A stretch of 64,000 nucleotides of DNA, from the NCBI GenBank assembly GCA_963666365.2, contig CAXXNF010000002.1:544001-608000 (forward strand), in the 5' to 3' direction. Below are positions 1-64,000 of this stretch, one piece after another. The notes under the pieces were generated by a model. The model worked only from the letters and a program-made list of their open reading frames with translations, was not told where the DNA came from and made no database searches. Position 1 is the stretch's first letter. The number at the start of each line of letters is the position of its first letter. A program made the translations under genes and the position numbers. This DNA comes from Syntrophales bacterium. GTDB lineage: Bacteria; Desulfobacterota; Syntrophia; Syntrophales; UBA2210.

Positions 1-38
1 GCAGCGCCTCTTTGTTAGAAAGCGCGCGAAAACGAAAA

Positions 39-137
39 CCGCTTGGATCCTTCAGGAGGACTGGGACGGGAGTTTCGACGCCGGAGAAATGAGTGCAATC
101 GAGCCTTCCGTCCATATAGACGGCAAGGCTTTTTTTA
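39..137 (+). promoter_or_regulatory. Probable pan RNA motif / attenuator leader upstream of panC, ending in an intrinsic terminator
   Basis: CCGCTTGGATCC...AGGACTGGGACGG, then the hairpin AGCCTTCCGTC-CATATA-GACGGCAAGGCT and a T-run 20 nt before the panC start. Resembles the pan motif as I recall it from pantothenate operons; no covariance search run. Confidence 0.6.
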
Positions 138-156
138 TTTTTGAGAACACGATGAT

Positions 157-1017
157 ATGAAACTATTTGAAAGTGCCCAATTGATGCAGCGCCACAGCGA
201 ATCGCTCAGAGTGCAGGGCAGGCGCATCTCCTTTGTCCCCACCATGGGCTATCTCCACGAGGGACATCTGAATCTGATGAGGGAGGGGAAAAGACGGGGA
301 GATTATCTTGTGGTAAGCATATTTGTCAACCCGACGCAGTTCGGTCCTCAGGAAGACCTTGAAAAATATCCGCGTGATTTTGAAGGGGATGAGAGACGCG
401 CCGCATCGGTAGGGGTCGATGCGATTTTTTATCCTGCCAATGAAGAGATGTATCCCCCGAACTATCAGACATACGTCACCGTTGAAGAAGTTACCAAAAA
501 TCTCTGCGGTCAGTCGAGACCGATTCACTTTCGAGGAGTCGCCACGGTCTGCGCGAAACTGTTTAACATTGTGAAACCCCATGTGGCCGTTTTCGGAAAG
601 AAGGATTTTCAGCAGCTGGTCACAATACAGCGAATGGTGCGGGATCTGAACATGGATCTCGAAATTGTGGGGCTTGACACCACGAGAGAACAGGACGGCC
701 TTGCCATGAGTTCCCGCAATGCCTATTTGAAGGAAGCTGAAAGAGAATCGGCCCTCAGCCTGAGCCGATCCCTTGTGCGGGCAAAAAAACTTTACGATAC
801 GGGCGAGCGGAGTTCGGGAAAAATCATCCGCGCAGTGCAGGAGTTTATTACATCTTATGGTGGAACCAGGATCGATTATGTGAAGATCTGCGATACCGAA
901 ACCATGGAAGATGTGGAGCATATAGAACGGGAGTCCGTTCTGGCATTAGCCGTATGGGTGGGTTCAACACGACTGATAGACAATTATGTCTTTGGCCAAC
1001 CCCTCAATATTACATAA
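157..1017 (+). CDS. panC: Pantoate--beta-alanine ligase
   Basis: VPTMGYLHEGH (HIGH-like), FVNPTQF, FGKKD, LAMSSRN and RLIDN motifs. Confidence 0.97.
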   Translation: MKLFESAQLMQRHSESLRVQGRRISFVPTMGYLHEGHLNLMREGKRRGDYLVVSIFVNPTQFGPQEDLEKYPRDFEGDERRAASVGVDAIFYPANEEMYPPNYQTYVTVEEVTKNLCGQSRPIHFRGVATVCAKLFNIVKPHVAVFGKKDFQQLVTIQRMVRDLNMDLEIVGLDTTREQDGLAMSSRNAYLKEAERESALSLSRSLVRAKKLYDTGERSSGKIIRAVQEFITSYGGTRIDYVKICDTETMEDVEHIERESVLALAVWVGSTRLIDNYVFGQPLNIT

Positions 1018-1032
1018 AAGGTGGGTACGAAT

Positions 1033-1389
1033 ATGCAACGGAGCATGCTAAAATCCAAGTTACATCGAGCAACCGTTACGGATGCGCAACTGCACTATGA
1101 AGGAAGTGTAACTATCGACGTGGATCTTATGGAAGCAGCCGACATTCTTCCCTATGAGCAGGTTGATATCTATAATGTCACAAACGGGGAACGTTTTTCA
1201 ACATACGTGATCAAGGGTAAGGCAGGATCGGGAGTCATTTGTCTCAATGGCGCCGCGGCGCGAAAGGCATCGAAGGGCGATCTTGTCATCATCGCAAGTT
1301 ACGTCATGGTTGACGATGCCGAGGCAAGAGACTGGACCGTGAAGTGCTATCTGCTTGACGAGCGGAACAAGATAAAAAAGAAAGCCTAA
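1033..1389 (+). CDS. panD: Aspartate 1-decarboxylase (pyruvoyl-dependent)
   Basis: [20 protein letters not shown] cleavage site, [18 protein letters not shown] at 1033 preferred to GTG at 1021. Confidence 0.97.
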
Positions 1390-1420
1390 CCGGGTAAGAC
1401 AACGGAAATTATGTATCCGT

Positions 1421-1459
1421 AAAGAGGGGGTGAGCAGCTATGTGCACCCCCCTTCTTTT
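1421..1459 (+). terminator. Intrinsic terminator after panD
   Basis: GGGGGTG...CACCCCC stem followed by TTCTTTT. Confidence 0.6.
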
Positions 1460-1539
1460 CATTTGTTGAAAAAGCAATGGAGTTCTGATATGAAGGCGTC
1501 CTGATTCCGTAAGCGATACAAGGACCTTTGATACAGGGA

Positions 1540-2173
1540 ATGAAGAACACAATAAAGAAGATATTTTTAACGGGCATCGCGGCCCTTATTCCCATTGGCG
1601 TCACAGTATATGTGCTCTTCTTTATTATAAAGATGATGGGCAATCTGATGAACATCATCCCGCCCCGGTATCAGCCGGATCAACTACTCTCATTCCATAT
1701 TCCCGGGCTTGATATCGTAATCACCATCGTGCTTATATTCATCATTGGTCTCATTACGAAAAGCTACATTGGAAACAAGGTCGTAGGGTGGGGCGAGTTC
1801 ATACTCGGTAAAATTCCCATCGTGCGGACCATTTACAACGGGGTTAAGATACTTGTCGAAGCCATATTCGGCGAGAAAAGCGAAAGCTTCAAGCGTGTTG
1901 TGCTTATCGAATATCCAAGAAAAGGCCTCTACTCGATCGCCTTTGTAACGGGAATCGCCAGGGGGGAAGTACAGGAAAAGACGGCGCAACGGTGTATTAA
2001 CATATTTCTTCCGACCACACCGAATCCGACCTCCGGTTTTTATCTGATGGTGCCGGAAACGGATGCCATCAATCTTGATATGACAGTGGACGAGGCATTT
2101 ACCTTAATCATATCAGGGGGGGTGTTTACACCTCGCCAAGTAGTGAACGAGAAAATAGCAAAGGAGATGATTC

Positions 2174-2190
<17 letters not shown>
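1540..2190 (+). CDS. DUF502 family membrane protein
   Basis: Two N-terminal TM segments, IPIVRTIY, VVLIEYPRKG and FLPTTPNPTSGF motifs. Confidence 0.88.
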
Positions 2191-4605
<2,415 letters not shown>

Positions 4606-4718
4606 ACATTAGGCTGACACATCACAAAGACCAATCGGGGGGATTTCGATTTCCCCCCCCCCGCAGGTTTTTTTTCATGTGGTCGGAAGGGCTTTCCGGT
4701 TCAGCCTCAACTTTGACC

Positions 4719-5801
4719 TCACGTTCGTATCCGAAGGAACATGAATAGCGCGAGAAACCCGAGGAGTGCATTTGCGGACCAGGCGGCAAGAAGAGGAGGC
4801 ATTGCACCTGATCGCCCAAGAGAGATGGTAAAGGCAAATACGATCCAGTAGGAAAGTCCAAGCACAATGCCGATTCCCATGCTCTGGACCACACCGCCGC
4901 TCCGTTCCGCTCTCGAAGAGAAGCATATTCCCAGAATTCCAAGGATCACGCTGACCACCGGAAAAGCAATCTTTCCATACAGGTCCGCCCGGTAGCGGGT
5001 GGTGTCGTAGCCTTCCCTCTGAAGCTTCTGGATATAGCCCTTCAGTTCGCCATAGCCCATTTCATCGGTATCTTTCTGAACAATCATGAAATCGGATGGT
5101 TTCTCAGGGAGATCGACCGGGGACGACCCCTTTTTTTCGACAACGGGAAAGCCATCCTGAGGAAATGTGGTGATAAGTACATCATAAAAAATCCAGGCGT
5201 CGTTAATCCAGACCGCTTCTTTCGCATCAATTCTCTTTATTATGCGCATGTGTGCATCGAGGTAATTTATTCGAATACCCCGCACTATCCCTTTGACGGG
5301 GTCAAACACGTCAAAATTGTAGATTCCGTCCTTTGCCCGATACCATATCTGATTCTGTGTAAAAGTGCCGCTCTGCTGTCGTTTCTGTATTTCGACATGT
5401 TTTACATGTTTGACCTGCTGATTGGCGTGGGGTGTGATATATTCGTTCAGGAAGAATGAAAAAAGCGCAATGACTGCGGCAATAGCGATAATGGGTGCTC
5501 CGGCGCGATAGATGCTTATCCCGGTTGCCTTCATCGCAGTAAGTTCACTGTGCTTCGAGAAAAGACCGAAAGTAATGAGCGATGATAGAAGCACGCCTAC
5601 GGGAAGCATCTGTGACAGGATCATGGGAATGCTGAATACGAAATAGGCACAGATCTGCGACGGTGTGGCTCTGTTGCTCGCGAACATTCGAATCCGCTCG
5701 AAGAAATCAACGATAAGGTAGATCGCTGCAAGCGAGACAACGACTAAGCAGAATGTTTTTGCAAATTCCTTCAGTATGTAGCGGTCAATAGTGGTCATCA
5801 C
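4719..5801 (-). CDS. lptG: LPS export ABC transporter permease LptG
   Basis: IDRYI start, SELTAMKATGIS, 3 TM + periplasmic domain + 3 TM, PPLLAAW; downstream of an lptF paralog. Confidence 0.88.
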   Translation of the reverse strand: MMTTIDRYILKEFAKTFCLVVVSLAAIYLIVDFFERIRMFASNRATPSQICAYFVFSIPMILSQMLPVGVLLSSLITFGLFSKHSELTAMKATGISIYRAGAPIIAIAAVIALFSFFLNEYITPHANQQVKHVKHVEIQKRQQSGTFTQNQIWYRAKDGIYNFDVFDPVKGIVRGIRINYLDAHMRIIKRIDAKEAVWINDAWIFYDVLITTFPQDGFPVVEKKGSSPVDLPEKPSDFMIVQKDTDEMGYGELKGYIQKLQREGYDTTRYRADLYGKIAFPVVSVILGILGICFSSRAERSGGVVQSMGIGIVLGLSYWIVFAFTISLGRSGAMPPLLAAWSANALLGFLALFMFLRIRT

Positions 5802-5860
5802 GGTAATTAATCTTTAATGTTCTATAAATTTAAGCGCTCCAGGGACTTAATCTTCTTCCT

Positions 5861-7036
5861 TTATCCGCTGTTTTGCTGATGGAGTCTTTCGTAGAAATTT
5901 TTTGCCGAATGTAGTCCCCAGTACGGATCTTCCCTGGCCGCTGCAATCAGCGCATATGCCCCAACGGGGCCGAGTAAGAACAGGGGCACCCACATCCCCA
6001 TAAAGGGCGGAATCTTGCCCGTTTCAGCCATGGCCTGTCCCCACAACTGCATTACATAGTAGAGTACCACGATTGCCAATCCCAGCACAAAACCCCGTGA
6101 CTTGGCCGTTCTTTGCCGCACAAGAGACAGGGGAAGCGCAAGCAGGCCAAAGACAATGCATGAAAGTGGAAGCGTTATTTTTTTGTGCAGTTCGATACGA
6201 TATTCTCTCTTTTGCCCGCCACCGGTTTCCGAAGCGCTTATACCGCGGAATAGTTCCGAAAGAGTCATTTCCTTGCTGTCTTTTCGTGTAGTGTGCGCTG
6301 TTCCCGGAAGCGTTTGAGAGAGGTTGAGGGAAATATCGTAGGAAGAAAAATCCATCTTCTTGTAGGTTTTAAGTGTGGCTCCTGCAGTATGAGTGCTTCC
6401 CTTCTCAAGGTGCAAGAACAGTTGCGACGATTCAGGATTCGTGATGAGATGTCCGCGCTCCGCCACTATGGTGATCGGATCCGATGCAATGCGGTGGTCT
6501 GAAATAAAAATTCCTTCCATGTGTCTTCCGTCCATCGGTATGGAATTGGCGTACAGTACAATGCCGGGGAAGGTATCGTTAAACACCTTTTCTTTGATGC
6601 CGATGCCGGCCTTCTGCTTTGCGATGTCAAAGAGAAGAAGGCGGACGGCACTGTTTCCGAGGGGGCTGAAAAAGATGCCCATCAATGCAGTAATCACAAG
6701 GGTGACAATCGATAGGGCGGCAACGGGGGGCATTAGCTGGTAGACCCCGATGCCGGCGGACTTCATCGCCGTAATTTCACTGTCGCGGGACAATCGGCCC
6801 ATGCCTGTCAGAATCGCGATAAGAAGGGATATGGGGATAGTGATCGTGAAAAAAGAGGGCATCAGGAACAGGATGAGATGTGCGATGGTAATAAGCCCGA
6901 TGCCTTTGTTGATCATAAGATCCATCATCTGTAGAATTCTTCCCATAAGCAGCACAAAGGTGAGGATGACGAGCATCAACAGAAAGGGGAACAATATTTC
7001 TTTGAACATGTAGAGTGTCAGAGTTCGGGTTTTCAT
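5861..7036 (-). CDS. lptF: LPS export ABC transporter permease LptF
   Basis: GRLSRDSEITAMKSAGIG, ELHKKITLP, YjgP/YjgQ topology. Confidence 0.88.
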   Translation of the reverse strand: MKTRTLTLYMFKEILFPFLLMLVILTFVLLMGRILQMMDLMINKGIGLITIAHLILFLMPSFFTITIPISLLIAILTGMGRLSRDSEITAMKSAGIGVYQLMPPVAALSIVTLVITALMGIFFSPLGNSAVRLLLFDIAKQKAGIGIKEKVFNDTFPGIVLYANSIPMDGRHMEGIFISDHRIASDPITIVAERGHLITNPESSQLFLHLEKGSTHTAGATLKTYKKMDFSSYDISLNLSQTLPGTAHTTRKDSKEMTLSELFRGISASETGGGQKREYRIELHKKITLPLSCIVFGLLALPLSLVRQRTAKSRGFVLGLAIVVLYYVMQLWGQAMAETGKIPPFMGMWVPLFLLGPVGAYALIAAAREDPYWGLHSAKNFYERLHQQNSG

Positions 7037-7169
7037 TGCCGTGACCAAAATTTTTATAGGAATGACAGTATATAGCAGTAAATCGGCGTCGGTTCAATCT
7101 TTCTTGGATTGACCTTTTTATATAAATTTGTTACAGCCTGTTTTTCTAGAGGTTTGAGGAGGTTCAGCG

Positions 7170-7823
7170 GTGATAGATTTTCACACCCACTCGTTGATGA
7201 GCGATGGAGAACTGCTCCCTTCGGAACTTGTCCGAAGGGCCGTTGCCATTGCCTATCGGGCTATTGCAATTACAGATCATGCCGACCACTCGAACTATGA
7301 TTTTGTCATCCCCAGAATCATTGATGTCTGCGAACGGTTATCCGCTGCCTATCCGATCCGGGTGCTTCCGGGGATTGAAATTACCCATGTGCACCCGGGG
7401 GATATTGCCGATCTCGCAAAGGAGGCCAGATCGCTGGGGGCGCGAATTATTGTCGTCCACGGGGAAACAATTGTTGAACCGGTTGCCCCGGGAACGAATC
7501 ATGCCGCCCTCCATGCCGACATTGATATTCTTGCCCACCCCGGGTTGATTGCACAGGAGGACGCCTTTCTTGCAGCGGAAAAGGGGATATTCCTTGAACT
7601 GACGGCTCGAAAAGGACACAGTCTTACCAATGGCCATGTTGTGTCGGTTGCCCGCCGCTGCGGCGCAGGATTATTGTTGAACACGGACAGTCATTCCCCG
7701 GGCGATTTGATTACGAAGGAACAGGCACGAAGAATTGCCGAAGGTGCGGGCATGAGCGGCGAGGAAATCGACAGGATGATTCGAAGCGCTGAAATGCTCA
7801 GCGGTGTGATTGGCGGATCATGA
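7170..7823 (+). CDS. PHP-domain protein (histidinol-phosphatase-like)
   Basis: DFHTHS..SDG, ITDH, GIEITH, AHPG, NTDSH metal-binding motifs. Confidence 0.85.
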   Translation: MIDFHTHSLMSDGELLPSELVRRAVAIAYRAIAITDHADHSNYDFVIPRIIDVCERLSAAYPIRVLPGIEITHVHPGDIADLAKEARSLGARIIVVHGETIVEPVAPGTNHAALHADIDILAHPGLIAQEDAFLAAEKGIFLELTARKGHSLTNGHVVSVARRCGAGLLLNTDSHSPGDLITKEQARRIAEGAGMSGEEIDRMIRSAEMLSGVIGGS

Positions 7824-8551
7824 GGGCTGTGTTTTTGTCAGACGCCCATCTTCGTCGTGAGAGCGATGGCGGTTATGAACGCCTTATTCGTTTCCTTGAG
7901 CGGCATAAATTCACAATTACTCATTTGTTTATTGTAGGCGATTTTTTCGATTTTTGGTTTTGCGACAGGGAGCATATCTATCCCGAGTTTGAACGTATGA
8001 TAGCCGAATTAGTGGACATTAAAAAAGCTGGTGTTGAAATTTTGCTCTTTGAGGGGAATCATGACTTTTTTTTGGCGCCTTTTTTTGAAAAATGCGGCAT
8101 GAAAGTTTTCGAAAACGATGCGATCATCGATTTGGACGGGAAACGGCTGTTTGTGTCTCACGGCGACAAGGTTGATACTTCAAATAAGGGATATTTGTGT
8201 TTACGGCGTATATTGCGAAGCGGATTGTTTTACAAACTCCAAAAGATGCTGCCATCATCTCTGTTGTGGCGCATTGCCGCGCTGAGTTCCAAGACCAGCA
8301 AAAACTATCTTGCGAAACGACCCGATGGACTTGCGCAGAAAATGCGAACCTTTGCGCTGGGCAAATTTGGTGAAGGTATTGACGCGGTCATACTCGGGCA
8401 CAGCCATCAAGCGCTTCTCGAAGAATACAGGGTGGGTGAAAAGACTCGAATATTCTCACTGTTGGGGGACTGGATCAGCCACTATACCTATTTGACATAT
8501 TGTGATGGCAGATTTTATTTTTCATGGTATAAGGAGGAAACATCAATTTAA
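7820..8551 (+). CDS. lpxH: UDP-2,3-diacylglucosamine diphosphatase
   Basis: Metallophosphoesterase motifs SDAHL, GDFFDFW, GNHDF, HGD, GHSH, LGDW. Confidence 0.8.
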   Translation: MRAVFLSDAHLRRESDGGYERLIRFLERHKFTITHLFIVGDFFDFWFCDREHIYPEFERMIAELVDIKKAGVEILLFEGNHDFFLAPFFEKCGMKVFENDAIIDLDGKRLFVSHGDKVDTSNKGYLCLRRILRSGLFYKLQKMLPSSLLWRIAALSSKTSKNYLAKRPDGLAQKMRTFALGKFGEGIDAVILGHSHQALLEEYRVGEKTRIFSLLGDWISHYTYLTYCDGRFYFSWYKEETSI

Positions 8552-8606
8552 TGAGGAACCGGACGAGATTGACCTTGCAGTACCGGGTAAGCGGTATCTG
8601 TGGTGA

Positions 8607-9479
8607 ATGAATGCTATGAATTTTGGTGGAATAGACGCAGTCGAATACACATCCTTTGAAGATGCCCTCTTTGCAGTCCTTCCCGTTCCCTATGATCTGA
8701 CCTCCACCTATCAAGCGGGGTCCAGAAAAGGGCCTGCCGCTATCGTGGAAGCGTCGTCGAATATGGAGCTCTATGACGAAGAATTGAGAAAGGAAACCTA
8801 TCGGTCGGGAATCTATACGCTGGAACCACTTGAAATAGACGCCAGAGGCCCCCGACACATGATCGACCGGATTCGGAATGAAACGGCACAAATTCTGAAA
8901 AGCGGCAAAATTCCCGTTATCCTCGGCGGAGAACACAGTATCAGTATTGGTGCCGTTGAAGCGATGAAGGAGCAGTACCCGAATATTTCGGTACTTCATT
9001 TCGATGCACATGCCGATATGAGGGATTCCTATCAGGGGACGCCCTACAGTCATGCCTGCGTGGCACGGAGAATAAGTGAAATCTGTCCGGTCGTCCAGGT
9101 AGGAATACGAAGCATGAGCAGTGAAGAAGCCCTTTTCATCGAACGCACCAACAGAGAGATTATAAATCCCACAGAACTCAATTCGCCTGACAGTATCGAG
9201 CGAATCTGCGGGAAGCTCACGAAGGATATATACATCACAGTTGATCTCGATGTCCTCGACCCCTCGGTAATGCCGGCGACGGGTACGCCTGAACCGGGGG
9301 GCATACTCTGGAAGGATCTGATTCGCCTGGTATGTGAGGTCTCACATAACGGAATGATACGTGGATTCGACGTGGTGGAACTGTGCCCCATACCCGGTTT
9401 GATTGCTCCCGATTTTACGGCTGCAAAGCTTGTGTACCGTATTATGGGGTATATCGATAGAAAAAATACTATGTGTTAA
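8607..9479 (+). CDS. speB: Agmatinase
   Basis: GGEHSI, DAHAD, DLDVLDP, GTPEPGG ureohydrolase motifs; next to an arginine decarboxylase. Confidence 0.93.
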   Translation: MNAMNFGGIDAVEYTSFEDALFAVLPVPYDLTSTYQAGSRKGPAAIVEASSNMELYDEELRKETYRSGIYTLEPLEIDARGPRHMIDRIRNETAQILKSGKIPVILGGEHSISIGAVEAMKEQYPNISVLHFDAHADMRDSYQGTPYSHACVARRISEICPVVQVGIRSMSSEEALFIERTNREIINPTELNSPDSIERICGKLTKDIYITVDLDVLDPSVMPATGTPEPGGILWKDLIRLVCEVSHNGMIRGFDVVELCPIPGLIAPDFTAAKLVYRIMGYIDRKNTMC

Positions 9480-9491
9480 GGAGAACCGCAA

Positions 9492-10040
9492 TTGAATCCA
9501 TTTGTCCCTAAAAAAATATTTTTAACAAAGGGGGTGGGGTTCCATAGAGAAGAACTCCATTCTTTCGAGCTCGCTCTGAGAAGCGCCGGCATCGAAAAAT
9601 GCAATTTGGTCAATGTTTCGAGCATTTTTCCTCCGGGCTGCAAAATGGTGTCGCCTCAAAAAGGGTTGAAAGAGCTACAGACGGGCGGCATTACTTTTTG
9701 CGTGATGAGCAGATGCTCAAGCAACGAACCCAGAAGACTTATTGCTGCATCCATCGGGTTGGCGATTCCGACGGACCGAAAGGCCTATGGATATATCAGT
9801 GAGCACCATGCCTTCGGGCAGACCCAGAAACAGGCGGGAGACTATGCGGAAGACCTCGCAGCGGCAATGCTCGCCTCAACGCTCGGCATAGATTTTGATA
9901 TAGACGCGAGCTGGGACGAAAAGGAAGAAATCTTCAAAATAAGCGGTAAGATAGTTAAAACCACAGAGGCCACCCAGTCGGCGATTGCAAAAACCGGAGG
10001 TTATACATCGGTCGTTGCGGCGGCGGTGTTTCTCTTTTAA
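9492..10040 (+). CDS. pdaD: Pyruvoyl-dependent arginine decarboxylase (PdaD/AaxB family)
   Basis: [22 protein letters not shown] cleavage site, [18 protein letters not shown] start after a GGAG RBS. Confidence 0.88.
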
Positions 10041-10233
10041 CAACTACGATATGCAGTACTGCAACGGGGTACTGTGCCGTTTTAACTTGTAACACCTTTG
10101 TCACATTAAGGAAAGGAATCGGCCCTAACACCGAGACCGAAACCCTCAGCGCACATACCGCTTCCGATTTTCCTCATTCATCATTGATGGCCGGAACAAT
10201 AATAAGACGACGGCGAGGAAAAAGAGAGGAGGT

Positions 10234-12462
10234 ATGTGTGTGCATGTGACAATCAGTAATGCTCTGTATCTTATTCCCCCCTTGTTCGGCTTTATGGTGT
10301 TTGCCTTACTTTCCACCCTTGCAATGATGCGAGGAGGGAAAAGTCAAAAGGGACGATTATTTGCCGGAATCTGTGTCATGGGCGGATTGATCAATCTGGA
10401 TATGGCACTGGTGACTGCCATTCCGGATGAAGCGCTGGCACTCAGAATTGACCGCCTTATCTACGTGCTGTTTGTTTTCAGTATTCCTCTCTATATCCGT
10501 TTCGTGCATGCGTACCTTGCAATTACTCGCCTGAAATGGCTTGAGTGGATCGCCTATGGTCTAAGCGTGTTTTTTCTTCTCTTTACTCAGACTGATTATT
10601 TCTTAAAGGGCATTTACTATTATCCCTGGGGGAGGATTGCCAAGGCGGGTCCCTGTTATTATCTTTTTGCCCTTGCGGCAACCTTTACCGTTATTTACTG
10701 TCTGATTTCACTTGCAATATCCTTCCACCGCACACAAAGCAGTCAATCGAAAAACAGAATTAAATACATTATTGCGGGATTGAGCATGAGCACCTTTCTA
10801 ATCCTCCTGAATGTTCTTCCAGTGAGTGGGGTATCTTTTTATCCCCTGGGGAATTTCAGTTTCATCCCTGCAATAGTGCTGGCCTTCGGTGTGTTGAAAT
10901 ACGATCTTCTCGATCTGGACTCGGTAGTGTGGAAGAGTGCGATCTATGGTACATTAACAATAATTATGTCATTAATATATGTAGTTGTAATATATTTATT
11001 CAACCTATACTTTATAAATATTGGTGCGGGGAAATCCCTCTTGCTCCCCCTTGTGCTTTCCCTTTTTATTGTCTTTCTTTTTGATCCGCTGAAAAATGGC
11101 ATTCAAAGGCTTTTCGACAGAATATTTTTCAGGGGGAAGTATGATTACCGCTCTACCTTGCGTCATATGAGCAGTGTCCTGACCTCCCTTCTGCGAAGAG
11201 ACGAGATTGTCGAGTTCCTTCTTGAGACAATATATGTACATCTGAAAGTGAGTCGTGCATCTCTCCTATTTATCGATAAGAGTAAAGAGGATATCGGGCG
11301 TATCAGATCTAAGGGTACGGTCCTCCCTGCGGTATTGCTCGATTCGATAGACGATTGGAAAGAAATTATTTCATATTTTGAAAGTGCTGCCGCCGAGGTG
11401 GTAACGCCGTCCAGTGTCCACAAGAGAGAGATGCACGCCTCTGCGCGGCGTGAAATTGCCAACCTCTGGGAGACGACAAAAACCGCACTTATTGTTCCCG
11501 TTGCATTTCAAGGAACGCTGAAGGGTCTGATATTATTAAGTGAGAAACGATCAGGCGAACTCTTCGTACATGAAGATGTTGAACTGTTGTCAACCATAGC
11601 AAATCAGGTGGCCATAGCACTGGCAAATGCTGAAAGTTATGAGAAAATCGAGTCTATTAATTTGGAATTGGAAAGAAAGGTAGAAGAGCGGACGGCTGCG
11701 CTGAAGCACGCATTACAGGAAAAGGAAACAACACAGAAACAGCTTATTGTATCGGAAAGTCTTGCAGCCATCGGTCAACTTGTTGCGGGAACGGCCCATG
11801 AACTGAACAATCCACTGTCCAGCGCGTCAAGCCTTGTTGAAACGAGCATTGGCACGGCTGAGTCCATAGAGCTTAATGACGAACGGTATGAGGAGATGAT
11901 CGACGATCTTAGATTTTCCTTGAAAGAGCTCCATCGGGCCGCCCACATTGTAAAGAGTCTTCTCAGTCTCTCGCGACAGACACAGACCTACACGGAGCCG
12001 GTTAACATGAATAACGTGATCGACGATGCACTGCGCGTGCTTAGCAATCGGTACAAGAGTCTGGACGTGACTATCGTTCGCCACTACGACGAAATGTTGC
12101 CGCACATCGAAGGTAATTTCGCCAATCTGGGGCAGGTATGCATCAACATTATAAAAAACTCCCTTCAGGCATTGCCGGTAAAGGGGGGAATAATAGAATT
12201 GACGACACACTTCATGGAGAAGAACAACAGCGTACACATAGAATGCCGTGATAACGGTGCGGGCATAGAAGATCGTTATCAATCAAAAATATTTGAACCT
12301 TTTTTTACCACGAAAGGAGTCGGAGAGGGTACGGGATTGGGACTCTATATCTCTCATGAAATTGTCAAACGTCATGGTGGTGCGATTACGGCAGGAAGCG
12401 AACGGGGTCAAGGAACGGTTGTCACCATAACATTGCCCACAAAAAGGAGGACATCATGGTAG
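10234..12462 (+). CDS. Membrane sensor histidine kinase (multi-TM N-terminus, GAF, HisKA, HATPase)
   Basis: Several TM helices, AHELNNPL H-box, DNGAGI, FEPFFTTK, GTGLGL. Confidence 0.93.
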   Translation: MCVHVTISNALYLIPPLFGFMVFALLSTLAMMRGGKSQKGRLFAGICVMGGLINLDMALVTAIPDEALALRIDRLIYVLFVFSIPLYIRFVHAYLAITRLKWLEWIAYGLSVFFLLFTQTDYFLKGIYYYPWGRIAKAGPCYYLFALAATFTVIYCLISLAISFHRTQSSQSKNRIKYIIAGLSMSTFLILLNVLPVSGVSFYPLGNFSFIPAIVLAFGVLKYDLLDLDSVVWKSAIYGTLTIIMSLIYVVVIYLFNLYFINIGAGKSLLLPLVLSLFIVFLFDPLKNGIQRLFDRIFFRGKYDYRSTLRHMSSVLTSLLRRDEIVEFLLETIYVHLKVSRASLLFIDKSKEDIGRIRSKGTVLPAVLLDSIDDWKEIISYFESAAAEVVTPSSVHKREMHASARREIANLWETTKTALIVPVAFQGTLKGLILLSEKRSGELFVHEDVELLSTIANQVAIALANAESYEKIESINLELERKVEERTAALKHALQEKETTQKQLIVSESLAAIGQLVAGTAHELNNPLSSASSLVETSIGTAESIELNDERYEEMIDDLRFSLKELHRAAHIVKSLLSLSRQTQTYTEPVNMNNVIDDALRVLSNRYKSLDVTIVRHYDEMLPHIEGNFANLGQVCINIIKNSLQALPVKGGIIELTTHFMEKNNSVHIECRDNGAGIEDRYQSKIFEPFFTTKGVGEGTGLGLYISHEIVKRHGGAITAGSERGQGTVVTITLPTKRRTSW

Positions 12463-13469
12463 GTCTTTTGGTTGTCGATGATGAAGAGGGGGTAAGACGA
12501 TCATTAAAGAAAGTGCTGGAAAAAGAAGGGTATGCGATATACCTCGCGGAAAGCGGTCAACGGGCGCTTGACATTGTCCGTGACGATCCGCTTGCAGTCG
12601 AAACAGTGATTTCAGATTATCGGATGCCCGGGATTGACGGGCTGGAAACACTTATCGAAGTGGGGAAGCTTAATCCTGAAATCACCCGGATCATGTTGAC
12701 GGGCTATGCGACGATGGAAAGCGCCATTGAATCGGTAAATGCCGGAATCGATGGATTTTTAACAAAGCCCTTTTCAAATGTCGAGCTGAAGGCCAAGATA
12801 AAGGAATATATACTTAAAAAAAGGCTTAAACAGTTTGTGTCCGAACAGGTATTGCAGGAAATGCAGCGGGGAGATGAAAAGATATCTCTTGTGCGAAAGA
12901 AGGTGAGTATACTTTTCTGCGATATACGAGGATTTACGGAACTTGCGGAAAAACTTTCTACTGAAAGGCTTTCCCATACGCTCAATGTCCATTATTTTAC
13001 GCCCCTCGACGATGTCATCTGTGATCACGGAGGAATGCTCGACAAGCACATCGGCGACGGCATAATGGCGATTTTCGGCGCCCCTGTATCATGCGAAAAT
13101 CCGGCAGAAAAAGCGGTAACCTGCGCCCTGAAAATACTGGAGACACTGGCGGAGACAAACAAAATATTAACATGCGCAGGGGAATCTGAAATCGAAGTCG
13201 GCATTGGCATCAGCACCGGCGAAGTGATGGCGGGACTCTTCGGCTCATGCCGCAAAAAGGAATATACCGTGTTTGGCAGGACCGTGAATATTGCGGCACG
13301 ACTTGAAACGCTGGCAAGGGCAGGGCAGATACTTCTTTGCGATGATACCTTTCAGACTATGGGAGGAACAGTCAAAACAGAAAAAATCGGACCTGTCCAT
13401 CTCAAGGGAATTAATAGGAATATCTGCATTCATGAAATTCGGGGAGCATTTTCCCCGAAAACCCCTTGA
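12456..13469 (+). CDS. Response regulator receiver fused to a class III adenylate/guanylate cyclase
   Basis: VVDDE, SDYRMPG, LTKP receiver motifs; FCDIRGF, DKHIGDG, VNIAARL cyclase motifs. Confidence 0.92.
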   Translation: MVGLLVVDDEEGVRRSLKKVLEKEGYAIYLAESGQRALDIVRDDPLAVETVISDYRMPGIDGLETLIEVGKLNPEITRIMLTGYATMESAIESVNAGIDGFLTKPFSNVELKAKIKEYILKKRLKQFVSEQVLQEMQRGDEKISLVRKKVSILFCDIRGFTELAEKLSTERLSHTLNVHYFTPLDDVICDHGGMLDKHIGDGIMAIFGAPVSCENPAEKAVTCALKILETLAETNKILTCAGESEIEVGIGISTGEVMAGLFGSCRKKEYTVFGRTVNIAARLETLARAGQILLCDDTFQTMGGTVKTEKIGPVHLKGINRNICIHEIRGAFSPKTP

Positions 13470-13494
13470 CAATATCCGGTGATTGATTTATGTT
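13466..13494 (+). promoter_or_regulatory. Sigma70-type promoter for tRNA-fMet
   Basis: TTGACA, 17-nt spacer, TATGTT, ending 25 nt upstream of the tRNA. Confidence 0.6.
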
Positions 13495-13519
13495 CTCACA
13501 CTCTGGAACACACACATGA

Positions 13520-13596
<77 letters not shown>

Positions 13597-13605
13597 AATA
13601 AAAAC

Positions 13606-13634
13606 AAGGGGTTAGGCAATCAGCTTAACCCCTT
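13606..13634 (+). terminator. Hairpin/terminator after the tRNA
   Basis: AAGGGGTTA...TAACCCCTT inverted repeat. Confidence 0.6.
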
Positions 13635-14119
13635 AAATTTTAGTCTCTGCTAACACCCTGCTACCAGAAAGCCTTAAACCGTACGGAAAAGATATCGTCC
13701 ACTTTTTTTGATAGCGTGCTACCGGAATGGTAGCAGGGAATAATCCCGCCCATGCTTTGAATTGAAAGCTTATACCCCCATCTTTGTCTGTCCCAGTGCT
13801 TACCACCTATTAGTTTTATCAATCGGCCTTTGCCGGTATTACCTGAACGCCCAGCGCCTCGCCGACTTTTACCGGCCCCATGCCTTCGGACATTTTAGAT
13901 AATGTGAGAAAAAAATTTGATTAATTTGCCAAGTACACCTACGAATGCTCAAACTTATACCAAGAGAAAATCGATTATTACCGTTTGAAAGACTCAACCT
14001 AATATCCCTTGACAAGGTATCTTAATGGAGCTAGTAATATACCACATTTATCGATCTCGAATGAATAGGCTCACTTTTGAAGAGCTGTAACCCAAGGGGG
14101 GATTATGGTCGGATAATCT

Positions 14120-14160
14120 AAAGCCCTGTTTCTCACTATGAGAGATAGGGCTTTTTTATT
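14120..14160 (+). terminator. Intrinsic terminator
   Basis: AAAGCCCTGTTTCTCA-CTA-TGAGAGATAGGGCTTT followed by a T-run. Confidence 0.7.
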
Positions 14161-14276
14161 TAAGAATCGCGTTGAACGAAAAGTGGAACAAAACAACAAT
14201 AACAGCTTCTGTGGGAAGCCGATACTTAGGAGTGTTATATAGTTTCTGTATAACACCCCTAAATAAATGAGTCGTT

Positions 14277-14340
14277 TTATAACATTTAAGGTTGTATGCG
14301 GAATTATGGCTAACTCCGCATACAACCTTAAATGTTCGCA
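14277..14340 (+). mobile_element. attC-like site 1, upstream boundary of the cassette array
   Basis: TTATAAC...GTTCGCA with a perfect 22-bp inverted repeat (14281-14302 / 14315-14336). No extrahelical bases, so atypical. Confidence 0.55.
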
Positions 14341-14362
14341 ACATAGATATGAGGAATAGTAT

Positions 14363-14959
14363 ATGACTTACGAAGAGATTCTGAAATTCCACGGACATGA
14401 GTGCCCCGGCATTGCCATCGGCTATCGGATGGCAGAAGCAGCAATGGTGGAGTTGGCATTACTGCGAGCCGCCGATGAGGAACTGGTGGCAATTGTCGAG
14501 AACGATGCTTGTGGAGTCGATGCTGTGCAATGCCTGACTGGTTGCACGTTCGGGAAAGGTAATCTTATCTTCAGGGACTATGGCAAGCACGTGTACACAC
14601 TATACTCGCGCAAGTTTCATGTTGGTGTTCGCGTTTCATTCAACAGCACAAAAGTCCCGCCTGATGTTCACGAACGGCGAGATGAGTTCACCCGCTGGAT
14701 ACTAGCGACTCCATCTGAGCAGATGCTCACGATAGACAAAGTGCACATCAGCGAACCTGAACCCGCGAAGATACAGAAGAGCATAGCTTGTTCATTCTGC
14801 GGTGAGGAAGTCATGGAGACCCGCTTGAAGCAATTGCGCGGTGAACCCGTGTGTATACCTTGTCTCTTGAAATACAACGAGTGCGAACAATCGTATGCAG
14901 GAGCGACTCTGAAATCCGCCGCCTTTCAGGCAGCGGATTTCAGAGCGTCTGATGCGTAG
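14363..14959 (+). CDS. FmdE/FwdE family protein with C-terminal zinc finger (integron cassette)
   Basis: FHGHECPG, ENDACGVDAVQCLTGCTFGKGN, CxxC...CIPC. The 3' end of the ORF runs through attC site 2. Confidence 0.88.
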   Translation: MTYEEILKFHGHECPGIAIGYRMAEAAMVELALLRAADEELVAIVENDACGVDAVQCLTGCTFGKGNLIFRDYGKHVYTLYSRKFHVGVRVSFNSTKVPPDVHERRDEFTRWILATPSEQMLTIDKVHISEPEPAKIQKSIACSFCGEEVMETRLKQLRGEPVCIPCLLKYNECEQSYAGATLKSAAFQAADFRASDA

Positions 14960-14967
14960 CGTTCATC
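14882..14967 (+). mobile_element. attC site 2
   Basis: R'' TGCGAAC ... R' GTTCATC with an imperfect internal palindrome. TGCGAAC is the exact reverse complement of GTTCGCA at the cassette start (14334-14340). Confidence 0.85.
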
Positions 14968-15030
14968 CCGACCGCAAGCGGTCGGGATGAACGGGGCCGC
15001 GACTGTCGCCACGTGCCGCCGCCTGCGGCG

Positions 15031-15112
15031 GACGAACACGCGGCTTGATCTGCCGGTCCTCAGAAAATTACAATTTTCTTCGGACCGCAGCTCAGCCGCG
15101 GCCCCGTTAGCC
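15031..15112 (+). mobile_element. attC site 3
   Basis: R'' GACGAAC ... R' GTTAGCC; arms CGCGGCT(T)GATCTGC(C)GGTCC / GGACCGCAGCTCAGCCGCG with two unpaired bases. Confidence 0.8.
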
Positions 15113-15173
15113 AAACCAATAAGCCAGTCATATGCCGGAAAAATTTGCCTATTAAGAATTGAAGGGGATTAAA

Positions 15174-15620
15174 ATGAATTCAAAGACAAAGACTGGAATA
15201 ATTATTTGCGATCGCTATCGCCGCTGTGCGGGCGGTAAATGTTTCCGAGCGATGAAAAATAAGGAAGGTGCTTTCAGTATATACAGGGACACCGAAGTTG
15301 AGTTGGTTGGTTTTACGACATGCGATGGTTGCCCTGGAGGCAACATCGAATATGCGGGCGAAGAAATGGTCAAAAATGGTGCAGAGGTTATCCATTTAGC
15401 TACCGGCCTTGTGGTTGGTTATCCCCCCTGTCCCTACATCGATACATTCAAAGCCTTTCTTGAAAAACGCTATAAGGTAAATGTCGTTGTGGGTACGCAC
15501 CCGATTCCGAAAAAATATCTTGATATGCATACTCATCTTGGGACATGGAAGAACCCCGCTTGGAAGCCTCTTATTGCGCCGACCATGAGTGATGAAGCGA
15601 CCCGCGCAAGTTACGACTAA
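15174..15620 (+). CDS. CGGC domain protein (integron cassette)
   Basis: C...CAGGKC, CDGCPG, IHLATG, CP, GTH pattern. Confidence 0.85.
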   Translation: MNSKTKTGIIICDRYRRCAGGKCFRAMKNKEGAFSIYRDTEVELVGFTTCDGCPGGNIEYAGEEMVKNGAEVIHLATGLVVGYPPCPYIDTFKAFLEKRYKVNVVVGTHPIPKKYLDMHTHLGTWKNPAWKPLIAPTMSDEATRASYD

Positions 15621-15711
15621 TTATGGCCTTTGCAAATCTGATGGGAAATCTTGATGAATTCCCAAGGCTTGCTTTGGCAGCCATAGTGTACGAATTCATC
15701 GCCTGCCGGTT

Positions 15712-15770
15712 GGCTAACCAAGCTAATGTAGCCGACGCAAAAAAACGCGCGGCTAATTAGCTCGTTATTA
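15712..15770 (+). mobile_element. attC site 4 (59-bp element)
   Basis: GGCTAAC...GTTATTA, 59 bp; arms AGCTAAT(G)TAGCCG(A)CGC / GCGCGGCTAATTAGCT with two extrahelical bases. GGCTAAC complements GTTAGCC at 15106-15112. Confidence 0.9.
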
Positions 15771-15928
15771 TTATCAAATCTGCCGTTGGTTCTTGCCCCA
15801 AATTTTACTGACAGCAAGAGTCAACGGGAAATTTGCCCCCATAAGATAATGGCTTTGTAGATGATGGTCGGTTTGACTGGTAGGCCGACAGCGAACTATT
15901 TCATAACCAAGGTAAAAGGAGTTATGTC

Positions 15929-16966
15929 ATGCTCGGAGTCATATTTTTAGGAAACAAGAAAATGGAGTTGGGGGAGATTCCCGATCCAAACGTAAGAGAA
16001 GGGGATGTGTTGATACGAGTAAAAGCCAGCGCTATATGTGGAAGCGAAATGGAGACCTTTGTTCCCCCAAGAGGCCTTCCCTGGAAAGGGAACCCGGGGC
16101 ATGAGGTAATGGGCATAATCGAGGATCCCAACGGCTCAAAACGCTTTCGAAAGGGAGATCGAATCGGCGTTTCAACGCTCCAGGGTTGCGAAAACTGTTT
16201 TTGGTGCTTACAGGGAAAACAGATTTTCTGTAAGCAGGTCAGAGGAATCAGAAACGCCCACAGCGAGTACGTGGTCTCCAAAGAGATCTGGCTGCACCCC
16301 CTGGATGACGATATAACCGATGGTGTGGCAGTGCTTCTTTCCGGCGACGGGATGGGGGTACCTTATGGCGCCAGTATCAAAAGCGGGGTGGCTCCGGGTG
16401 ACATTACCTGCGTGTTCGGGACGGGCCCCGTCGGCTTGGGGATGACATTGTTTCAAACCTATTTGGGGGCTAAGGTCATAGCGGTTGATATAAACCCGCT
16501 CGCGCTTGAGCGGGCGAAACAACTGGGCGCATGGAAGACCATAAATCCTAAAGAGACGACAGACCTGAAGACCGCAATCTATGACCTGACCTTTGGCCTG
16601 GGACCCAACAAAAGTTTCGATGCTATCTCCATGGGCAACCAGGACCTGTTTCACACCATGTTGGACGTCACCATGCCGGGAGGCACGGTGGTGACCGTCG
16701 CACATGGCGATCATGGGATAGACCATGTCCGGGAGCGGCTTTCCTTCCACCTGAACCCGGCCCAAAGGGAGATTTGGGGCAGGAACCTCACCGTGATGGG
16801 TAACTGGATGTGCAATTTCAGTGACTGGTCAGACATGGTGGCCCTGGTCAGAGACGGCTTTCAGATAGACCGCATCATCACCAACCATTTTCCCATTGAA
16901 GCGGCGGATGAGGCATATCGCCGGGTTTCTGAGGGCCTGGAAGGCAAGGTGATACTGACGCATTAA
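15929..16966 (+). CDS. Zinc-dependent alcohol/polyol dehydrogenase (MDR family)
   Basis: ICGSE, GHE, CxxCxxC-x7-C, GTGPVG. Confidence 0.9.
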   Translation: MLGVIFLGNKKMELGEIPDPNVREGDVLIRVKASAICGSEMETFVPPRGLPWKGNPGHEVMGIIEDPNGSKRFRKGDRIGVSTLQGCENCFWCLQGKQIFCKQVRGIRNAHSEYVVSKEIWLHPLDDDITDGVAVLLSGDGMGVPYGASIKSGVAPGDITCVFGTGPVGLGMTLFQTYLGAKVIAVDINPLALERAKQLGAWKTINPKETTDLKTAIYDLTFGLGPNKSFDAISMGNQDLFHTMLDVTMPGGTVVTVAHGDHGIDHVRERLSFHLNPAQREIWGRNLTVMGNWMCNFSDWSDMVALVRDGFQIDRIITNHFPIEAADEAYRRVSEGLEGKVILTH

Positions 16967-17050
16967 TCATGATGATGTAAGCCTCCTATGGGGACATCAG
17001 AAGATCCGCACCCGTTGCGGATCTCTTATCCGAAAAAGAAAGGAGACATT

Positions 17051-18361
17051 ATGGCAGTCTTTGATCATATGCCGATGGGTGAAGAAGGACTCAAAGAAAT
17101 CTATGCCTGGATCGATGATTATGTAAAACGGAACCTTACCATTGCGGAAAAAATCGTTCTGGGCAGGTCCGAAGACGGCAAATGGGACGTGCCGGCGGTG
17201 ATCGTTACCAATCGTTCCGTCGCCGAGGATGAAAAACAGAATGCCATCGTTACCCTGGCCCGACATGGCCAGGAAAGAGGTGCCAGGGTTGTGGGTCCCG
17301 AGATCTTGGAATACCTGGCAAGTGATGCCGCCGGTGAGACGCGAGATAAGCAAACCGTCGTGGTCGTTCCGGTGGTCAATCCCGCAGGTGTTGTTCGCGA
17401 TGAATTTCATTCCTCTCTGCATGGGATTACCGACCATGAAAAGAAAATATTTGGCGTTCTGTGTTCTCGTTTCGTGCCCGACATGATGATCGACTACCAC
17501 AGCCTGGGCAAAAGTGATGCGACGAAATACGATCGCGGGGATATGGAGGTCATCATCCCGGCAAACACCACGCGGTGGGGCATGGATGAACAGATTTATA
17601 GCCATGTGTCGGGCAAGATGGTCGAGACCTGCGCGGCGGCAGGATGGCCCTATGAGATACACCCCCTGGAGGACCTGAATTACTATTACTTCGGAGACGC
17701 CAGGACGGGGCGGCGGCCCCACAAGTATATGCAGGAAAAGGTATTCCTGCTTCATATCCAGAATTTTTCGGAGCACTACGATTTGCCCGAGGAACCGCCA
17801 CGCTATACGAATTACACCAACGGTCCCGCATACCTCAAATGGCACACCATGATCTTCGGTGTCGAGACGAATCACTGGAGCATCAGTCCCACGGAGGGTT
17901 TGGGTGAAAGCGGCTTGCTGCCCTGTAAGGCGCTCCTCGATATGGGTAACAGCCGGTTTCCCTGGGAGCACTATAGCGGCTACCCCACCAACCTCGTGGA
18001 CGGGGACTTCAGGATATCCATACGGGCAACCGGCAGGACCCCGGGGGAACGACGGGTGAACCGCGAGAAGATTTGGAAAGAAAGGGTCAACTTTGAGATT
18101 CTCAAGCGAGTCATGCTGGACAACCCCGAAGAAACGCTGGTGGACGTCGGTTACCTGGGAAACGATTTCCCGTTGGATTTTGAGCTGAGTCTTCGTATGA
18201 GACAAAATACCATCAAGACGGTCACCGTCGATGATCGTCCCGTGGACTTCGATACCGTGAAAGACAATTGCTCAACCTATGTTTTCATTCCCCTATCACT
18301 CATGAAAGCGGGGCTGTTACACATTACGGTTACCCATGAACCATTCCGAAAAAAGGATTAA
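17051..18361 (+). CDS. M14-like zinc carboxypeptidase/deacylase domain protein
   Basis: LGRS, HGQE (HxxE), VPVVNPAG, IDYH; AGGAG RBS before ATG 17051. Confidence 0.72.
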   Translation: MAVFDHMPMGEEGLKEIYAWIDDYVKRNLTIAEKIVLGRSEDGKWDVPAVIVTNRSVAEDEKQNAIVTLARHGQERGARVVGPEILEYLASDAAGETRDKQTVVVVPVVNPAGVVRDEFHSSLHGITDHEKKIFGVLCSRFVPDMMIDYHSLGKSDATKYDRGDMEVIIPANTTRWGMDEQIYSHVSGKMVETCAAAGWPYEIHPLEDLNYYYFGDARTGRRPHKYMQEKVFLLHIQNFSEHYDLPEEPPRYTNYTNGPAYLKWHTMIFGVETNHWSISPTEGLGESGLLPCKALLDMGNSRFPWEHYSGYPTNLVDGDFRISIRATGRTPGERRVNREKIWKERVNFEILKRVMLDNPEETLVDVGYLGNDFPLDFELSLRMRQNTIKTVTVDDRPVDFDTVKDNCSTYVFIPLSLMKAGLLHITVTHEPFRKKD

Positions 18362-18440
18362 AGAAATAGGTCCGTTTGCTGCCAAATGTGCAATGGAAAA
18401 AATTACCAATATTGTTGAAAATAGGTTTGAGCTCTTAGAA

Positions 18441-20213
18441 CCTAAATTCCCGGCTTAATGTAACGAGGTTGGCGGGGCGATCCCCATTGCCTCATAAAGT
18501 TCGATTTGTTTCTTTGTCACTTCACCTACGCGAAGTTCATACCCCGGGTACTCAAAGCATTCAATGATGTCCAGTTCATCCAGAAGCTCATGCATCGTAT
18601 ATTTTTTGAAAAGATTTCCATCTTGCATCTTCTTTTTGAGATAAGAAAGAAAAATAAGCGCGATAAATTCCACAAACAGCTTGCCGTCCAGACTTTGATC
18701 GGAGGACACCGCCATGCGGTTGAAATTCAGTCGCTCTTTCAGATTTCCGAAGGCCTTTTCCACAAGATCCTTGTTCCGGTATATTTCCAGGGCTGCGATA
18801 GGTTCCCTGACCTCGTTGCTGAGTAACACAAAAAATCCATAATTCTTTCGTGCATCAAGAAGAGCATCCTCTCTGGCAATAACCTTTGTCCCTCTTACCG
18901 GGGTGGTGGTGACATCAAAATATTTGGCGTACAGCCTGTCGTGTTCCGGAAGGGTTGCGCCGCCTTCCAATTCCTCCTGCAGACGACAAAGCAGGGCGTT
19001 GAAGTTCTTTTCATCCTCCAATGCCCGTTCACTGTTAAAATAGAGGTGCATATACATCCGGCGTTTTCCCTTAAGAATATCGCCCTTGTAAGGACGCTCC
19101 TGAGAATAGTCCCATTCTATCTTCGTGGTGCAGGCATAAAGATCATGTTTCTGATTATAGTGTGTCCAGGTACGGAGTGAATCGCGCACATTATCCAGTT
19201 CGGTCTTTACGAATTTCAACGACTTCTTTGCGGCAATCAGGAATTTCAAATGATTCCGGTACAGGTCGTTGATATTGTCCTCGCTGTAGAATCCCCTGTC
19301 CATAACCAGCTTGATCTTGTCGTACCCAAAGAAATCGATGTCAGCCAGAAGGTTCTTCACTGTCTTCACATCGGGAATGTTGCCTGCAAGTTTTCGGTAG
19401 TAAAAAGGAAGATTGGATTCCTCCCCGAACAATAACGCGAGATTGATCTGCGGAAGCGGCTCATGATCCTTGTTCATCCCGTATCTGACCTGGCTTAAGC
19501 ATCTGGAATAGCTCGATATGGAGGTCGTATCATAGGCCCAGTACTCTTTCTCGACTCGCCGTCTTCCCTGCAGCCGGAAAAACCGATTCTTGTCGTCTTC
19601 GGTAATAGATGCGAACAACTCACTGCTCCTCTGAGAAGGGATGTTTCTGCCGTAAGGATGCCTATGCGTGGCTGCCCATTTCGGAAAACGGCTCAAGGGG
19701 TTCCTGTCCTCCATGATGAGGTAGTATGCCGTGGACAAAATCTGTTTGTATGTGCCGGGAAAGCATTTTTTCAAATCCGCGGCAATCCCGAGCTTCTCGC
19801 CGATGGCGTCAAAAAGGTATGTTGCCCCGTAAAAACTGCGGGATACATTCTCGATAGGGACCGGACCTCTTTTATGGACTTTGTCATGATTGCCGGGATC
19901 AGTGGCAACCACCCTTTTTCTGGTCGGGATGATCTCCTTTGTCTCGGGATCAACCCGTCCGATGCATCTACGTGTGGCACGAGACTGCTTTTTCTCTTTA
20001 TCCCAGTAGGATAGCGATTCATAGGCATAGGTAATTCCCGTCTGCTTGCTGGTCTGATACACAATCGCCGCCATTGAGCACCCCCCCCTTTTTTATCATC
20101 GTTACATTATGCTTAACATGTAACGAGACTCAAATCAAGGAAAAATGCTCCGATCTATTAATGTTTATTCGGCTTTTATGCCTTTCATCGTTACATTATA
20201 CCGGGAAGGCAGG
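18441..20213 (-). mobile_element. IS1634-family insertion sequence, complete
   Basis: Imperfect terminal IRs CCTAAATTCCCGGCTTAATGTAACGA vs CCTGCCTTCCCGGTATAATGTAACGA (21/26). Target duplication TTAGAA at 18435-18440 and 20214-20219. Confidence 0.9.
18455..20074 (-). CDS. IS1634 family DDE transposase
   Basis: YDTTSIS, YGMNKD, GNIPDV, VMDRGF, YRNKDLVEKAFGNLK; intact 539-aa ORF. Confidence 0.92.
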   Translation of the reverse strand: MAAIVYQTSKQTGITYAYESLSYWDKEKKQSRATRRCIGRVDPETKEIIPTRKRVVATDPGNHDKVHKRGPVPIENVSRSFYGATYLFDAIGEKLGIAADLKKCFPGTYKQILSTAYYLIMEDRNPLSRFPKWAATHRHPYGRNIPSQRSSELFASITEDDKNRFFRLQGRRRVEKEYWAYDTTSISSYSRCLSQVRYGMNKDHEPLPQINLALLFGEESNLPFYYRKLAGNIPDVKTVKNLLADIDFFGYDKIKLVMDRGFYSEDNINDLYRNHLKFLIAAKKSLKFVKTELDNVRDSLRTWTHYNQKHDLYACTTKIEWDYSQERPYKGDILKGKRRMYMHLYFNSERALEDEKNFNALLCRLQEELEGGATLPEHDRLYAKYFDVTTTPVRGTKVIAREDALLDARKNYGFFVLLSNEVREPIAALEIYRNKDLVEKAFGNLKERLNFNRMAVSSDQSLDGKLFVEFIALIFLSYLKKKMQDGNLFKKYTMHELLDELDIIECFEYPGYELRVGEVTKKQIELYEAMGIAPPTSLH

Positions 20214-20246
20214 TTAGAAAGAGAATTGCAGAAATAGAAGTAAGGC

Positions 20247-20310
20247 TCATAACAAGACGCTTTCAGACGGACGCGCAAAAAGCCGCGCACTGCTGAAGCG
20301 CACGTTATAT
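20247..20310 (+). mobile_element. attC site 5
   Basis: TCATAAC...GTTATAT, 64 bp; arms CGCTT(T)CAG...GCGC / GCGC...CTGAAGCG. Confidence 0.85.
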
Positions 20311-20334
20311 TTGAGAAAATCATCAGGAGTATAG

Positions 20335-20718
20335 ATGGACGATTTATCTAAGCAAATTGCAGAAAAGGTTGTTGATACAAAGTATTTTACTGCCGTAATA
20401 GGTTTTCTCGGTGTCATCATTGGAGCGGCTATAAGTATCTTGGGAAACATAATCCTTCACAAACTTTCCGCAAAAAAGGAAAGGCAACATGAGATTCTAA
20501 AAAAAGAATTAGCCAGACTCTACTGGCCGGAGGAGATAGTTGGGGAAATGGCTGAATTGGCGGGGAGCTATCAATTGGATGATCATTTGAGAAATGAGTT
20601 TAAAAAAAGGGTTCAAAAACCCATTATTGCGGCGGGAACTTTCCGAAAACATCCAAGGCTCAAACAAACAATTAGAGATTTGAACCAATACGCTATGATG
20701 CTTTTCTTTCAGAACTGA
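20335..20718 (+). CDS. Hypothetical AT-rich single-TM protein (integron cassette)
   Basis: AGGAG RBS, N-terminal hydrophobic helix, flanked by attC sites; may be 3'-truncated. Confidence 0.65.
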   Translation: MDDLSKQIAEKVVDTKYFTAVIGFLGVIIGAAISILGNIILHKLSAKKERQHEILKKELARLYWPEEIVGEMAELAGSYQLDDHLRNEFKKRVQKPIIAAGTFRKHPRLKQTIRDLNQYAMMLFFQN

Positions 20719-20741
20719 AAATAGTGCTTGATGGCATCAAA

Positions 20742-20802
20742 ATATAACAAGGCATTTGAGCCAATTCACATTCAACGCATCTAGCTCAATTCTATGTTAA
20801 CG
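20742..20802 (+). mobile_element. attC site 6 (degenerate)
   Basis: ATATAAC...GTTAACG; ATATAAC complements GTTATAT at 20304-20310; arms ATT(T)GAGC / GCTCAAT. Confidence 0.7.
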
Positions 20803-21086
20803 ATTTCCAAATGTAATCTTATATTTTTTCTTCACGCCTTGTTTTACTTCTTTCAGGAAGGCATCATCAAATCATTGCAGTCACCAATCCTAGAAAGCGG
20901 GCGGGGTTGAGATGATGATTACCGATTCAAAGAGAGACATTTACCGAAGATAAAACTGACTGCCACCTTTTCTAGCTACCTGTAGGAAGCGATCTTACCT
21001 TTTTCGGCTGGATTGATATTTTCAAGTACCCATCTTTACCCCCTGCCAGACCTTGGGCGCATGTCGGCACTGATCCCAGGGTTGAC

Positions 21087-21492
21087 TCAATGTATGTACC
21101 TGACGGCACGAACATAGTATTCATCAAAGGTCTTCGGTTCGAGGCCGGTGGCTCCAGAAGGAGCCACGAGCCAGGCAAGCTCAGGAGGTTCGGTGGTATC
21201 CGACCAATATCCGTAGCTGATCACGTAAAGCTAATTCATCACTGCTCGGCAGCCGCCAGTCTGAATGACCGCCTAAAGAAAGACTGGAAGCATAACTCAT
21301 GGCAGTATGCCAGTCCATCGGACCAGCCGTTGCCTTCTGCCACATCAGACCAGCACCCTTGTCCGTCACGGTCCCGTCTCCGTTATCCACGCACTGCTGG
21401 GCAAGGACCGTCCCGGACATGACCAGTCCGGTCAGACAGAGCATGAATGCCAGGGCCACTGTTGTGAAAATCTTTCTCCACATTTTCCGCAT
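21087..21492 (-). pseudogene. DUF1566 (Lcl C-terminal-like) secreted protein, frameshifted paralog
   Basis: Near-identical to 21630-22073 up to WRLPS..EL. After a deletion near 21230 the YWSDTT...AWLV...YYVRAVRYIH* tail continues in another frame. Confidence 0.8.
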
Positions 21493-21629
21493 GTCGATAC
21501 TCCTTGATGATATTGAATGATCTTCACAAGCTGAATGCCTTCAGCCTTCTGATTTGGCTGGATGAGTCTGTCTTCAGCGACAACCCTATCTAATAAAAGG
21601 GCCAAATCACCGAAGAATCAAATCAACGA

Positions 21630-22073
21630 TCACTGTCCGGAACGAACCGCCCGCACATAGTAGCTAAGCGACTTATCGCCGTAGTAGGCGCTGCCGGGGC
21701 CGAAATGGACGAGCCACGCGCCGCTCGGAAGGGTGGGGTGGGTATCAGACGACCAGTAGTTGGAAAACACCACTTCCATTATAGATTTACAGGGTGAACG
21801 GTAAAGTCTCTCTAATTCAATCCTGCTCGGCAGCCGCCAGTCTGAATGACCGCCTAAAGAAAGACTGGAAGCATAAATCATGGCATCATACCAGTTCATC
21901 GAACCAGCCGTTGCCTTCTGCCACATCAGACCAGCACCATTGTCCGTCACGGTCCCGTCTCCGTTATCCACACACGTCATCTGGGCAAGGACCGTCCCGG
22001 ACATGGCCAGTCCGGTCAGACAGAGCATGAATGCCAGGGCCACTGTTGTGAAAATCTTTTTCCACATTTTCAT
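21630..22073 (-). CDS. DUF1566 (Lcl C-terminal-like, CLec fold) secreted protein
   Basis: Signal peptide, DNGDGTVTD..GLMWQK, DWRLPS..EL, YWSS, AWLVHF, YVRAVR. Confidence 0.9.
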   Translation of the reverse strand: MKMWKKIFTTVALAFMLCLTGLAMSGTVLAQMTCVDNGDGTVTDNGAGLMWQKATAGSMNWYDAMIYASSLSLGGHSDWRLPSRIELERLYRSPCKSIMEVVFSNYWSSDTHPTLPSGAWLVHFGPGSAYYGDKSLSYYVRAVRSGQ

Positions 22074-22655
22074 GACGTTCCTCCTTTTCGTGTGGTTGAG
22101 GGGTGTGAGCTTACTCGTGGCGTTCCGAACAGAATCCCGTCCTTGTCAAACCGGGCTGCGGACCGCCCTCCTTCATCATCATTGATGAAAACCGAGGCGT
22201 GATGCGCATAGTTTCAAGCAAGATAATTACCCTAACGGAGCGGCTATGTCACACCTTTTTTGCTCTTTGGGCACGAATTATGGTTTGAAACATTGTGTTT
22301 CTGCGGCGGTCGGCACTTATTGACTACAGGAAGGAATCGGTCAAAACGCCAGAGTATGAATTTCGAAAACTCAGCTGATGGCAAAAAAAAAGAGTTACAC
22401 CTACGAGTCCTTTAATCATTGACAGGATGCAATCAATAATTACCGATTGAAATATGGGATATGCTTAAAACTTATTGACAAAACCACTTAAAGGGTTTAA
22501 TCATTCGCCAGTTGTCTTATATTTTCCTTATTCACTACCATGCTTTAACCGATTATAATGAAGGAGTAAGGATGGTTTGATCTACCAGCGCTGTTTCTCA
22601 AACAGCGCATCCAATGTTCCCTTATGAGCCGCTGTTCAATTCAGGAAACAACGAA

Positions 22656-23150
22656 ATGAAGGTGGTTATGAAAAAAGTCTTTATGAAGCTCATGGTTCCA
22701 GTGCTTCTCTTTTGCTTGATTGGTCCGGTCCGGATACCAACGGAAAATGCCTACACGTACGCCTTTCCCTTCCTTCCCCAATACCAACCGGGTTCGCAGG
22801 AAGAGCTTATTCGCGAGGTAGGATGGGACCGGATCTTTTTCGACTATCAGTCAGTATCCATTCGCCCCGACCAGAGATACACGGTAGATAAATTGGTCAC
22901 GTGGCTCCATAATCACCCCAATGTGTACATGTGGTTGGAAGGACATGCCTCCGAAAACGAAGGCAGCAGAGATGAATGTCTGCCCTTGGGTGAAAGAAGG
23001 GCTGAGAGTGTTAAGGAATACCTCGTTGAGAGAGGCGTCAGTTCTTCAAGACTGTCCACCATTTCCTACGGTAGGGGAAGGCCTGCGGTGGTGGGCGACA
23101 ATGAGAATTATTGGGTGCAAAACAGACGAGTAATGTTCGTTGTGCGCTAA
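22656..23150 (+). CDS. OmpA/Pal-like peptidoglycan-binding domain protein
   Basis: IFFDY, LEGHA, LGERRAESVKEYL, ISYG..RP, NRRV; start uncertain (22614-22683). Confidence 0.8.
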   Translation: MKVVMKKVFMKLMVPVLLFCLIGPVRIPTENAYTYAFPFLPQYQPGSQEELIREVGWDRIFFDYQSVSIRPDQRYTVDKLVTWLHNHPNVYMWLEGHASENEGSRDECLPLGERRAESVKEYLVERGVSSSRLSTISYGRGRPAVVGDNENYWVQNRRVMFVVR

Positions 23151-23340
23151 AAGCGACCGGCGGATCGTGCAATCTATCTCGAGTTTGCGGCCGGCGGTGC
23201 TCCATTTCGTGCTCACGTGCTCAGCCACAACAGAAATTCATTAGATCCATGTGATTAAAACGAATATCTAAAGCTGTGGGCGGGATCGGGCCATGATGAT
23301 ATGTTTTATGCAGTTCCATTTAGCTTTCCCCACATAGTAC

Positions 23341-23364
23341 ATTCCGGGGACAGTACACTTAATT
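23341..23364. repeat. Single arm of the REP-like palindrome at 55996-56051
   Basis: ATTCCGGGGACAGTACACTTAATT matches that repeat arm at 23 of 24 positions. Confidence 0.8.
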
Positions 23365-23774
23365 CAGATTTTTCCTTTAACCCCTGGGAATACATCACAG
23401 ACTTGCTTCGTCAAATCATGAGCCATCCTTTCAATCCCTGCGAGAAAATAATGTAAACGGTTCACAGAATTGTCTTCTAAAATCAATATCTCCCTTTGTC
23501 CACATATTTACAGAAGGAGGCGTGCGGCGCCTTTCAAGAATTTCAAATAGCGGTCAGTTTTCCATTGACATGGCGCCGCTTTTCCCTATACATCTCTCAA
23601 GGCACGTCAGTTCCACTGTATAATTGAGTAATATCAAGGTATTTTGGTGAACAATTCGATATTTTTCTTAACATGATTCATGATGGAGGAGGGACTCTCA
23701 TGGGTTTTGTGCACCGGAGAAGACAATGCGAACGGGACGATATGTCTTGCCCTGACACCTATGGATTACAGCCG

Positions 23775-26700
23775 ATGTATTGTAAGATTCCGTTTCAGAT
23801 TTTCATTGTCGCCATATTTCTGCTTTTTTCTGCCCTATCCTCATATGCGGACATCGCTTCGCTGGAGGCCGAAATCGCCGATATCGACAATCAGATCAGC
23901 GCTCTGAACAGGCAGGTCTCGGCTCTGGATGCCGAAATCGACGAACTCACTGCCGGCATGGAAGAGGCGCGGGATTACATGATTGATTTCGGCACGCGCA
24001 ATGACTGGCTCTTGAGTGAATACAAACAGCACCGGCGACTGTTGCGGCTCTACCAGGGCCGCGAGATTCAACTCGACATGTCCTATATGGATTTTTTTGA
24101 AGCCAAGAACACATGGGAGGAAAGCAGCGATCCGGCGGTGCGCAGGGAGCAGGTCATTATCATGTTCCGATTCCTCTACGGGTACGACAGAGAACCGGGC
24201 CAGTGGGAACTGAATCCCAACACACAGCAGGATTTTGTGGACATGGCCGATCTGATCGTGCGCAAAAAGGCCGTGGCGAGGATCGGTGAGGCACTGGTGC
24301 TTCTGGGAGGGCTTACGGACGAACTGGTGGACGCCGTCACGGGCGTCCCTCAGAACATGAAGGAGGCTGTGTACGAGGCCATTGAATTTACGGCTACTGC
24401 CACACTGAGGATTCTTCCCGAGGAAACGGTCAATGCCTTGAACGATACCTGTATTCAATACGCCCCCTGGCTGGAATCCCAGCAGGCGCGTGCGGAAAGT
24501 CTGAAAAGCGAGCTGAACGCAATCCGGGACAGGGACGAATACGGCGGTGAAGACGGACGTCTCGAAGCCCTGGAAAAGACCAGGGACCTGATCGCGCTGG
24601 AACAAGAGGTGCTGGATAAACTGAAACCAGAGATGGAGGCCTACCGATCCCGCAAGGCGACAGTGGAGGCCAATTTTGCCGCTGTACAGAAGGAAAAAAA
24701 CGAAAAGACAGGGGAGCGTGACGGTCTTCGCAAAAGCATACGCCAGCTCACACAGGAGAGGATCGACAAACAGTTTCAGATCAGACGACTTCAGGAACAG
24801 CAGGCCATCGCTGAGAACGGTGGGCCGGTTAACTACGTGGAGAACCTCTCGATAGGCATAACCAGCGATATCATAGCACTCGATGCCGTCTCGTCAGCCC
24901 TGCTGGACCTTCCCCTTTACACCACACTGTCCGCCATGGCGGACTATGTTACCACGGCGGCTGCAGTGTGCAGCTATCCCATTGGCGAAGGTCTGGTTGA
25001 TTACGAAACATACTACATAAAAAAAACCTTTTCCGCGCCGGTGGCCGAGCCCTCGTGGAAAAAATCTGAAGCATCAGGCGATGTCGCCATCACCGATAAC
25101 CAGGCCCGTGGCGCCGAGGCCGGTTCTGTTCTCCTCCAGGCGGTGCTTTCGCCGATGTTTGAGGGTTATACTTTGGCACCCTGCGAGCACTGTACCGACA
25201 CTTTCAGCTATGAACCCTACGGCAGCGGGGAAAAAGTTTCCGGTGCGGTGTCGATCAAGGTGCGAAAGGTTGAGGACACCCTGTTTTTGCCGTCCTACTA
25301 TTACACAAAGGAAAACCAGTCAGGCAAGACGGAAGAAGAGATCTTCGCCTCCATGAAAAGCGCCGCCGCGACATACGGAACAGGCATCGATCTCTTTGTA
25401 GACGGCGAAGTCCAGAAGACCGGCAGGGCATATCTTTTTTACACAGTAGTCAATGACGACGGCGTCGTGGATATGAACACCCTGTGGGAAGTTGAGATAG
25501 CGCCCGTCGGCGATCAGGATTCATTCGAGATCGAAAACCAGATGAAGGTCCTGGGGCAGGGGACCCTTACGCTGGCGCCGGTGCTGTTGGACAAGGACGG
25601 GGTGCAGGTGCCGGTCGGGAGCGTCAATGGTCTTACGGTTACGGGAAACGAGGTCGAACCCACTCTCAACACCAACGGTTCCTCGGATCTGACCCCCGCG
25701 GAAGATGCTCTCATTGTCATCAACGAACCCGCCCGGTTTTCCATCTCGGTAAAGGGACCGGCAAACATGACCCGGTATGAGGTGAAATGGCGGTATTTCA
25801 GCCGGGAGGATGAAGATGATTCCGATGGTTGGGCGGTCTTCGACCGCCATGACGGCGCAGCCGTAACGGACTATTCGGGTGATTCCGGCAGCTGGGTGTC
25901 CGTCAACCCCGTGACCCTTACGGACCCCGCCGATTACAACCGTGACTACAAGGTCGAATTCGAAATCTGCCGGAAATATGATGGAGTGACAGTCTATTCG
26001 GGCGCATTCGAGAATCTGAGAAGTATTGTCAAGGGGAAACGGTTTTTCCTGGCGGACAGGTCGACAGGCCAGGTATTCCCGGGCAGAAATTTCTTTTTCA
26101 ACAGCTCTACCGGCTGGGCAAACCCCTTCTCACGCCAGAATCTGGAACTGCGTCTTGATCTGGGTGGTGATCAGAACGTTTTGGTTCCCCTCACGGACCT
26201 CATGCAGGGACTCCTGTACGGCGTCAATTCGGCAGAAGAGCTGGATCTGGGCGTGATCGAGATCAAAGAGAATGCCACCACAGGGGAGCGGTATATGTAT
26301 ACCTCACTCTCCAGCGACGGCGCCAGTGGCCGCGTCGAGCTCGGTCTTTACAGGATCAGGGATGCCGATGCCGACAGTCTCTTGAGCGAGCTTGGTGTGG
26401 TGGTTGAAAGAACCGCGATCACGGCCATGACCATCATCGACGTGAATCACTTCAAGATCAGTTACCGGGAGACGGACCTGGGCACTCAGTATGTGGCCAA
26501 GGTATACGCGCCTCTATCCCTGGAAGACTTCACGGCCCGCTGGACTTTTTTTGACGGAACCGTTGAAGAAACATCCTTTGCCGGTGCGGGACTGATCCAG
26601 GAAAGCCTTACTCCCATGACCAGAGGGCTGAAACTGTTCGAACTGGTCAACCCGGCGGGCGTTGTCGTCGGTCGGTTGGGGTTTCTGAGCGGCAGCACCA

Positions 26701-27962
26701 CCTCTTATACCAACAGGGTCTATCAGGAAGTCAGAACGACCTTCAGAATCACCACGGAATACCGCTGGGATGATGAATCACAGACGCATGCAGGTCAGCT
26801 CATTTCACTGGATAAGCATGAAGTGTATAACCAGTTTGAGCTTGATTTTGAGTTCCCCGCCGGCTTCCCGGAGGTGGCGGTGAAGACGGTTGGCGAGCTC
26901 GAAGATACCTCACTGCCGGTGGTAAAAAATGTAACGGTGTCCGGAGAGGGCCTTCTTTTTGACGTCATTATGCCCTCTGCCGGTTTTTACACCACACTGA
27001 CCGTACTCGAAGCCCCGGCCTCGGGGACCGCGGCTATCGACGGCATCCACGCAGCATACACCCCCGTAACCGGGTTCAACGGGACCGACCGTTTTGTAAT
27101 ACGGGTGGACGGTACGGAATGCTCCGCCAGCTCCGACGCGCATTACTACAATCTTGAGGTGGAAACAGACTATTCCGACGCCCGTCCCGTGGTCCGTTTC
27201 ACACAGATCTTCACCCCCACCGGCGGGGGTTCCGGCATCGAAGTGATCTTCATGAACGCCGAAGGTCAGGCTCCGGCCGTGAGCCTCGTGACCCCGCCCG
27301 AGGCCTCCGATCAACTTACCGTCAAGAATATGACCGATGAGGATGAGGCCGAGGTGGAGGGGGGAGTGGACATAAGTACCCATTCAATCGAGGTTGACTC
27401 ACGACATACCTTCACCCTGGGGTTCAGCATGCCCGGAGGTTCATCGGGAAACGCGGTGGTAACCCTGTGGTACTACGCCCCCTATCCAGAGTTTTTTGCA
27501 TACAAAAACCAGGATTACAGTATCCCGCCCCGGATGATCCTGTACCGGTTTTTCGAGCGATATGAAAAGGGCGCCCAGTTGATCCGCGATATCCAGGCAA
27601 GTTCCGGGAGCGGCAGCCTGTATCTCAATGGCGTCCTTCTGGGCGGTGAGAACCAGATCCCCAAAGGCGATCTCCGGAACCTGATCTTCAGGCCCGCCGC
27701 GGATTACACCGGACCCGTGACTCTGACCTTCTACGGCTCCGAGGACGGGGAAACATGGTCCTATCAGCAGAGTCTCGGGGGGCTTGTCCTGGACCGGGAT
27801 GGAATGACGGAACTCGATGAAGTGATATGGGTGCTGCAGGTCCTCACCGGTCTTTCCGTTTCTCCTCCGGAAGGATCAACAGCCGCCTGTCGCAGCGACG
27901 ACGGGAAACCCGGTGTTGCCGAGGCAATTTACTTTCTCCAGAGGGCCGCAGGTCTACGGTAA
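23775..27962 (+). CDS. Large secreted hypothetical protein: coiled-coil N-terminus, beta-rich acidic domains, dockerin-like C-terminus
   Basis: Signal peptide from ATG 23775, heptad-rich N-terminal ~350 aa, YTPVTGFNGTDRF Ig/cadherin-like motif, duplicated EVIWVLQVLTGL / EAIYFLQRAAGL tail. Confidence 0.75.
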   Translation: MYCKIPFQIFIVAIFLLFSALSSYADIASLEAEIADIDNQISALNRQVSALDAEIDELTAGMEEARDYMIDFGTRNDWLLSEYKQHRRLLRLYQGREIQLDMSYMDFFEAKNTWEESSDPAVRREQVIIMFRFLYGYDREPGQWELNPNTQQDFVDMADLIVRKKAVARIGEALVLLGGLTDELVDAVTGVPQNMKEAVYEAIEFTATATLRILPEETVNALNDTCIQYAPWLESQQARAESLKSELNAIRDRDEYGGEDGRLEALEKTRDLIALEQEVLDKLKPEMEAYRSRKATVEANFAAVQKEKNEKTGERDGLRKSIRQLTQERIDKQFQIRRLQEQQAIAENGGPVNYVENLSIGITSDIIALDAVSSALLDLPLYTTLSAMADYVTTAAAVCSYPIGEGLVDYETYYIKKTFSAPVAEPSWKKSEASGDVAITDNQARGAEAGSVLLQAVLSPMFEGYTLAPCEHCTDTFSYEPYGSGEKVSGAVSIKVRKVEDTLFLPSYYYTKENQSGKTEEEIFASMKSAAATYGTGIDLFVDGEVQKTGRAYLFYTVVNDDGVVDMNTLWEVEIAPVGDQDSFEIENQMKVLGQGTLTLAPVLLDKDGVQVPVGSVNGLTVTGNEVEPTLNTNGSSDLTPAEDALIVINEPARFSISVKGPANMTRYEVKWRYFSREDEDDSDGWAVFDRHDGAAVTDYSGDSGSWVSVNPVTLTDPADYNRDYKVEFEICRKYDGVTVYSGAFENLRSIVKGKRFFLADRSTGQVFPGRNFFFNSSTGWANPFSRQNLELRLDLGGDQNVLVPLTDLMQGLLYGVNSAEELDLGVIEIKENATTGERYMYTSLSSDGASGRVELGLYRIRDADADSLLSELGVVVERTAITAMTIIDVNHFKISYRETDLGTQYVAKVYAPLSLEDFTARWTFFDGTVEETSFAGAGLIQESLTPMTRGLKLFELVNPAGVVVGRLGFLSGSTTSYTNRVYQEVRTTFRITTEYRWDDESQTHAGQLISLDKHEVYNQFELDFEFPAGFPEVAVKTVGELEDTSLPVVKNVTVSGEGLLFDVIMPSAGFYTTLTVLEAPASGTAAIDGIHAAYTPVTGFNGTDRFVIRVDGTECSASSDAHYYNLEVETDYSDARPVVRFTQIFTPTGGGSGIEVIFMNAEGQAPAVSLVTPPEASDQLTVKNMTDEDEAEVEGGVDISTHSIEVDSRHTFTLGFSMPGGSSGNAVVTLWYYAPYPEFFAYKNQDYSIPPRMILYRFFERYEKGAQLIRDIQASSGSGSLYLNGVLLGGENQIPKGDLRNLIFRPAADYTGPVTLTFYGSEDGETWSYQQSLGGLVLDRDGMTELDEVIWVLQVLTGLSVSPPEGSTAACRSDDGKPGVAEAIYFLQRAAGLR

Positions 27963-28022
27963 TCACCCGGCAGCTGATGTCCTGCCGCACAGACAGGAAC
28001 AGAATTTTAGAGGGATGAAGCA

Positions 28023-29513
28023 ATGAAAAAAACATTTTTGGGGATTCTAAGCCTGGTGGCTCTTGTGACGGTAGCCTGCACGTCCGGCAACGATACCCTG
28101 ACCGCCGGCTAGAACCTTTACCTGGCCGCAGTAGGCAAGGAAGCATCCGGCGACTATGTGTCGGCCGTCAACCTTTATCAGCAGGCCCTTCCCCTTGTCC
28201 GACAGGATGGCCATGATGCTCTCGCCAGAGAGTGCCTGATCGGCTTGAAACAAACCTTTCCCGTTGTTGCGGATTTCTCGGCAACCGAGCAGGACATCCG
28301 CGACAGTCTCTCCCAGACATTTACCATTACCGAAGAGCAGATTAATGATCTGATTCCCAAAATCGCGTACCAGGACATGGGAGGCATACGATACTACTAC
28401 AGCGACTTTGTGGATACGGTCATTCACCTGGACCTTGCACTGATGCAGCAGCTGCCCGCGGTGATGGACCGCAATCGGCTGGGGTACACGGCGGTAGAGC
28501 GCTTCATCACTATTCCCGGTCCTGTATCAGGTTCACCCTACATCAATCCGATTCGCTACGAAGCAATTGCGACCTATCATGTTCCCCGGGATCTGTTGCC
28601 TGCAACCGGCTTGTTGAAAATATGGCAGCCAGTGGCCATTACAACCGATTGCCAGACCGACGTGACGGTGATCTCGGTTACGCCCGAAGACTACGTGGTC
28701 CATCCTGCAACACTGGACGGCAATTTAGGCGACATTTACCTGGAAGTCCCGCTGGCTGATCTTTCCGACGATTTGCACGTTGAGATTCGGTTCGAATTTA
28801 CGCACTATGAACAAAGATTCACCATGATTGATCCCGACGGCGTGGGTGAGTACGACAGATCAAGCGCCCTGTACCGCGAGTACACCGCTTCGGGGAAAAA
28901 CATTTTCATCACCCCGGAAATCGCCGAAAAAGCAAAAGAGATTGTCGGCTCAGAACAAAATCCCTATCGCGCCGCGCGTCTCATTTACGACTATATCGTG
29001 GAGCATCTGACCTATAGTCACATGCCGTATTTGGCGATTGAATCGCTGCACATCCCTGCAGCCGTGTACGTTCATGAACAGGGCTATGGAGATTGCGGCG
29101 CCCAAAGTGCGTATTTTGCTTCATTGTGCCGAGCTTTGGGCATTCCCGCACGCACAACCGGGGGGTACCAGTTATTCCCTGGTATGGAAGGCGGTCATTT
29201 CTGGGCTGAGTTTTATCTGCCCCATTATGGGTGGGTTCCTGTGGACACCTCCGTGGCGCAAATCGCCAACTACCTGCCTGAACTGACACTGGAAGAGAAA
29301 CAGGCCTACAGAGATTATTTATTCGGCAGCATGGATCCTTACCGCTGGGTGGTACAAAAAGATGTGGATCTGCCATTTTCTCCACCGGCTGCGGAGCGAA
29401 CGCTGATGACTCTCGCCCTTCAACTGCCGGCGGCGCTCTGCGATGAAATCGACGATTTTCCTGAAGAAGTTCTCTGGTCTCATTACGAGATTCATTTTAT
29501 TCCCATATCTTAA
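28023..29513 (+). CDS. Transglutaminase-like lipoprotein with an in-frame TAG at 28110-28112 (pseudogene or readthrough)
   Basis: MKKTFLGILSLVALVTVAC lipoprotein signal is in frame with ORF 28158-29513; catalytic GDC, GHFWAE, VPVD motifs intact. Confidence 0.78.
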
Positions 29514-30229
29514 TGCCTGTTTGTTACGGCCAGATTCCAGGTGAGGGCGTCATCGGAACGAACACCGCCAATGGCACAGACCCTTATGTCGTCGCCCTTG
29601 TTGGTCGCTTCGGAAATGTCGTATATATACGTCGCGATATCCTCTGGAGTTTCCGCCGTTAATCGGATCACCGGCAAGGTTGCTCTGCTCTCGAAGGCCT
29701 CTGGATTCTCAAGATCGCCGTTATATGTTGATATGCCCGTCATTGTGCCGGGTGCAGGTTTCAGTTCATAGGTTCTTGCCGGGGGAGCGTCTGTTATTAT
29801 CCCGAGGATGTACACTGGTCTGTCTGTGGCGGCGGAATTCATGATCAGACCGGCAATTCTGGGCGTATGAAGGTTGTCCGGTTCGTATCCTGCGCCGGTC
29901 ATGATCATTTCCATATAATCTCCCACGGGCCTGGATCCGGTATGATGCAACAACCGGTATGTCTCGAAGATTGCTTCCGTCTGAATGCCGTTACTTACTG
30001 CCGCAAGTCCAATGCTGTTATCATACCTGATTGCAGTATAGTGTCTCAGCCAGTCATATGGGTCGTTTCCGATCGGCCCCATTATTACGCCGTTTTCCGT
30101 CAAAGTGCCTTTTCTCTCTCTGCTCGCCGGGCTACGGCCGGTAACCAGATAAGCAAAAGCCGGTCTTCCCTTAGTCGTCATGCCGAGAAACAGCTGCCTC
30201 CCGGGATACGGTCCATTCGGATTTGTCAT
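29510..30229 (-). CDS. IMP cyclohydrolase, PurO-like (Ntn-hydrolase fold)
   Basis: YPGR, AYLVTGRS..SR, SNGIQT, YEPD..HTPRIAG; GAGGAA RBS before ATG 30229. Confidence 0.75.
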   Translation of the reverse strand: MTNPNGPYPGRQLFLGMTTKGRPAFAYLVTGRSPASRERKGTLTENGVIMGPIGNDPYDWLRHYTAIRYDNSIGLAAVSNGIQTEAIFETYRLLHHTGSRPVGDYMEMIMTGAGYEPDNLHTPRIAGLIMNSAATDRPVYILGIITDAPPARTYELKPAPGTMTGISTYNGDLENPEAFESRATLPVIRLTAETPEDIATYIYDISEATNKGDDIRVCAIGGVRSDDALTWNLAVTNRH

Positions 30230-30712
30230 AGATTCCTCTCTTGTGATGAATGTATCGGACGGCACGATTTGAACCTGGGACATCCGGTTCCCCTCATTCG
30301 CGACCCATCGGCTTATACCATCATCGCTGTTTAAATACAACAGGCATATCCACCCGCCGGCGCCGCTGCTTAAAACGGTGTCATCGCACTTTATCGTGAA
30401 AGCCTCTACTTCAAGAAGGGATATCTGATAGTGCTAATCGCCCTGTGGCAGATCCCCGGATCTTCGGTGTGTTCCAGGTAGATTTGAAACGATTCTTCAT
30501 GGATTTTCGATGTTCTGCACGCAGAATGTCGGTAAAAAGAACGGATAAGGAGAAACTTTTGTCCTGGGACGGGCGAGCGGTTTCTTTCTTGATCGGTTAT
30601 TCCTGAGATGATATAGAAAAACCTGCCCTTGCAATGGTAAAGAATTTCACAGTTCCCATAGCGATGACAGGCTTTTGCAGTATAAAACGGATATGTAAAG
30701 GAGAAAAAAAAG

Positions 30713-31522
30713 ATGCCGCACATGGATCTCAACACCCTGTTTTCATTGAACGGCAAGGTTGCGATAGTCACCGGCGGATCTCGGGGGATAGGTAAGATGA
30801 TTGCACAGGGTCTGCTCCAGGCAGGTGCGAAGGTGTATATCACGGCAAGGAAAAAAGGCGCCTGCGAGGAAACAGCGGCGGAACTTTCTGAATTCGGCCC
30901 CTGCCTGGCAATTCCGGCGGATGTGGGTACGCCTGAAGGCCGGGCAGAACTGATGAATGCCTTCTGTGAAAAGGAAGACAGTCTCCACATACTGATTAAC
31001 AATGCCGGAACGAACTGGGGCGAGGTGTTTGAAAAATATCCCGATGATGCCTTTGAAAAGGTGTTGCATTTAAACGTCAGCGCCCTCTTTTCCATGACCC
31101 GTGATTTTGTTCATCTGCTCGAAAAGGCGGCGACAAAGGAAGATCCGGCACGGGTGGTAAATATCGGTTCCATGGACGGCCTCCACATTCCGACGGTATC
31201 GCGCACCGGCACCTACGCCTACACATCAAGTAAGGCGGCGGTCCATCATCTTACCCGGAATCTGGCGGTAGCGCTCGGTCCGCGTTATATAACCGTCAAC
31301 GCAATTGCCCCGGGGTTTTTCCCGAGCCGCATGACCGATTTTATATTCGACAAATACCTTCCGGATATAGAGGAAAACAGCCTTATGAAGCGCGTGGGAA
31401 GGCCGGAGGAAATGGCGGCGGTGGCTGTATATCTCTGTTCCAAGGGAGGCGCCTATACTGACGGCGTCGTGATACCCGTTGACGGTGGCACATCCATCAA
31501 CCATCAACATGTAAAATTTTAG
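30713..31522 (+). CDS. SDR family oxidoreductase
   Basis: TGGSRGIG, INNAG, YTSSK, VNAIAPG, VDGG. Confidence 0.93.
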   Translation: MPHMDLNTLFSLNGKVAIVTGGSRGIGKMIAQGLLQAGAKVYITARKKGACEETAAELSEFGPCLAIPADVGTPEGRAELMNAFCEKEDSLHILINNAGTNWGEVFEKYPDDAFEKVLHLNVSALFSMTRDFVHLLEKAATKEDPARVVNIGSMDGLHIPTVSRTGTYAYTSSKAAVHHLTRNLAVALGPRYITVNAIAPGFFPSRMTDFIFDKYLPDIEENSLMKRVGRPEEMAAVAVYLCSKGGAYTDGVVIPVDGGTSINHQHVKF

Positions 31523-31582
31523 CTGCAAAACAAAGAAGAGGGGGCGACCGCCTCCAGTGAAAAGAAGTTGGGAGACTATAGA

Positions 31583-32869
31583 ATGAGTGATTTGAAAAAG
31601 GCCTACAAAACAATCATGGACGATCATTTCCCCGACACGATGACCATCACCTTCGGGAACCAGACGCTCGCGTACCGGAAAAGAGCCTGGAAGCTTGAAG
31701 ACGGCGGCACACTGGTCGAAAAAGGACTTCGCTATGGTGAAAATCCGGGTCAGGAAGCGGCCATGTATGAACTCGTCAACGGCAACCTCACACTGGGCGA
31801 TTGCAGATTTATTGAACCGGGCAATGCCCTGGTCAGTGCAGTCGATGAAACGATGATGCTGCAGCCGGGCAAACACCCCGGTAAAATAAACCTGACGGAT
31901 ATTGACAACGCGCTCAACGTGCTGAAGTATCTGATGGACAAACCTTCGGCGGTGATCGTGAAGCACAATAATCCCTGCGGCGTTGCCCATGGTACGACAT
32001 TGGCGGAGGCATACACCCGGGCATTCCGGACGGATCGCATCGCGGCATTTGGCGGCTGCGCGGCGCTGAACAGGCCCATCGACAGGGAAACGGCTGAGTT
32101 GATGAGCAAAATGTATCTGGAAGTAGTGGCTGCTCCCGATTATGTAGAGGGCGCCTTCGAAATTTTGAAGCAGCGAAAAAATCTGCGTATTATTCAAATC
32201 AAAAGAATCGACCAGCTCGAAAAATACAAAACCCTGCGCTTTGTCGATTTTAAGTCCATGATGGACGGCGGCATCATCGTCCAGCAGTCTCCACTGAACA
32301 TGATACACACAAAGGAAGATCTGCAACCCGCCGCCTGCGAGTATAAGGGGCAGGCGTACACGATCGACCGGCTGCCGACGGATAAGGAATACGAAGACCT
32401 GCTCTTCGGGTGGTTTGTGGAACAGGGCGTCAGTTCGAATTCAGTGCTCTACGTAAAAGACGGCTGCACAGTCGGTATCGGAACAGGTGAACAGGATCGT
32501 GTCGGCGTCGCTGAGATAGCGGCTTACAAGGCCTATACAAAATATGCTGATCTGCTCTGCTTTGACCGGCACGGGATCTCCTATAAGGAATTCGAGCTTG
32601 CAGTTGAAAAGGGCGAACGCAAGAAAAACGATCTTATTGCCATTGACGAGGAAACCAAAGCGGCCAAGGGTGGAATAGCCGGTGCGGCCATGATCTCCGA
32701 TGCCTTCTTCCCCTTCAGAGACGGGGCGGATATGGGAATCAAAAACGGGGTGACGAGCATTGTACAACCCGGCGGTTCAGAGCGAGATTTCGAAACCATC
32801 GTGGCATGCAACGATGCCGATCCAAAGGTGGCCATGGTATACACCGGCCAGAGGGCGTTCAAGCATTAG
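31583..32869 (+). CDS. AICAR transformylase (PurH C-terminal domain only)
   Basis: LRYGENPGQ, VKHNNPCG, AFGG, SDAFFPF.DG, QPGGS.RD, RAFKH; no N-terminal IMPCH domain. Confidence 0.85.
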   Translation: MSDLKKAYKTIMDDHFPDTMTITFGNQTLAYRKRAWKLEDGGTLVEKGLRYGENPGQEAAMYELVNGNLTLGDCRFIEPGNALVSAVDETMMLQPGKHPGKINLTDIDNALNVLKYLMDKPSAVIVKHNNPCGVAHGTTLAEAYTRAFRTDRIAAFGGCAALNRPIDRETAELMSKMYLEVVAAPDYVEGAFEILKQRKNLRIIQIKRIDQLEKYKTLRFVDFKSMMDGGIIVQQSPLNMIHTKEDLQPAACEYKGQAYTIDRLPTDKEYEDLLFGWFVEQGVSSNSVLYVKDGCTVGIGTGEQDRVGVAEIAAYKAYTKYADLLCFDRHGISYKEFELAVEKGERKKNDLIAIDEETKAAKGGIAGAAMISDAFFPFRDGADMGIKNGVTSIVQPGGSERDFETIVACNDADPKVAMVYTGQRAFKH

Positions 32870-32876
32870 CAACAGA

Positions 32877-32904
32877 GAAAGGGACATCATGCGATGTCCC
32901 TTTC
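32877..32904. terminator. Hairpin between convergent genes, probable bidirectional terminator
   Basis: Perfect 12-bp stem GAAAGGGACATC-ATGC-GATGTCCCTTTC. Confidence 0.65.
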
Positions 32905-32912
32905 CTGTACAA

Positions 32913-33629
32913 TCATATCTCCAGATATTTCTCCCGTATGTCCGGCCGGGCATCCAGTTCTTCAACGGTTCCGGTAAAGGCAAGTGATGCCTTTCCCATG
33001 ATATAGATGCGATGTGCCAGTGACATGGCCACTTTCAGGTTGTGCTCCACAAGAAGAACGGTAACGCCGGTTTTCCTTATCTCTTCCAGCATATCCCGAA
33101 CCTCTTTCACCAGGAGGGGGGCCAGGCCTTCCGTAGGTTCATCCACCATGAGGAGGCTGGGATTTCCCATGAGAGCCCGTCCGATGGCCAGCATCTGCTG
33201 CTCTCCGCCGGAGAGGTGGGCGCCTTTACTGTTGGAACGCATCTTGAGGGGAGGGAAGTGTGCAAAAATCCTTTCCTCAGTCCAGGCATCCGGGTTTCCC
33301 CGATCTGCCTTTCCCCGCCTGATCCCCATGGATAAATTATCCAGCACTGATAGTGTGGGAAATATCCGCCGTTCTTCCGGTACATATCCGACTCCGATGC
33401 CGGCCATCTTATAGGGCGGAAACCCTGTGACATCTTCACCTTTATACACAACGCTTCCCGACCTTGGTTTGACCAGACCAATTATACTTTTGAGCGTCGT
33501 ACTTTTCCCCATGCCGTTTCGACCGAGAAGCGCCACGCATTCCCCTTCGTCGACATTCAAAGACATATCCTGAAGGACGTGGCTGTCGCCGTAGTATGTA
33601 TTGATATTATTGACTTCGAGAAGCATCAT
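32913..33629 (-). CDS. Liv-type ABC transporter ATP-binding protein (LivF-like)
   Basis: GRNGMGKS, LSGGEQQML, DEPTEGLAP, VEHN. Confidence 0.92.
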   Translation of the reverse strand: MMLLEVNNINTYYGDSHVLQDMSLNVDEGECVALLGRNGMGKSTTLKSIIGLVKPRSGSVVYKGEDVTGFPPYKMAGIGVGYVPEERRIFPTLSVLDNLSMGIRRGKADRGNPDAWTEERIFAHFPPLKMRSNSKGAHLSGGEQQMLAIGRALMGNPSLLMVDEPTEGLAPLLVKEVRDMLEEIRKTGVTVLLVEHNLKVAMSLAHRIYIMGKASLAFTGTVEELDARPDIREKYLEI

Positions 33630-34374
33630 TCTCCTCCATATCTCCTAAATAGGCATCTTTAACCGCTTGATTTTCCCTGATTTCGCTTGGGGGACCGGAA
33701 GCGAGAACGGCGCCCATATGGAGCACGGTGATTCGATCCGCCAGGGAAAAGACCACATCCATATCATGTTCAATGATCACCGCTGTTTTTCCCTCGGTAA
33801 GCCGTCGAATCAGTTCAACCGCATAATGGGTTTCATCCTTGGACATGCCTGCCGTGGGCTCGTCGAGCATCACCAGATCGGGATCCGTGGCGAGGGCCAT
33901 ACTGATCTCCAGGGAACGGTGTTTGCCGTAGGACAGTGTATTTGCGGGAAAGTTCCGCTCGTTATATAAGTTGATCCGTTTGAGAATTTCATCCGTTTCC
34001 CTTGTGACGTCCTCCATTTTGTCAACTTTTTGAAACATATTGAAACGAATGCCCTTTCTCGAGAGAATGCCCATGCGGATATTCTGAAAGGCCGTGAGTC
34101 TGCCAAAGGTACTGGTGATTTGAAATGATCGCCCCATCCCGAGACGCACCATCGCCTGGGAGTCGGCATTGGTGACATTTTTCCCTTTAAAATACACGCT
34201 CCCTCGACTCGGCTCGTAGGTGCCGGTAATGACATTAAAGAGGGTGGTCTTTCCGGCGCCATTGGGGCCTATAATGGCGTGCCGCTCACCTGCGTCAACT
34301 TTAAGATTTACATCAAATAATACTTCCAAACCCTTGAAATCATGATAGAGTCCCTTCGTTTCCAGAATATTCAT
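33607..34374 (-). CDS. Liv-type ABC transporter ATP-binding protein (LivG-like)
   Basis: GPNGAGKT, LSYG, LDEPTAG, IEHDM, AYLG. Confidence 0.92.
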   Translation of the reverse strand: MNILETKGLYHDFKGLEVLFDVNLKVDAGERHAIIGPNGAGKTTLFNVITGTYEPSRGSVYFKGKNVTNADSQAMVRLGMGRSFQITSTFGRLTAFQNIRMGILSRKGIRFNMFQKVDKMEDVTRETDEILKRINLYNERNFPANTLSYGKHRSLEISMALATDPDLVMLDEPTAGMSKDETHYAVELIRRLTEGKTAVIIEHDMDVVFSLADRITVLHMGAVLASGPPSEIRENQAVKDAYLGDMEENDASRSQ

Positions 34375-35366
34375 GATCTTCCCTCCGCCGCCGCTGCAGC
34401 AAGCTGCCTCTCAAGTATTTTTCGCCTGATCAGTCCGATCATACCCATAAATCCATAGGGAAAGTACATGATCACCACTATGAGAATTATGCCGTTTACC
34501 AGCTCGACGCGCTCTGTATAGCGCACGGTTATTTCTTCTATGACTGCAAAGATTGCAGAACCGAAGATGGGTCCCAGAAAGGTGCCCACGCCCCCCACCA
34601 TTGTCATCAGGATGGGGGCAAAAGAGTAGGCTATGTGGAGACAATCGGCGGAGACAAGGTCGTTGAAGAGTGCGTAAATCGATCCGGCTATCCCGGCAAA
34701 ACAGGCGGAAAGAGCATAGGCAACCGCCTTGCTGTGAGTAACCTTGAAGCCCATATAGCCGACACGCATAGTGTTTTCTCTGATACTGACCATGACCTGC
34801 CCGAAGGGTGTTTTTGTAATAAACCATGCGACCCACAAGCTGATGCCAATAACGATCATGGCAAAGTAATAGAATGTCGTGAAATCAGTCATATCGAGAG
34901 AAAACACACCGGGTATGCCGAGAGAGGGGATAGGAAATCCTCCGATCCCATCCTCTCCGCCGGTGATGTTTCTTAATTTGAGGGCCAATACGTACAGGAG
35001 CATACAGAACGCGAGGTGAATCATTGCAAAGGCTGAATGGGAAAGTCTCGCCACTATGGGGATCAAGAGCAGGGCGAGAGCGAGCGAACCCAAAATACCG
35101 ATCAGTAACGATAGAAGCAAGGGGCATCCGTCAATATGAGCCAGGGCGAGAGCGGTGGCATAGGCGCCGGCCCCGAAATACATGGCGTGTCCGAAGCTGA
35201 AGAGACCGACGAACCCCAGCAGCATGTTGTAACTGACGGCAAAAAGGGCAAATATGGCGAAGGTTACCACCACGTTGGTAAAATACATGCCGCAGATCAT
35301 CGGGCAGAAAACCAGGGACGCCACTATCGCTATCCACACAATCCACTTTAGATATTTCTTCATCAT
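34371..35366 (-). CDS. Liv-type ABC transporter permease (LivM-like)
   Basis: GLFSFGHAMYFG, TGGEDG, IREN, GGVGT..GP; multi-TM. Confidence 0.9.
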   Translation of the reverse strand: MMKKYLKWIVWIAIVASLVFCPMICGMYFTNVVVTFAIFALFAVSYNMLLGFVGLFSFGHAMYFGAGAYATALALAHIDGCPLLLSLLIGILGSLALALLLIPIVARLSHSAFAMIHLAFCMLLYVLALKLRNITGGEDGIGGFPIPSLGIPGVFSLDMTDFTTFYYFAMIVIGISLWVAWFITKTPFGQVMVSIRENTMRVGYMGFKVTHSKAVAYALSACFAGIAGSIYALFNDLVSADCLHIAYSFAPILMTMVGGVGTFLGPIFGSAIFAVIEEITVRYTERVELVNGIILIVVIMYFPYGFMGMIGLIRRKILERQLAAAAAEGRS

Positions 35367-36235
35367 TCTCTCTCCCCGAAAAATCCAACCGGCTTAATTA
35401 TGAGGACAACGGCCATGAAGATAAACATCAGCACCGGTGCAAGCTGGGAGATAAACTGTACACCATAGGAAGATAAGAAGCCGGATATGAGAGAAACCAG
35501 CAAGGCGCCCCCCAGGCTTCCGAACCCTCCCACAATCACCACGATAAATGCGTCCATTCCCATCTGATCCGCAAGTCCCGGAAACACTGTCAGAATAGGG
35601 GCTATCGCAACCCCTGCAAGCCCGGCAAGCCATGTGCCGACACCGAATACACCCATGAAGAGAAAAGGGACGTTGATCCCCAGCACGTTGACCATATCCG
35701 CGTCGGATACGGCGGCACGCACCACCATTCCCAATCGGGTCTTGAAGAGGATAAAGGCCAGAAAAACCAGCACTACGAAGGACATGGCAATTATAAAGAG
35801 ACGATAAATGGAATATTCCAGACCTGCGACATTGATAAGACCCTGCAAAAGCGGTGGAACTGTTACGGTCAAATTCTCGGTTCCCCAAAAGACCTTGACA
35901 AGTTCCATGATTACGAACATAACGCCTATCGTAAGCGTCAATTCGGACAGAAGTCCCGCGGCGTGAACTTTTCTTAGAAAATATCTTTCTACGATTATAC
36001 CGACAAGGGCGGTGGCGATGGGTGCAAACAGCAGCGCCAGCCAGAAACTGCCTGTCATAGCTACCACCTGGTAACAAAAATAGGCCGACAGCATAAAGAA
36101 CGCGGTATGGGCAATATTCAATATCCCCATCATACCGAAGATCAGTGTGAGTCCGGACGCCACCAGAAAGAGCATCATTCCGTACGCGAGTCCGTGTATT
36201 CCCTGAGCAACATACATGGCCGTAGTCGGATCCAT
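35363..36235 (-). CDS. Liv-type ABC transporter permease (LivH-like)
   Basis: ASGLTLIFG..NIAH, TRLG..VRA, VGGFGS. Confidence 0.9.
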   Translation of the reverse strand: MDPTTAMYVAQGIHGLAYGMMLFLVASGLTLIFGMMGILNIAHTAFFMLSAYFCYQVVAMTGSFWLALLFAPIATALVGIIVERYFLRKVHAAGLLSELTLTIGVMFVIMELVKVFWGTENLTVTVPPLLQGLINVAGLEYSIYRLFIIAMSFVVLVFLAFILFKTRLGMVVRAAVSDADMVNVLGINVPFLFMGVFGVGTWLAGLAGVAIAPILTVFPGLADQMGMDAFIVVIVGGFGSLGGALLVSLISGFLSSYGVQFISQLAPVLMFIFMAVVLIIKPVGFFGERE

Positions 36236-36448
36236 AATTTCCTCCTATCTTTTCGCCGGTTAATGAACACTATTACACAGTGTTGACCGTGAAACAGGCG
36301 TTCCTGTAAGATTTTGAATGCATGCACGTTTCTGTCCCTCAGCCCCTCGTGGTCCGCCGCCGGTGAAACCGGCGGTGAACCATGGAAGGGGAGGGAGTCA
36401 TATCCGCAGACTCAATGACGCATCAAGGGTGCGGATCATGAATGGCGC

Positions 36449-37843
36449 TTATTTACACAATTCGGGATCCGCCTTGGGAAGTACCTTTTCGGCCGGTATT
36501 TCGTAAGAAGGGCCGGTAACGCAGGTCCCTTTATACCAGTAGTAAGGCGGTATGTTCATGCTTTGCTTCTGTTCCGCGGGCGGCACGTATATTTCCACGT
36601 GAATATCCTGGATCGCCTTGTGGTCGCAGGCTCTCATCTTCATCAGCTTGCCGTTTGGATATATGTAGGTATCACCTTCAAATACTTTGATGATCTTTTC
36701 CGGATCAGTGGTTCCGGTTCTTTCCATCACGCTCAAAAACCAGTAAGTCTGTGCCTTGTAGGAGCCGATATTTCCCGTTCCGTGCTTATACAGCAGGGTA
36801 TCGTAGGGCGGCGCCCATTTGCCGGCCTCCCACAGATCGTTCCAGGCCTTGTAGTATTTAATCTGTTCGGGGGTTTTAAATGCGCCGCCGGCGACTCCAT
36901 ATTGGCTCACGTGGACCAGTCCATGGGTTCCCTCAATTCCTACCGCGTGGAGGAAATTGGGCTCATCGAGAAATATGTTGATAAAGGGGAGCGTAATTCC
37001 GGCCTGCCGCGCCTGTTTGAGCAGATTGGCCGCATCGGGAATCCAGTCGCCCGTATATATGGCCTCGGCGCCGGAGGCCTTGATTTTTTCCAGATAAGGG
37101 GCAAAGTCGGTAAGGAACAGTCTATGAAAGTCCTCGCCCACGAGCTGACCTTGGGGGTAGTATTCTTTCAGGCCCACTTTAAATCCATCGGCCATGGAGT
37201 GCCCGAAGGTGTAATCCTGGCAGAGGATATAGAATTTTTTCTCAGGATTCTTTTTAATATTACCATAGTAGTAGGCTGCGGCACGGCCGATCTGTTCGCA
37301 GGAAATGGATGTCATGAAAGAATAGCGGGTGAAGTTATCGGCGTCCATAAGCTCATCGGACAATGCTGCGGTATTCAGGGCAATGACTTTGTGTTTGTCC
37401 GCCACTTGATTGATCACCTTCATAAGATGGCTTCCATTGGTTCCCCAGAGAACATGCACTTTATCCTGCAGAATCATCCTCTCGCACACCTTTTTGCAGA
37501 CGGGAACTTTTGATTGGTGATCGGCCTTGATCATTTCGACCAGTTTCTTCTTGCCGTCGACCATGATGCCGCCCCGCTTGTTGATATCATGCGCTACCCA
37601 CAGGGCTGAGATCCAGTATATCTGCCCGACTACGGCTGCGGGACCGGAATGAGAGGCCACTATTGCCATTTTTATGGTATCACCGGTGGGAATTACGGGG
37701 TTGTTTGGATCAAAGTCGGACATATCCGGCATATTCTTTCCGTCATACTGAGCATTGGCTGCCATGGCGTGAGGCACCCATATAAAACAGAGAACGCACA
37801 GAACCACCATTAGAAACAGCACTTTTCCATTAATTTTCATCAT
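36449..37843 (-). CDS. Liv-type ABC transporter substrate-binding protein
   Basis: Signal peptide, SGPAA..G, INKRGG, QDYTFG, DFAPYLEKI, MRACDH. Confidence 0.88.
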   Translation of the reverse strand: MMKINGKVLFLMVVLCVLCFIWVPHAMAANAQYDGKNMPDMSDFDPNNPVIPTGDTIKMAIVASHSGPAAVVGQIYWISALWVAHDINKRGGIMVDGKKKLVEMIKADHQSKVPVCKKVCERMILQDKVHVLWGTNGSHLMKVINQVADKHKVIALNTAALSDELMDADNFTRYSFMTSISCEQIGRAAAYYYGNIKKNPEKKFYILCQDYTFGHSMADGFKVGLKEYYPQGQLVGEDFHRLFLTDFAPYLEKIKASGAEAIYTGDWIPDAANLLKQARQAGITLPFINIFLDEPNFLHAVGIEGTHGLVHVSQYGVAGGAFKTPEQIKYYKAWNDLWEAGKWAPPYDTLLYKHGTGNIGSYKAQTYWFLSVMERTGTTDPEKIIKVFEGDTYIYPNGKLMKMRACDHKAIQDIHVEIYVPPAEQKQSMNIPPYYWYKGTCVTGPSYEIPAEKVLPKADPELCK

Positions 37844-38328
37844 TCCCTCCTTGAAAATTCAGATTGTGCGCCGGACGATGAAAGAAGCATACACGTGGAA
37901 TGCCTGAAAAGGCATTTACCCATCGAGCTTTTTCATCTGTTTTCTTGCTCCCCCCTATGGTGCAAGATAACGTAGCTCGGCGTAGCATACTGTAAAAAAT
38001 ACGATTGTTCCCGTATCACCCCCTTTTCAGACATTATGTTGCGATATCGGTTTATCTGCGCGGCCACAGGGTCAGCCCGTGTTGCAATCGTTGCTGAGTC
38101 TAATGGCGCCTTTACATTATGAACAGTGTAAACGTGTGATTAAAAGCTTTAACAAGAGTGTCTTGATGTTGAAGTGCCGAAAGTGTGGGTGCGGGAACTC
38201 TTGATCAGTAATGCTCACCAGAAGAGAATCTGTAAAGCAGGCATTCAGCGTGTAAGGAGTATTGTACTGAAAGATATAGAATATTATTTTCGGTGTCAAG
38301 CTCTATGTTGGGTTATGTTGGGTTAGCA

Positions 38329-38727
38329 TTATTGCTTGTGGCATTCGAACTGATCTCCGGATTGATGACACTCCACAATGCTGTTGATCGGCAGATTGCC
38401 GACCGTTCTGCCGCTTGTCCAACTGGTGCTTGTGGAATCCAATTTTATTACCGCCTTGTAAAGCCAGTTACCCTGCATGGTGCCGTTGCAGACATCTAAG
38501 GCCTTTTCATCACCCTGGCTCAGGTAGTCTATGTCCGTTCCCCTGGCAAACAGCATAACATCATCGCCATTGTTGAATACCTGAAATGTGACTTTGACGC
38601 GGTTGCCTCCCGTTTTGAAGAACTTCAGATAGATGCAGCCCGCCTGGGTGATTCCCGGCAGGAAGGCGACAAAGAACATAGAGATGAGGGCACACGCGAC
38701 AAGAACTTTAATGCTTTTTGATATCAT
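38329..38727 (-). CDS. Small secreted hypothetical protein with four Cys in the mature part
   Basis: GGAGG RBS near the start and a signal-peptide-like N-terminus; no family recognised. Confidence 0.5.
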   Translation of the reverse strand: MISKSIKVLVACALISMFFVAFLPGITQAGCIYLKFFKTGGNRVKVTFQVFNNGDDVMLFARGTDIDYLSQGDEKALDVCNGTMQGNWLYKAVIKLDSTSTSWTSGRTVGNLPINSIVECHQSGDQFECHKQ

Positions 38728-39022
38728 CGGGTCACCTCCCTTTGTCGCTGATTGATCACTATGAAATTTTCTCGGTGTTTATAATAAGCTACCACGGAAA
38801 CTTCGGTGCTTGCAATGGTTTTATTTGCCTTGATTCTTATGCTTTCCCTAGTGTGAGTGAGGACATGCAGGGGAGGGGATTTTCACCCTCTCCTTTTTTG
38901 CAAGGAGAGGGTGCTTTTCGATGTTGTGAGGGACCGTCAAAAATGTAAGTATCCACTTTTTTTCGATCCGATCCAAATCCTGACATCACGAGAGCCGGGG
39001 CCAAAAGGGGGTTGCCTGTAGA

Positions 39023-39691
39023 TTAGTGCTCTGCCGCAGCCTTTTTTTCACCGTAGACCTCGAGTTTGCCCCTTTCTTCCATTTCCCTCAACCACTTGGG
39101 ACACTGTTTCTCACACCATGCCCTTGTCACATATCCGTTCATAATCGCGGAAAATGATCCGGGCACACCAACGGTCCCCAGGTAGAGATGAATGAAGAAG
39201 AAGGGAAAAATCACGAAAAATCCCAGTGCATGGAGGAAAAACATGAAACGGACCGTCGCCGCACTGAATCCCAGGGGGAACCACATGATCAATCCGCTTA
39301 TGATCATGATAATCCCAAAGACCGCGACGGCAATGAAAAACGCCTTTTGTCCGGGATTGTACTTTCCCGTTTCGGGAGGATTGTCCACGTGCCAGAGGTA
39401 GCCCCCTGCACACTTGATCCACTCCAGGTCATCAGGAAAATCGAAGATAGCCGCTTCTTTCCACCATACCAGAATCCCGAAAAACAGGGAGGGGATAAAG
39501 ACAATACCGGCAAAATTATGCACCAGCTTTAAATTCTTCAGCCCTCCCACGGGGATCGCCAGAAAGTTGAAGGAATGGAACATCATTCCCAATCCGGAAA
39601 GCATGAGAATAATACAGGAAAGTGCCAGGCACCAGTGGACTATTCTCTCAAACGCATCCGATACTTTAATCATTCCTTTTTTCGGTATCAT
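39023..39691 (-). CDS. fdnI: Formate dehydrogenase gamma subunit (cytochrome b)
   Basis: ERIVHW, GKYNPGQK, H..HLYLG, HW-like terminal motif altered; ATG 39691 after GGAGG. Confidence 0.9.
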   Translation of the reverse strand: MIPKKGMIKVSDAFERIVHWCLALSCIILMLSGLGMMFHSFNFLAIPVGGLKNLKLVHNFAGIVFIPSLFFGILVWWKEAAIFDFPDDLEWIKCAGGYLWHVDNPPETGKYNPGQKAFFIAVAVFGIIMIISGLIMWFPLGFSAATVRFMFFLHALGFFVIFPFFFIHLYLGTVGVPGSFSAIMNGYVTRAWCEKQCPKWLREMEERGKLEVYGEKKAAAEH

Positions 39692-39692
39692 T

Positions 39693-40502
39693 TTATTCAC
39701 CTCCACCCTTATGTGCCTGACCGCTGTCACCGCTCGTATCCTTCGGTCCGTGAATGATATAGTGGAAGAGCGAACCGGCCAGCACGCCGCCGGCAGCAAT
39801 CAAACTGAGCGGTTTCAACCAGTCCTTCCAGGCAATGATCGTCAAAGGAACGGCCGGATGCGCAGGAAGATTTTCATAAACCTCCGGTTTTTCTCCCAAT
39901 ATGTACATCACGTGGGTTCCGCCGACGAATTTATCGCCGTAGACATTCGCGTCGCCTCCTAATTCCTTTACCCGTTCATAGGCCTTTTGTATCATTTCGT
40001 CTTTTTTGCCGATCGAAAGCGCGCCGGTGGGGCATGATTTAACACAGGCGGGAAGTTCGCCCCCTTTCAAACGATCGTAGCAAAGATCACACTTGAGAAT
40101 TTTGTCCGTGTGCGGGTTGTACTTCGGAACGTCAAAGGGACAGGCGGCAATGCACTCTTTGCACCCGATACAAAGCGAGGAATTTAAACCGATCGTTCCA
40201 AGTTCAGTACGGTACAGGGCATTGCTCGGGCAGACCTTCACGCAAGCCGCGTCGGTGCAGTGCATGCACCCTTCTTTTCTGAACAACCACTTTAATGTTC
40301 CCTTGGTGTCGACATACTCCTGAAAACGGATCAGTGTCCAAGTGTTCCAGCCCAATTCCGGGGGGTTCTGATAGCTGCCCCAGTTTTTTGTTCTCAGACC
40401 TGGCATTTCGTTCCACTGTTTACAGGCAACCTGACAACCCCGACAGGCCGTGCACTTTGTCGTATCAATAAGTTTTATGAGTTCATTTTTATTCATCATC
40501 AA
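39693..40502 (-). CDS. fdnH: Formate dehydrogenase iron-sulfur beta subunit
   Basis: CTACRGCQVACKQWN, CMHC...CVKVCP, CIGCKEC..ACPF, KCDLC...PACVKSCP, C-terminal TM. Confidence 0.93.
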   Translation of the reverse strand: MMMNKNELIKLIDTTKCTACRGCQVACKQWNEMPGLRTKNWGSYQNPPELGWNTWTLIRFQEYVDTKGTLKWLFRKEGCMHCTDAACVKVCPSNALYRTELGTIGLNSSLCIGCKECIAACPFDVPKYNPHTDKILKCDLCYDRLKGGELPACVKSCPTGALSIGKKDEMIQKAYERVKELGGDANVYGDKFVGGTHVMYILGEKPEVYENLPAHPAVPLTIIAWKDWLKPLSLIAAGGVLAGSLFHYIIHGPKDTSGDSGQAHKGGGE

Positions 40503-40507
40503 GCCTC

Positions 40508-43500
40508 CTAAATCTTCGACACGTTAACCATGAACGCCTTGTACTCGGGACAGAACGTGTTCGCGTCACCGATAGAAGGTGTCAGGATATTGGCGCTATC
40601 CCCGCCGTCTTCGGGGAACAGCCACCCATAGTTGAAGGGCAGACCGACTTGATGCACCGTTTTGCCTTCGACCTGGAACGGACGAAACCGTTTGGTAACC
40701 ATAGCTACACAGTGAAGGAATCCTCGGGCTGAGGATACCTTTACCCGTTCACCGTTCCTGATTCCCTTTTCTTGCGCAAGTACGTCGCCGATTTCGACAT
40801 AAGCTTCAGGCTGCATCTCCAGGAGCCATGCCTGCCATCGCGTCAGCGCGCCCGAACACCAATGTTCCGTGCAGGAGTAAGTAGTACAGACATAGGGAAA
40901 CTGATCACTTGCACTGGCCGTTTTGTCCATGTCGGTGTCGAAGACATGAAGCGCTGGATTATTTAACTGGCTTGAAAGGGGATTTTTGCTCAGAGGACTT
41001 TCATAGGGTTCATAGTGCTCTGAGAAAGGTCCTTCCGCCATGCCTGGACCGAAAAGTGATCCTACGCCGTCAGGTTTCATGATAAAGGGGTATTTCCCAT
41101 TTTTTTGATCGGCCATAGGTGCCCAGCCGCCGTCGGGCACATCGCCCACCCATCGTTCGCCTGTCCATTCCAGCAGTTTTCTCTTTGGATTGTAAGGTTT
41201 GCCATATATGTCACAGGATGCGCGATTATACAAGATGCGCCTGTTGACGGGCCATGCCCATGCCCATTCGGGGTAAAGGCCGAGACCTGTCGGATCGTCT
41301 TTCCCGCGCTTGATCATCTTATTTTCGCCGTCGGCTGTGAAACTTCCCGCCATAAGCCAGTTTCCGCTGCATGTCGAACCATCGTCCTGCAGCATGCCGA
41401 AAGTGGGAACCTGCTGCCCCTTCCTGAAGACTTTCCCGTCGATGACTGTGTCCCTGAGGAAAAAGCCGTTGATCTGTTTCGCTGCCTTTAACGCTGAGAA
41501 GGAACCGTTCCTGTGAGTATAATCGGACTTGAATTTGAGGATGGGTTCGGGGTTTACGCCGCCTTCCCTGGCATAAAGCGCTTTAACGGCATCGATGATT
41601 TTAATGAACATCTCGCCTACGGGAATTGCATCACCCGGGGCTGCAGCAGCTTGATATTTCCACTGAACCCATCTGCCGCTGTTCGTCTGACTGCCTTCCT
41701 TTTCCATTGTGGCGGACGCAGGAAGGAGGAAACACTCCGTTTTGACTTTTTGGGGATCAACACCGGGTCCCTTCCAGAAAGAACAGGTTTCATTGTCGAA
41801 AATATTGGCGCTTACCAGCCAGTCCAGTTTTTCCAATGCCTTTCTCACTTTGCCTGCATTGGGTGAACTGACGGCAGGGTCCGTGCCTACTGAGAACAGT
41901 CCCTTTACCGAGCCTTTGTACATTGCATCGAAAAGGTGCATGAGGGAATAGGGTATTCCATCGTCAAGTTTCGGCATCCAGGAATAACCGAATTCGTTCT
42001 CCGGCGTTGCCTTGTCGTCGAAGAGCGACTTGAGGAAGCTCACGTAAAACTTGGGATAGTTTCGGTAGTAATTCGGTGATTGCGGATCATTCGTTACCGG
42101 GGTGTACTTCGTGAGATACTTCTCGAGCGTATCGAGGGATGCCACAGGCATTTTCAGATAGCCCGGCAGATTGCCGTACAGGATGCAGTGGTCGGTCGAG
42201 CCCTGAACGTTCGGTTCGCCGCGAAGAGCATTAACCCCGCCGCCGCAGATACCGATATTGCCGAGCAGCAGTTGAATCATGGCCATGGTGCGTATATTCT
42301 GCGTACCCGTGGAATGATGTGTCCAGCCCAGAGCGTAGCAGATCGTGCCTGCCCTGTCGCCGACACCGGTGCTTGTGTAGTCCGTATAGACTTTCATCAG
42401 GTCTTCTTTGGAAACACCGGTGATGCTGGATGCTTTATCCAGTGTATAACGGGAATAATGTTTTTTCAAAAGCTGGAACACGCATCGCGGATGGGTCAAA
42501 GAGGAATCCTTCTTGGGAATGCCGCTGAAGTCCTTTTCGAATGTCCAGGTTTCCTTGTTGTACTTTTTCTTTTCCTTGTCGTATCCGGAAAAGAGACCGT
42601 CGTTGAAGCCGAATCCTTCCGACACGATAAAAGAAGCGTTGGTGTAGTTAAGGACATAATCCCTAAAGTATTTTTCATTGCTCAGAATGTAATTGATCAT
42701 CCCTCCCAGGAAGGCGATATCCGTTCCTGAGCGCAGGGGAACATGATAATCGCAGCGCGCCGATGTTCTGGTAAACCGGGGGTCCACATGGATAAGTCTT
42801 GTTCCGTTTTTTTCCTTTCCCCGGAGCATCCATTTAAAGGCGATGGGGTGATGTTCCGCCGCATTGCTGCCCATGATTAATATGCAATCGCTGTGCTGAA
42901 GATCAATCCAGTGGTTCGTCATGGAACCGCGTCCGAACGACTCTGCCAGAGCCGCTACAGTCGGACTGTGTCAGACCCTGGCCTGGTGATCGACATAGAC
43001 AAGTCCCATGGCACGCGAAATGATGCTCATCAGCCAGCATTCTTCGCTGTCAACGTTGGAACTTCCCAGATGACCGATCGCTTCAGTTCTGTTGACGATC
43101 TGGCCTTTGCTGTTAGTGGTGATGAAATTCTTATCCCGCGTGTCTTTCACAAGGCGGGCAATGCGGGAAAGCGCCCAGTCCCACTCTTTCTCTTCCCACC
43201 GGTCACTCATCGGCGCCCGGTAGAGCACTTTTGTAAGGCGGTATTTATTGGCCTCCGTGAGATCAAAAAATCCTGCTCCCTTTGCGCAGAGCGAACCCTC
43301 ATTGATGGGGTGATCGGGGTCGCCTTCGATATTGAATATCTTTCCGGTCACCTTGTCAACGCTGCAAATAAGACCACACCCCACAGCACAGTAACAGCAG
43401 ACAGTGGTAACCTGCTTGGCTGCTTTTACTCGGTTCATCTTATTGAGTTCGTTTGCATAGGCTCTTGTCGGTTTTAAATTAATTCCCAGGGAGGAAAGGG

Positions 43501-43558
43501 CGACACCCGATCCTACTGCGCCGGAAATCCTCAAAAATCCTCTTCGCGTAACATCCAT
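40508..43558 (-). CDS. fdnG: Formate dehydrogenase alpha subunit, selenocysteine-containing (UGA at 42973-42971)
   Basis: ORFs 42971-43558 and 40508-42922 join in frame as DHQARV-U-HSPTVAALAESFGRGSMTNHW; Tat signal TRRGFL; CCYCAVGC; RGEPNVQG. Confidence 0.95.
42937..42955 (-). promoter_or_regulatory. Candidate bacterial SECIS hairpin of fdnG
   Basis: GCGGCUCU-GGC-AGAGUCGU stem-loop starting 16 nt after the UGA. Confidence 0.7.
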
Positions 43559-43589
43559 AAAATGCCTCCTCTGCCTATGTCATACTTAA

Positions 43590-43609
43590 ATATGTCATTA
43601 GTGACATAT
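43590..43609. promoter_or_regulatory. Palindromic operator upstream of fdnG
   Basis: ATATGTCATTAGTGACATAT, core TGTCA-N4-TGACA; same core at 44689-44702. Confidence 0.6.
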
Positions 43610-43717
43610 GAGAAGTTTTGAGTAATGTCAACATGTTATTAATAACACAAGCATTTCGGACGAGAGGGAGAGTGGTGGTGTTTTCCGGAAATCGTGCCGA
43701 TTTTAATGGTAAATCGG

Positions 43718-44638
43718 TTAGTTATGTGCGCGAGCTTGTGAATGCCCTGTTTCGAAGAGATTCCATTCCATTGGTGCCACCGGCGAGAATCCTTTTTCCT
43801 GCATGAGCGCATCGAGATGGACAAGTCCCATGGATACCACATCAAAATCATGCTCGGTGATATCACGGACCCGTTTGACGGTAATCAAATATCTGTTGCA
43901 TTGATCACATACAAATGCGCATTCCTGATCGTTGCTCTCTACAAAGAAATAGGTCGATCCCCCCTCTTTTGATTCGTATTCGCAATAGGGGCATAGGATA
44001 CGATTGAATCGCCATTGGTGTCCGCACTGGGAGCAATGAAGCCATCGTTCGGTAATTTTATCTTTAATGACCGCAATGCCGGGAAAGGCCCCGCACACGG
44101 GGCAATAACCCTTGTCCCAGGTAAATTCGCCCAGGAGGCTTATGGCTTTTTTCGCCTTTGCTTCCAGGACCGGCCTGAGTGTGCTCTTCAGGAACAAGTG
44201 AAGCGCTTCCGGTCTTATATCAATCACTGTCGCCCAGTTTAATGCAATCTCATCGTTAAGTTCAGGAAAGGGGGTAAAGTAGTCTTTAAGCGTCAGTGTT
44301 CCTTTCTTGATCGCCTGTTCTATTTTTTTCAGTTCACCCTTGAGAGCGGGGAAACCCTCTATAATTGCAGGAATCATGGTAAGGGCGATCTTTTTCCATT
44401 GTTCGTCGGGATACACAAGTGTCACTTGGGTGCACAGGGGCGTTCCCCCCTTCAGGTGGACCATGTCGACGGATGCTACATCCAGATTCGCGGAGATTCC
44501 GCCCTCGACAAGTCGCTTTTTTTCCCGCAGAATGCTGCGAAAGGCATGGAAAATATTTTTGTTGTGGGGATGTTTCTGGATTGCTTCCTCTATCTGTTCG
44601 TTCAGTCTTGAAACTGCTTCGCTGCCTTTTTTCATCAT
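43718..44638 (-). CDS. fdhE: Formate dehydrogenase accessory protein FdhE
   Basis: CPVCG, LHCSQCGHQW, CPYC, CDQCNRY, LDALMQEKGF. Confidence 0.9.
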   Translation of the reverse strand: MMKKGSEAVSRLNEQIEEAIQKHPHNKNIFHAFRSILREKKRLVEGGISANLDVASVDMVHLKGGTPLCTQVTLVYPDEQWKKIALTMIPAIIEGFPALKGELKKIEQAIKKGTLTLKDYFTPFPELNDEIALNWATVIDIRPEALHLFLKSTLRPVLEAKAKKAISLLGEFTWDKGYCPVCGAFPGIAVIKDKITERWLHCSQCGHQWRFNRILCPYCEYESKEGGSTYFFVESNDQECAFVCDQCNRYLITVKRVRDITEHDFDVVSMGLVHLDALMQEKGFSPVAPMEWNLFETGHSQARAHN

Positions 44639-44688
44639 GTGATTCCTTTATAGAGTTCGTCAGACCTTTCGGGTCCTCGCATTCGTTC

Positions 44689-44702
44689 TGTCATTTATGA
44701 CA
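44689..44702. promoter_or_regulatory. Palindromic operator upstream of fdhE
   Basis: TGTCATTTATGACA (TGTCA-N4-TGACA). Confidence 0.55.
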
Positions 44703-44867
44703 TAGTCACGCCTGCCCTGATACACTACTTAAAAAAGGGAAGTCAAGGGATAAAAAGGAGTTCTATGTTCTACGTTGAAAATGTTGCAATATCCAGTTCC
44801 GGATAATCAAGGACCCGGCAGAAAGAGGGGAAGACATATTGGCGGACAGATGTTAATATCGAGCCTT

Positions 44868-44890
44868 GAACATAGAACATAGAACATAGA
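44868..44890. repeat. Heptamer tandem repeat (GAACATA)x3
   Basis: Read directly; an inverted copy TTCTATGTTCTA lies at 44761-44772. Confidence 0.75.
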
Positions 44891-44897
44891 GCATGTT

Positions 44898-45353
44898 TTA
44901 CCGGTACTTACCTTCGAAGTAGTCCTTAAGGATTTCCCGGTGATCGAACATGATCGGTTCAGGAAGGCTGTCGCGGGTGAAGAGGCCGATTTCGACTGCG
45001 TCGTCGGCTGCTCGGGGAATTCCTGCCGCCTTGGCGATGAAGACGGTCGATATGGTGTGCTGCCGCGGATCGCGATCGGAGCGGGAATAGGTGTGCATCT
45101 GACCGAGAAGGGTGACGTCTAACGATGTTTCTTCTCTGGCTTCTCGGACGGCGGCTTCTTCCAGAGATTCTCCGTAATCGACAAACCCTCCCGGAATCGC
45201 CCATCCGACCGGCTCGTTTTTTCTCATGATCAGCACAACTCCCTTGTCGGCGATTTCAATGATAATGTCGACGGTAGGCGTCGGGTTTCGATAATATTCA
45301 ATTTCTCCACCGCAGGCGGGGCAGATTCGCTTTCCTAAGACAGCCATGATCAA
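44898..45353 (-). CDS. NUDIX hydrolase with N-terminal zinc ribbon
   Basis: [29 protein letters not shown]udix box, RDPR.H. Confidence 0.92.
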
Positions 45354-45539
45354 TCCCTATACGATACAGAAAAAGGGGTTGTAAAGAAGGCGCCATTGAG
45401 TTAACCACCTCTTACAATTGACACACTGCATAAAAGGCACTATAGAGTGATTCACCGCACCATGTCAAGATGGGAATTGCTTGACAATTGAAAGCGAATT
45501 CATTAGCCTAGGCGATCAACATTGGCATATGGGGGAAAT

Positions 45540-45950
45540 ATGGTTGGCGTCGTAGTGATGACTCACGGAAATTTAGGAAGAGAGCTTATTCGAGCTGCCG
45601 AATTGATCAAAGGTGAGCTGAAGGGGGTTATACCCATATCCGTCGATGCCGCAAAAGGGGTTGAAGAGCTCAAAAAAGAGATCGTATCGGCCATCAAAAA
45701 AGCCGACACCGGCAGTGGCGTCCTGATCCTGACAGACCTTTTTGGAGGAACGCCGTCGAACATTTCATTATCCTTTCTTAAAAAAAATAAAGTGGAAGTA
45801 GTGACCGGCGTAAACCTCCCTATGCTGATGAAAGTTCCCGATGTGCGGGAAGATCATGATCTTGCCGAATTTGCCCAATTCATAAAGGAATATGGGGAAA
45901 AGAATATCTATCTGGCAAGCGCCATATTAAACAGAAAAGTCAGCGAATGA
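45540..45950 (+). CDS. PTS mannose/fructose-family EIIA
   Basis: VVMTHG, TDLFGGTPSN, GVNLPML. Confidence 0.92.
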   Translation: MVGVVVMTHGNLGRELIRAAELIKGELKGVIPISVDAAKGVEELKKEIVSAIKKADTGSGVLILTDLFGGTPSNISLSFLKKNKVEVVTGVNLPMLMKVPDVREDHDLAEFAQFIKEYGEKNIYLASAILNRKVSE

Positions 45951-45994
45951 CAGCACCTTTTAGAGAACAATAACGTGGCGGGGCGGGAACGGCC

Positions 45995-46489
45995 GTGGTG
46001 AGAATCGATAATAGACTGGTGCATGGTCAAATTCTTGAATCATGGGTTCCCTTTCTGAGAGCGGCAAAAATTATTGTGGTTAACGATAAGGTGGCGTCCG
46101 ATCTTTTTATGGAATCGGTCATCAAAATGGCTGTTCCTCGGGGGATAGAAGTGTCCGTATACGAAGTGGAGGAGTTCGCGAAAAGCTATGCCGGTTCGAC
46201 GGCGATAGACCGGGAAACGATTATTCTTTTTGCAACTGTCGACGATGTGATGAACGCCTACCGGTGGGGATTCAGGTTCGAAGCCTTGAATATCGGTAAT
46301 GTGGCAAACAGCGGAAGCGACAAACGGTGCGTCATATCGCACATATTCATGAATGCCGCTGAAATAGACGAGTTAATGACGCTCGTAAATAACGGCATTG
46401 ATGTCGAAATCAGAGGGGTGCCCCCTGATAAGCCCGTGCCGTTTTCATCCGCCGTAAAAGAAATGCAGGAGCGGGCCCGTTCGTTTTAG
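45995..46489 (+). CDS. PTS mannose-family EIIB
   Basis: RIDNRLVHGQI, VVND, LNIGN. Confidence 0.9.
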   Translation: MVRIDNRLVHGQILESWVPFLRAAKIIVVNDKVASDLFMESVIKMAVPRGIEVSVYEVEEFAKSYAGSTAIDRETIILFATVDDVMNAYRWGFRFEALNIGNVANSGSDKRCVISHIFMNAAEIDELMTLVNNGIDVEIRGVPPDKPVPFSSAVKEMQERARSF

Positions 46490-46525
46490 GCCAAAGCCCG
46501 TTACGAAGTGGTAAAAGAGACGGTC

Positions 46526-47212
46526 ATGTGGATTTCTTCAGCTGAGGTAGCCCTTTTGGGTGCGTTTTTGTGTCTTGACAGGATCGCCGTTCAGGTCATG
46601 ATCTCGCGGCCTATTGTGGTCGGTCCGATAATCGGCCTTATGCTGCACGACCCTGCGACGGGACTCATCACCGGGGCATTTGTGGAGCTGCTTTGGATCG
46701 ATCATATTCCTCTCGGAAAATATGTGCCTCCCAATGATACCATCGCAGCAGTGTTGATCACGGCCGGTGCAATACTGGCCGGCCATGGATTAGGTGAGGT
46801 GCCGCCGGAGCTTATTGCACTGTCCATTCTGTTATTTGCCCCATTTGCGTACATTGCGAAAGAAATGAACATTCTTCTTTTCAAATCGAATGAGGCGCTT
46901 TCCGCAAGAGTGCATGAAGACGCGCAACGGGGTGATATCCGTGCCATTGCCGCAGCACAATGGCATGGAATGGCAAAAACCTTTCTGACATCGGCGGTGT
47001 GTATCTTTGCGTTTCTGGTAACGGGCGCCTATCTGCTTGCATGGGTCTATCCGCTTCTCCCCATGCGCGCTCTTCGCGCCCTTACGCTGACCTATTGTTT
47101 TATCCCGGTTCTTGGGGTGGCGATTGCACTGAACACGATTAAAATGAGAGGGGCGCTTCCTCTTTTCGCAGGTCTCTTTCTTGTTTTTATGGCAGCCGTA
47201 CATATCTTGTGA
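46526..47212 (+). CDS. PTS mannose-family EIIC
   Basis: LDR..QVMISRPIV, ELLW..PLG..PP; multi-TM. Confidence 0.85.
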   Translation: MWISSAEVALLGAFLCLDRIAVQVMISRPIVVGPIIGLMLHDPATGLITGAFVELLWIDHIPLGKYVPPNDTIAAVLITAGAILAGHGLGEVPPELIALSILLFAPFAYIAKEMNILLFKSNEALSARVHEDAQRGDIRAIAAAQWHGMAKTFLTSAVCIFAFLVTGAYLLAWVYPLLPMRALRALTLTYCFIPVLGVAIALNTIKMRGALPLFAGLFLVFMAAVHIL

Positions 47213-47236
47213 TTCGAACCACAGGGGTCATTACGC

Positions 47237-47749
47237 ATGCTCAGATCCTTTGTAAGAGGTGGCAGAAAGAACAACTGTCCTATCGAAGTCCTTCGGGATA
47301 TGAAAATAGATGATATCGACGGTGTGGTTGAAATCGAGGAAGTTTCTTTTCCCACTCCCTGGACCAGGGGGATGTTTCTCGATGAGATCAATGAAACTCT
47401 CTGTAGTAATCGGGTTGCCGTTATCGACGGAATAATCACGGGCTACAGCTGTTTCGCCATAGTATACGATGAAGTGCACCTTAGAAACATTGCCGTAAGG
47501 GAGAGCTTTCGTCGAAAAGGAGTGGCCTCACGCCTCCTTGACGATATGATTGCCATCGCGGTGGACGAGGGGGCCTTTCTTGCCACCCTCGAGGTCAGGA
47601 GATCGAGTATTCATGCACAGCACCTTTATGAACGGTTCGGATTTCATCAGGCCGGTGTGCGCCCGAAATATTATTCCGATACAAAAGAAGATGCCCTGAT
47701 CATGTGGGCGGATCTGCGAAATAGATGGAACACTCTGAAAGTTGAATGA
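47237..47749 (+). CDS. rimI: Ribosomal protein S18 alanine N-acetyltransferase
   Basis: SFPTPW, NIAV..FRRKG, LEVR.S..A..LY..FGF, RPKYY..EDALIM; alternative start at 47300. Confidence 0.88.
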   Translation: MLRSFVRGGRKNNCPIEVLRDMKIDDIDGVVEIEEVSFPTPWTRGMFLDEINETLCSNRVAVIDGIITGYSCFAIVYDEVHLRNIAVRESFRRKGVASRLLDDMIAIAVDEGAFLATLEVRRSSIHAQHLYERFGFHQAGVRPKYYSDTKEDALIMWADLRNRWNTLKVE

Positions 47750-47758
47750 CGGGAACAG

Positions 47759-48586
47759 ATGAAAAGAAAGCGTACATTTGAAAGGGGCGTTATTCTGGAA
47801 AACAAACGGATTGCCCCGGACCACCATATGATGGAACTGGCACTTCCCGCTGCATTCGAAAGAGCGCAGCCGGGTCAGTTTGTGATGATAAAAATAGGGT
47901 GGGGTGAGAACCCGCTTCTGGCAAGGCCTTTCAGCGTCTATGGCAGGCATTCCTGTAACGGGGTGGAACGCATACAAGTGCTGTATCGCATTGCCGGAAA
48001 GGGAACCGCGCTCCTCGCAAAGCTGAAGGAAGGTGCGACGCTGGGTGTGCTCGGGCCCCTCGGGCATGGCTTTCAATTTCAGCAGACATACCGTAAGGCA
48101 GCCCTCATAGCCGGAGGCGTAGGAATCGCGCCTCTGAACTTCCTGGGTCGGTATATCCGCGAAAATCGGGCCCGCGGTGACTGCGAGGTGACGGGCTATC
48201 TCGGTGCGAGAACGGAGTCCCTGCTGGTAGGGCGCCGAGCGATGGAAGAGGTCTGTGATACTCTTCGGATTGCAACGGACGATGGAAGCCTGGGATATCA
48301 CGGCGTGGTGACGGACCTCGTCGAGAATGATCTGCGCCTGTACGAGGGAACTGACGCCGTCATGTACGCCTGCGGTCCCTATCCTATGTTGCGGGCCATC
48401 GCGAAATTGACGGAAGATCCTGTCCGGCACTGTCAGGTTTCCATGGAAGAACGCATGGCCTGCGGCCTTGGGGCCTGTCTGGGCTGTGCCGTAAAGGTGA
48501 AATTAGGTGGGACATCGCCTCAATACGTGCGGGCCTGTACAGAGGGCCCCGTTTTTGACATGCAGGAAATAGACTGGAATGACTGA
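47759..48586 (+). CDS. pyrK: Dihydroorotate dehydrogenase electron transfer subunit
   Basis: PGQF, RPFS, GPLGHGF, GGVGIAP, CGP, MACGLGACLGC, C.EGPVF. Confidence 0.93.
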   Translation: MKRKRTFERGVILENKRIAPDHHMMELALPAAFERAQPGQFVMIKIGWGENPLLARPFSVYGRHSCNGVERIQVLYRIAGKGTALLAKLKEGATLGVLGPLGHGFQFQQTYRKAALIAGGVGIAPLNFLGRYIRENRARGDCEVTGYLGARTESLLVGRRAMEEVCDTLRIATDDGSLGYHGVVTDLVENDLRLYEGTDAVMYACGPYPMLRAIAKLTEDPVRHCQVSMEERMACGLGACLGCAVKVKLGGTSPQYVRACTEGPVFDMQEIDWND

Positions 48587-49502
48587 CAGGGTACCGAAAT
48601 TGGCCGTTAATGTCGGCGGCCTGACAATAAAAAATCCCGTGATGACAGCCTCAGGCACCTTCGGGTACGGCAGGGAGTACGCCGATTCCGTCGATCTGAA
48701 TAGTCTGGGCGCCCTCATTGTGAAGGGCCTTTCGCTTGAGCGGAAGATAGGGAACAAACCTCCAAGAATCATGGAAACGGCCTCAGGCATGCTCAACGCC
48801 ATCGGGCTGGAAAATGTGGGTGTCAATGCTTTTCGGCAGGACAAGATGCCCTTTCTGAGAACCCTGGATACGGCCGTGATTGCCAACATTTTCGGTGAAA
48901 CACCCGAGCAGTACTCGAAAGTCGCCGAAATCCTCGACGGCGAGAAAGGTATTGCCGCCATCGAGGTAAACATCTCCTGTCCCAATGTGAAAAAAGGCGG
49001 CGTCAATTTCGGTACGGATCCGGAACTCGCCCACGAAGTGACCAGTGCGGTGAGGGAAAAGACGGGACTTCCTATTATCGTGAAACTGACCCCCAATGTT
49101 ACCGACATCAGGGTTATTGCACGACGCGTCGAGGCGGCGGGCGCCGATGCGCTTTCGCTGATCAACACCCTTATGGGCATGGCTGTGGATGTGGACACGA
49201 GGCGTCCCCGCCTCGGCAATATTACGGGGGGGCTTTCCGGGCCCGCGATTAAACCGGTGGCATTGCGCATGGTGTGGGAGACGGTGCAGACAGTGGCAAT
49301 TCCCGTAATCGGGATCGGCGGAATCCTATGCGCCGCCGATGCATTGGAATTTCTCATCGTCGGCGCCAGGGCCATCCAGGTGGGGACGGCCAATTTCATC
49401 AATCCCGCGGCGACCATGGAAATTATCGACGGCATTATCACCTATCTGCACGAACGAGGCATCGATGATATCGGCGACCTCATCGGCACGCTGCGCATTT
49501 AG
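48579..49502 (+). CDS. pyrD: Dihydroorotate dehydrogenase, class 1B catalytic subunit
   Basis: ASGTFGYG, NAIGLEN, NISCPN, KLTPN, GGLSGPAIKP. Confidence 0.95.
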   Translation: MTDRVPKLAVNVGGLTIKNPVMTASGTFGYGREYADSVDLNSLGALIVKGLSLERKIGNKPPRIMETASGMLNAIGLENVGVNAFRQDKMPFLRTLDTAVIANIFGETPEQYSKVAEILDGEKGIAAIEVNISCPNVKKGGVNFGTDPELAHEVTSAVREKTGLPIIVKLTPNVTDIRVIARRVEAAGADALSLINTLMGMAVDVDTRRPRLGNITGGLSGPAIKPVALRMVWETVQTVAIPVIGIGGILCAADALEFLIVGARAIQVGTANFINPAATMEIIDGIITYLHERGIDDIGDLIGTLRI

Positions 49503-49514
49503 GAGGAGCGGTAC

Positions 49515-50195
49515 ATGCCTGACTGGGAAGAAATATACGATGGCATCTATTGTATCGGGGGACCGAACATTTCACAGGCTGAAGACGCCACCGTCTTTCT
49601 CGTCGATTGCGCTGATGAGTTGATTATGATCGATTCCGGCGCCGGCCGGTCGGCGGAACGTATGGAGCACACCGTACGAGCACTGGGGTTCGATCCCCAC
49701 ACCATATCGACGCTGATCCTGACGCACTGCCATATCGATCATATAGGCGGCGCCCCCTATTTTACGGCACGGTTCGGCTGTCGTCTCATCGCCCATGAGC
49801 TTGACGCCGCCGCCATAGAAGCGGGCGATCCCGTGGAGACGGCGGCCCGTATGTACGGAACCGCATTTCCGCCCACTCCTGTCGACAGGCGCATAAAAGG
49901 GGAAGAAGAAATAATCGCTTTCGGCAATCAGGACGTACGTTTCATCCATACGCCGGGCCACACGCCCGGTTCCCTCGCAGTGGTAATCGATCGAAAGGGG
50001 AAGCGCATCCTCTTCGGCCAGGATATTCACGGTCCCTTTTTGAAAGCGTTCCGTTCAAACATCGACGATTGGAAGCAGTCGATGCAAAAACTCCTGGATC
50101 TCGATGCCGATGTCCTCTGCGAAGGGCACTTCGGGATCTTTACGTCGAAAGAAGGGGTGCGGAAGTATATCCAGGGATATTTAAAACAGTATTGA
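49515..50195 (+). CDS. MBL-fold metallo-hydrolase
   Basis: THCHIDHIGG, TPGHTPG, GH. Confidence 0.9.
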   Translation: MPDWEEIYDGIYCIGGPNISQAEDATVFLVDCADELIMIDSGAGRSAERMEHTVRALGFDPHTISTLILTHCHIDHIGGAPYFTARFGCRLIAHELDAAAIEAGDPVETAARMYGTAFPPTPVDRRIKGEEEIIAFGNQDVRFIHTPGHTPGSLAVVIDRKGKRILFGQDIHGPFLKAFRSNIDDWKQSMQKLLDLDADVLCEGHFGIFTSKEGVRKYIQGYLKQY

Positions 50196-50216
50196 AAACT
50201 GAATCAGAGGTTTTTC

Positions 50217-51350
50217 ATGGGAACCGACAATCTTATTTTTCTCGAAATGATGGAGTGGTTCGACGAGACGGGCCTGGAGCTTGTACAACGGCTTCCCGAG
50301 AAAGGGTCGGGGGAGATCAAGTGGGGGGCGCAGCTTATCGTACGTGAAAGTCAGGCGGCCCTGCTTTTCTACAAGGGGAAGTCCTACGAGGCCTTCGGCC
50401 CGGGACGGCACACCCTCACGACAGCGAATATTCCCGTTCTGACGAAGATTCTTTCCATACCATGGGCCATGCAAAGTCCCTTGAGGGCCGAGGTATATTT
50501 CGTCAATATGAAGGTGTTCCCCGATCTCCGCTGGGGAACCAGGGATCCCGTCGCGTTCAGGGATTCGGAACTGGGCCTTGTCAGGCTCAGGGCCTACGGC
50601 GTGTACAACATTCAGGTCGTGCAGCCGTTGCTATTCATCAACAGCCTTGTCGGCACCATGGGCCGCTATTCTACCCGGGAAATCGAGGATTATCTGAAAC
50701 AGGTGATTGTTTCCCGCTTTAACGATCATCTGGGAGAGAATTTGCAGAGTATTTTGGATCTACCCGGGTGCTACGAGGAACTATCTGCGGGTCTTCAAGA
50801 GCGACTCAGGAATGATTTCGGTCGATTCGGGCTGGCCCTGCGCGAACTCTATATCGGTTCTATCTCGCCGCCTCAGGAGGTGCAGCAGGCAATTGACGAC
50901 AAAAGCCGACTGGGCGTCATTCAGGATCTGGACCGGTTGGTAAAAATGAAAGCCGCTATGGCCATGGAAAAGGCAGCCTCTGCCACGGGCGAAGCCGCTG
51001 GAGGCATGGGACTCGGCATGGGACTTATGATTCCGGCCATGTTCGCCGATATGTTCCGCCAGGGGCAGGGGGCGAATCAGCCCCGGGAAATCGAAGAGGG
51101 GCCTCGCTGCCCCGACTGCGGCCATTCCATTCCTCAGAAGGCGAAGTTCTGTCCCCACTGCGGGCATCAGCAGCTGGTCTTTAATCAGTGTGCCGGCTGC
51201 GGGAAAAACCTGCCGCCCAATGCGCGGTTTTGCCCCCGTTGCGGAAGCCCCGTCGACGCAAAACCGCAGCCGAAAATCTGCCCGCGGTGCAAGGCGGAAA
51301 ATCTGCCGGATTCCTACTTTTGCAATGCCTGTGGAGACAAACTCGGGTAA
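50217..51350 (+). CDS. SPFH (YdjI-like) domain protein with C-terminal double zinc ribbons
   Basis: QLIVRESQ, FGPGRHTL.T.N.P, WGT, three CxxC...FCxxCG units. Confidence 0.88.
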   Translation: MGTDNLIFLEMMEWFDETGLELVQRLPEKGSGEIKWGAQLIVRESQAALLFYKGKSYEAFGPGRHTLTTANIPVLTKILSIPWAMQSPLRAEVYFVNMKVFPDLRWGTRDPVAFRDSELGLVRLRAYGVYNIQVVQPLLFINSLVGTMGRYSTREIEDYLKQVIVSRFNDHLGENLQSILDLPGCYEELSAGLQERLRNDFGRFGLALRELYIGSISPPQEVQQAIDDKSRLGVIQDLDRLVKMKAAMAMEKAASATGEAAGGMGLGMGLMIPAMFADMFRQGQGANQPREIEEGPRCPDCGHSIPQKAKFCPHCGHQQLVFNQCAGCGKNLPPNARFCPRCGSPVDAKPQPKICPRCKAENLPDSYFCNACGDKLG

Positions 51351-52574
51351 ATGAACTGTCGGGTAAAGGAACAATGTCCCCAGTGCGGAGCGCCGGTCGA
51401 GTTCGAAGAGACTGCCCGCGTGCTGCAATGTCCCTACTGCGGGATACGGAACATCCTTTACGCCGATGATTGGTTTCATTTCGTTCTTGAGCACGAGCCA
51501 AGGGAAGGAGAACTCTTCCTCGTTCCCTATCTTCGCTTCAGAGGTTCCGTATATGTCTGCCATACGCAAGGAATCAGCCACCGTATCGCGGATCTTGCTC
51601 ACCTTGCCGTGGAGGATCACAGGCTCCCCCCGTCCCTGGGGTTCAGGCCCCAAACTCTGACAATGAATTTTTTCTCCTCGCAATCGTATAAGGGAAAACG
51701 TCTGAAATCCTCTTTCGGAATTTCGGAAGTTCTTAATAGGGCAGGGCGGCAGGGGATGGGCGCCCAATTGCGATCGCTTCTTTACCGTACCTATATCGGA
51801 GAGACTCTCAGCTGCATTTATCTTCCCCTCTACCTCAGGGACGGGCGCCTCTTCGACGGTGTGACCGGAGATCCTCTACCCGATTCGGGGGATGTTTCGA
51901 TTCTTGGCCATGCCCCGGAAGATACAAATCCTTGGCACATATCCTTTCTGCCCGCGCTGTGTCCGCGTTGCGGGTGGAATCTTGAAGGCGAACAGGAAAG
52001 CGTGATCCTGACCTGCAGCAATTGTGACTCTGCCTGGGAGACCAGCGGCGGTACACTGCATCGGATACCCTTTGAAACGGCGACGATTGAGGGCAAGGCG
52101 GTCTATCTTCCCTTCTGGAAGATAAAAACGTTTTCACCGATGGCAGGGATTTATTCCTACGCCGATTTTATACGGGTGACGAACCAGCCCAGGGTGGAGA
52201 GAGAGGAATGGAAATCGCAGGATTTCTATTCCTGGATTCCCGCCTTCAAAATACGGCCGGGGATGTTTCTGAAGCTGGCGCGTCGGTTTACGGTGGAACA
52301 GGCGATACAGGGGACGAAAGCAGTGATGCCGTCCCAGGGAGGACACTCCGTGACGCTTCCCCTAAGCGAGGCCATGCAAAGTGTCAGGGTGGTCTTTGCC
52401 GAAGCGATGCGGGCGAAAAGGGCACTCGAAGAAATTCTGCCCAAAGCCGACTTCTGCATGGGTCCATCGACGCTGGTATACCTGCCCTTTCACGAGACGC
52501 CCCATGAACTGATACGGGAAGATCTGGGGATCAGCATACAGAAGACGACGGTAGCGTTGGGCTCACGCCTTTAA
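51351..52574 (+). CDS. Hypothetical protein with two zinc-ribbon motifs, coupled to the SPFH gene
   Basis: CPQCG...CPYCG, CPRCG...CSNC, YLPFW; ATG directly follows the upstream TAA. Confidence 0.75.
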   Translation: MNCRVKEQCPQCGAPVEFEETARVLQCPYCGIRNILYADDWFHFVLEHEPREGELFLVPYLRFRGSVYVCHTQGISHRIADLAHLAVEDHRLPPSLGFRPQTLTMNFFSSQSYKGKRLKSSFGISEVLNRAGRQGMGAQLRSLLYRTYIGETLSCIYLPLYLRDGRLFDGVTGDPLPDSGDVSILGHAPEDTNPWHISFLPALCPRCGWNLEGEQESVILTCSNCDSAWETSGGTLHRIPFETATIEGKAVYLPFWKIKTFSPMAGIYSYADFIRVTNQPRVEREEWKSQDFYSWIPAFKIRPGMFLKLARRFTVEQAIQGTKAVMPSQGGHSVTLPLSEAMQSVRVVFAEAMRAKRALEEILPKADFCMGPSTLVYLPFHETPHELIREDLGISIQKTTVALGSRL

Positions 52575-52651
52575 TAAAACCGAGAGAATGCGATTTCCCG
52601 GGTGTTTTTTCCCCTGTTCCGGCAGTATTAGTAAGTACCCGTTCCGTTCCG

Positions 52652-54247
52652 CTATTCTTTGTGCGTTAATACCGTATCGTAAAATGCCGCCAGGTCTCTC
52701 TTGAGTTTTGCATGGGCCGATGGGTATGTGTACATCATATGCCCGCCCTCATACGTGTGTACATGGATATTATGTAAACGCTCCGGCGGTACATCAAGAT
52801 GATTGAGGGCATAAACGGTGGCATCGTGGATGCAGGCCATGTCGAACATCCCGATAGCCACGAATATCCGGAGGAGTGTGTTGTTCCGAATTGCACGGGC
52901 GAGTCTCGTGGCCGTTTCCGGATATCCCATTTTTGTGTCTTCCGCACCGCCGCTTCTTGCGCCGGAGAGCCAATCCCATGAAGGTGCGGCATTTTCGTTG
53001 ATGGTGTTGTAGGGGACTAGTGTCTTGAATTGCAGTTCTCTGCCGAGATATGCGCTAAAGGCGGTAACCACCGGTCCCTCGATGTGGTTCATCTGACTGT
53101 CGTCGGCAAAGTAGCTGCCGATACAGGGACCGGCTATCCGGCTGTCATAGTAACTGAGGCACCGGCGGGTATCGCCGAGCAGATGCGAGAGAAAGATCCG
53201 CATCGGTACCCTGAGGTTGTGTGACAGAATCAGATCGGCAGGCAACCCGATATAGCGGGAAATGCGCTTTGCGATCTCTTTGCGGTTATACTCGGAGAGG
53301 GTGTTTCCCTTCCAGAGGGCCTCTGCATATTCGGTTTCACTCCACTCACGCACTTCCGCCAACATCATATCCATGGATAGGGCCCGCAATTTCGGATCGA
53401 TCTTCTGATGATACCATGCGGCCGTTGCCATTTCCGGGAGACTGAGGATATGGGGCACATCGAGTCCCAACTGGTACATGAGCGTCGCATAGGTCAGGGC
53501 AGGAGAAATAAAAATCAGCCCCCGGGGATAGATGCCCGTTTCCTGCAGCCAGTGGGCAAGACCGGCTGTCCGAATTCCTCCGTAACTTTCACCGGCGATA
53601 AAAACGGGAGAACTCCACCGTCCGTTGTCGCTCAGATACATTCGTATGAACTGCCCTACCGATTGTATATCCTCCGCCACACCCCAGAATTTATTCGCGT
53701 CATCGGGAGGGAGCGAGTAGCTGAACCCCGTGCCCACGGGATCTATAAACACAAGGTCGGTACGGTCGAGAAGGGTGTGGCCATTGTCCTTTGCTTTGTA
53801 GGGGGGCGTGGGGATGTGAAGGCCGTCGCCGAAGGATACCGTTTTTGGACCGAAGGCGCCCATATGAAGCCAGATGGAAGATGAGCCGGGGCCGCCGTTA
53901 TAGCAGAAGGTAAGCGGACGCTGTACCGGGTCCGAGACGTCTTTTTTTGTATAGGCCACATAGAAAAAGCGCGCTTTTTCAACACCTTTGTCGTCGTAGA
54001 AGGGCATGAATCCCGCCGTTGCGCTATAGGATATTTCCTTGTCATCAAGACATATTTGATGGGACGTTATTACGGGGTTTGGCGGAAAGAGCGTGCCGAG
54101 CATATTCTTTTGACCCGATGCCGTCTCCGAAGATGCGGTGGAGGGGCACTCCGATTTATCACAAAAAGCGGGAGCACCGATCACAAGGCAACATACACAT
54201 ATAAGTGCCGGTATAACTACAAACTTGCCGTTTGTTTTTGATTTCAT
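52652..54247 (-). CDS. S10 family serine carboxypeptidase, secreted
   Basis: NGGPGSSS, IDPVGTGFS, GESYG, YEGGHMMY; signal peptide. Confidence 0.92.
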   Translation of the reverse strand: MKSKTNGKFVVIPALICVCCLVIGAPAFCDKSECPSTASSETASGQKNMLGTLFPPNPVITSHQICLDDKEISYSATAGFMPFYDDKGVEKARFFYVAYTKKDVSDPVQRPLTFCYNGGPGSSSIWLHMGAFGPKTVSFGDGLHIPTPPYKAKDNGHTLLDRTDLVFIDPVGTGFSYSLPPDDANKFWGVAEDIQSVGQFIRMYLSDNGRWSSPVFIAGESYGGIRTAGLAHWLQETGIYPRGLIFISPALTYATLMYQLGLDVPHILSLPEMATAAWYHQKIDPKLRALSMDMMLAEVREWSETEYAEALWKGNTLSEYNRKEIAKRISRYIGLPADLILSHNLRVPMRIFLSHLLGDTRRCLSYYDSRIAGPCIGSYFADDSQMNHIEGPVVTAFSAYLGRELQFKTLVPYNTINENAAPSWDWLSGARSGGAEDTKMGYPETATRLARAIRNNTLLRIFVAIGMFDMACIHDATVYALNHLDVPPERLHNIHVHTYEGGHMMYTYPSAHAKLKRDLAAFYDTVLTHKE

Positions 54248-54267
54248 GCTGAGCCCCCTCTTCTCTT

Positions 54268-55659
54268 CTACAAATGAATCGCCCGGTTTTCTCCCGCCCG
54301 CGCCGTTTCCATCAGCATTTCGGAGAGGGTAGGGTGACCGTGCAGCATCTGTGCCATGTCCCTTAACTTCAGCCCTCCTGTTTTTGCCAGGAGCGCTTCA
54401 TGGACCAGTTCCGTCGCCTCGGCGCCGACAATGTGTGTGCCGAGGATTTCTTTCGTTTCTTTGTGGAAGATGAGTTTTACCATTCCTTCAACATTGTCGA
54501 GGGCAACGGCTTTTCCTGAAGATCTGTAGGGGAACACTGCCTTTCCGTAGGGTATGCTCTGTTCCGCTGCGTCCTTCTCTGTCATGCCGAATCCCCCTAC
54601 CTGGGGCTCGCAGTATATTCCGTAGGGGATTTCATCATGTTTGATTCGCGCTTCCGGCTGATGCCCGGCAATGTATTCAACGGCGGTTTCGCCTTCCTTT
54701 GATGCAACATGGGCGAGAAGGGGGGTATTAATCACGTCGCCGACGGCAAACACGGTGTCGACAGTGGTTTTGTAATAATCCCCCGTTTTTATGAACCCCT
54801 TTTCACATTCAACACCCAGGCGTTCAATGCCGATGTCTTCAATGTTGGGCGATCGTCCTACCGCGACGAGAATTTTTTCTGCGCTTAAGCGAGACAGGTT
54901 CCCCTTTCTCTCAAGGGTCACTTCACAGTGTCCGTTTTTGAATTGATAATCCACCATCTGTGCACTGACATAGGTTTCGATGTTGTGCTTCTTGAACACC
55001 CTTTGCAAAACCTTTGTTATTTCGGCATCACCCTGCGGAAAAAGACTGTCGAGCATTTCGACGATTGTCACATTGACCCCGAAAGAGTTTAAGATGTAAG
55101 CGCACTCAAGACCAATTGCTCCTGCACCCAGAATAATAATGCTTGTGGGGAGCGTTGTTAATTTGAGTATGCCCGTGGACGACAAAACACGCTCTTCGTC
55201 TATGGTGAGTCCCGGCAGGTCTTTCGGTCGTGATCCCGTGGCGATTATGATATTTTTTGCGGTGATTTCATCGGTATCGTCAATGATAATTTTGTTTGTT
55301 CCGCTAATTGTTGCCTTTCCCTGAATAAAATTTACCCTGTTCTTCTTCAGAAGAAACGACACGCCCTTCGAAAGCCTCTCTGCGGCCGTCCTCGATTTCT
55401 GATGCACCATCTCGTAATTGAACCCGGAGGTATCGGCCCTTACCCCCATGTGCTCAAGACCGGGCAACGAATTGTAAATTTGTGCCTGATTGATAAGCGC
55501 CTTAGTGGGGATGCACCCCCAGTTCAGGCACACGCCGCCCAGTTCGCTCTTTTCTATCACCGCTGCCGTGAGCCCGAGCTGGCGCGCCCTGATGGCGGCG
55601 ACATATCCGCCGGGTCCCGATCCGATGATTGCGATGTCGTAGTGATATTCCATTGACAT
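54268..55659 (-). CDS. lpdA: Dihydrolipoyl dehydrogenase
   Basis: GSGPGGY, GGVCLNWGCIPTK, ATGS, GAGAIGLE, HPTLSE. Confidence 0.95.
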   Translation of the reverse strand: MSMEYHYDIAIIGSGPGGYVAAIRARQLGLTAAVIEKSELGGVCLNWGCIPTKALINQAQIYNSLPGLEHMGVRADTSGFNYEMVHQKSRTAAERLSKGVSFLLKKNRVNFIQGKATISGTNKIIIDDTDEITAKNIIIATGSRPKDLPGLTIDEERVLSSTGILKLTTLPTSIIILGAGAIGLECAYILNSFGVNVTIVEMLDSLFPQGDAEITKVLQRVFKKHNIETYVSAQMVDYQFKNGHCEVTLERKGNLSRLSAEKILVAVGRSPNIEDIGIERLGVECEKGFIKTGDYYKTTVDTVFAVGDVINTPLLAHVASKEGETAVEYIAGHQPEARIKHDEIPYGIYCEPQVGGFGMTEKDAAEQSIPYGKAVFPYRSSGKAVALDNVEGMVKLIFHKETKEILGTHIVGAEATELVHEALLAKTGGLKLRDMAQMLHGHPTLSEMLMETARAGENRAIHL

Positions 55660-55730
55660 TCCTCTTCTTGCAATGATGTGCTGTAACAGTAGCGCATTTT
55701 TTATCCGCTCAGTCTTTGAGGAGTGATTGC

Positions 55731-55934
55731 CTAAATCCTCTTCTCTTTTACAAGCCGCGCGAAATGCTCAAAAGACCGGTCATAGGTCGCCTCGGCCTCC
55801 TCCGAAAAGCAGCACCCGGGCAGCTGCCGCATCTTCAGATGATAGCGGATACAATCGCAGCAGACCCCTTTTCGGGAACAGGGTTCGTAGGAACAATTGC
55901 AGAAATCCAGATTTGCTTCCTTTTTACAGTCCAT
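55731..55934 (-). CDS. Small Cys-rich protein (DUF6485-like)
   Basis: CNCSY..C.RKG.CC.C..YH...LPGC.F...TYDRS pattern; AAGGAG RBS. Confidence 0.75.
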   Translation of the reverse strand: MDCKKEANLDFCNCSYEPCSRKGVCCDCIRYHLKMRQLPGCCFSEEAEATYDRSFEHFARLVKEKRI

Positions 55935-55995
55935 ACTATTCTCCTTATGACGAAGGTACATAACAAGAATGCAGGACAGGGTCAAGGCCGGGGGT

Positions 55996-56051
55996 AATTC
56001 CAGGGACAGTATACTTAATTATTTGGAATTAAGTATACTGTCCCCGGAATT
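55996..56051. repeat. REP-like palindrome (25-bp arms, 6-nt loop)
   Basis: AATTCCAGGGACAGTATACTTAATT-ATTTGG-AATTAAGTATACTGTCCCCGGAATT, one mismatch. Confidence 0.85.
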
Positions 56052-56056
56052 GTGAA

Positions 56057-57934
56057 TTACAGGAATATGACCGCCCACAGAATGAGAACGGCCAGCAGCA
56101 GGCCGACGATGAGGCTCGCCAGTCCGAATGCGGAGGCGGCAAGTTTTGTTGCTATTCCAGGATGTTCCCGCTTCAGATCGGCCAGTTTGCCTTCGGATAG
56201 AAGCCTCTCGTAGTGTTCCCGCTTATCTTCGTACAGTTCGTGAAGGGTGATTCTTCCCGTGAAGATGGTTCTGTCCATGGGGAATTTTTTCGGAATCAGG
56301 TGGGTATTGAAAAAATGCACCGTAAATATGAACAGCGCCGCCAGCAGCGCTTCCTCTGAATGCAGAAGGGCGGCCACATTCAGAACCCAGCCGGGGAACA
56401 GGTAGGAGGTCCATTCCGGGACCATGAGAAATATTCCTGACCCTCCTATGACCACCATGCCCCAGAAGACGGCGAGAAAGTCGAATTTCTCCCAGTAGGT
56501 CCATCGGTCAAATTTCGGCTGGTCCCCCCGGTTGAAAAACCATTTGAACATCCCCTTCATATCCTGCCAGTCTTTTAGATTGAAAAAGAGAGATTCCCTG
56601 CTGAACAGGCGTGTCAACCACCCGCTCCTTCCTTTACCGTTCTTTCTGAACAGGTAGCGGACAGAGCGCACCAGAATGTAGAAAAAGAGGGCAAAGAGGA
56701 GTAGCGCGGCAACTCGATGAAAGATGCCCGCCATATGCACGCCGCCCCATATGTCAATGAGAATTCTCGCCCAGGGAGCCTCGTGGTATTTCAGGGGAAA
56801 TCCCGTCGCTACAAGGGTCAAGAAGGATATCACCAGGATAATGTGGACAACAATGTCTTTTGTGGAAAAACGTTCAATTGATTGCAGACTTTCACTGTCG
56901 GACATGGGAAGGTGCGGTGTAATTCCCATTTTTTCCATATAGTGTTTGTCCCAGTAGGTTTTGCGCCACCAGAGGAAGGCGTGTATCCAGAAAAAGAGGA
57001 ATGTTGCCGCCAGAAGTCCGATCATGAAGACATTTGTCCAGTATAACGAGGGATAGCGCTTCCGGTTGCTGAAATCGGGGTGTGCCTGGTAGGCAACAAA
57101 GCGGGGATGGAAGCCGCTGTGGCACTTCCCGCAGTTTTCCACCAGGTTGCCGGGGTGAATCGATGATTCCGGGTTGTCTTTCGGAAGAATGTTGTGCGAT
57201 GTGTGGCAGTCGGCACATCCTGCAACCCGTGTCGGATTTCCGATGTCCTGGACTTTGCCGTGATACGTCCTTTTATAGGCGGCAACCGTCAAAGTGGAAA
57301 GATCGTTCCGAATCATCATTTCCGGGTCGTTGTGGCAGCGAATGCATGTCCGGGTGTAAAATTCCCGTGCCTCGGCGGGATATTCCTGCTGGGACGTATG
57401 ATACACATGGGTGCTGTGAAGTCCATGACAATCGGAGCAGGTTGCCGCATCTTCGTTTCCCTTCGCGACGGCCATGCCATGACCTGAATGGGCGTATTCA
57501 TCGTTGGAATGACACTCGGTGCATTGGTGGAGCGTTGCCGATTTAATGGATGCCTTTCGGGGCTGCACGGCGTGGATATTGCGATGACAGTCATAGCACT
57601 GAAAATCCTGATGCAGATAGTGATAATTGTGTAGGTATTCTTTCGCAATTTCGTTATGGCAGCTTCCGCAGGCCACAAGGGTGGATCGCGTCGTACCCGT
57701 CATGTGTCTCTCGATATCGGTGATATCGCTATGACAACTGACACATCCCTGGGCGCCGTGCACCGAGGCGGGGTAGGCGGTTCGATACAGGTAATCATCA
57801 TGACAGGAGAGGCAATTGACGGAAGTCGTCGCACCGGGATTGGTGTCACTGCGCTGTGTCTTCACTGAAGCAGAGGCCTGAGTGAAAATGCAGACCAGGA
57901 TGACTGCCACTGCAGTGATGAGGGAATAACGCAT
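56057..57934 (-). CDS. CbcL-like protein: 9-heme cytochrome c domain fused to an FdnI/HydC-type cytochrome b domain
   Basis: Nine CxxCH, signal peptide, C-terminal TM domain with FDRWTYWEKFDFLAVFWG and LHSEEALLA..FIFTVHFFN. Confidence 0.88.
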   Translation of the reverse strand: MRYSLITAVAVILVCIFTQASASVKTQRSDTNPGATTSVNCLSCHDDYLYRTAYPASVHGAQGCVSCHSDITDIERHMTGTTRSTLVACGSCHNEIAKEYLHNYHYLHQDFQCYDCHRNIHAVQPRKASIKSATLHQCTECHSNDEYAHSGHGMAVAKGNEDAATCSDCHGLHSTHVYHTSQQEYPAEAREFYTRTCIRCHNDPEMMIRNDLSTLTVAAYKRTYHGKVQDIGNPTRVAGCADCHTSHNILPKDNPESSIHPGNLVENCGKCHSGFHPRFVAYQAHPDFSNRKRYPSLYWTNVFMIGLLAATFLFFWIHAFLWWRKTYWDKHYMEKMGITPHLPMSDSESLQSIERFSTKDIVVHIILVISFLTLVATGFPLKYHEAPWARILIDIWGGVHMAGIFHRVAALLLFALFFYILVRSVRYLFRKNGKGRSGWLTRLFSRESLFFNLKDWQDMKGMFKWFFNRGDQPKFDRWTYWEKFDFLAVFWGMVVIGGSGIFLMVPEWTSYLFPGWVLNVAALLHSEEALLAALFIFTVHFFNTHLIPKKFPMDRTIFTGRITLHELYEDKREHYERLLSEGKLADLKREHPGIATKLAASAFGLASLIVGLLLAVLILWAVIFL

Positions 57935-57967
57935 CGGTCCTCCGATCGTCAAGGTTCCGCCGTTCAT

Positions 57968-58729
57968 CTATTTTATCCTTTTCTTGAAGGATCGCCAGTC
58001 GCTCATTCCACCAAACAGGCGCTGTATGTCCACCAGACCCCGTTCATAAAGGTAGCATGCGGCAAGAAAAGACCGGTGCCCCTGTTCATCCACCACAATT
58101 ATTTTCTTGTCCATGGGCAGTTTCCGGTAGGTGGCTTCGAGTTCATCGAGAGGACGGTTGATTGCGCCGGGGATGTGGTCTTTTTCGAAAAGATCCCTGG
58201 ACCGGATGTCAAGGATCAGGATGTCCTTCTTTTCGTTGATCCAGCGGTTCATCACTTTCGGTTTTATCGATTCGATTCCCACCCGGGGAATACGCGTTTC
58301 GGATTCAACGCCATACCCGCCTTCCTTCCAAGCGGGCAGGCCGCCGTCTAGGATATACACGTTTTGATAGCCAAGCTCACGGGCCTTACGGGCTGCGTGC
58401 ATACTTCGATGACACCCGATACTTGCACAGTAGATAATGAGCGGTTGGTCCTGATTTTGTATCATCTCGGGCGCCCTTTTTTCGAATTCCGGGCAGGGAA
58501 TACAAAGAGAACCTGGTATGCGGTGATCCCCGCATTCAATGGCACTCATGGTGTTGATGAAAAGGAGATCGTCTGTTGCCTGCATCATCCGGTGCGCTTC
58601 AATCGCCGTGATCAGCGGAGGTGTCTCCTCCGCGGCGATTGAAATGCCGGTTGCGGCGAACATGAAACACCACAGCGCCATAACCGCCCGCACGAGCACC
58701 CACTTATTTTTTACCGTCGGTGATTTCAT
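57968..58729 (-). CDS. Exported two-domain rhodanese
   Basis: RIPGS, IIYCASIGCHRS, LDGGLPAW; the second domain (HIPGA, VVDEQGHRS) lacks the active Cys. Start uncertain. Confidence 0.88.
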   Translation of the reverse strand: MKSPTVKNKWVLVRAVMALWCFMFAATGISIAAEETPPLITAIEAHRMMQATDDLLFINTMSAIECGDHRIPGSLCIPCPEFEKRAPEMIQNQDQPLIIYCASIGCHRSMHAARKARELGYQNVYILDGGLPAWKEGGYGVESETRIPRVGIESIKPKVMNRWINEKKDILILDIRSRDLFEKDHIPGAINRPLDELEATYRKLPMDKKIIVVDEQGHRSFLAACYLYERGLVDIQRLFGGMSDWRSFKKRIK

Positions 58730-60728
58730 CGGGTATGGGCACCTCTCTAAAGCCCCACTGGTACATCTGCGGTTTCGCATTCGGTTCCCTGGGGGTCGGG
58801 TAGTCTTCGACCAGGAAACGCCCGGGATTTGTAACCAGCATCTTCGTGAAAAAGGTGGATGTATCGGAATGACAGTCGTAACATCCTTCCGGTTTCCCCT
58901 TCGATCCGTAAGTCTTTCCTATATCGATGGGCACAATATTATGATGAACGGGAAAATTATGCGGATGAGCTGCGAGATGATCCTCATAGGTTGCCACGGC
59001 GCCGTCCTTCAGTTCGTAGATTTTGTCGGATACGAAGACCACGTTGCGGAACCCCATCTTTGTCAGCGCTTCGATCATCGTCTTGATCGTGTCATCCGTT
59101 GCGATGGTGGGGCGTGTGACCGCCTTGCCGGTGATATCCTTTACCTTCGCAAGAGTGGCGGTATTGAGACTCTCGTAAGCCTTTTTTACGTACTTGAGGA
59201 TGATCGGCCGGATTGCCATATTGTCCATCTTTTCACCGAACCACTGGGCAACTTTCGGAACAACGGGGATGTACTGTTCTCCGAGGCCGTTTCGCGCATC
59301 GTATCGGGTAATCCATGGTGCCCAGGGCTCCGGTGTAAGAATACCGAAATCGTCGCTCCAGGTGATGGTTTCCAGGGTACCCGCCGTGTACCAGACCTGC
59401 TTTCCCATCGACATGTCAAGCAGATATCCCGACATGGCCGGTTGTCTCGTAGAATGGCAGTTGGCACAGCTGATCAGATCGAAATGGAACATGGCGTCGG
59501 GGAATTTTTCTTTGTGAGTCTTCGTTGGATTTTTCGCCTCTTCCGGCATGTCCGGCCGCGTCGCCTGATATTTTCCTTCCAGATGGCACGCCGCACAGGT
59601 TTTCATCCCCACGCCGTCGAGATCATCACGCACGCTGCCCATCGGATGCCAGCCCTTTGCTATCTGATGTTCCAGGCGCTCTTTCTCGGTTGTTCCCACC
59701 AGGCTGTGACAGTCGGTGCATTGGAGCCCCGCCTTGTAATGGGCGTCATATTCCGGTTTGTGGACCCATCCGACTTTCTTCGCATCAGGTCCTTTGTGAC
59801 ATTGCAGACAACTTTTCGTTTCAACCGCCTTCGATATCACAGTGCCACGGAATCGGCCTTCCCTGGTAAAGATATTCCGATCATCCCAGTTGTAGGTGAC
59901 GGTCGGCCGTTCCGAAAAATTCCAGGTGCCCCTGAGAAAATCCTTTGATCCCGGGCCGGCGTCATTATCGGCATACGTGAAAATTGCGCCTTTGATTTTT
60001 CCGAGAACGGCGCCTGCCGTGGCGGCCCACCGGTAATTTCTCTTGTTGAGCTGCTGATTGCGGGCCCCGAAGCTGTACTCTTTCATGTGGCAGAGGAGGC
60101 AATCGGCTTCTACGACGCCGCTCTCCTTGAAATGACTCCTGCCGTCAGGGGTGAGATTTGACGTATAGTCTCCGTCAAGAGGATTTACGTTACGGCGCTC
60201 ACCTTCGATGAGATTCATGGAATAATCGGGGGCGCCGTCCCATTTTCTGCCGTATTCCATGGATGCGCCTCCGGGATGACACCATCCGCAGGAGGTTGAT
60301 TTTATTTTTTTTGCAGGATTTAATTTCCCGTAGCCACCGATCCAATCGTAGGCGGACAGGTCAATTTGCTTCGGATCATCGTTGTTTTTGCGGGCAACAC
60401 GGCCTGACCTGGTTGCAGGGGGTCACCACTTGCCGTACATGCCCGGCGATAACAGCCAGGGCTGCCTCGGGTTATACGTGTCGCTCATCTCCATGAAGCC
60501 CTGCTGGAAATGAAACCCCGAGGAAATAGTTGAGTAGGGATGACATCCGCCGCATGTCCTGCGAGGACTGTAGGGATCACCCTGATTCCTGTCCTGCGTG
60601 ATCTGTTCTCCCCGCTCGTTTTTCAATTTTACATCACGGTGAATTTCGGTTTTTGCGGATACTGAAGAATAGATAAAAACAATGGAAAAAACTGCGGCAG
60701 CTACTACAGACACCAACTTAGGTTTCAT
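58704..60728 (-). CDS. Octaheme cytochrome c with in-frame UGA at 60425-60423 (probable selenocysteine)
   Basis: ORFs 60423-60749 and 58704-60260 share a frame. The linker is open and reads GMYGKW-U-PPATRSG...CGWCHPGG. 674 aa, signal peptide, eight CxxCH, AGGAGG RBS. Confidence 0.85.
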
Positions 60729-60854
60729 GAAGGCCTCCTGTCGGCACATTCAAGTTTAATCATTGGAGTAAGTAACCACATGCATCGGTAAGGCATTGTC
60801 AGTAGCCTCCAGTATACTGATTTCATGAGTTAGGTCAACGAAAATGAAATAGAA

Positions 60855-60883
60855 AAAGGGAAAGGGAAAGGGAAAGGGAAAGG
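60855..60883. repeat. (GGGAAA)n hexamer tandem repeat in a terminator-like hairpin
   Basis: AAAGGGAAAGGGAAAGGGAAAGGGAAAGG. On the minus strand it forms the 3' arm and tail of AGGGATGGGCT-TC-AGCCTTTCCCT. Confidence 0.75.
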
Positions 60884-60927
60884 CTGAAGCCCATCCCTGG
60901 ACACACTATCGCATCCCTCACAATGAG

Positions 60928-62268
60928 TTAGCGCGGGGCGCCCCCGGAATCCGCAATGTGCCTGCTGATGCCTCGTACTGTCTCCATGGCTGCAGTGATG
61001 TCGATGGTGCGAATAGTGCGATCTTTCATGATCACTTTCCCGTCGATGATTACCGTGGAGACATCCGATCCCGATGCCGCATAGACGACCTGCGAATAGG
61101 GGTTGTAGAGGGGCGTTAGATGGGGCTGATTCAGGTCGAGAAGGATGATGTCGGCCTTCTTCCCCGTTTCGATTGATCCGACGATGGGCTCAAGACCAAG
61201 CACCTTCGCTCCTCCTACGGTGGCCATTTCCACGACGGTTTGTGCATCCATCACCGTGGGATCAAGGGCTGCCACCTTGTGAAGCCTAGCCGCGGCGCCC
61301 ATCTCCCGTATAAGATCGAGATCGTTGTTGCTTGCACATCCATCGGTGCCCAGCCCCACCGTGATGCCCTGTGTAAGCATTTCAGGAATTGCTGCAATGC
61401 CGGCAGCAAGCTTCATTGAGCTTTCCGGATTGTGAGAGACTTTTGTGTCATGATCGGCCATAATGGACACTTCTTCCTCGTCAAGCCAGTTGCAATGTAC
61501 GGCCACCGTGTGTTCGTCCAGAACGCCCAGTGTATAAAGGTGGCGAAGCGGCGTGTTTCCGTAGCGTTCCTTAATATCGCTCACTTCTTCCTGCGTTTCC
61601 GAAAGGTGGGTCATAAAGAGCGTATTGGACCGGCGTGCGACTTCCTTGATGTCCTGATATGTGGCAGGTGAACAGGTATAGGGCGCGTGGCAAAAGAGGG
61701 CAGGGGTGATAAGGGGCGATGCTGCCCGCCAGCGGTCGATAAAGGCTTGAGCGACCTCCATATTTTTACTCGGATCAGGATTCCCCGGCGCCGGAAAATC
61801 GGTAAATCCCGCGCAGACCACACCGCGCATTCCCGATTCGACGGCTGCGTGAGCGATGCTTCCGGGGTAGAAATAGGCGTCGCAAAACGTTGTTGTTCCC
61901 GAAAGGATCATTTCGGCGATGGCAAGCCGGGCGCCGGCACGGCAGAAATCCCTGTTCACAAATGCGGCCTCGGCGGGGAAAATATGATTTGTAAGCCACT
62001 CGGTGAGGGGCAGATCATCAGCAAGTCCCCGAAAGCAGATCATTGGAAGATGCGTGTGGGTGTTGACAAGACCCGGCATCACAAGCGATCCGCGGGCGTC
62101 GATCGTCTCCTTGGCTGTGGCAGCGGTGCGGTGGGCGTTGGCGCCGCCCACAAAGACAATCCTGCCGTCTCGAATGCCGACATCGCCGTTTTCTATGATG
62201 TCTCTGTCATTTGAAATTGTGAGAATCAGGCCTCCGTGGATCAGAATGTCAAGTGCAGTTTCCTCCAT
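60928..62268 (-). CDS. Amidohydrolase, MTA/SAH deaminase (MtaD)-like
   Basis: PGLVNTHTH, RGLADD, HAPYTC, HLSET, HNPESSMKLA, GTDGCASNN. Confidence 0.88.
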   Translation of the reverse strand: MEETALDILIHGGLILTISNDRDIIENGDVGIRDGRIVFVGGANAHRTAATAKETIDARGSLVMPGLVNTHTHLPMICFRGLADDLPLTEWLTNHIFPAEAAFVNRDFCRAGARLAIAEMILSGTTTFCDAYFYPGSIAHAAVESGMRGVVCAGFTDFPAPGNPDPSKNMEVAQAFIDRWRAASPLITPALFCHAPYTCSPATYQDIKEVARRSNTLFMTHLSETQEEVSDIKERYGNTPLRHLYTLGVLDEHTVAVHCNWLDEEEVSIMADHDTKVSHNPESSMKLAAGIAAIPEMLTQGITVGLGTDGCASNNDLDLIREMGAAARLHKVAALDPTVMDAQTVVEMATVGGAKVLGLEPIVGSIETGKKADIILLDLNQPHLTPLYNPYSQVVYAASGSDVSTVIIDGKVIMKDRTIRTIDITAAMETVRGISRHIADSGGAPR

Positions 62269-62277
62269 GCCGGCCCA

Positions 62278-63600
62278 TTACTCCATGTTTTTTTTGATCC
62301 GGTCCGCGATCTTTCTGACACGGCTCATGCAGAGCGTTTCGTCGATGGTGAGAAGCGCCCGCTTTTCCATCACAAGTGTTCCGTTAATGATGACGGTGTC
62401 GACATCGCTTCCGTTCACGGCGTAGACCAGATGAGAATATTCATTATACATGGGGGTGAGGTGTGGTTTATTGCAGTCGATTATAATCACATCAGCCTTT
62501 TTGCCGGTCTCCAGAGATCCCACGAGGTTCTCCATACCAAGCACCTTGGCCCCGTTGCAGGTGGCCATGCGGGTGACTGTTGCGGCGGACATGACAGTAG
62601 GATCGAAGCGCACCACTTTTTCAAGCTTGGCCGCTGTATCCATTTCCTGAAACATGTCGAGGTTGTTGTTGCTGGCGCAGCCGTCGGTACCCAGTCCCAC
62701 GCAAATGCCGTGATCCAGCATACTCGAGATCGGTGCAACACCGGAGGCAAGCTTCATGTTACTTTCCGGGTTGTGAACTACTTTGCACCCGTGATCTGCA
62801 AATATGCGGATATCTTCCTCATCCATGGTCACGCAGTGAAACGCAAAAAACCGCTCATCGAGAAGCCCGAGTTCTTCGAGAAATCGCGTGGCCCGTTTCC
62901 CCAGCTTCTCGTTGAGCTGCAGCAGTTCCCCCTTGTTTTCCAGGAGATGCGTCGCCAGAGGCGCCTGATACTCGTCAGCCAGGATTTTTGATTTTTTCAA
63001 GAGATCACTGGAGCAGGTATAGAGCGCATGCGGTTCAACCACGATATTCACCAGAGGATCATCGGCCCACTTTTCAAAGAGCATCCGTGTGTAACGAAGT
63101 CCCTCCTCCGGCGACTTGATGTTGGGCGAGGGAAAGTCGAAGAAGACCTCTCCCAGAAGGCAGCGCATACCGGCCTCATGGGCGGCGCGGGCCGTTTCGT
63201 CCTCAAAGATATACATGTCGCAAAAAGTGGTGGTTCCCGATTTTATCATTTCGGCGCAGGCAAGCAGGCTTCCCCAGTAGGCCAGTTCAGGATCAACGTT
63301 TTTTGATTCGGCGGGGAATATATAATTATTAAGCCAGTCCATCAGTTCCATGTCATCGGCAATTCCTCGAAAGCAGGTCATCGCAGCATGGGTGTGCGCA
63401 TTGATGAGACCGGGCATGACCAGACATCCCGAGGCATCAATAATTCTTTTTGCATGACTATTGTTCAGGAGTTCGCTCGATTTTCCTAACGCGACTATTT
63501 CATCACCCTTGATGGCAAGCGCACCCTCAGGTATTCGAGTATCACTTTTGTCAACCGTGAGAATTGTTCCGTTTGTTATGAGTATATCCGCTTCGATCAT
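62278..63600 (-). CDS. Amidohydrolase, MTA/SAH deaminase (MtaD)-like
   Basis: PGLINAHTH, RGIADD, DMY, HALYTC, HLLEN, HNPESNMKLASG, GTDGCASNN. Confidence 0.88.
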   Translation of the reverse strand: MIEADILITNGTILTVDKSDTRIPEGALAIKGDEIVALGKSSELLNNSHAKRIIDASGCLVMPGLINAHTHAAMTCFRGIADDMELMDWLNNYIFPAESKNVDPELAYWGSLLACAEMIKSGTTTFCDMYIFEDETARAAHEAGMRCLLGEVFFDFPSPNIKSPEEGLRYTRMLFEKWADDPLVNIVVEPHALYTCSSDLLKKSKILADEYQAPLATHLLENKGELLQLNEKLGKRATRFLEELGLLDERFFAFHCVTMDEEDIRIFADHGCKVVHNPESNMKLASGVAPISSMLDHGICVGLGTDGCASNNNLDMFQEMDTAAKLEKVVRFDPTVMSAATVTRMATCNGAKVLGMENLVGSLETGKKADVIIIDCNKPHLTPMYNEYSHLVYAVNGSDVDTVIINGTLVMEKRALLTIDETLCMSRVRKIADRIKKNME

Positions 63601-63974
63601 TCCTTTTCCCTCAAAGAGCCTCGTTAATATGAGAAACGCTCTTTATTGTGATCGTCAACAACAGGGGCAGCGTAAGCACCATAAAACAAGCAATGATCCT
63701 TACCATACCATCCACTGCATCATCAAGAACTTATAGGGTGCAAGGTCACTTTTTCCCGTTCATTAAAAGAGCGAACGGGGGTACCATTCCCGGCGCCAAA
63801 GAATTGATGCGCGGAGCGTACGCTGTGCCGTCAACCCTTTTGCCCTTGCCATTTATGGAGGAATTCGCTATATCACGTGAAACTGTCTTCCGCAAAGACA
63901 AACGACACGTTCACTACATGCACCTGTTGTATGCCTGAAAAATAAGGAACGACAGAGTGTACCTGCGTAAAAAA

Positions 63975-64000
63975 GCCTGGGTGGCGGAACTGGTAGACGC
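63975..64000 (+). tRNA. 5' part of a tRNA-Leu, cut by the window end
   Basis: GCCTGGGTGGCGGAACTGGTAGACGC is a typical tRNA-Leu acceptor and D-arm; anticodon not visible. Confidence 0.8.

Follow-up and report, generated by a model that had tools for sequence, protein, structure and literature searches.

A very probable selenocysteine-containing octaheme cytochrome c, distantly related to octaheme tetrathionate reductase, in a conserved module with a rhodanese and a CbcL-type fusion

Does an in-frame UGA on the minus strand of the 64,000-nucleotide stretch of Syntrophales DNA analysed here (hereinafter the window) terminate a short monoheme protein, or does it encode selenocysteine (Sec) within a much larger multiheme cytochrome? 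The frame upstream of the UGA comprises 101 codons, or 108 aa if the alternative upstream ATG at 60749 in the ORF listing is used. The 54 codons past the UGA are open, contain the heme motif CGWCH and merge into a 518-aa ORF (58704-60260) that starts at M157. A reading based on the sequence alone had joined these parts into one exported protein of 674 aa with eight CxxCH motifs and the context SPGMYGKW-U-PPA, which annotation pipelines would have split in two. Translation with TGA as U confirms this architecture, and the closest database proteins are indeed fragments of 512-553 aa, N-terminally truncated at this point, while uninterrupted full-length homologues measure 660-680 aa. The 674-aa product carries a predicted signal peptide (hydrophobic stretch at residues 5-23 by hydropathy) and contains 16 heme cysteines and none besides; its AlphaFold model has a pLDDT of 90.4, dropping below 50 at residues 104-107, just past Sec102. 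Judged from sequence, the locus is very probably one gene for a periplasmic octaheme cytochrome c in which UGA is decoded as Sec102 (Table 1).

Table 1 Features of the octaheme cytochrome locus and its module.
Feature	Coordinates	Strand	Description
Octaheme cytochrome c CDS, very probable selenoprotein	58704..60728	minus	Translation with TGA=U, 674 aa, eight CxxCH, Sec102
Shine-Dalgarno AGGAGG	60734..60739	minus	5-nt spacer to ATG 60728; seen directly in sequence
In-frame UGA, very probably Sec102	60423..60425	minus	TGA/Cys column in homologues; open in L001-L004
Heme-2 motif C147-G-W-C150-H151	60276..60290	minus	Translated only with UGA read-through; aligns with OTR heme-2 motif
Lys114 codon	60387..60389	minus	K in 101/101 aligned sequences covering the column
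Candidate SECIS core	60390..60407	minus	+19 to +36 from U of UGA; stem GGC/GCC, loop CGUGUU
Hairpin of the sequence-only reading, GCAAC / GUUGC	60394..60416	minus	13-nt loop; minimum-energy fold in window
Tandem rhodanese, exported	57968..58780	minus	270-aa ORF, likely start M18; Pfam PF00581 twice, E 6.5e-30
CbcL-type fusion, presumed quinol oxidase	56057..57967	minus	636 aa; nine CxxCH and about six transmembrane helices

The residues found at the Sec column in relatives support this assignment. Across 64 distinct homologous sequences the column holds TGA in 13, Cys (TGC or TGT) in 9, and Leu, Gln, Ser, Phe, Arg or Met in the other 42. Four homologous loci (69-85 % identical) have the TGA in frame at the same column, and two further homologues (P0030 and P0031) read GKW-C-PAA there. 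In the tree, the TGA forms fall into two separate Sec sub-clades, each with Cys sisters, and within clade B Cys and Sec forms are interleaved. Homologues with a residue other than Cys, which the sequence-only reading had listed among the observations that would refute it, do make up a majority, but most of them group in a clade of their own, and Cys is the residue in the closest full-length relatives. Leu, Gln or Ser occupies the column in about two thirds of the octaheme family; with 42 of 64 sequences bearing a non-Cys residue, Sec or Cys is thus dispensable for the family as a whole. Twelve alignment columns separate Sec/Cys from non-Cys forms, none of them clearly informative.

Codon substitution patterns indicate purifying selection on the 54 codons that follow the UGA, with dN/dS of 0.02-0.21 (where dS is computable) compared with 0.04-0.18 before the UGA (where computable). 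The UGA itself is unchanged in contigs spanning the site from two runs of two studies. The genome encodes the decoding machinery that the sequence-only reading had wished to locate: selA (608 bits, cut-off 268), selB (361.5 bits, cut-off 242) and selD (382.8 bits, cut-off 125; this gene itself has a TGA), together with tRNA-SeC (tca) at C2:2153644-2153741. TGA is at the same time an ordinary stop codon in this genome, terminating 486 of 1287 long frames. A second Sec codon noted from the window's sequence, that of fdnG (40508-43558, minus strand), was also recovered, as U196 in HQARVUHSPTV.

Two hairpins overlap downstream of the UGA. The hairpin originally proposed, GCAAC / GUUGC, does exist: it begins at the 7th nucleotide after the UGA, and energy minimization of the 48 nt that follow the UGA in the window yields it as the best fold (-8.4 kcal/mol with its inner stem). 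As a conserved SECIS element it was rejected, with 66 % of cells paired in the 13 TGA forms and no compensatory change. It partly excludes a second hairpin, GGC[CGUGNN]GCC, in which GGCCGUG and GCC are invariant in 13/13 TGA forms and the loop begins 21 nt after the UGA in each of them. We consider the latter a candidate SECIS core. Its stem is short, consisting of three invariant pairs (GGC/GCC) plus up to three variable ones, and the window's copy, in which four of six pairs form, is the weakest of the 13. Pairing in this register amounts to 88.5 % of cells versus 28-65 % when slid, and three sequences carry a C:G to U:A compensatory change, two pairs being affected. The Arg codon that provides the GU of the loop is CGT in all 13 Sec forms and CGC in five non-Sec forms. 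The Cys forms likewise retain GGCCGTGTCGCC, so the G-R-V-A peptide or a fossil SECIS may account for part of the conservation. In the window, the 61 nt that follow the UGA fold no better than shuffled sequences (z +0.84).

The octaheme gene is the first of a conserved module in which it is followed by a tandem rhodanese and then by a CbcL-type fusion of a nine-heme c part with a cytochrome b part. Where at least 900 nt of flank are available, 53 of 54 family loci have the rhodanese downstream of the cytochrome gene; where at least 3 kb are available, 41 of 42 loci also have the CbcL-type gene downstream, in the same orientation. Rhodanese domain 1 contains the loop Y-C118-A-S-I-G-C123-H-R-S; in domain 2, Asp replaces the catalytic Cys. 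All 10 Sec rows and all 8 Cys rows shown retain the domain-1 Cys, and the 16 Leu-form rows all lack both the rhodanese Cys and a Cys or Sec at the Sec column. The CbcL-type fusion starts with a signal anchor, followed by nine CxxCH motifs at residues 52-283 and hydrophobic segments at residues 308-326, 372-390, 415-433, 498-516, 531-549 and 618-636. Its NCBIfam matches score low (DmsE family, 52.6 bits; ExtN/ExtO, about 30 bits; FdnI, cytochrome b, 23.9 bits). For the rhodanese, the 18 NCBIfam families with matches at E<=0.01 include no ExtH model.

Conventional searches say little about the octaheme protein itself. It stays below every NCBIfam cut-off; Pfam returns generic multiheme families only, and hmmscan of the 674-aa protein gives no match at E<=0.01 to TIGR04315 (curated cut-off 375 bits), the model of octaheme tetrathionate reductase (OTR). 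A PDB sequence search with the single protein found NrfB alone (E 0.03). The corresponding profile search recovered only short NrfA/OmcA-type heme stretches (NrfA, 8bcx, E 2.9e-6, residues 327-386) and no chain of OTR or of the Sec-containing reductase MccSep at E<=1, in a PDB sequence file that may lack the MccSep entries 9WT8-9WTC, as may the fold library, which reaches April 2026. Fold comparison, by contrast, led to a single enzyme: the sole significant Foldseek match is 1SP3, OTR of Shewanella oneidensis (E 2.6e-5), to which VIA assigned Z 11.2 over 333 aligned residues of 436, with 3.7 for the next best. When aligned by hhalign with 20 TIGR04315 proteins, the family matched with a probability of 98.5-99.7 % over 456-466 columns, all eight heme motifs being paired in order. 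The homology is thus visible by fold and profile-profile comparison and not by PDB sequence search. From sequence profiles and the predicted model, we conclude that the protein is a distant relative within the OTR superfamily and forms a separate, as yet unnamed family.

In OTR, the segment between heme motifs 1 and 2 carries the pattern GK...NNF[C/U]I, with C or U in 20/20 TIGR04315 proteins; the lysine and cysteine are reportedly numbered Lys56 and Cys64 in the OTR structure determined by Mowat et al. in 2004. Sec102 and Lys114 lie in the same segment of the window protein. In the hhalign alignment, however, the catalytic Cys/Sec of OTR falls opposite the invariant Asp128, within a low-confidence stretch, and GKWUPPA forms an insertion of seven residues ahead of the conserved Lys, which indicates that Sec102 is not the homologue of the OTR cysteine. 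Lys114 is paired with the OTR GK lysine, again in a low-confidence stretch, and we infer that it may correspond to the lysine that ligates the heme in OTR. The catalytic heme of that enzyme is described as sitting in the N-terminal module (bioRxiv 10.1101/2022.02.24.481543) and as lysine-ligated (PMC13562315). True OTRs use selenium as well: across 301 genomes of the phylum, 20 of 47 above-cut-off TIGR04315 matches carry one TGA, located at NNF-U in 9/9 examined, and TIGR04315 is listed as a GenBank-annotated selenoprotein in a table of a 2026 review (PMC13188914). The OTR gene of the window's own genome is disrupted, with a TAA in frame and a change of frame, and the OTR sequences compared here were therefore drawn from other genomes.

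Taken as a whole, with a probability of about 0.6, the Sec102 octaheme gene and its module would serve quinol-linked chalcogen reduction at heme 2. The octaheme enzyme would then be a periplasmic reductase of a candidate sulfur or selenium compound. The membrane-bound CbcL-type fusion would take electrons from menaquinol and relay them by way of its nine hemes to the octaheme enzyme. There, catalysis would take place at heme 2, which corresponds to OTR's catalytic heme and probably has the invariant Lys114 as a ligand. Sec102, on a flexible loop within a segment predicted to line the heme-2 site, would act as the nucleophile that opens the chalcogen-chalcogen bond of the substrate, for which polysulfide, sulfane sulfur, tetrathionate and selenite are candidates. 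The rhodanese might deliver this substrate on its Cys118/Cys123 loop. The working principle would be that shown for MccSep, arrived at in an unrelated fold. In favour of a link between Sec102 and heme 2 are the position of Sec102 and Lys114 between heme motifs 1 and 2, the seven conserved non-motif His for eight hemes, the joint variation of the Sec column and the heme-2 motif described below, the pLDDT dip at residues 104-107 and the lack of any Cys beyond the 16 heme cysteines. The joint variation might, however, reflect no more than decay of the entire catalytic site as one unit.

Several other readings of the locus have to be weighed against this one. Were the UGA a genuine stop, the locus would give two separate products, a monoheme protein of 101 aa and a heptaheme protein of 518 aa, or would be a pseudogene. 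The truncated public gene calls and the weak hairpin in the window fit such a reading, but it is very improbable given that purifying selection has conserved the stretch from the UGA to the internal ATG, in which the heme-2 motif lies, that TGA persists in 13 distinct sequences over two sub-clades with Cys sisters, that unbroken homologues are known and that the Sec machinery is complete. The protein could otherwise belong to a family already described. MccSep of Geobacter sulfurreducens (ExtKL, GSU2937-2936; NF040886; PDB 9WT8-9WTC) is a Sec-containing multiheme cytochrome and a proven polysulfide and selenite reductase of about 49 kDa, with five hemes, a His/Cys-ligated heme 2 and Sec325 on a DGUP loop in an Ig-like C-terminal domain (PMC13510729); its ext cluster is described as also encoding the rhodanese-like ExtH (reference 58 of PMC13510729). 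A Sec multiheme cytochrome with a rhodanese neighbour and a Pro after the Sec would suit this family. The window protein nevertheless gives no NF040886 match at E<=0.01 (nor does any other protein of its genome, which is 94 % complete), has eight hemes in place of five, carries its Sec near the N-terminus and outside any C-terminal Ig-like domain, and matches OTR alone in fold. The separation from ExtKL suggested by the sequence-only reading is therefore upheld. Its suggested resemblance to MmcA, the heptaheme cytochrome of Methanosarcina, finds no support, as 1SP3 is the only significant structural match and TIGR04315 aligns all eight motifs; the comparison with MmcA is indirect, and the lack of an MmcA-titled chain among the matches listed by Foldseek or VIA excludes nothing. 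Membership in the ExtKL/MccSep or the MmcA family appears extremely improbable.

Even with a genuine Sec, the substrate might not be a chalcogen compound: the enzyme could act on nitrite, hydroxylamine or a metal, or be a mere electron carrier, with the rhodanese in a structural or regulatory role. OTR is described as reducing nitrite and hydroxylamine besides tetrathionate (PMC13510729), the profile touches NrfA in the PDB, and many family members, the Leu-form rows included, have neither Cys/Sec nor the rhodanese Cys. We regard this as unlikely, as the active-type rhodanese loop is present in 18/18 Sec and Cys rows, the known Sec multiheme enzyme reduces polysulfide and selenite and is described with ExtH in its cluster, and a selenol would have no obvious role in nitrite reduction. 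Sec might, on another view, be part of a cofactor and not a free nucleophile, tuning heme 2 either as its axial ligand, which would give a His/Sec or Lys/Sec heme by analogy with the Cys-ligated heme 2 of MccSep and TsdA, or through a covalent link to the porphyrin. Across the family, the state of the heme-2 motif and the residue at the Sec column vary together: 108 rows, written as Sec column followed by the heme-2 cysteines, distribute as xCC 61, xxx 26, CCx 12, UCC 5, CCC 2 and UCx 2, with Cxx and xCx absent. In the sister clade, it is precisely the sequences with Cys or Sec at the remote column that have the second heme-2 Cys replaced (C-G-W-T-H), and wherever that remote Cys is lost Cys147 is lost too, with no exceptions in the 108 rows and at least three origins of the xxx state. 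Only seven conserved non-motif His are available for eight hemes, and His/Cys hemes are catalytic in MccSep. The window's own clade, however, retains canonical CGWCH, leaving no heme attachment site vacant; clade C has a canonical heme 2 despite Leu, Gln or Ser at the column; the invariant Lys114 already provides a candidate OTR-like ligand; and the loop past the Sec is predicted to be flexible. A cofactor role for Sec is assigned a low probability. Still more far-reaching is a direct bond between heme 2 and Sec102 (Cys in sister clades), as an axial selenolate or a seleno-/thioether, which would constitute a new heme-selenium cofactor, make the sister C-x-x-T-H with its remote Cys/Sec a split heme-attachment site and offer syntrophs a molybdenum-free sulfur/selenium respiration; we hold this to be quite improbable.

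The octaheme family is common in the window's order: a sample of 251 genomes of the class yielded 69 that have it, and all 69 belong to that order. Our literature search, with most subscription journals outside its coverage, returned no description of the present family. Sec in a multiheme cytochrome was first shown experimentally in 2026, for the polysulfide reductase MccSep, and the family described here would provide a second, structurally unrelated scaffold, with an OTR-like fold, Sec beside the predicted catalytic heme and a rhodanese partner. This difference in scaffold, together with a Sec site unlike that of true OTRs, suggests that selenium has been recruited convergently, more than once, for chalcogen chemistry in the periplasm. 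As the physiological role of OTR itself is still unsettled, the conserved rhodanese and presumed quinol oxidase partners supply a testable hypothesis. If the preferred reading, reduction of a sulfur or selenium compound, holds true, obligate syntrophs would gain an electron outlet missing from current models.

CbcL, an inner-membrane menaquinol oxidase of G. sulfurreducens, is described as joining a periplasmic domain with nine c-type hemes to a di-heme b domain of six helices (PMC9129911). The product of the third gene of the module resembles it in its nine CxxCH motifs and about six hydrophobic helices, the likeness to GSU0274 being one of architecture, and differs in that CbcL serves extracellular electron transfer and not a dedicated periplasmic enzyme. 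Sud of Wolinella succinogenes is a periplasmic sulfur-carrier rhodanese, and domain 1 of the window rhodanese, with its active-site-type Cys loop, is similar to such carriers. It also recalls ExtH of Geobacter, described as an exported rhodanese encoded beside a periplasmic sulfur/selenium reductase; unlike ExtH and Sud, the window rhodanese is a tandem with an inactive second domain. The octaheme protein shares with OTR its periplasmic location, its fold, eight hemes in the same order and a Lys plus Cys/Sec between heme motifs 1 and 2, but is about 240 residues longer and has the rhodanese and the CbcL-type fusion as partners. By analogy, the enzyme probably works like MccSep. Both are periplasmic multiheme cytochromes c with a single Sec encoded by a UGA annotated as stop, on a loop that is mobile in MccSep and predicted to be flexible here, with Pro as the next residue (GUP in MccSep, WUP here) and a rhodanese-like protein in the cluster, and Sec and Cys forms alternate in both trees. 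In contrast to MccSep, the window protein has eight hemes, Sec at position 102 of 674, no non-heme Cys and the OTR fold.

Reading a single in-frame TGA as selenocysteine (Sec102, U102) joins two open frames into one gene for a 674-aa octaheme cytochrome c, with the codon in the context SPGMYGKW-U-PPA. The product has a hydrophobic N-terminus (residues 5–23 by hydropathy) and eight CxxCH motifs (CGGCH, CGWCH, CLLCH, CLQCH, CTDCH, CAACH, CANCH and CYDCH), and its translation contains no cysteines other than the sixteen heme cysteines. The ORF listing gives the same first frame as 108 aa, begun at an upstream ATG at 60749. The 200-nt intergenic region upstream of the cytochrome gene contains about 4.3 copies of GGGAAA, ~130 nt from the start of the gene, which may represent a variable promoter-region microsatellite.

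Features of the octaheme cytochrome gene and of two further elements in the window
Feature	Position	Strand	Remark
Octaheme cytochrome c selenoprotein gene	58704-60728	-	674 aa on reading TGA as U
Shine-Dalgarno-type AGGAGG	60734-60739	-	precedes ATG 60728
In-frame TGA	60423-60425	-	closes 101-codon frame begun at ATG 60728
518-aa ORF	58704-60260	-	reached via 54 open codons past the TGA
Heme-2 motif CGWCH	60276-60290	-	within stretch translated only with UGA read-through
GGGAAA repeat	60858-60883	+	
fdnG-type formate dehydrogenase alpha gene	40508-43558	-	

The nearest database proteins (65–85% identity, 512–553 aa) are N-terminally truncated at the UGA and cover only the part that follows it, and uninterrupted relatives of 660–680 aa are found in the protein database at ~50% identity. 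An in-frame TGA occupies the same column in 4/4 loci of 69–85% protein identity (two Syntrophaceae, one Syntrophales and one Desulfomonilia MAG), with the protein conserved on both sides. A metagenome scan supplied 80 further loci, and among 64 distinct sequences including that of the window (74 rows before de-duplication) the column holds TGA in 13, Cys in nine (TGC in eight, TGT in one), Leu in 20, Gln in ten, Ser in nine, and Phe, Arg and Met in one each. A maximum-likelihood tree built from 53 full-length rows places the window's cytochrome inside clade A (GKW-U-PP), all nine rows of which carry Sec; clade B (GKG-[C/U]) has seven Cys, two Sec, one Phe and one Arg, and clade C has 32 rows with Leu, Gln or Ser. 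The branch parting clades A and B from clade C receives 99% SH-aLRT support, and Sec/Cys is therefore the mark of a sub-family in which the two residues replace one another as they typically do in selenoproteins; the remainder of the family manages without either residue.

The 54 codons after the UGA show dN/dS of 0.02–0.21 (where dS is unsaturated), similar to the 0.04–0.18 of the 60 codons before it, and contigs from two sequencing runs, each belonging to a different study, span the UGA unchanged; one of these runs may be the assembly's source. The window's own genome encodes selB, selA and selD, all above curated cut-offs, together with tRNA-Sec, and uses TGA as an ordinary stop that terminates 486 of 1287 long frames. 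The fdnG-type gene in the window has a canonical Sec196 (U196) in HQARVUHSPTV; read through, its product is a 1016-aa protein with a Tat signal, which the gene listing splits into 195-aa and 804-aa ORFs. One in-frame TGA also lies inside selD (G000:C1:483557-484486, locus L015 of the own genome), and this selenophosphate synthetase is probably a selenoprotein as well. The selenocysteine assignment, as the sequence-only reading had proposed, is thus supported mainly by comparative evidence, with a candidate hairpin as secondary support.

The sequence GGCCGUG...GCC is invariant in 13/13 TGA forms and folds as N3-GGC[CGUGNN]GCC-N3 at +19 to +36. Across the 13 TGA sequences 88.5% of cells are paired, a figure that drops to 28–65% on sliding the 3' arm; two of the pairs have compensatory substitutions (C:G to U:A, three sequences), and the observed pairing was matched in 1/500 shuffles. 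The Arg codon that gives the loop GU is CGT in 13/13 Sec forms and CGC in five non-Sec forms sharing the G-R-V peptide. The stem is short, with the window's own copy the weakest (4/6 pairs formed), and the same nucleotides are retained in several Cys forms, where they may reflect a fossil SECIS or peptide constraint. GGC[CGUGNN]GCC is accordingly a suggestive, not proven, SECIS candidate. The GCAAC/GUUGC hairpin favoured earlier is indeed the minimum-energy fold in the window, but in the 13 TGA forms its pairing reaches only 66%, with no compensatory change.

No NCBIfam model reaches or approaches its cut-off (NrfB, 23.7 bits); ExtKL (NF040886), GSU2204 (NF041027) and octaheme tetrathionate reductase (OTR, TIGR04315) give no match at E<=0.01, and the Pfam matches are generic multiheme domains only. 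The AlphaFold model, built from 60 input sequences, is confident (pLDDT 90.4, pTM 0.89), with a single internal low-confidence stretch at residues 104–107, directly after Sec102. Foldseek returns one significant match in the PDB, Shewanella OTR (1SP3, E 2.6e-5; runner-up E 0.2), and an independent structure search ranks 1SP3 far ahead (Z 11.2, rmsd 4.6 Å, 333/436 residues, covering model residues 26–670; runner-up Z 3.7). Comparison by hhalign of the family profile with 20 true TIGR04315 proteins, encoded by genomes in the window's phylum, gives probabilities of 98.5% (local) to 99.7% (global) with E of 3e-15 to 3e-24, and pairs all eight heme motifs in order. The cytochrome is therefore a distant member of the OTR superfamily and not ExtKL/MccSep, the Geobacter Sec multiheme cytochrome, a separation already suspected from the sequence; the resemblance to MmcA suggested alongside it found no support in these comparisons with PDB structures and TIGR04315 proteins, in which 1SP3 was the only significant fold match.

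The catalytic heme of OTR has been placed in the N-terminal module (bioRxiv 10.1101/2022.02.24.481543) and described as lysine-ligated despite CxxCH attachment (PMC13562315). The cytochrome family has seven conserved non-motif His for eight hemes and an invariant Lys114, a residue pattern that fits an OTR-like lysine-ligated heme arrangement. True OTRs carry C or U between heme motifs 1 and 2 (GK...NNF[C/U]I) in 20/20 TIGR04315 proteins. One in-frame TGA is present in 20 of 47 above-cut-off TIGR04315 matches (301 genomes of the window's phylum), and in 9/9 TGA-bearing loci examined from this phylum (L101, L103, L106, L107, L112 and L115-L118) it lies at the invariant-Cys column of GK...NNF-C-I, just before heme 2. 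The same inter-motif segment of the window's family holds Sec102 and Lys114. In a low-confidence stretch of the hhalign alignment, Lys114 stands opposite the OTR lysine, invariant Asp128 opposite the OTR Cys/Sec, and GKWUPPA is an insertion relative to OTR; this pairing therefore argues that Sec102 is not homologous to the OTR cysteine, and two recruitments of selenium seem to have occurred around this site, each at its own position. The own genome's TIGR04315 gene (G000:C1:117305-118655; L097, L098) appears decayed: its match is split into two segments (337.6 and 191.4 bits), and it contains an in-frame TAA, a frame change and TGA codons.

The heme-2 motif differs systematically according to which residue occupies the Sec column. 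GKW-x forms have a canonical CxxCH; GKG-C and GKG-U forms have C-G-W-T-H, in which the second Cys is lost; GKG-G, -F and -R forms have a motif without Cys (AGNLH, PGWTH, SGWMH, GAWIH) and retain His-PGGG. The C-G-W-T-H sister clade and its relatives without a motif Cys are represented by loci L022-L026, L054, L056, L059, L063, L069 and L083 and proteins P0005-P0026; heme 2 may have an unusual single-thioether or split attachment there. Written as Sec column/Cys147/Cys150, the states in 108 rows are xCC (61), xxx (26), CCx (12), UCC (five), CCC (two) and UCx (two), with no Cxx or xCx, and xxx has at least three independent origins in a FastTree tree. Such co-variation links residue 102 to the function of the heme-2 site, although a catalytic site decaying as a unit would look the same; the putative link is compatible with residue 102 acting as a free nucleophile, as a ligand or through a covalent bond, and does not tell these apart.

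A survey of 251 genomes from the class found family members (E<=1e-60) in 69, every one of which belongs to the order or family of the window, and six genome matches are interrupted by a single in-frame TGA but are otherwise free of stops (the TGA position being inspected in the own genome only). The own genome has one copy of the cytochrome, and a search of it for ExtKL/MccSep found none. Our search of the published literature found no description of the family; the cytochromes named in the selenoprotein table of a 2026 review (PMC13188914) include ExtKL, the GSU2204 family and TIGR04315, the last as a GenBank-annotated selenoprotein. We place the cytochrome in a lineage of its own, the third among Sec-bearing multiheme cytochromes, which resembles OTR but differs from it in the position of Sec.

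Downstream of the cytochrome lie genes for a tandem rhodanese and a nine-heme membrane protein. The rhodanese (270 aa, exported) has the loop Y-C118-A-S-I-G-C123-H-R-S in domain 1 and Asp at the catalytic place in domain 2. Its listed ORF overlaps the cytochrome 3' end by 77 nt (58704-58780), still ~26 nt from the likely start M18 (MKSPTVKNKW...), which suggests translational coupling. In a synteny set of 73 family loci, duplicates included, the rhodanese comes next in 53/54 loci with >=900 nt of flank, and the c/b fusion follows in 41/42 with >=3 kb, the exception (L037) having it on the other strand; conservation among family loci does not extend to the amidohydrolase and Lpd-like genes at the flanks. 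The domain-1 Cys is retained in 10/10 Sec, 8/8 Cys, 7/7 Gln and three Ser rows and lost in 16/16 Leu rows (FYGGN, FYSGL and similar; within L034-L072) and two Ser rows, with the first domain absent or diverged in five further Ser rows; as the rows are related, these counts are descriptive and do not amount to a statistical test.

The analysis thus shows that the locus holds a single selenoprotein gene, whose product has eight hemes and a fold of the OTR type, and that this gene belongs to a conserved three-gene module. The third protein (636 aa, nine CxxCH, about six transmembrane helices) has the same architecture as CbcL, a menaquinol oxidase from Geobacter (PMC9129911). We propose that this fusion would oxidise menaquinol and pass electrons through its nine hemes to the octaheme enzyme, where heme 2 would be the catalytic centre and Sec102, on a mobile loop, would attack the chalcogen-chalcogen bond of a putative substrate presented by the rhodanese. 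Such chemistry would follow the principle demonstrated for MccSep, in which Sec325 on a mobile DGUP loop lies beside heme 2 and the enzyme reduces polysulfide and selenite (PMC13510729).
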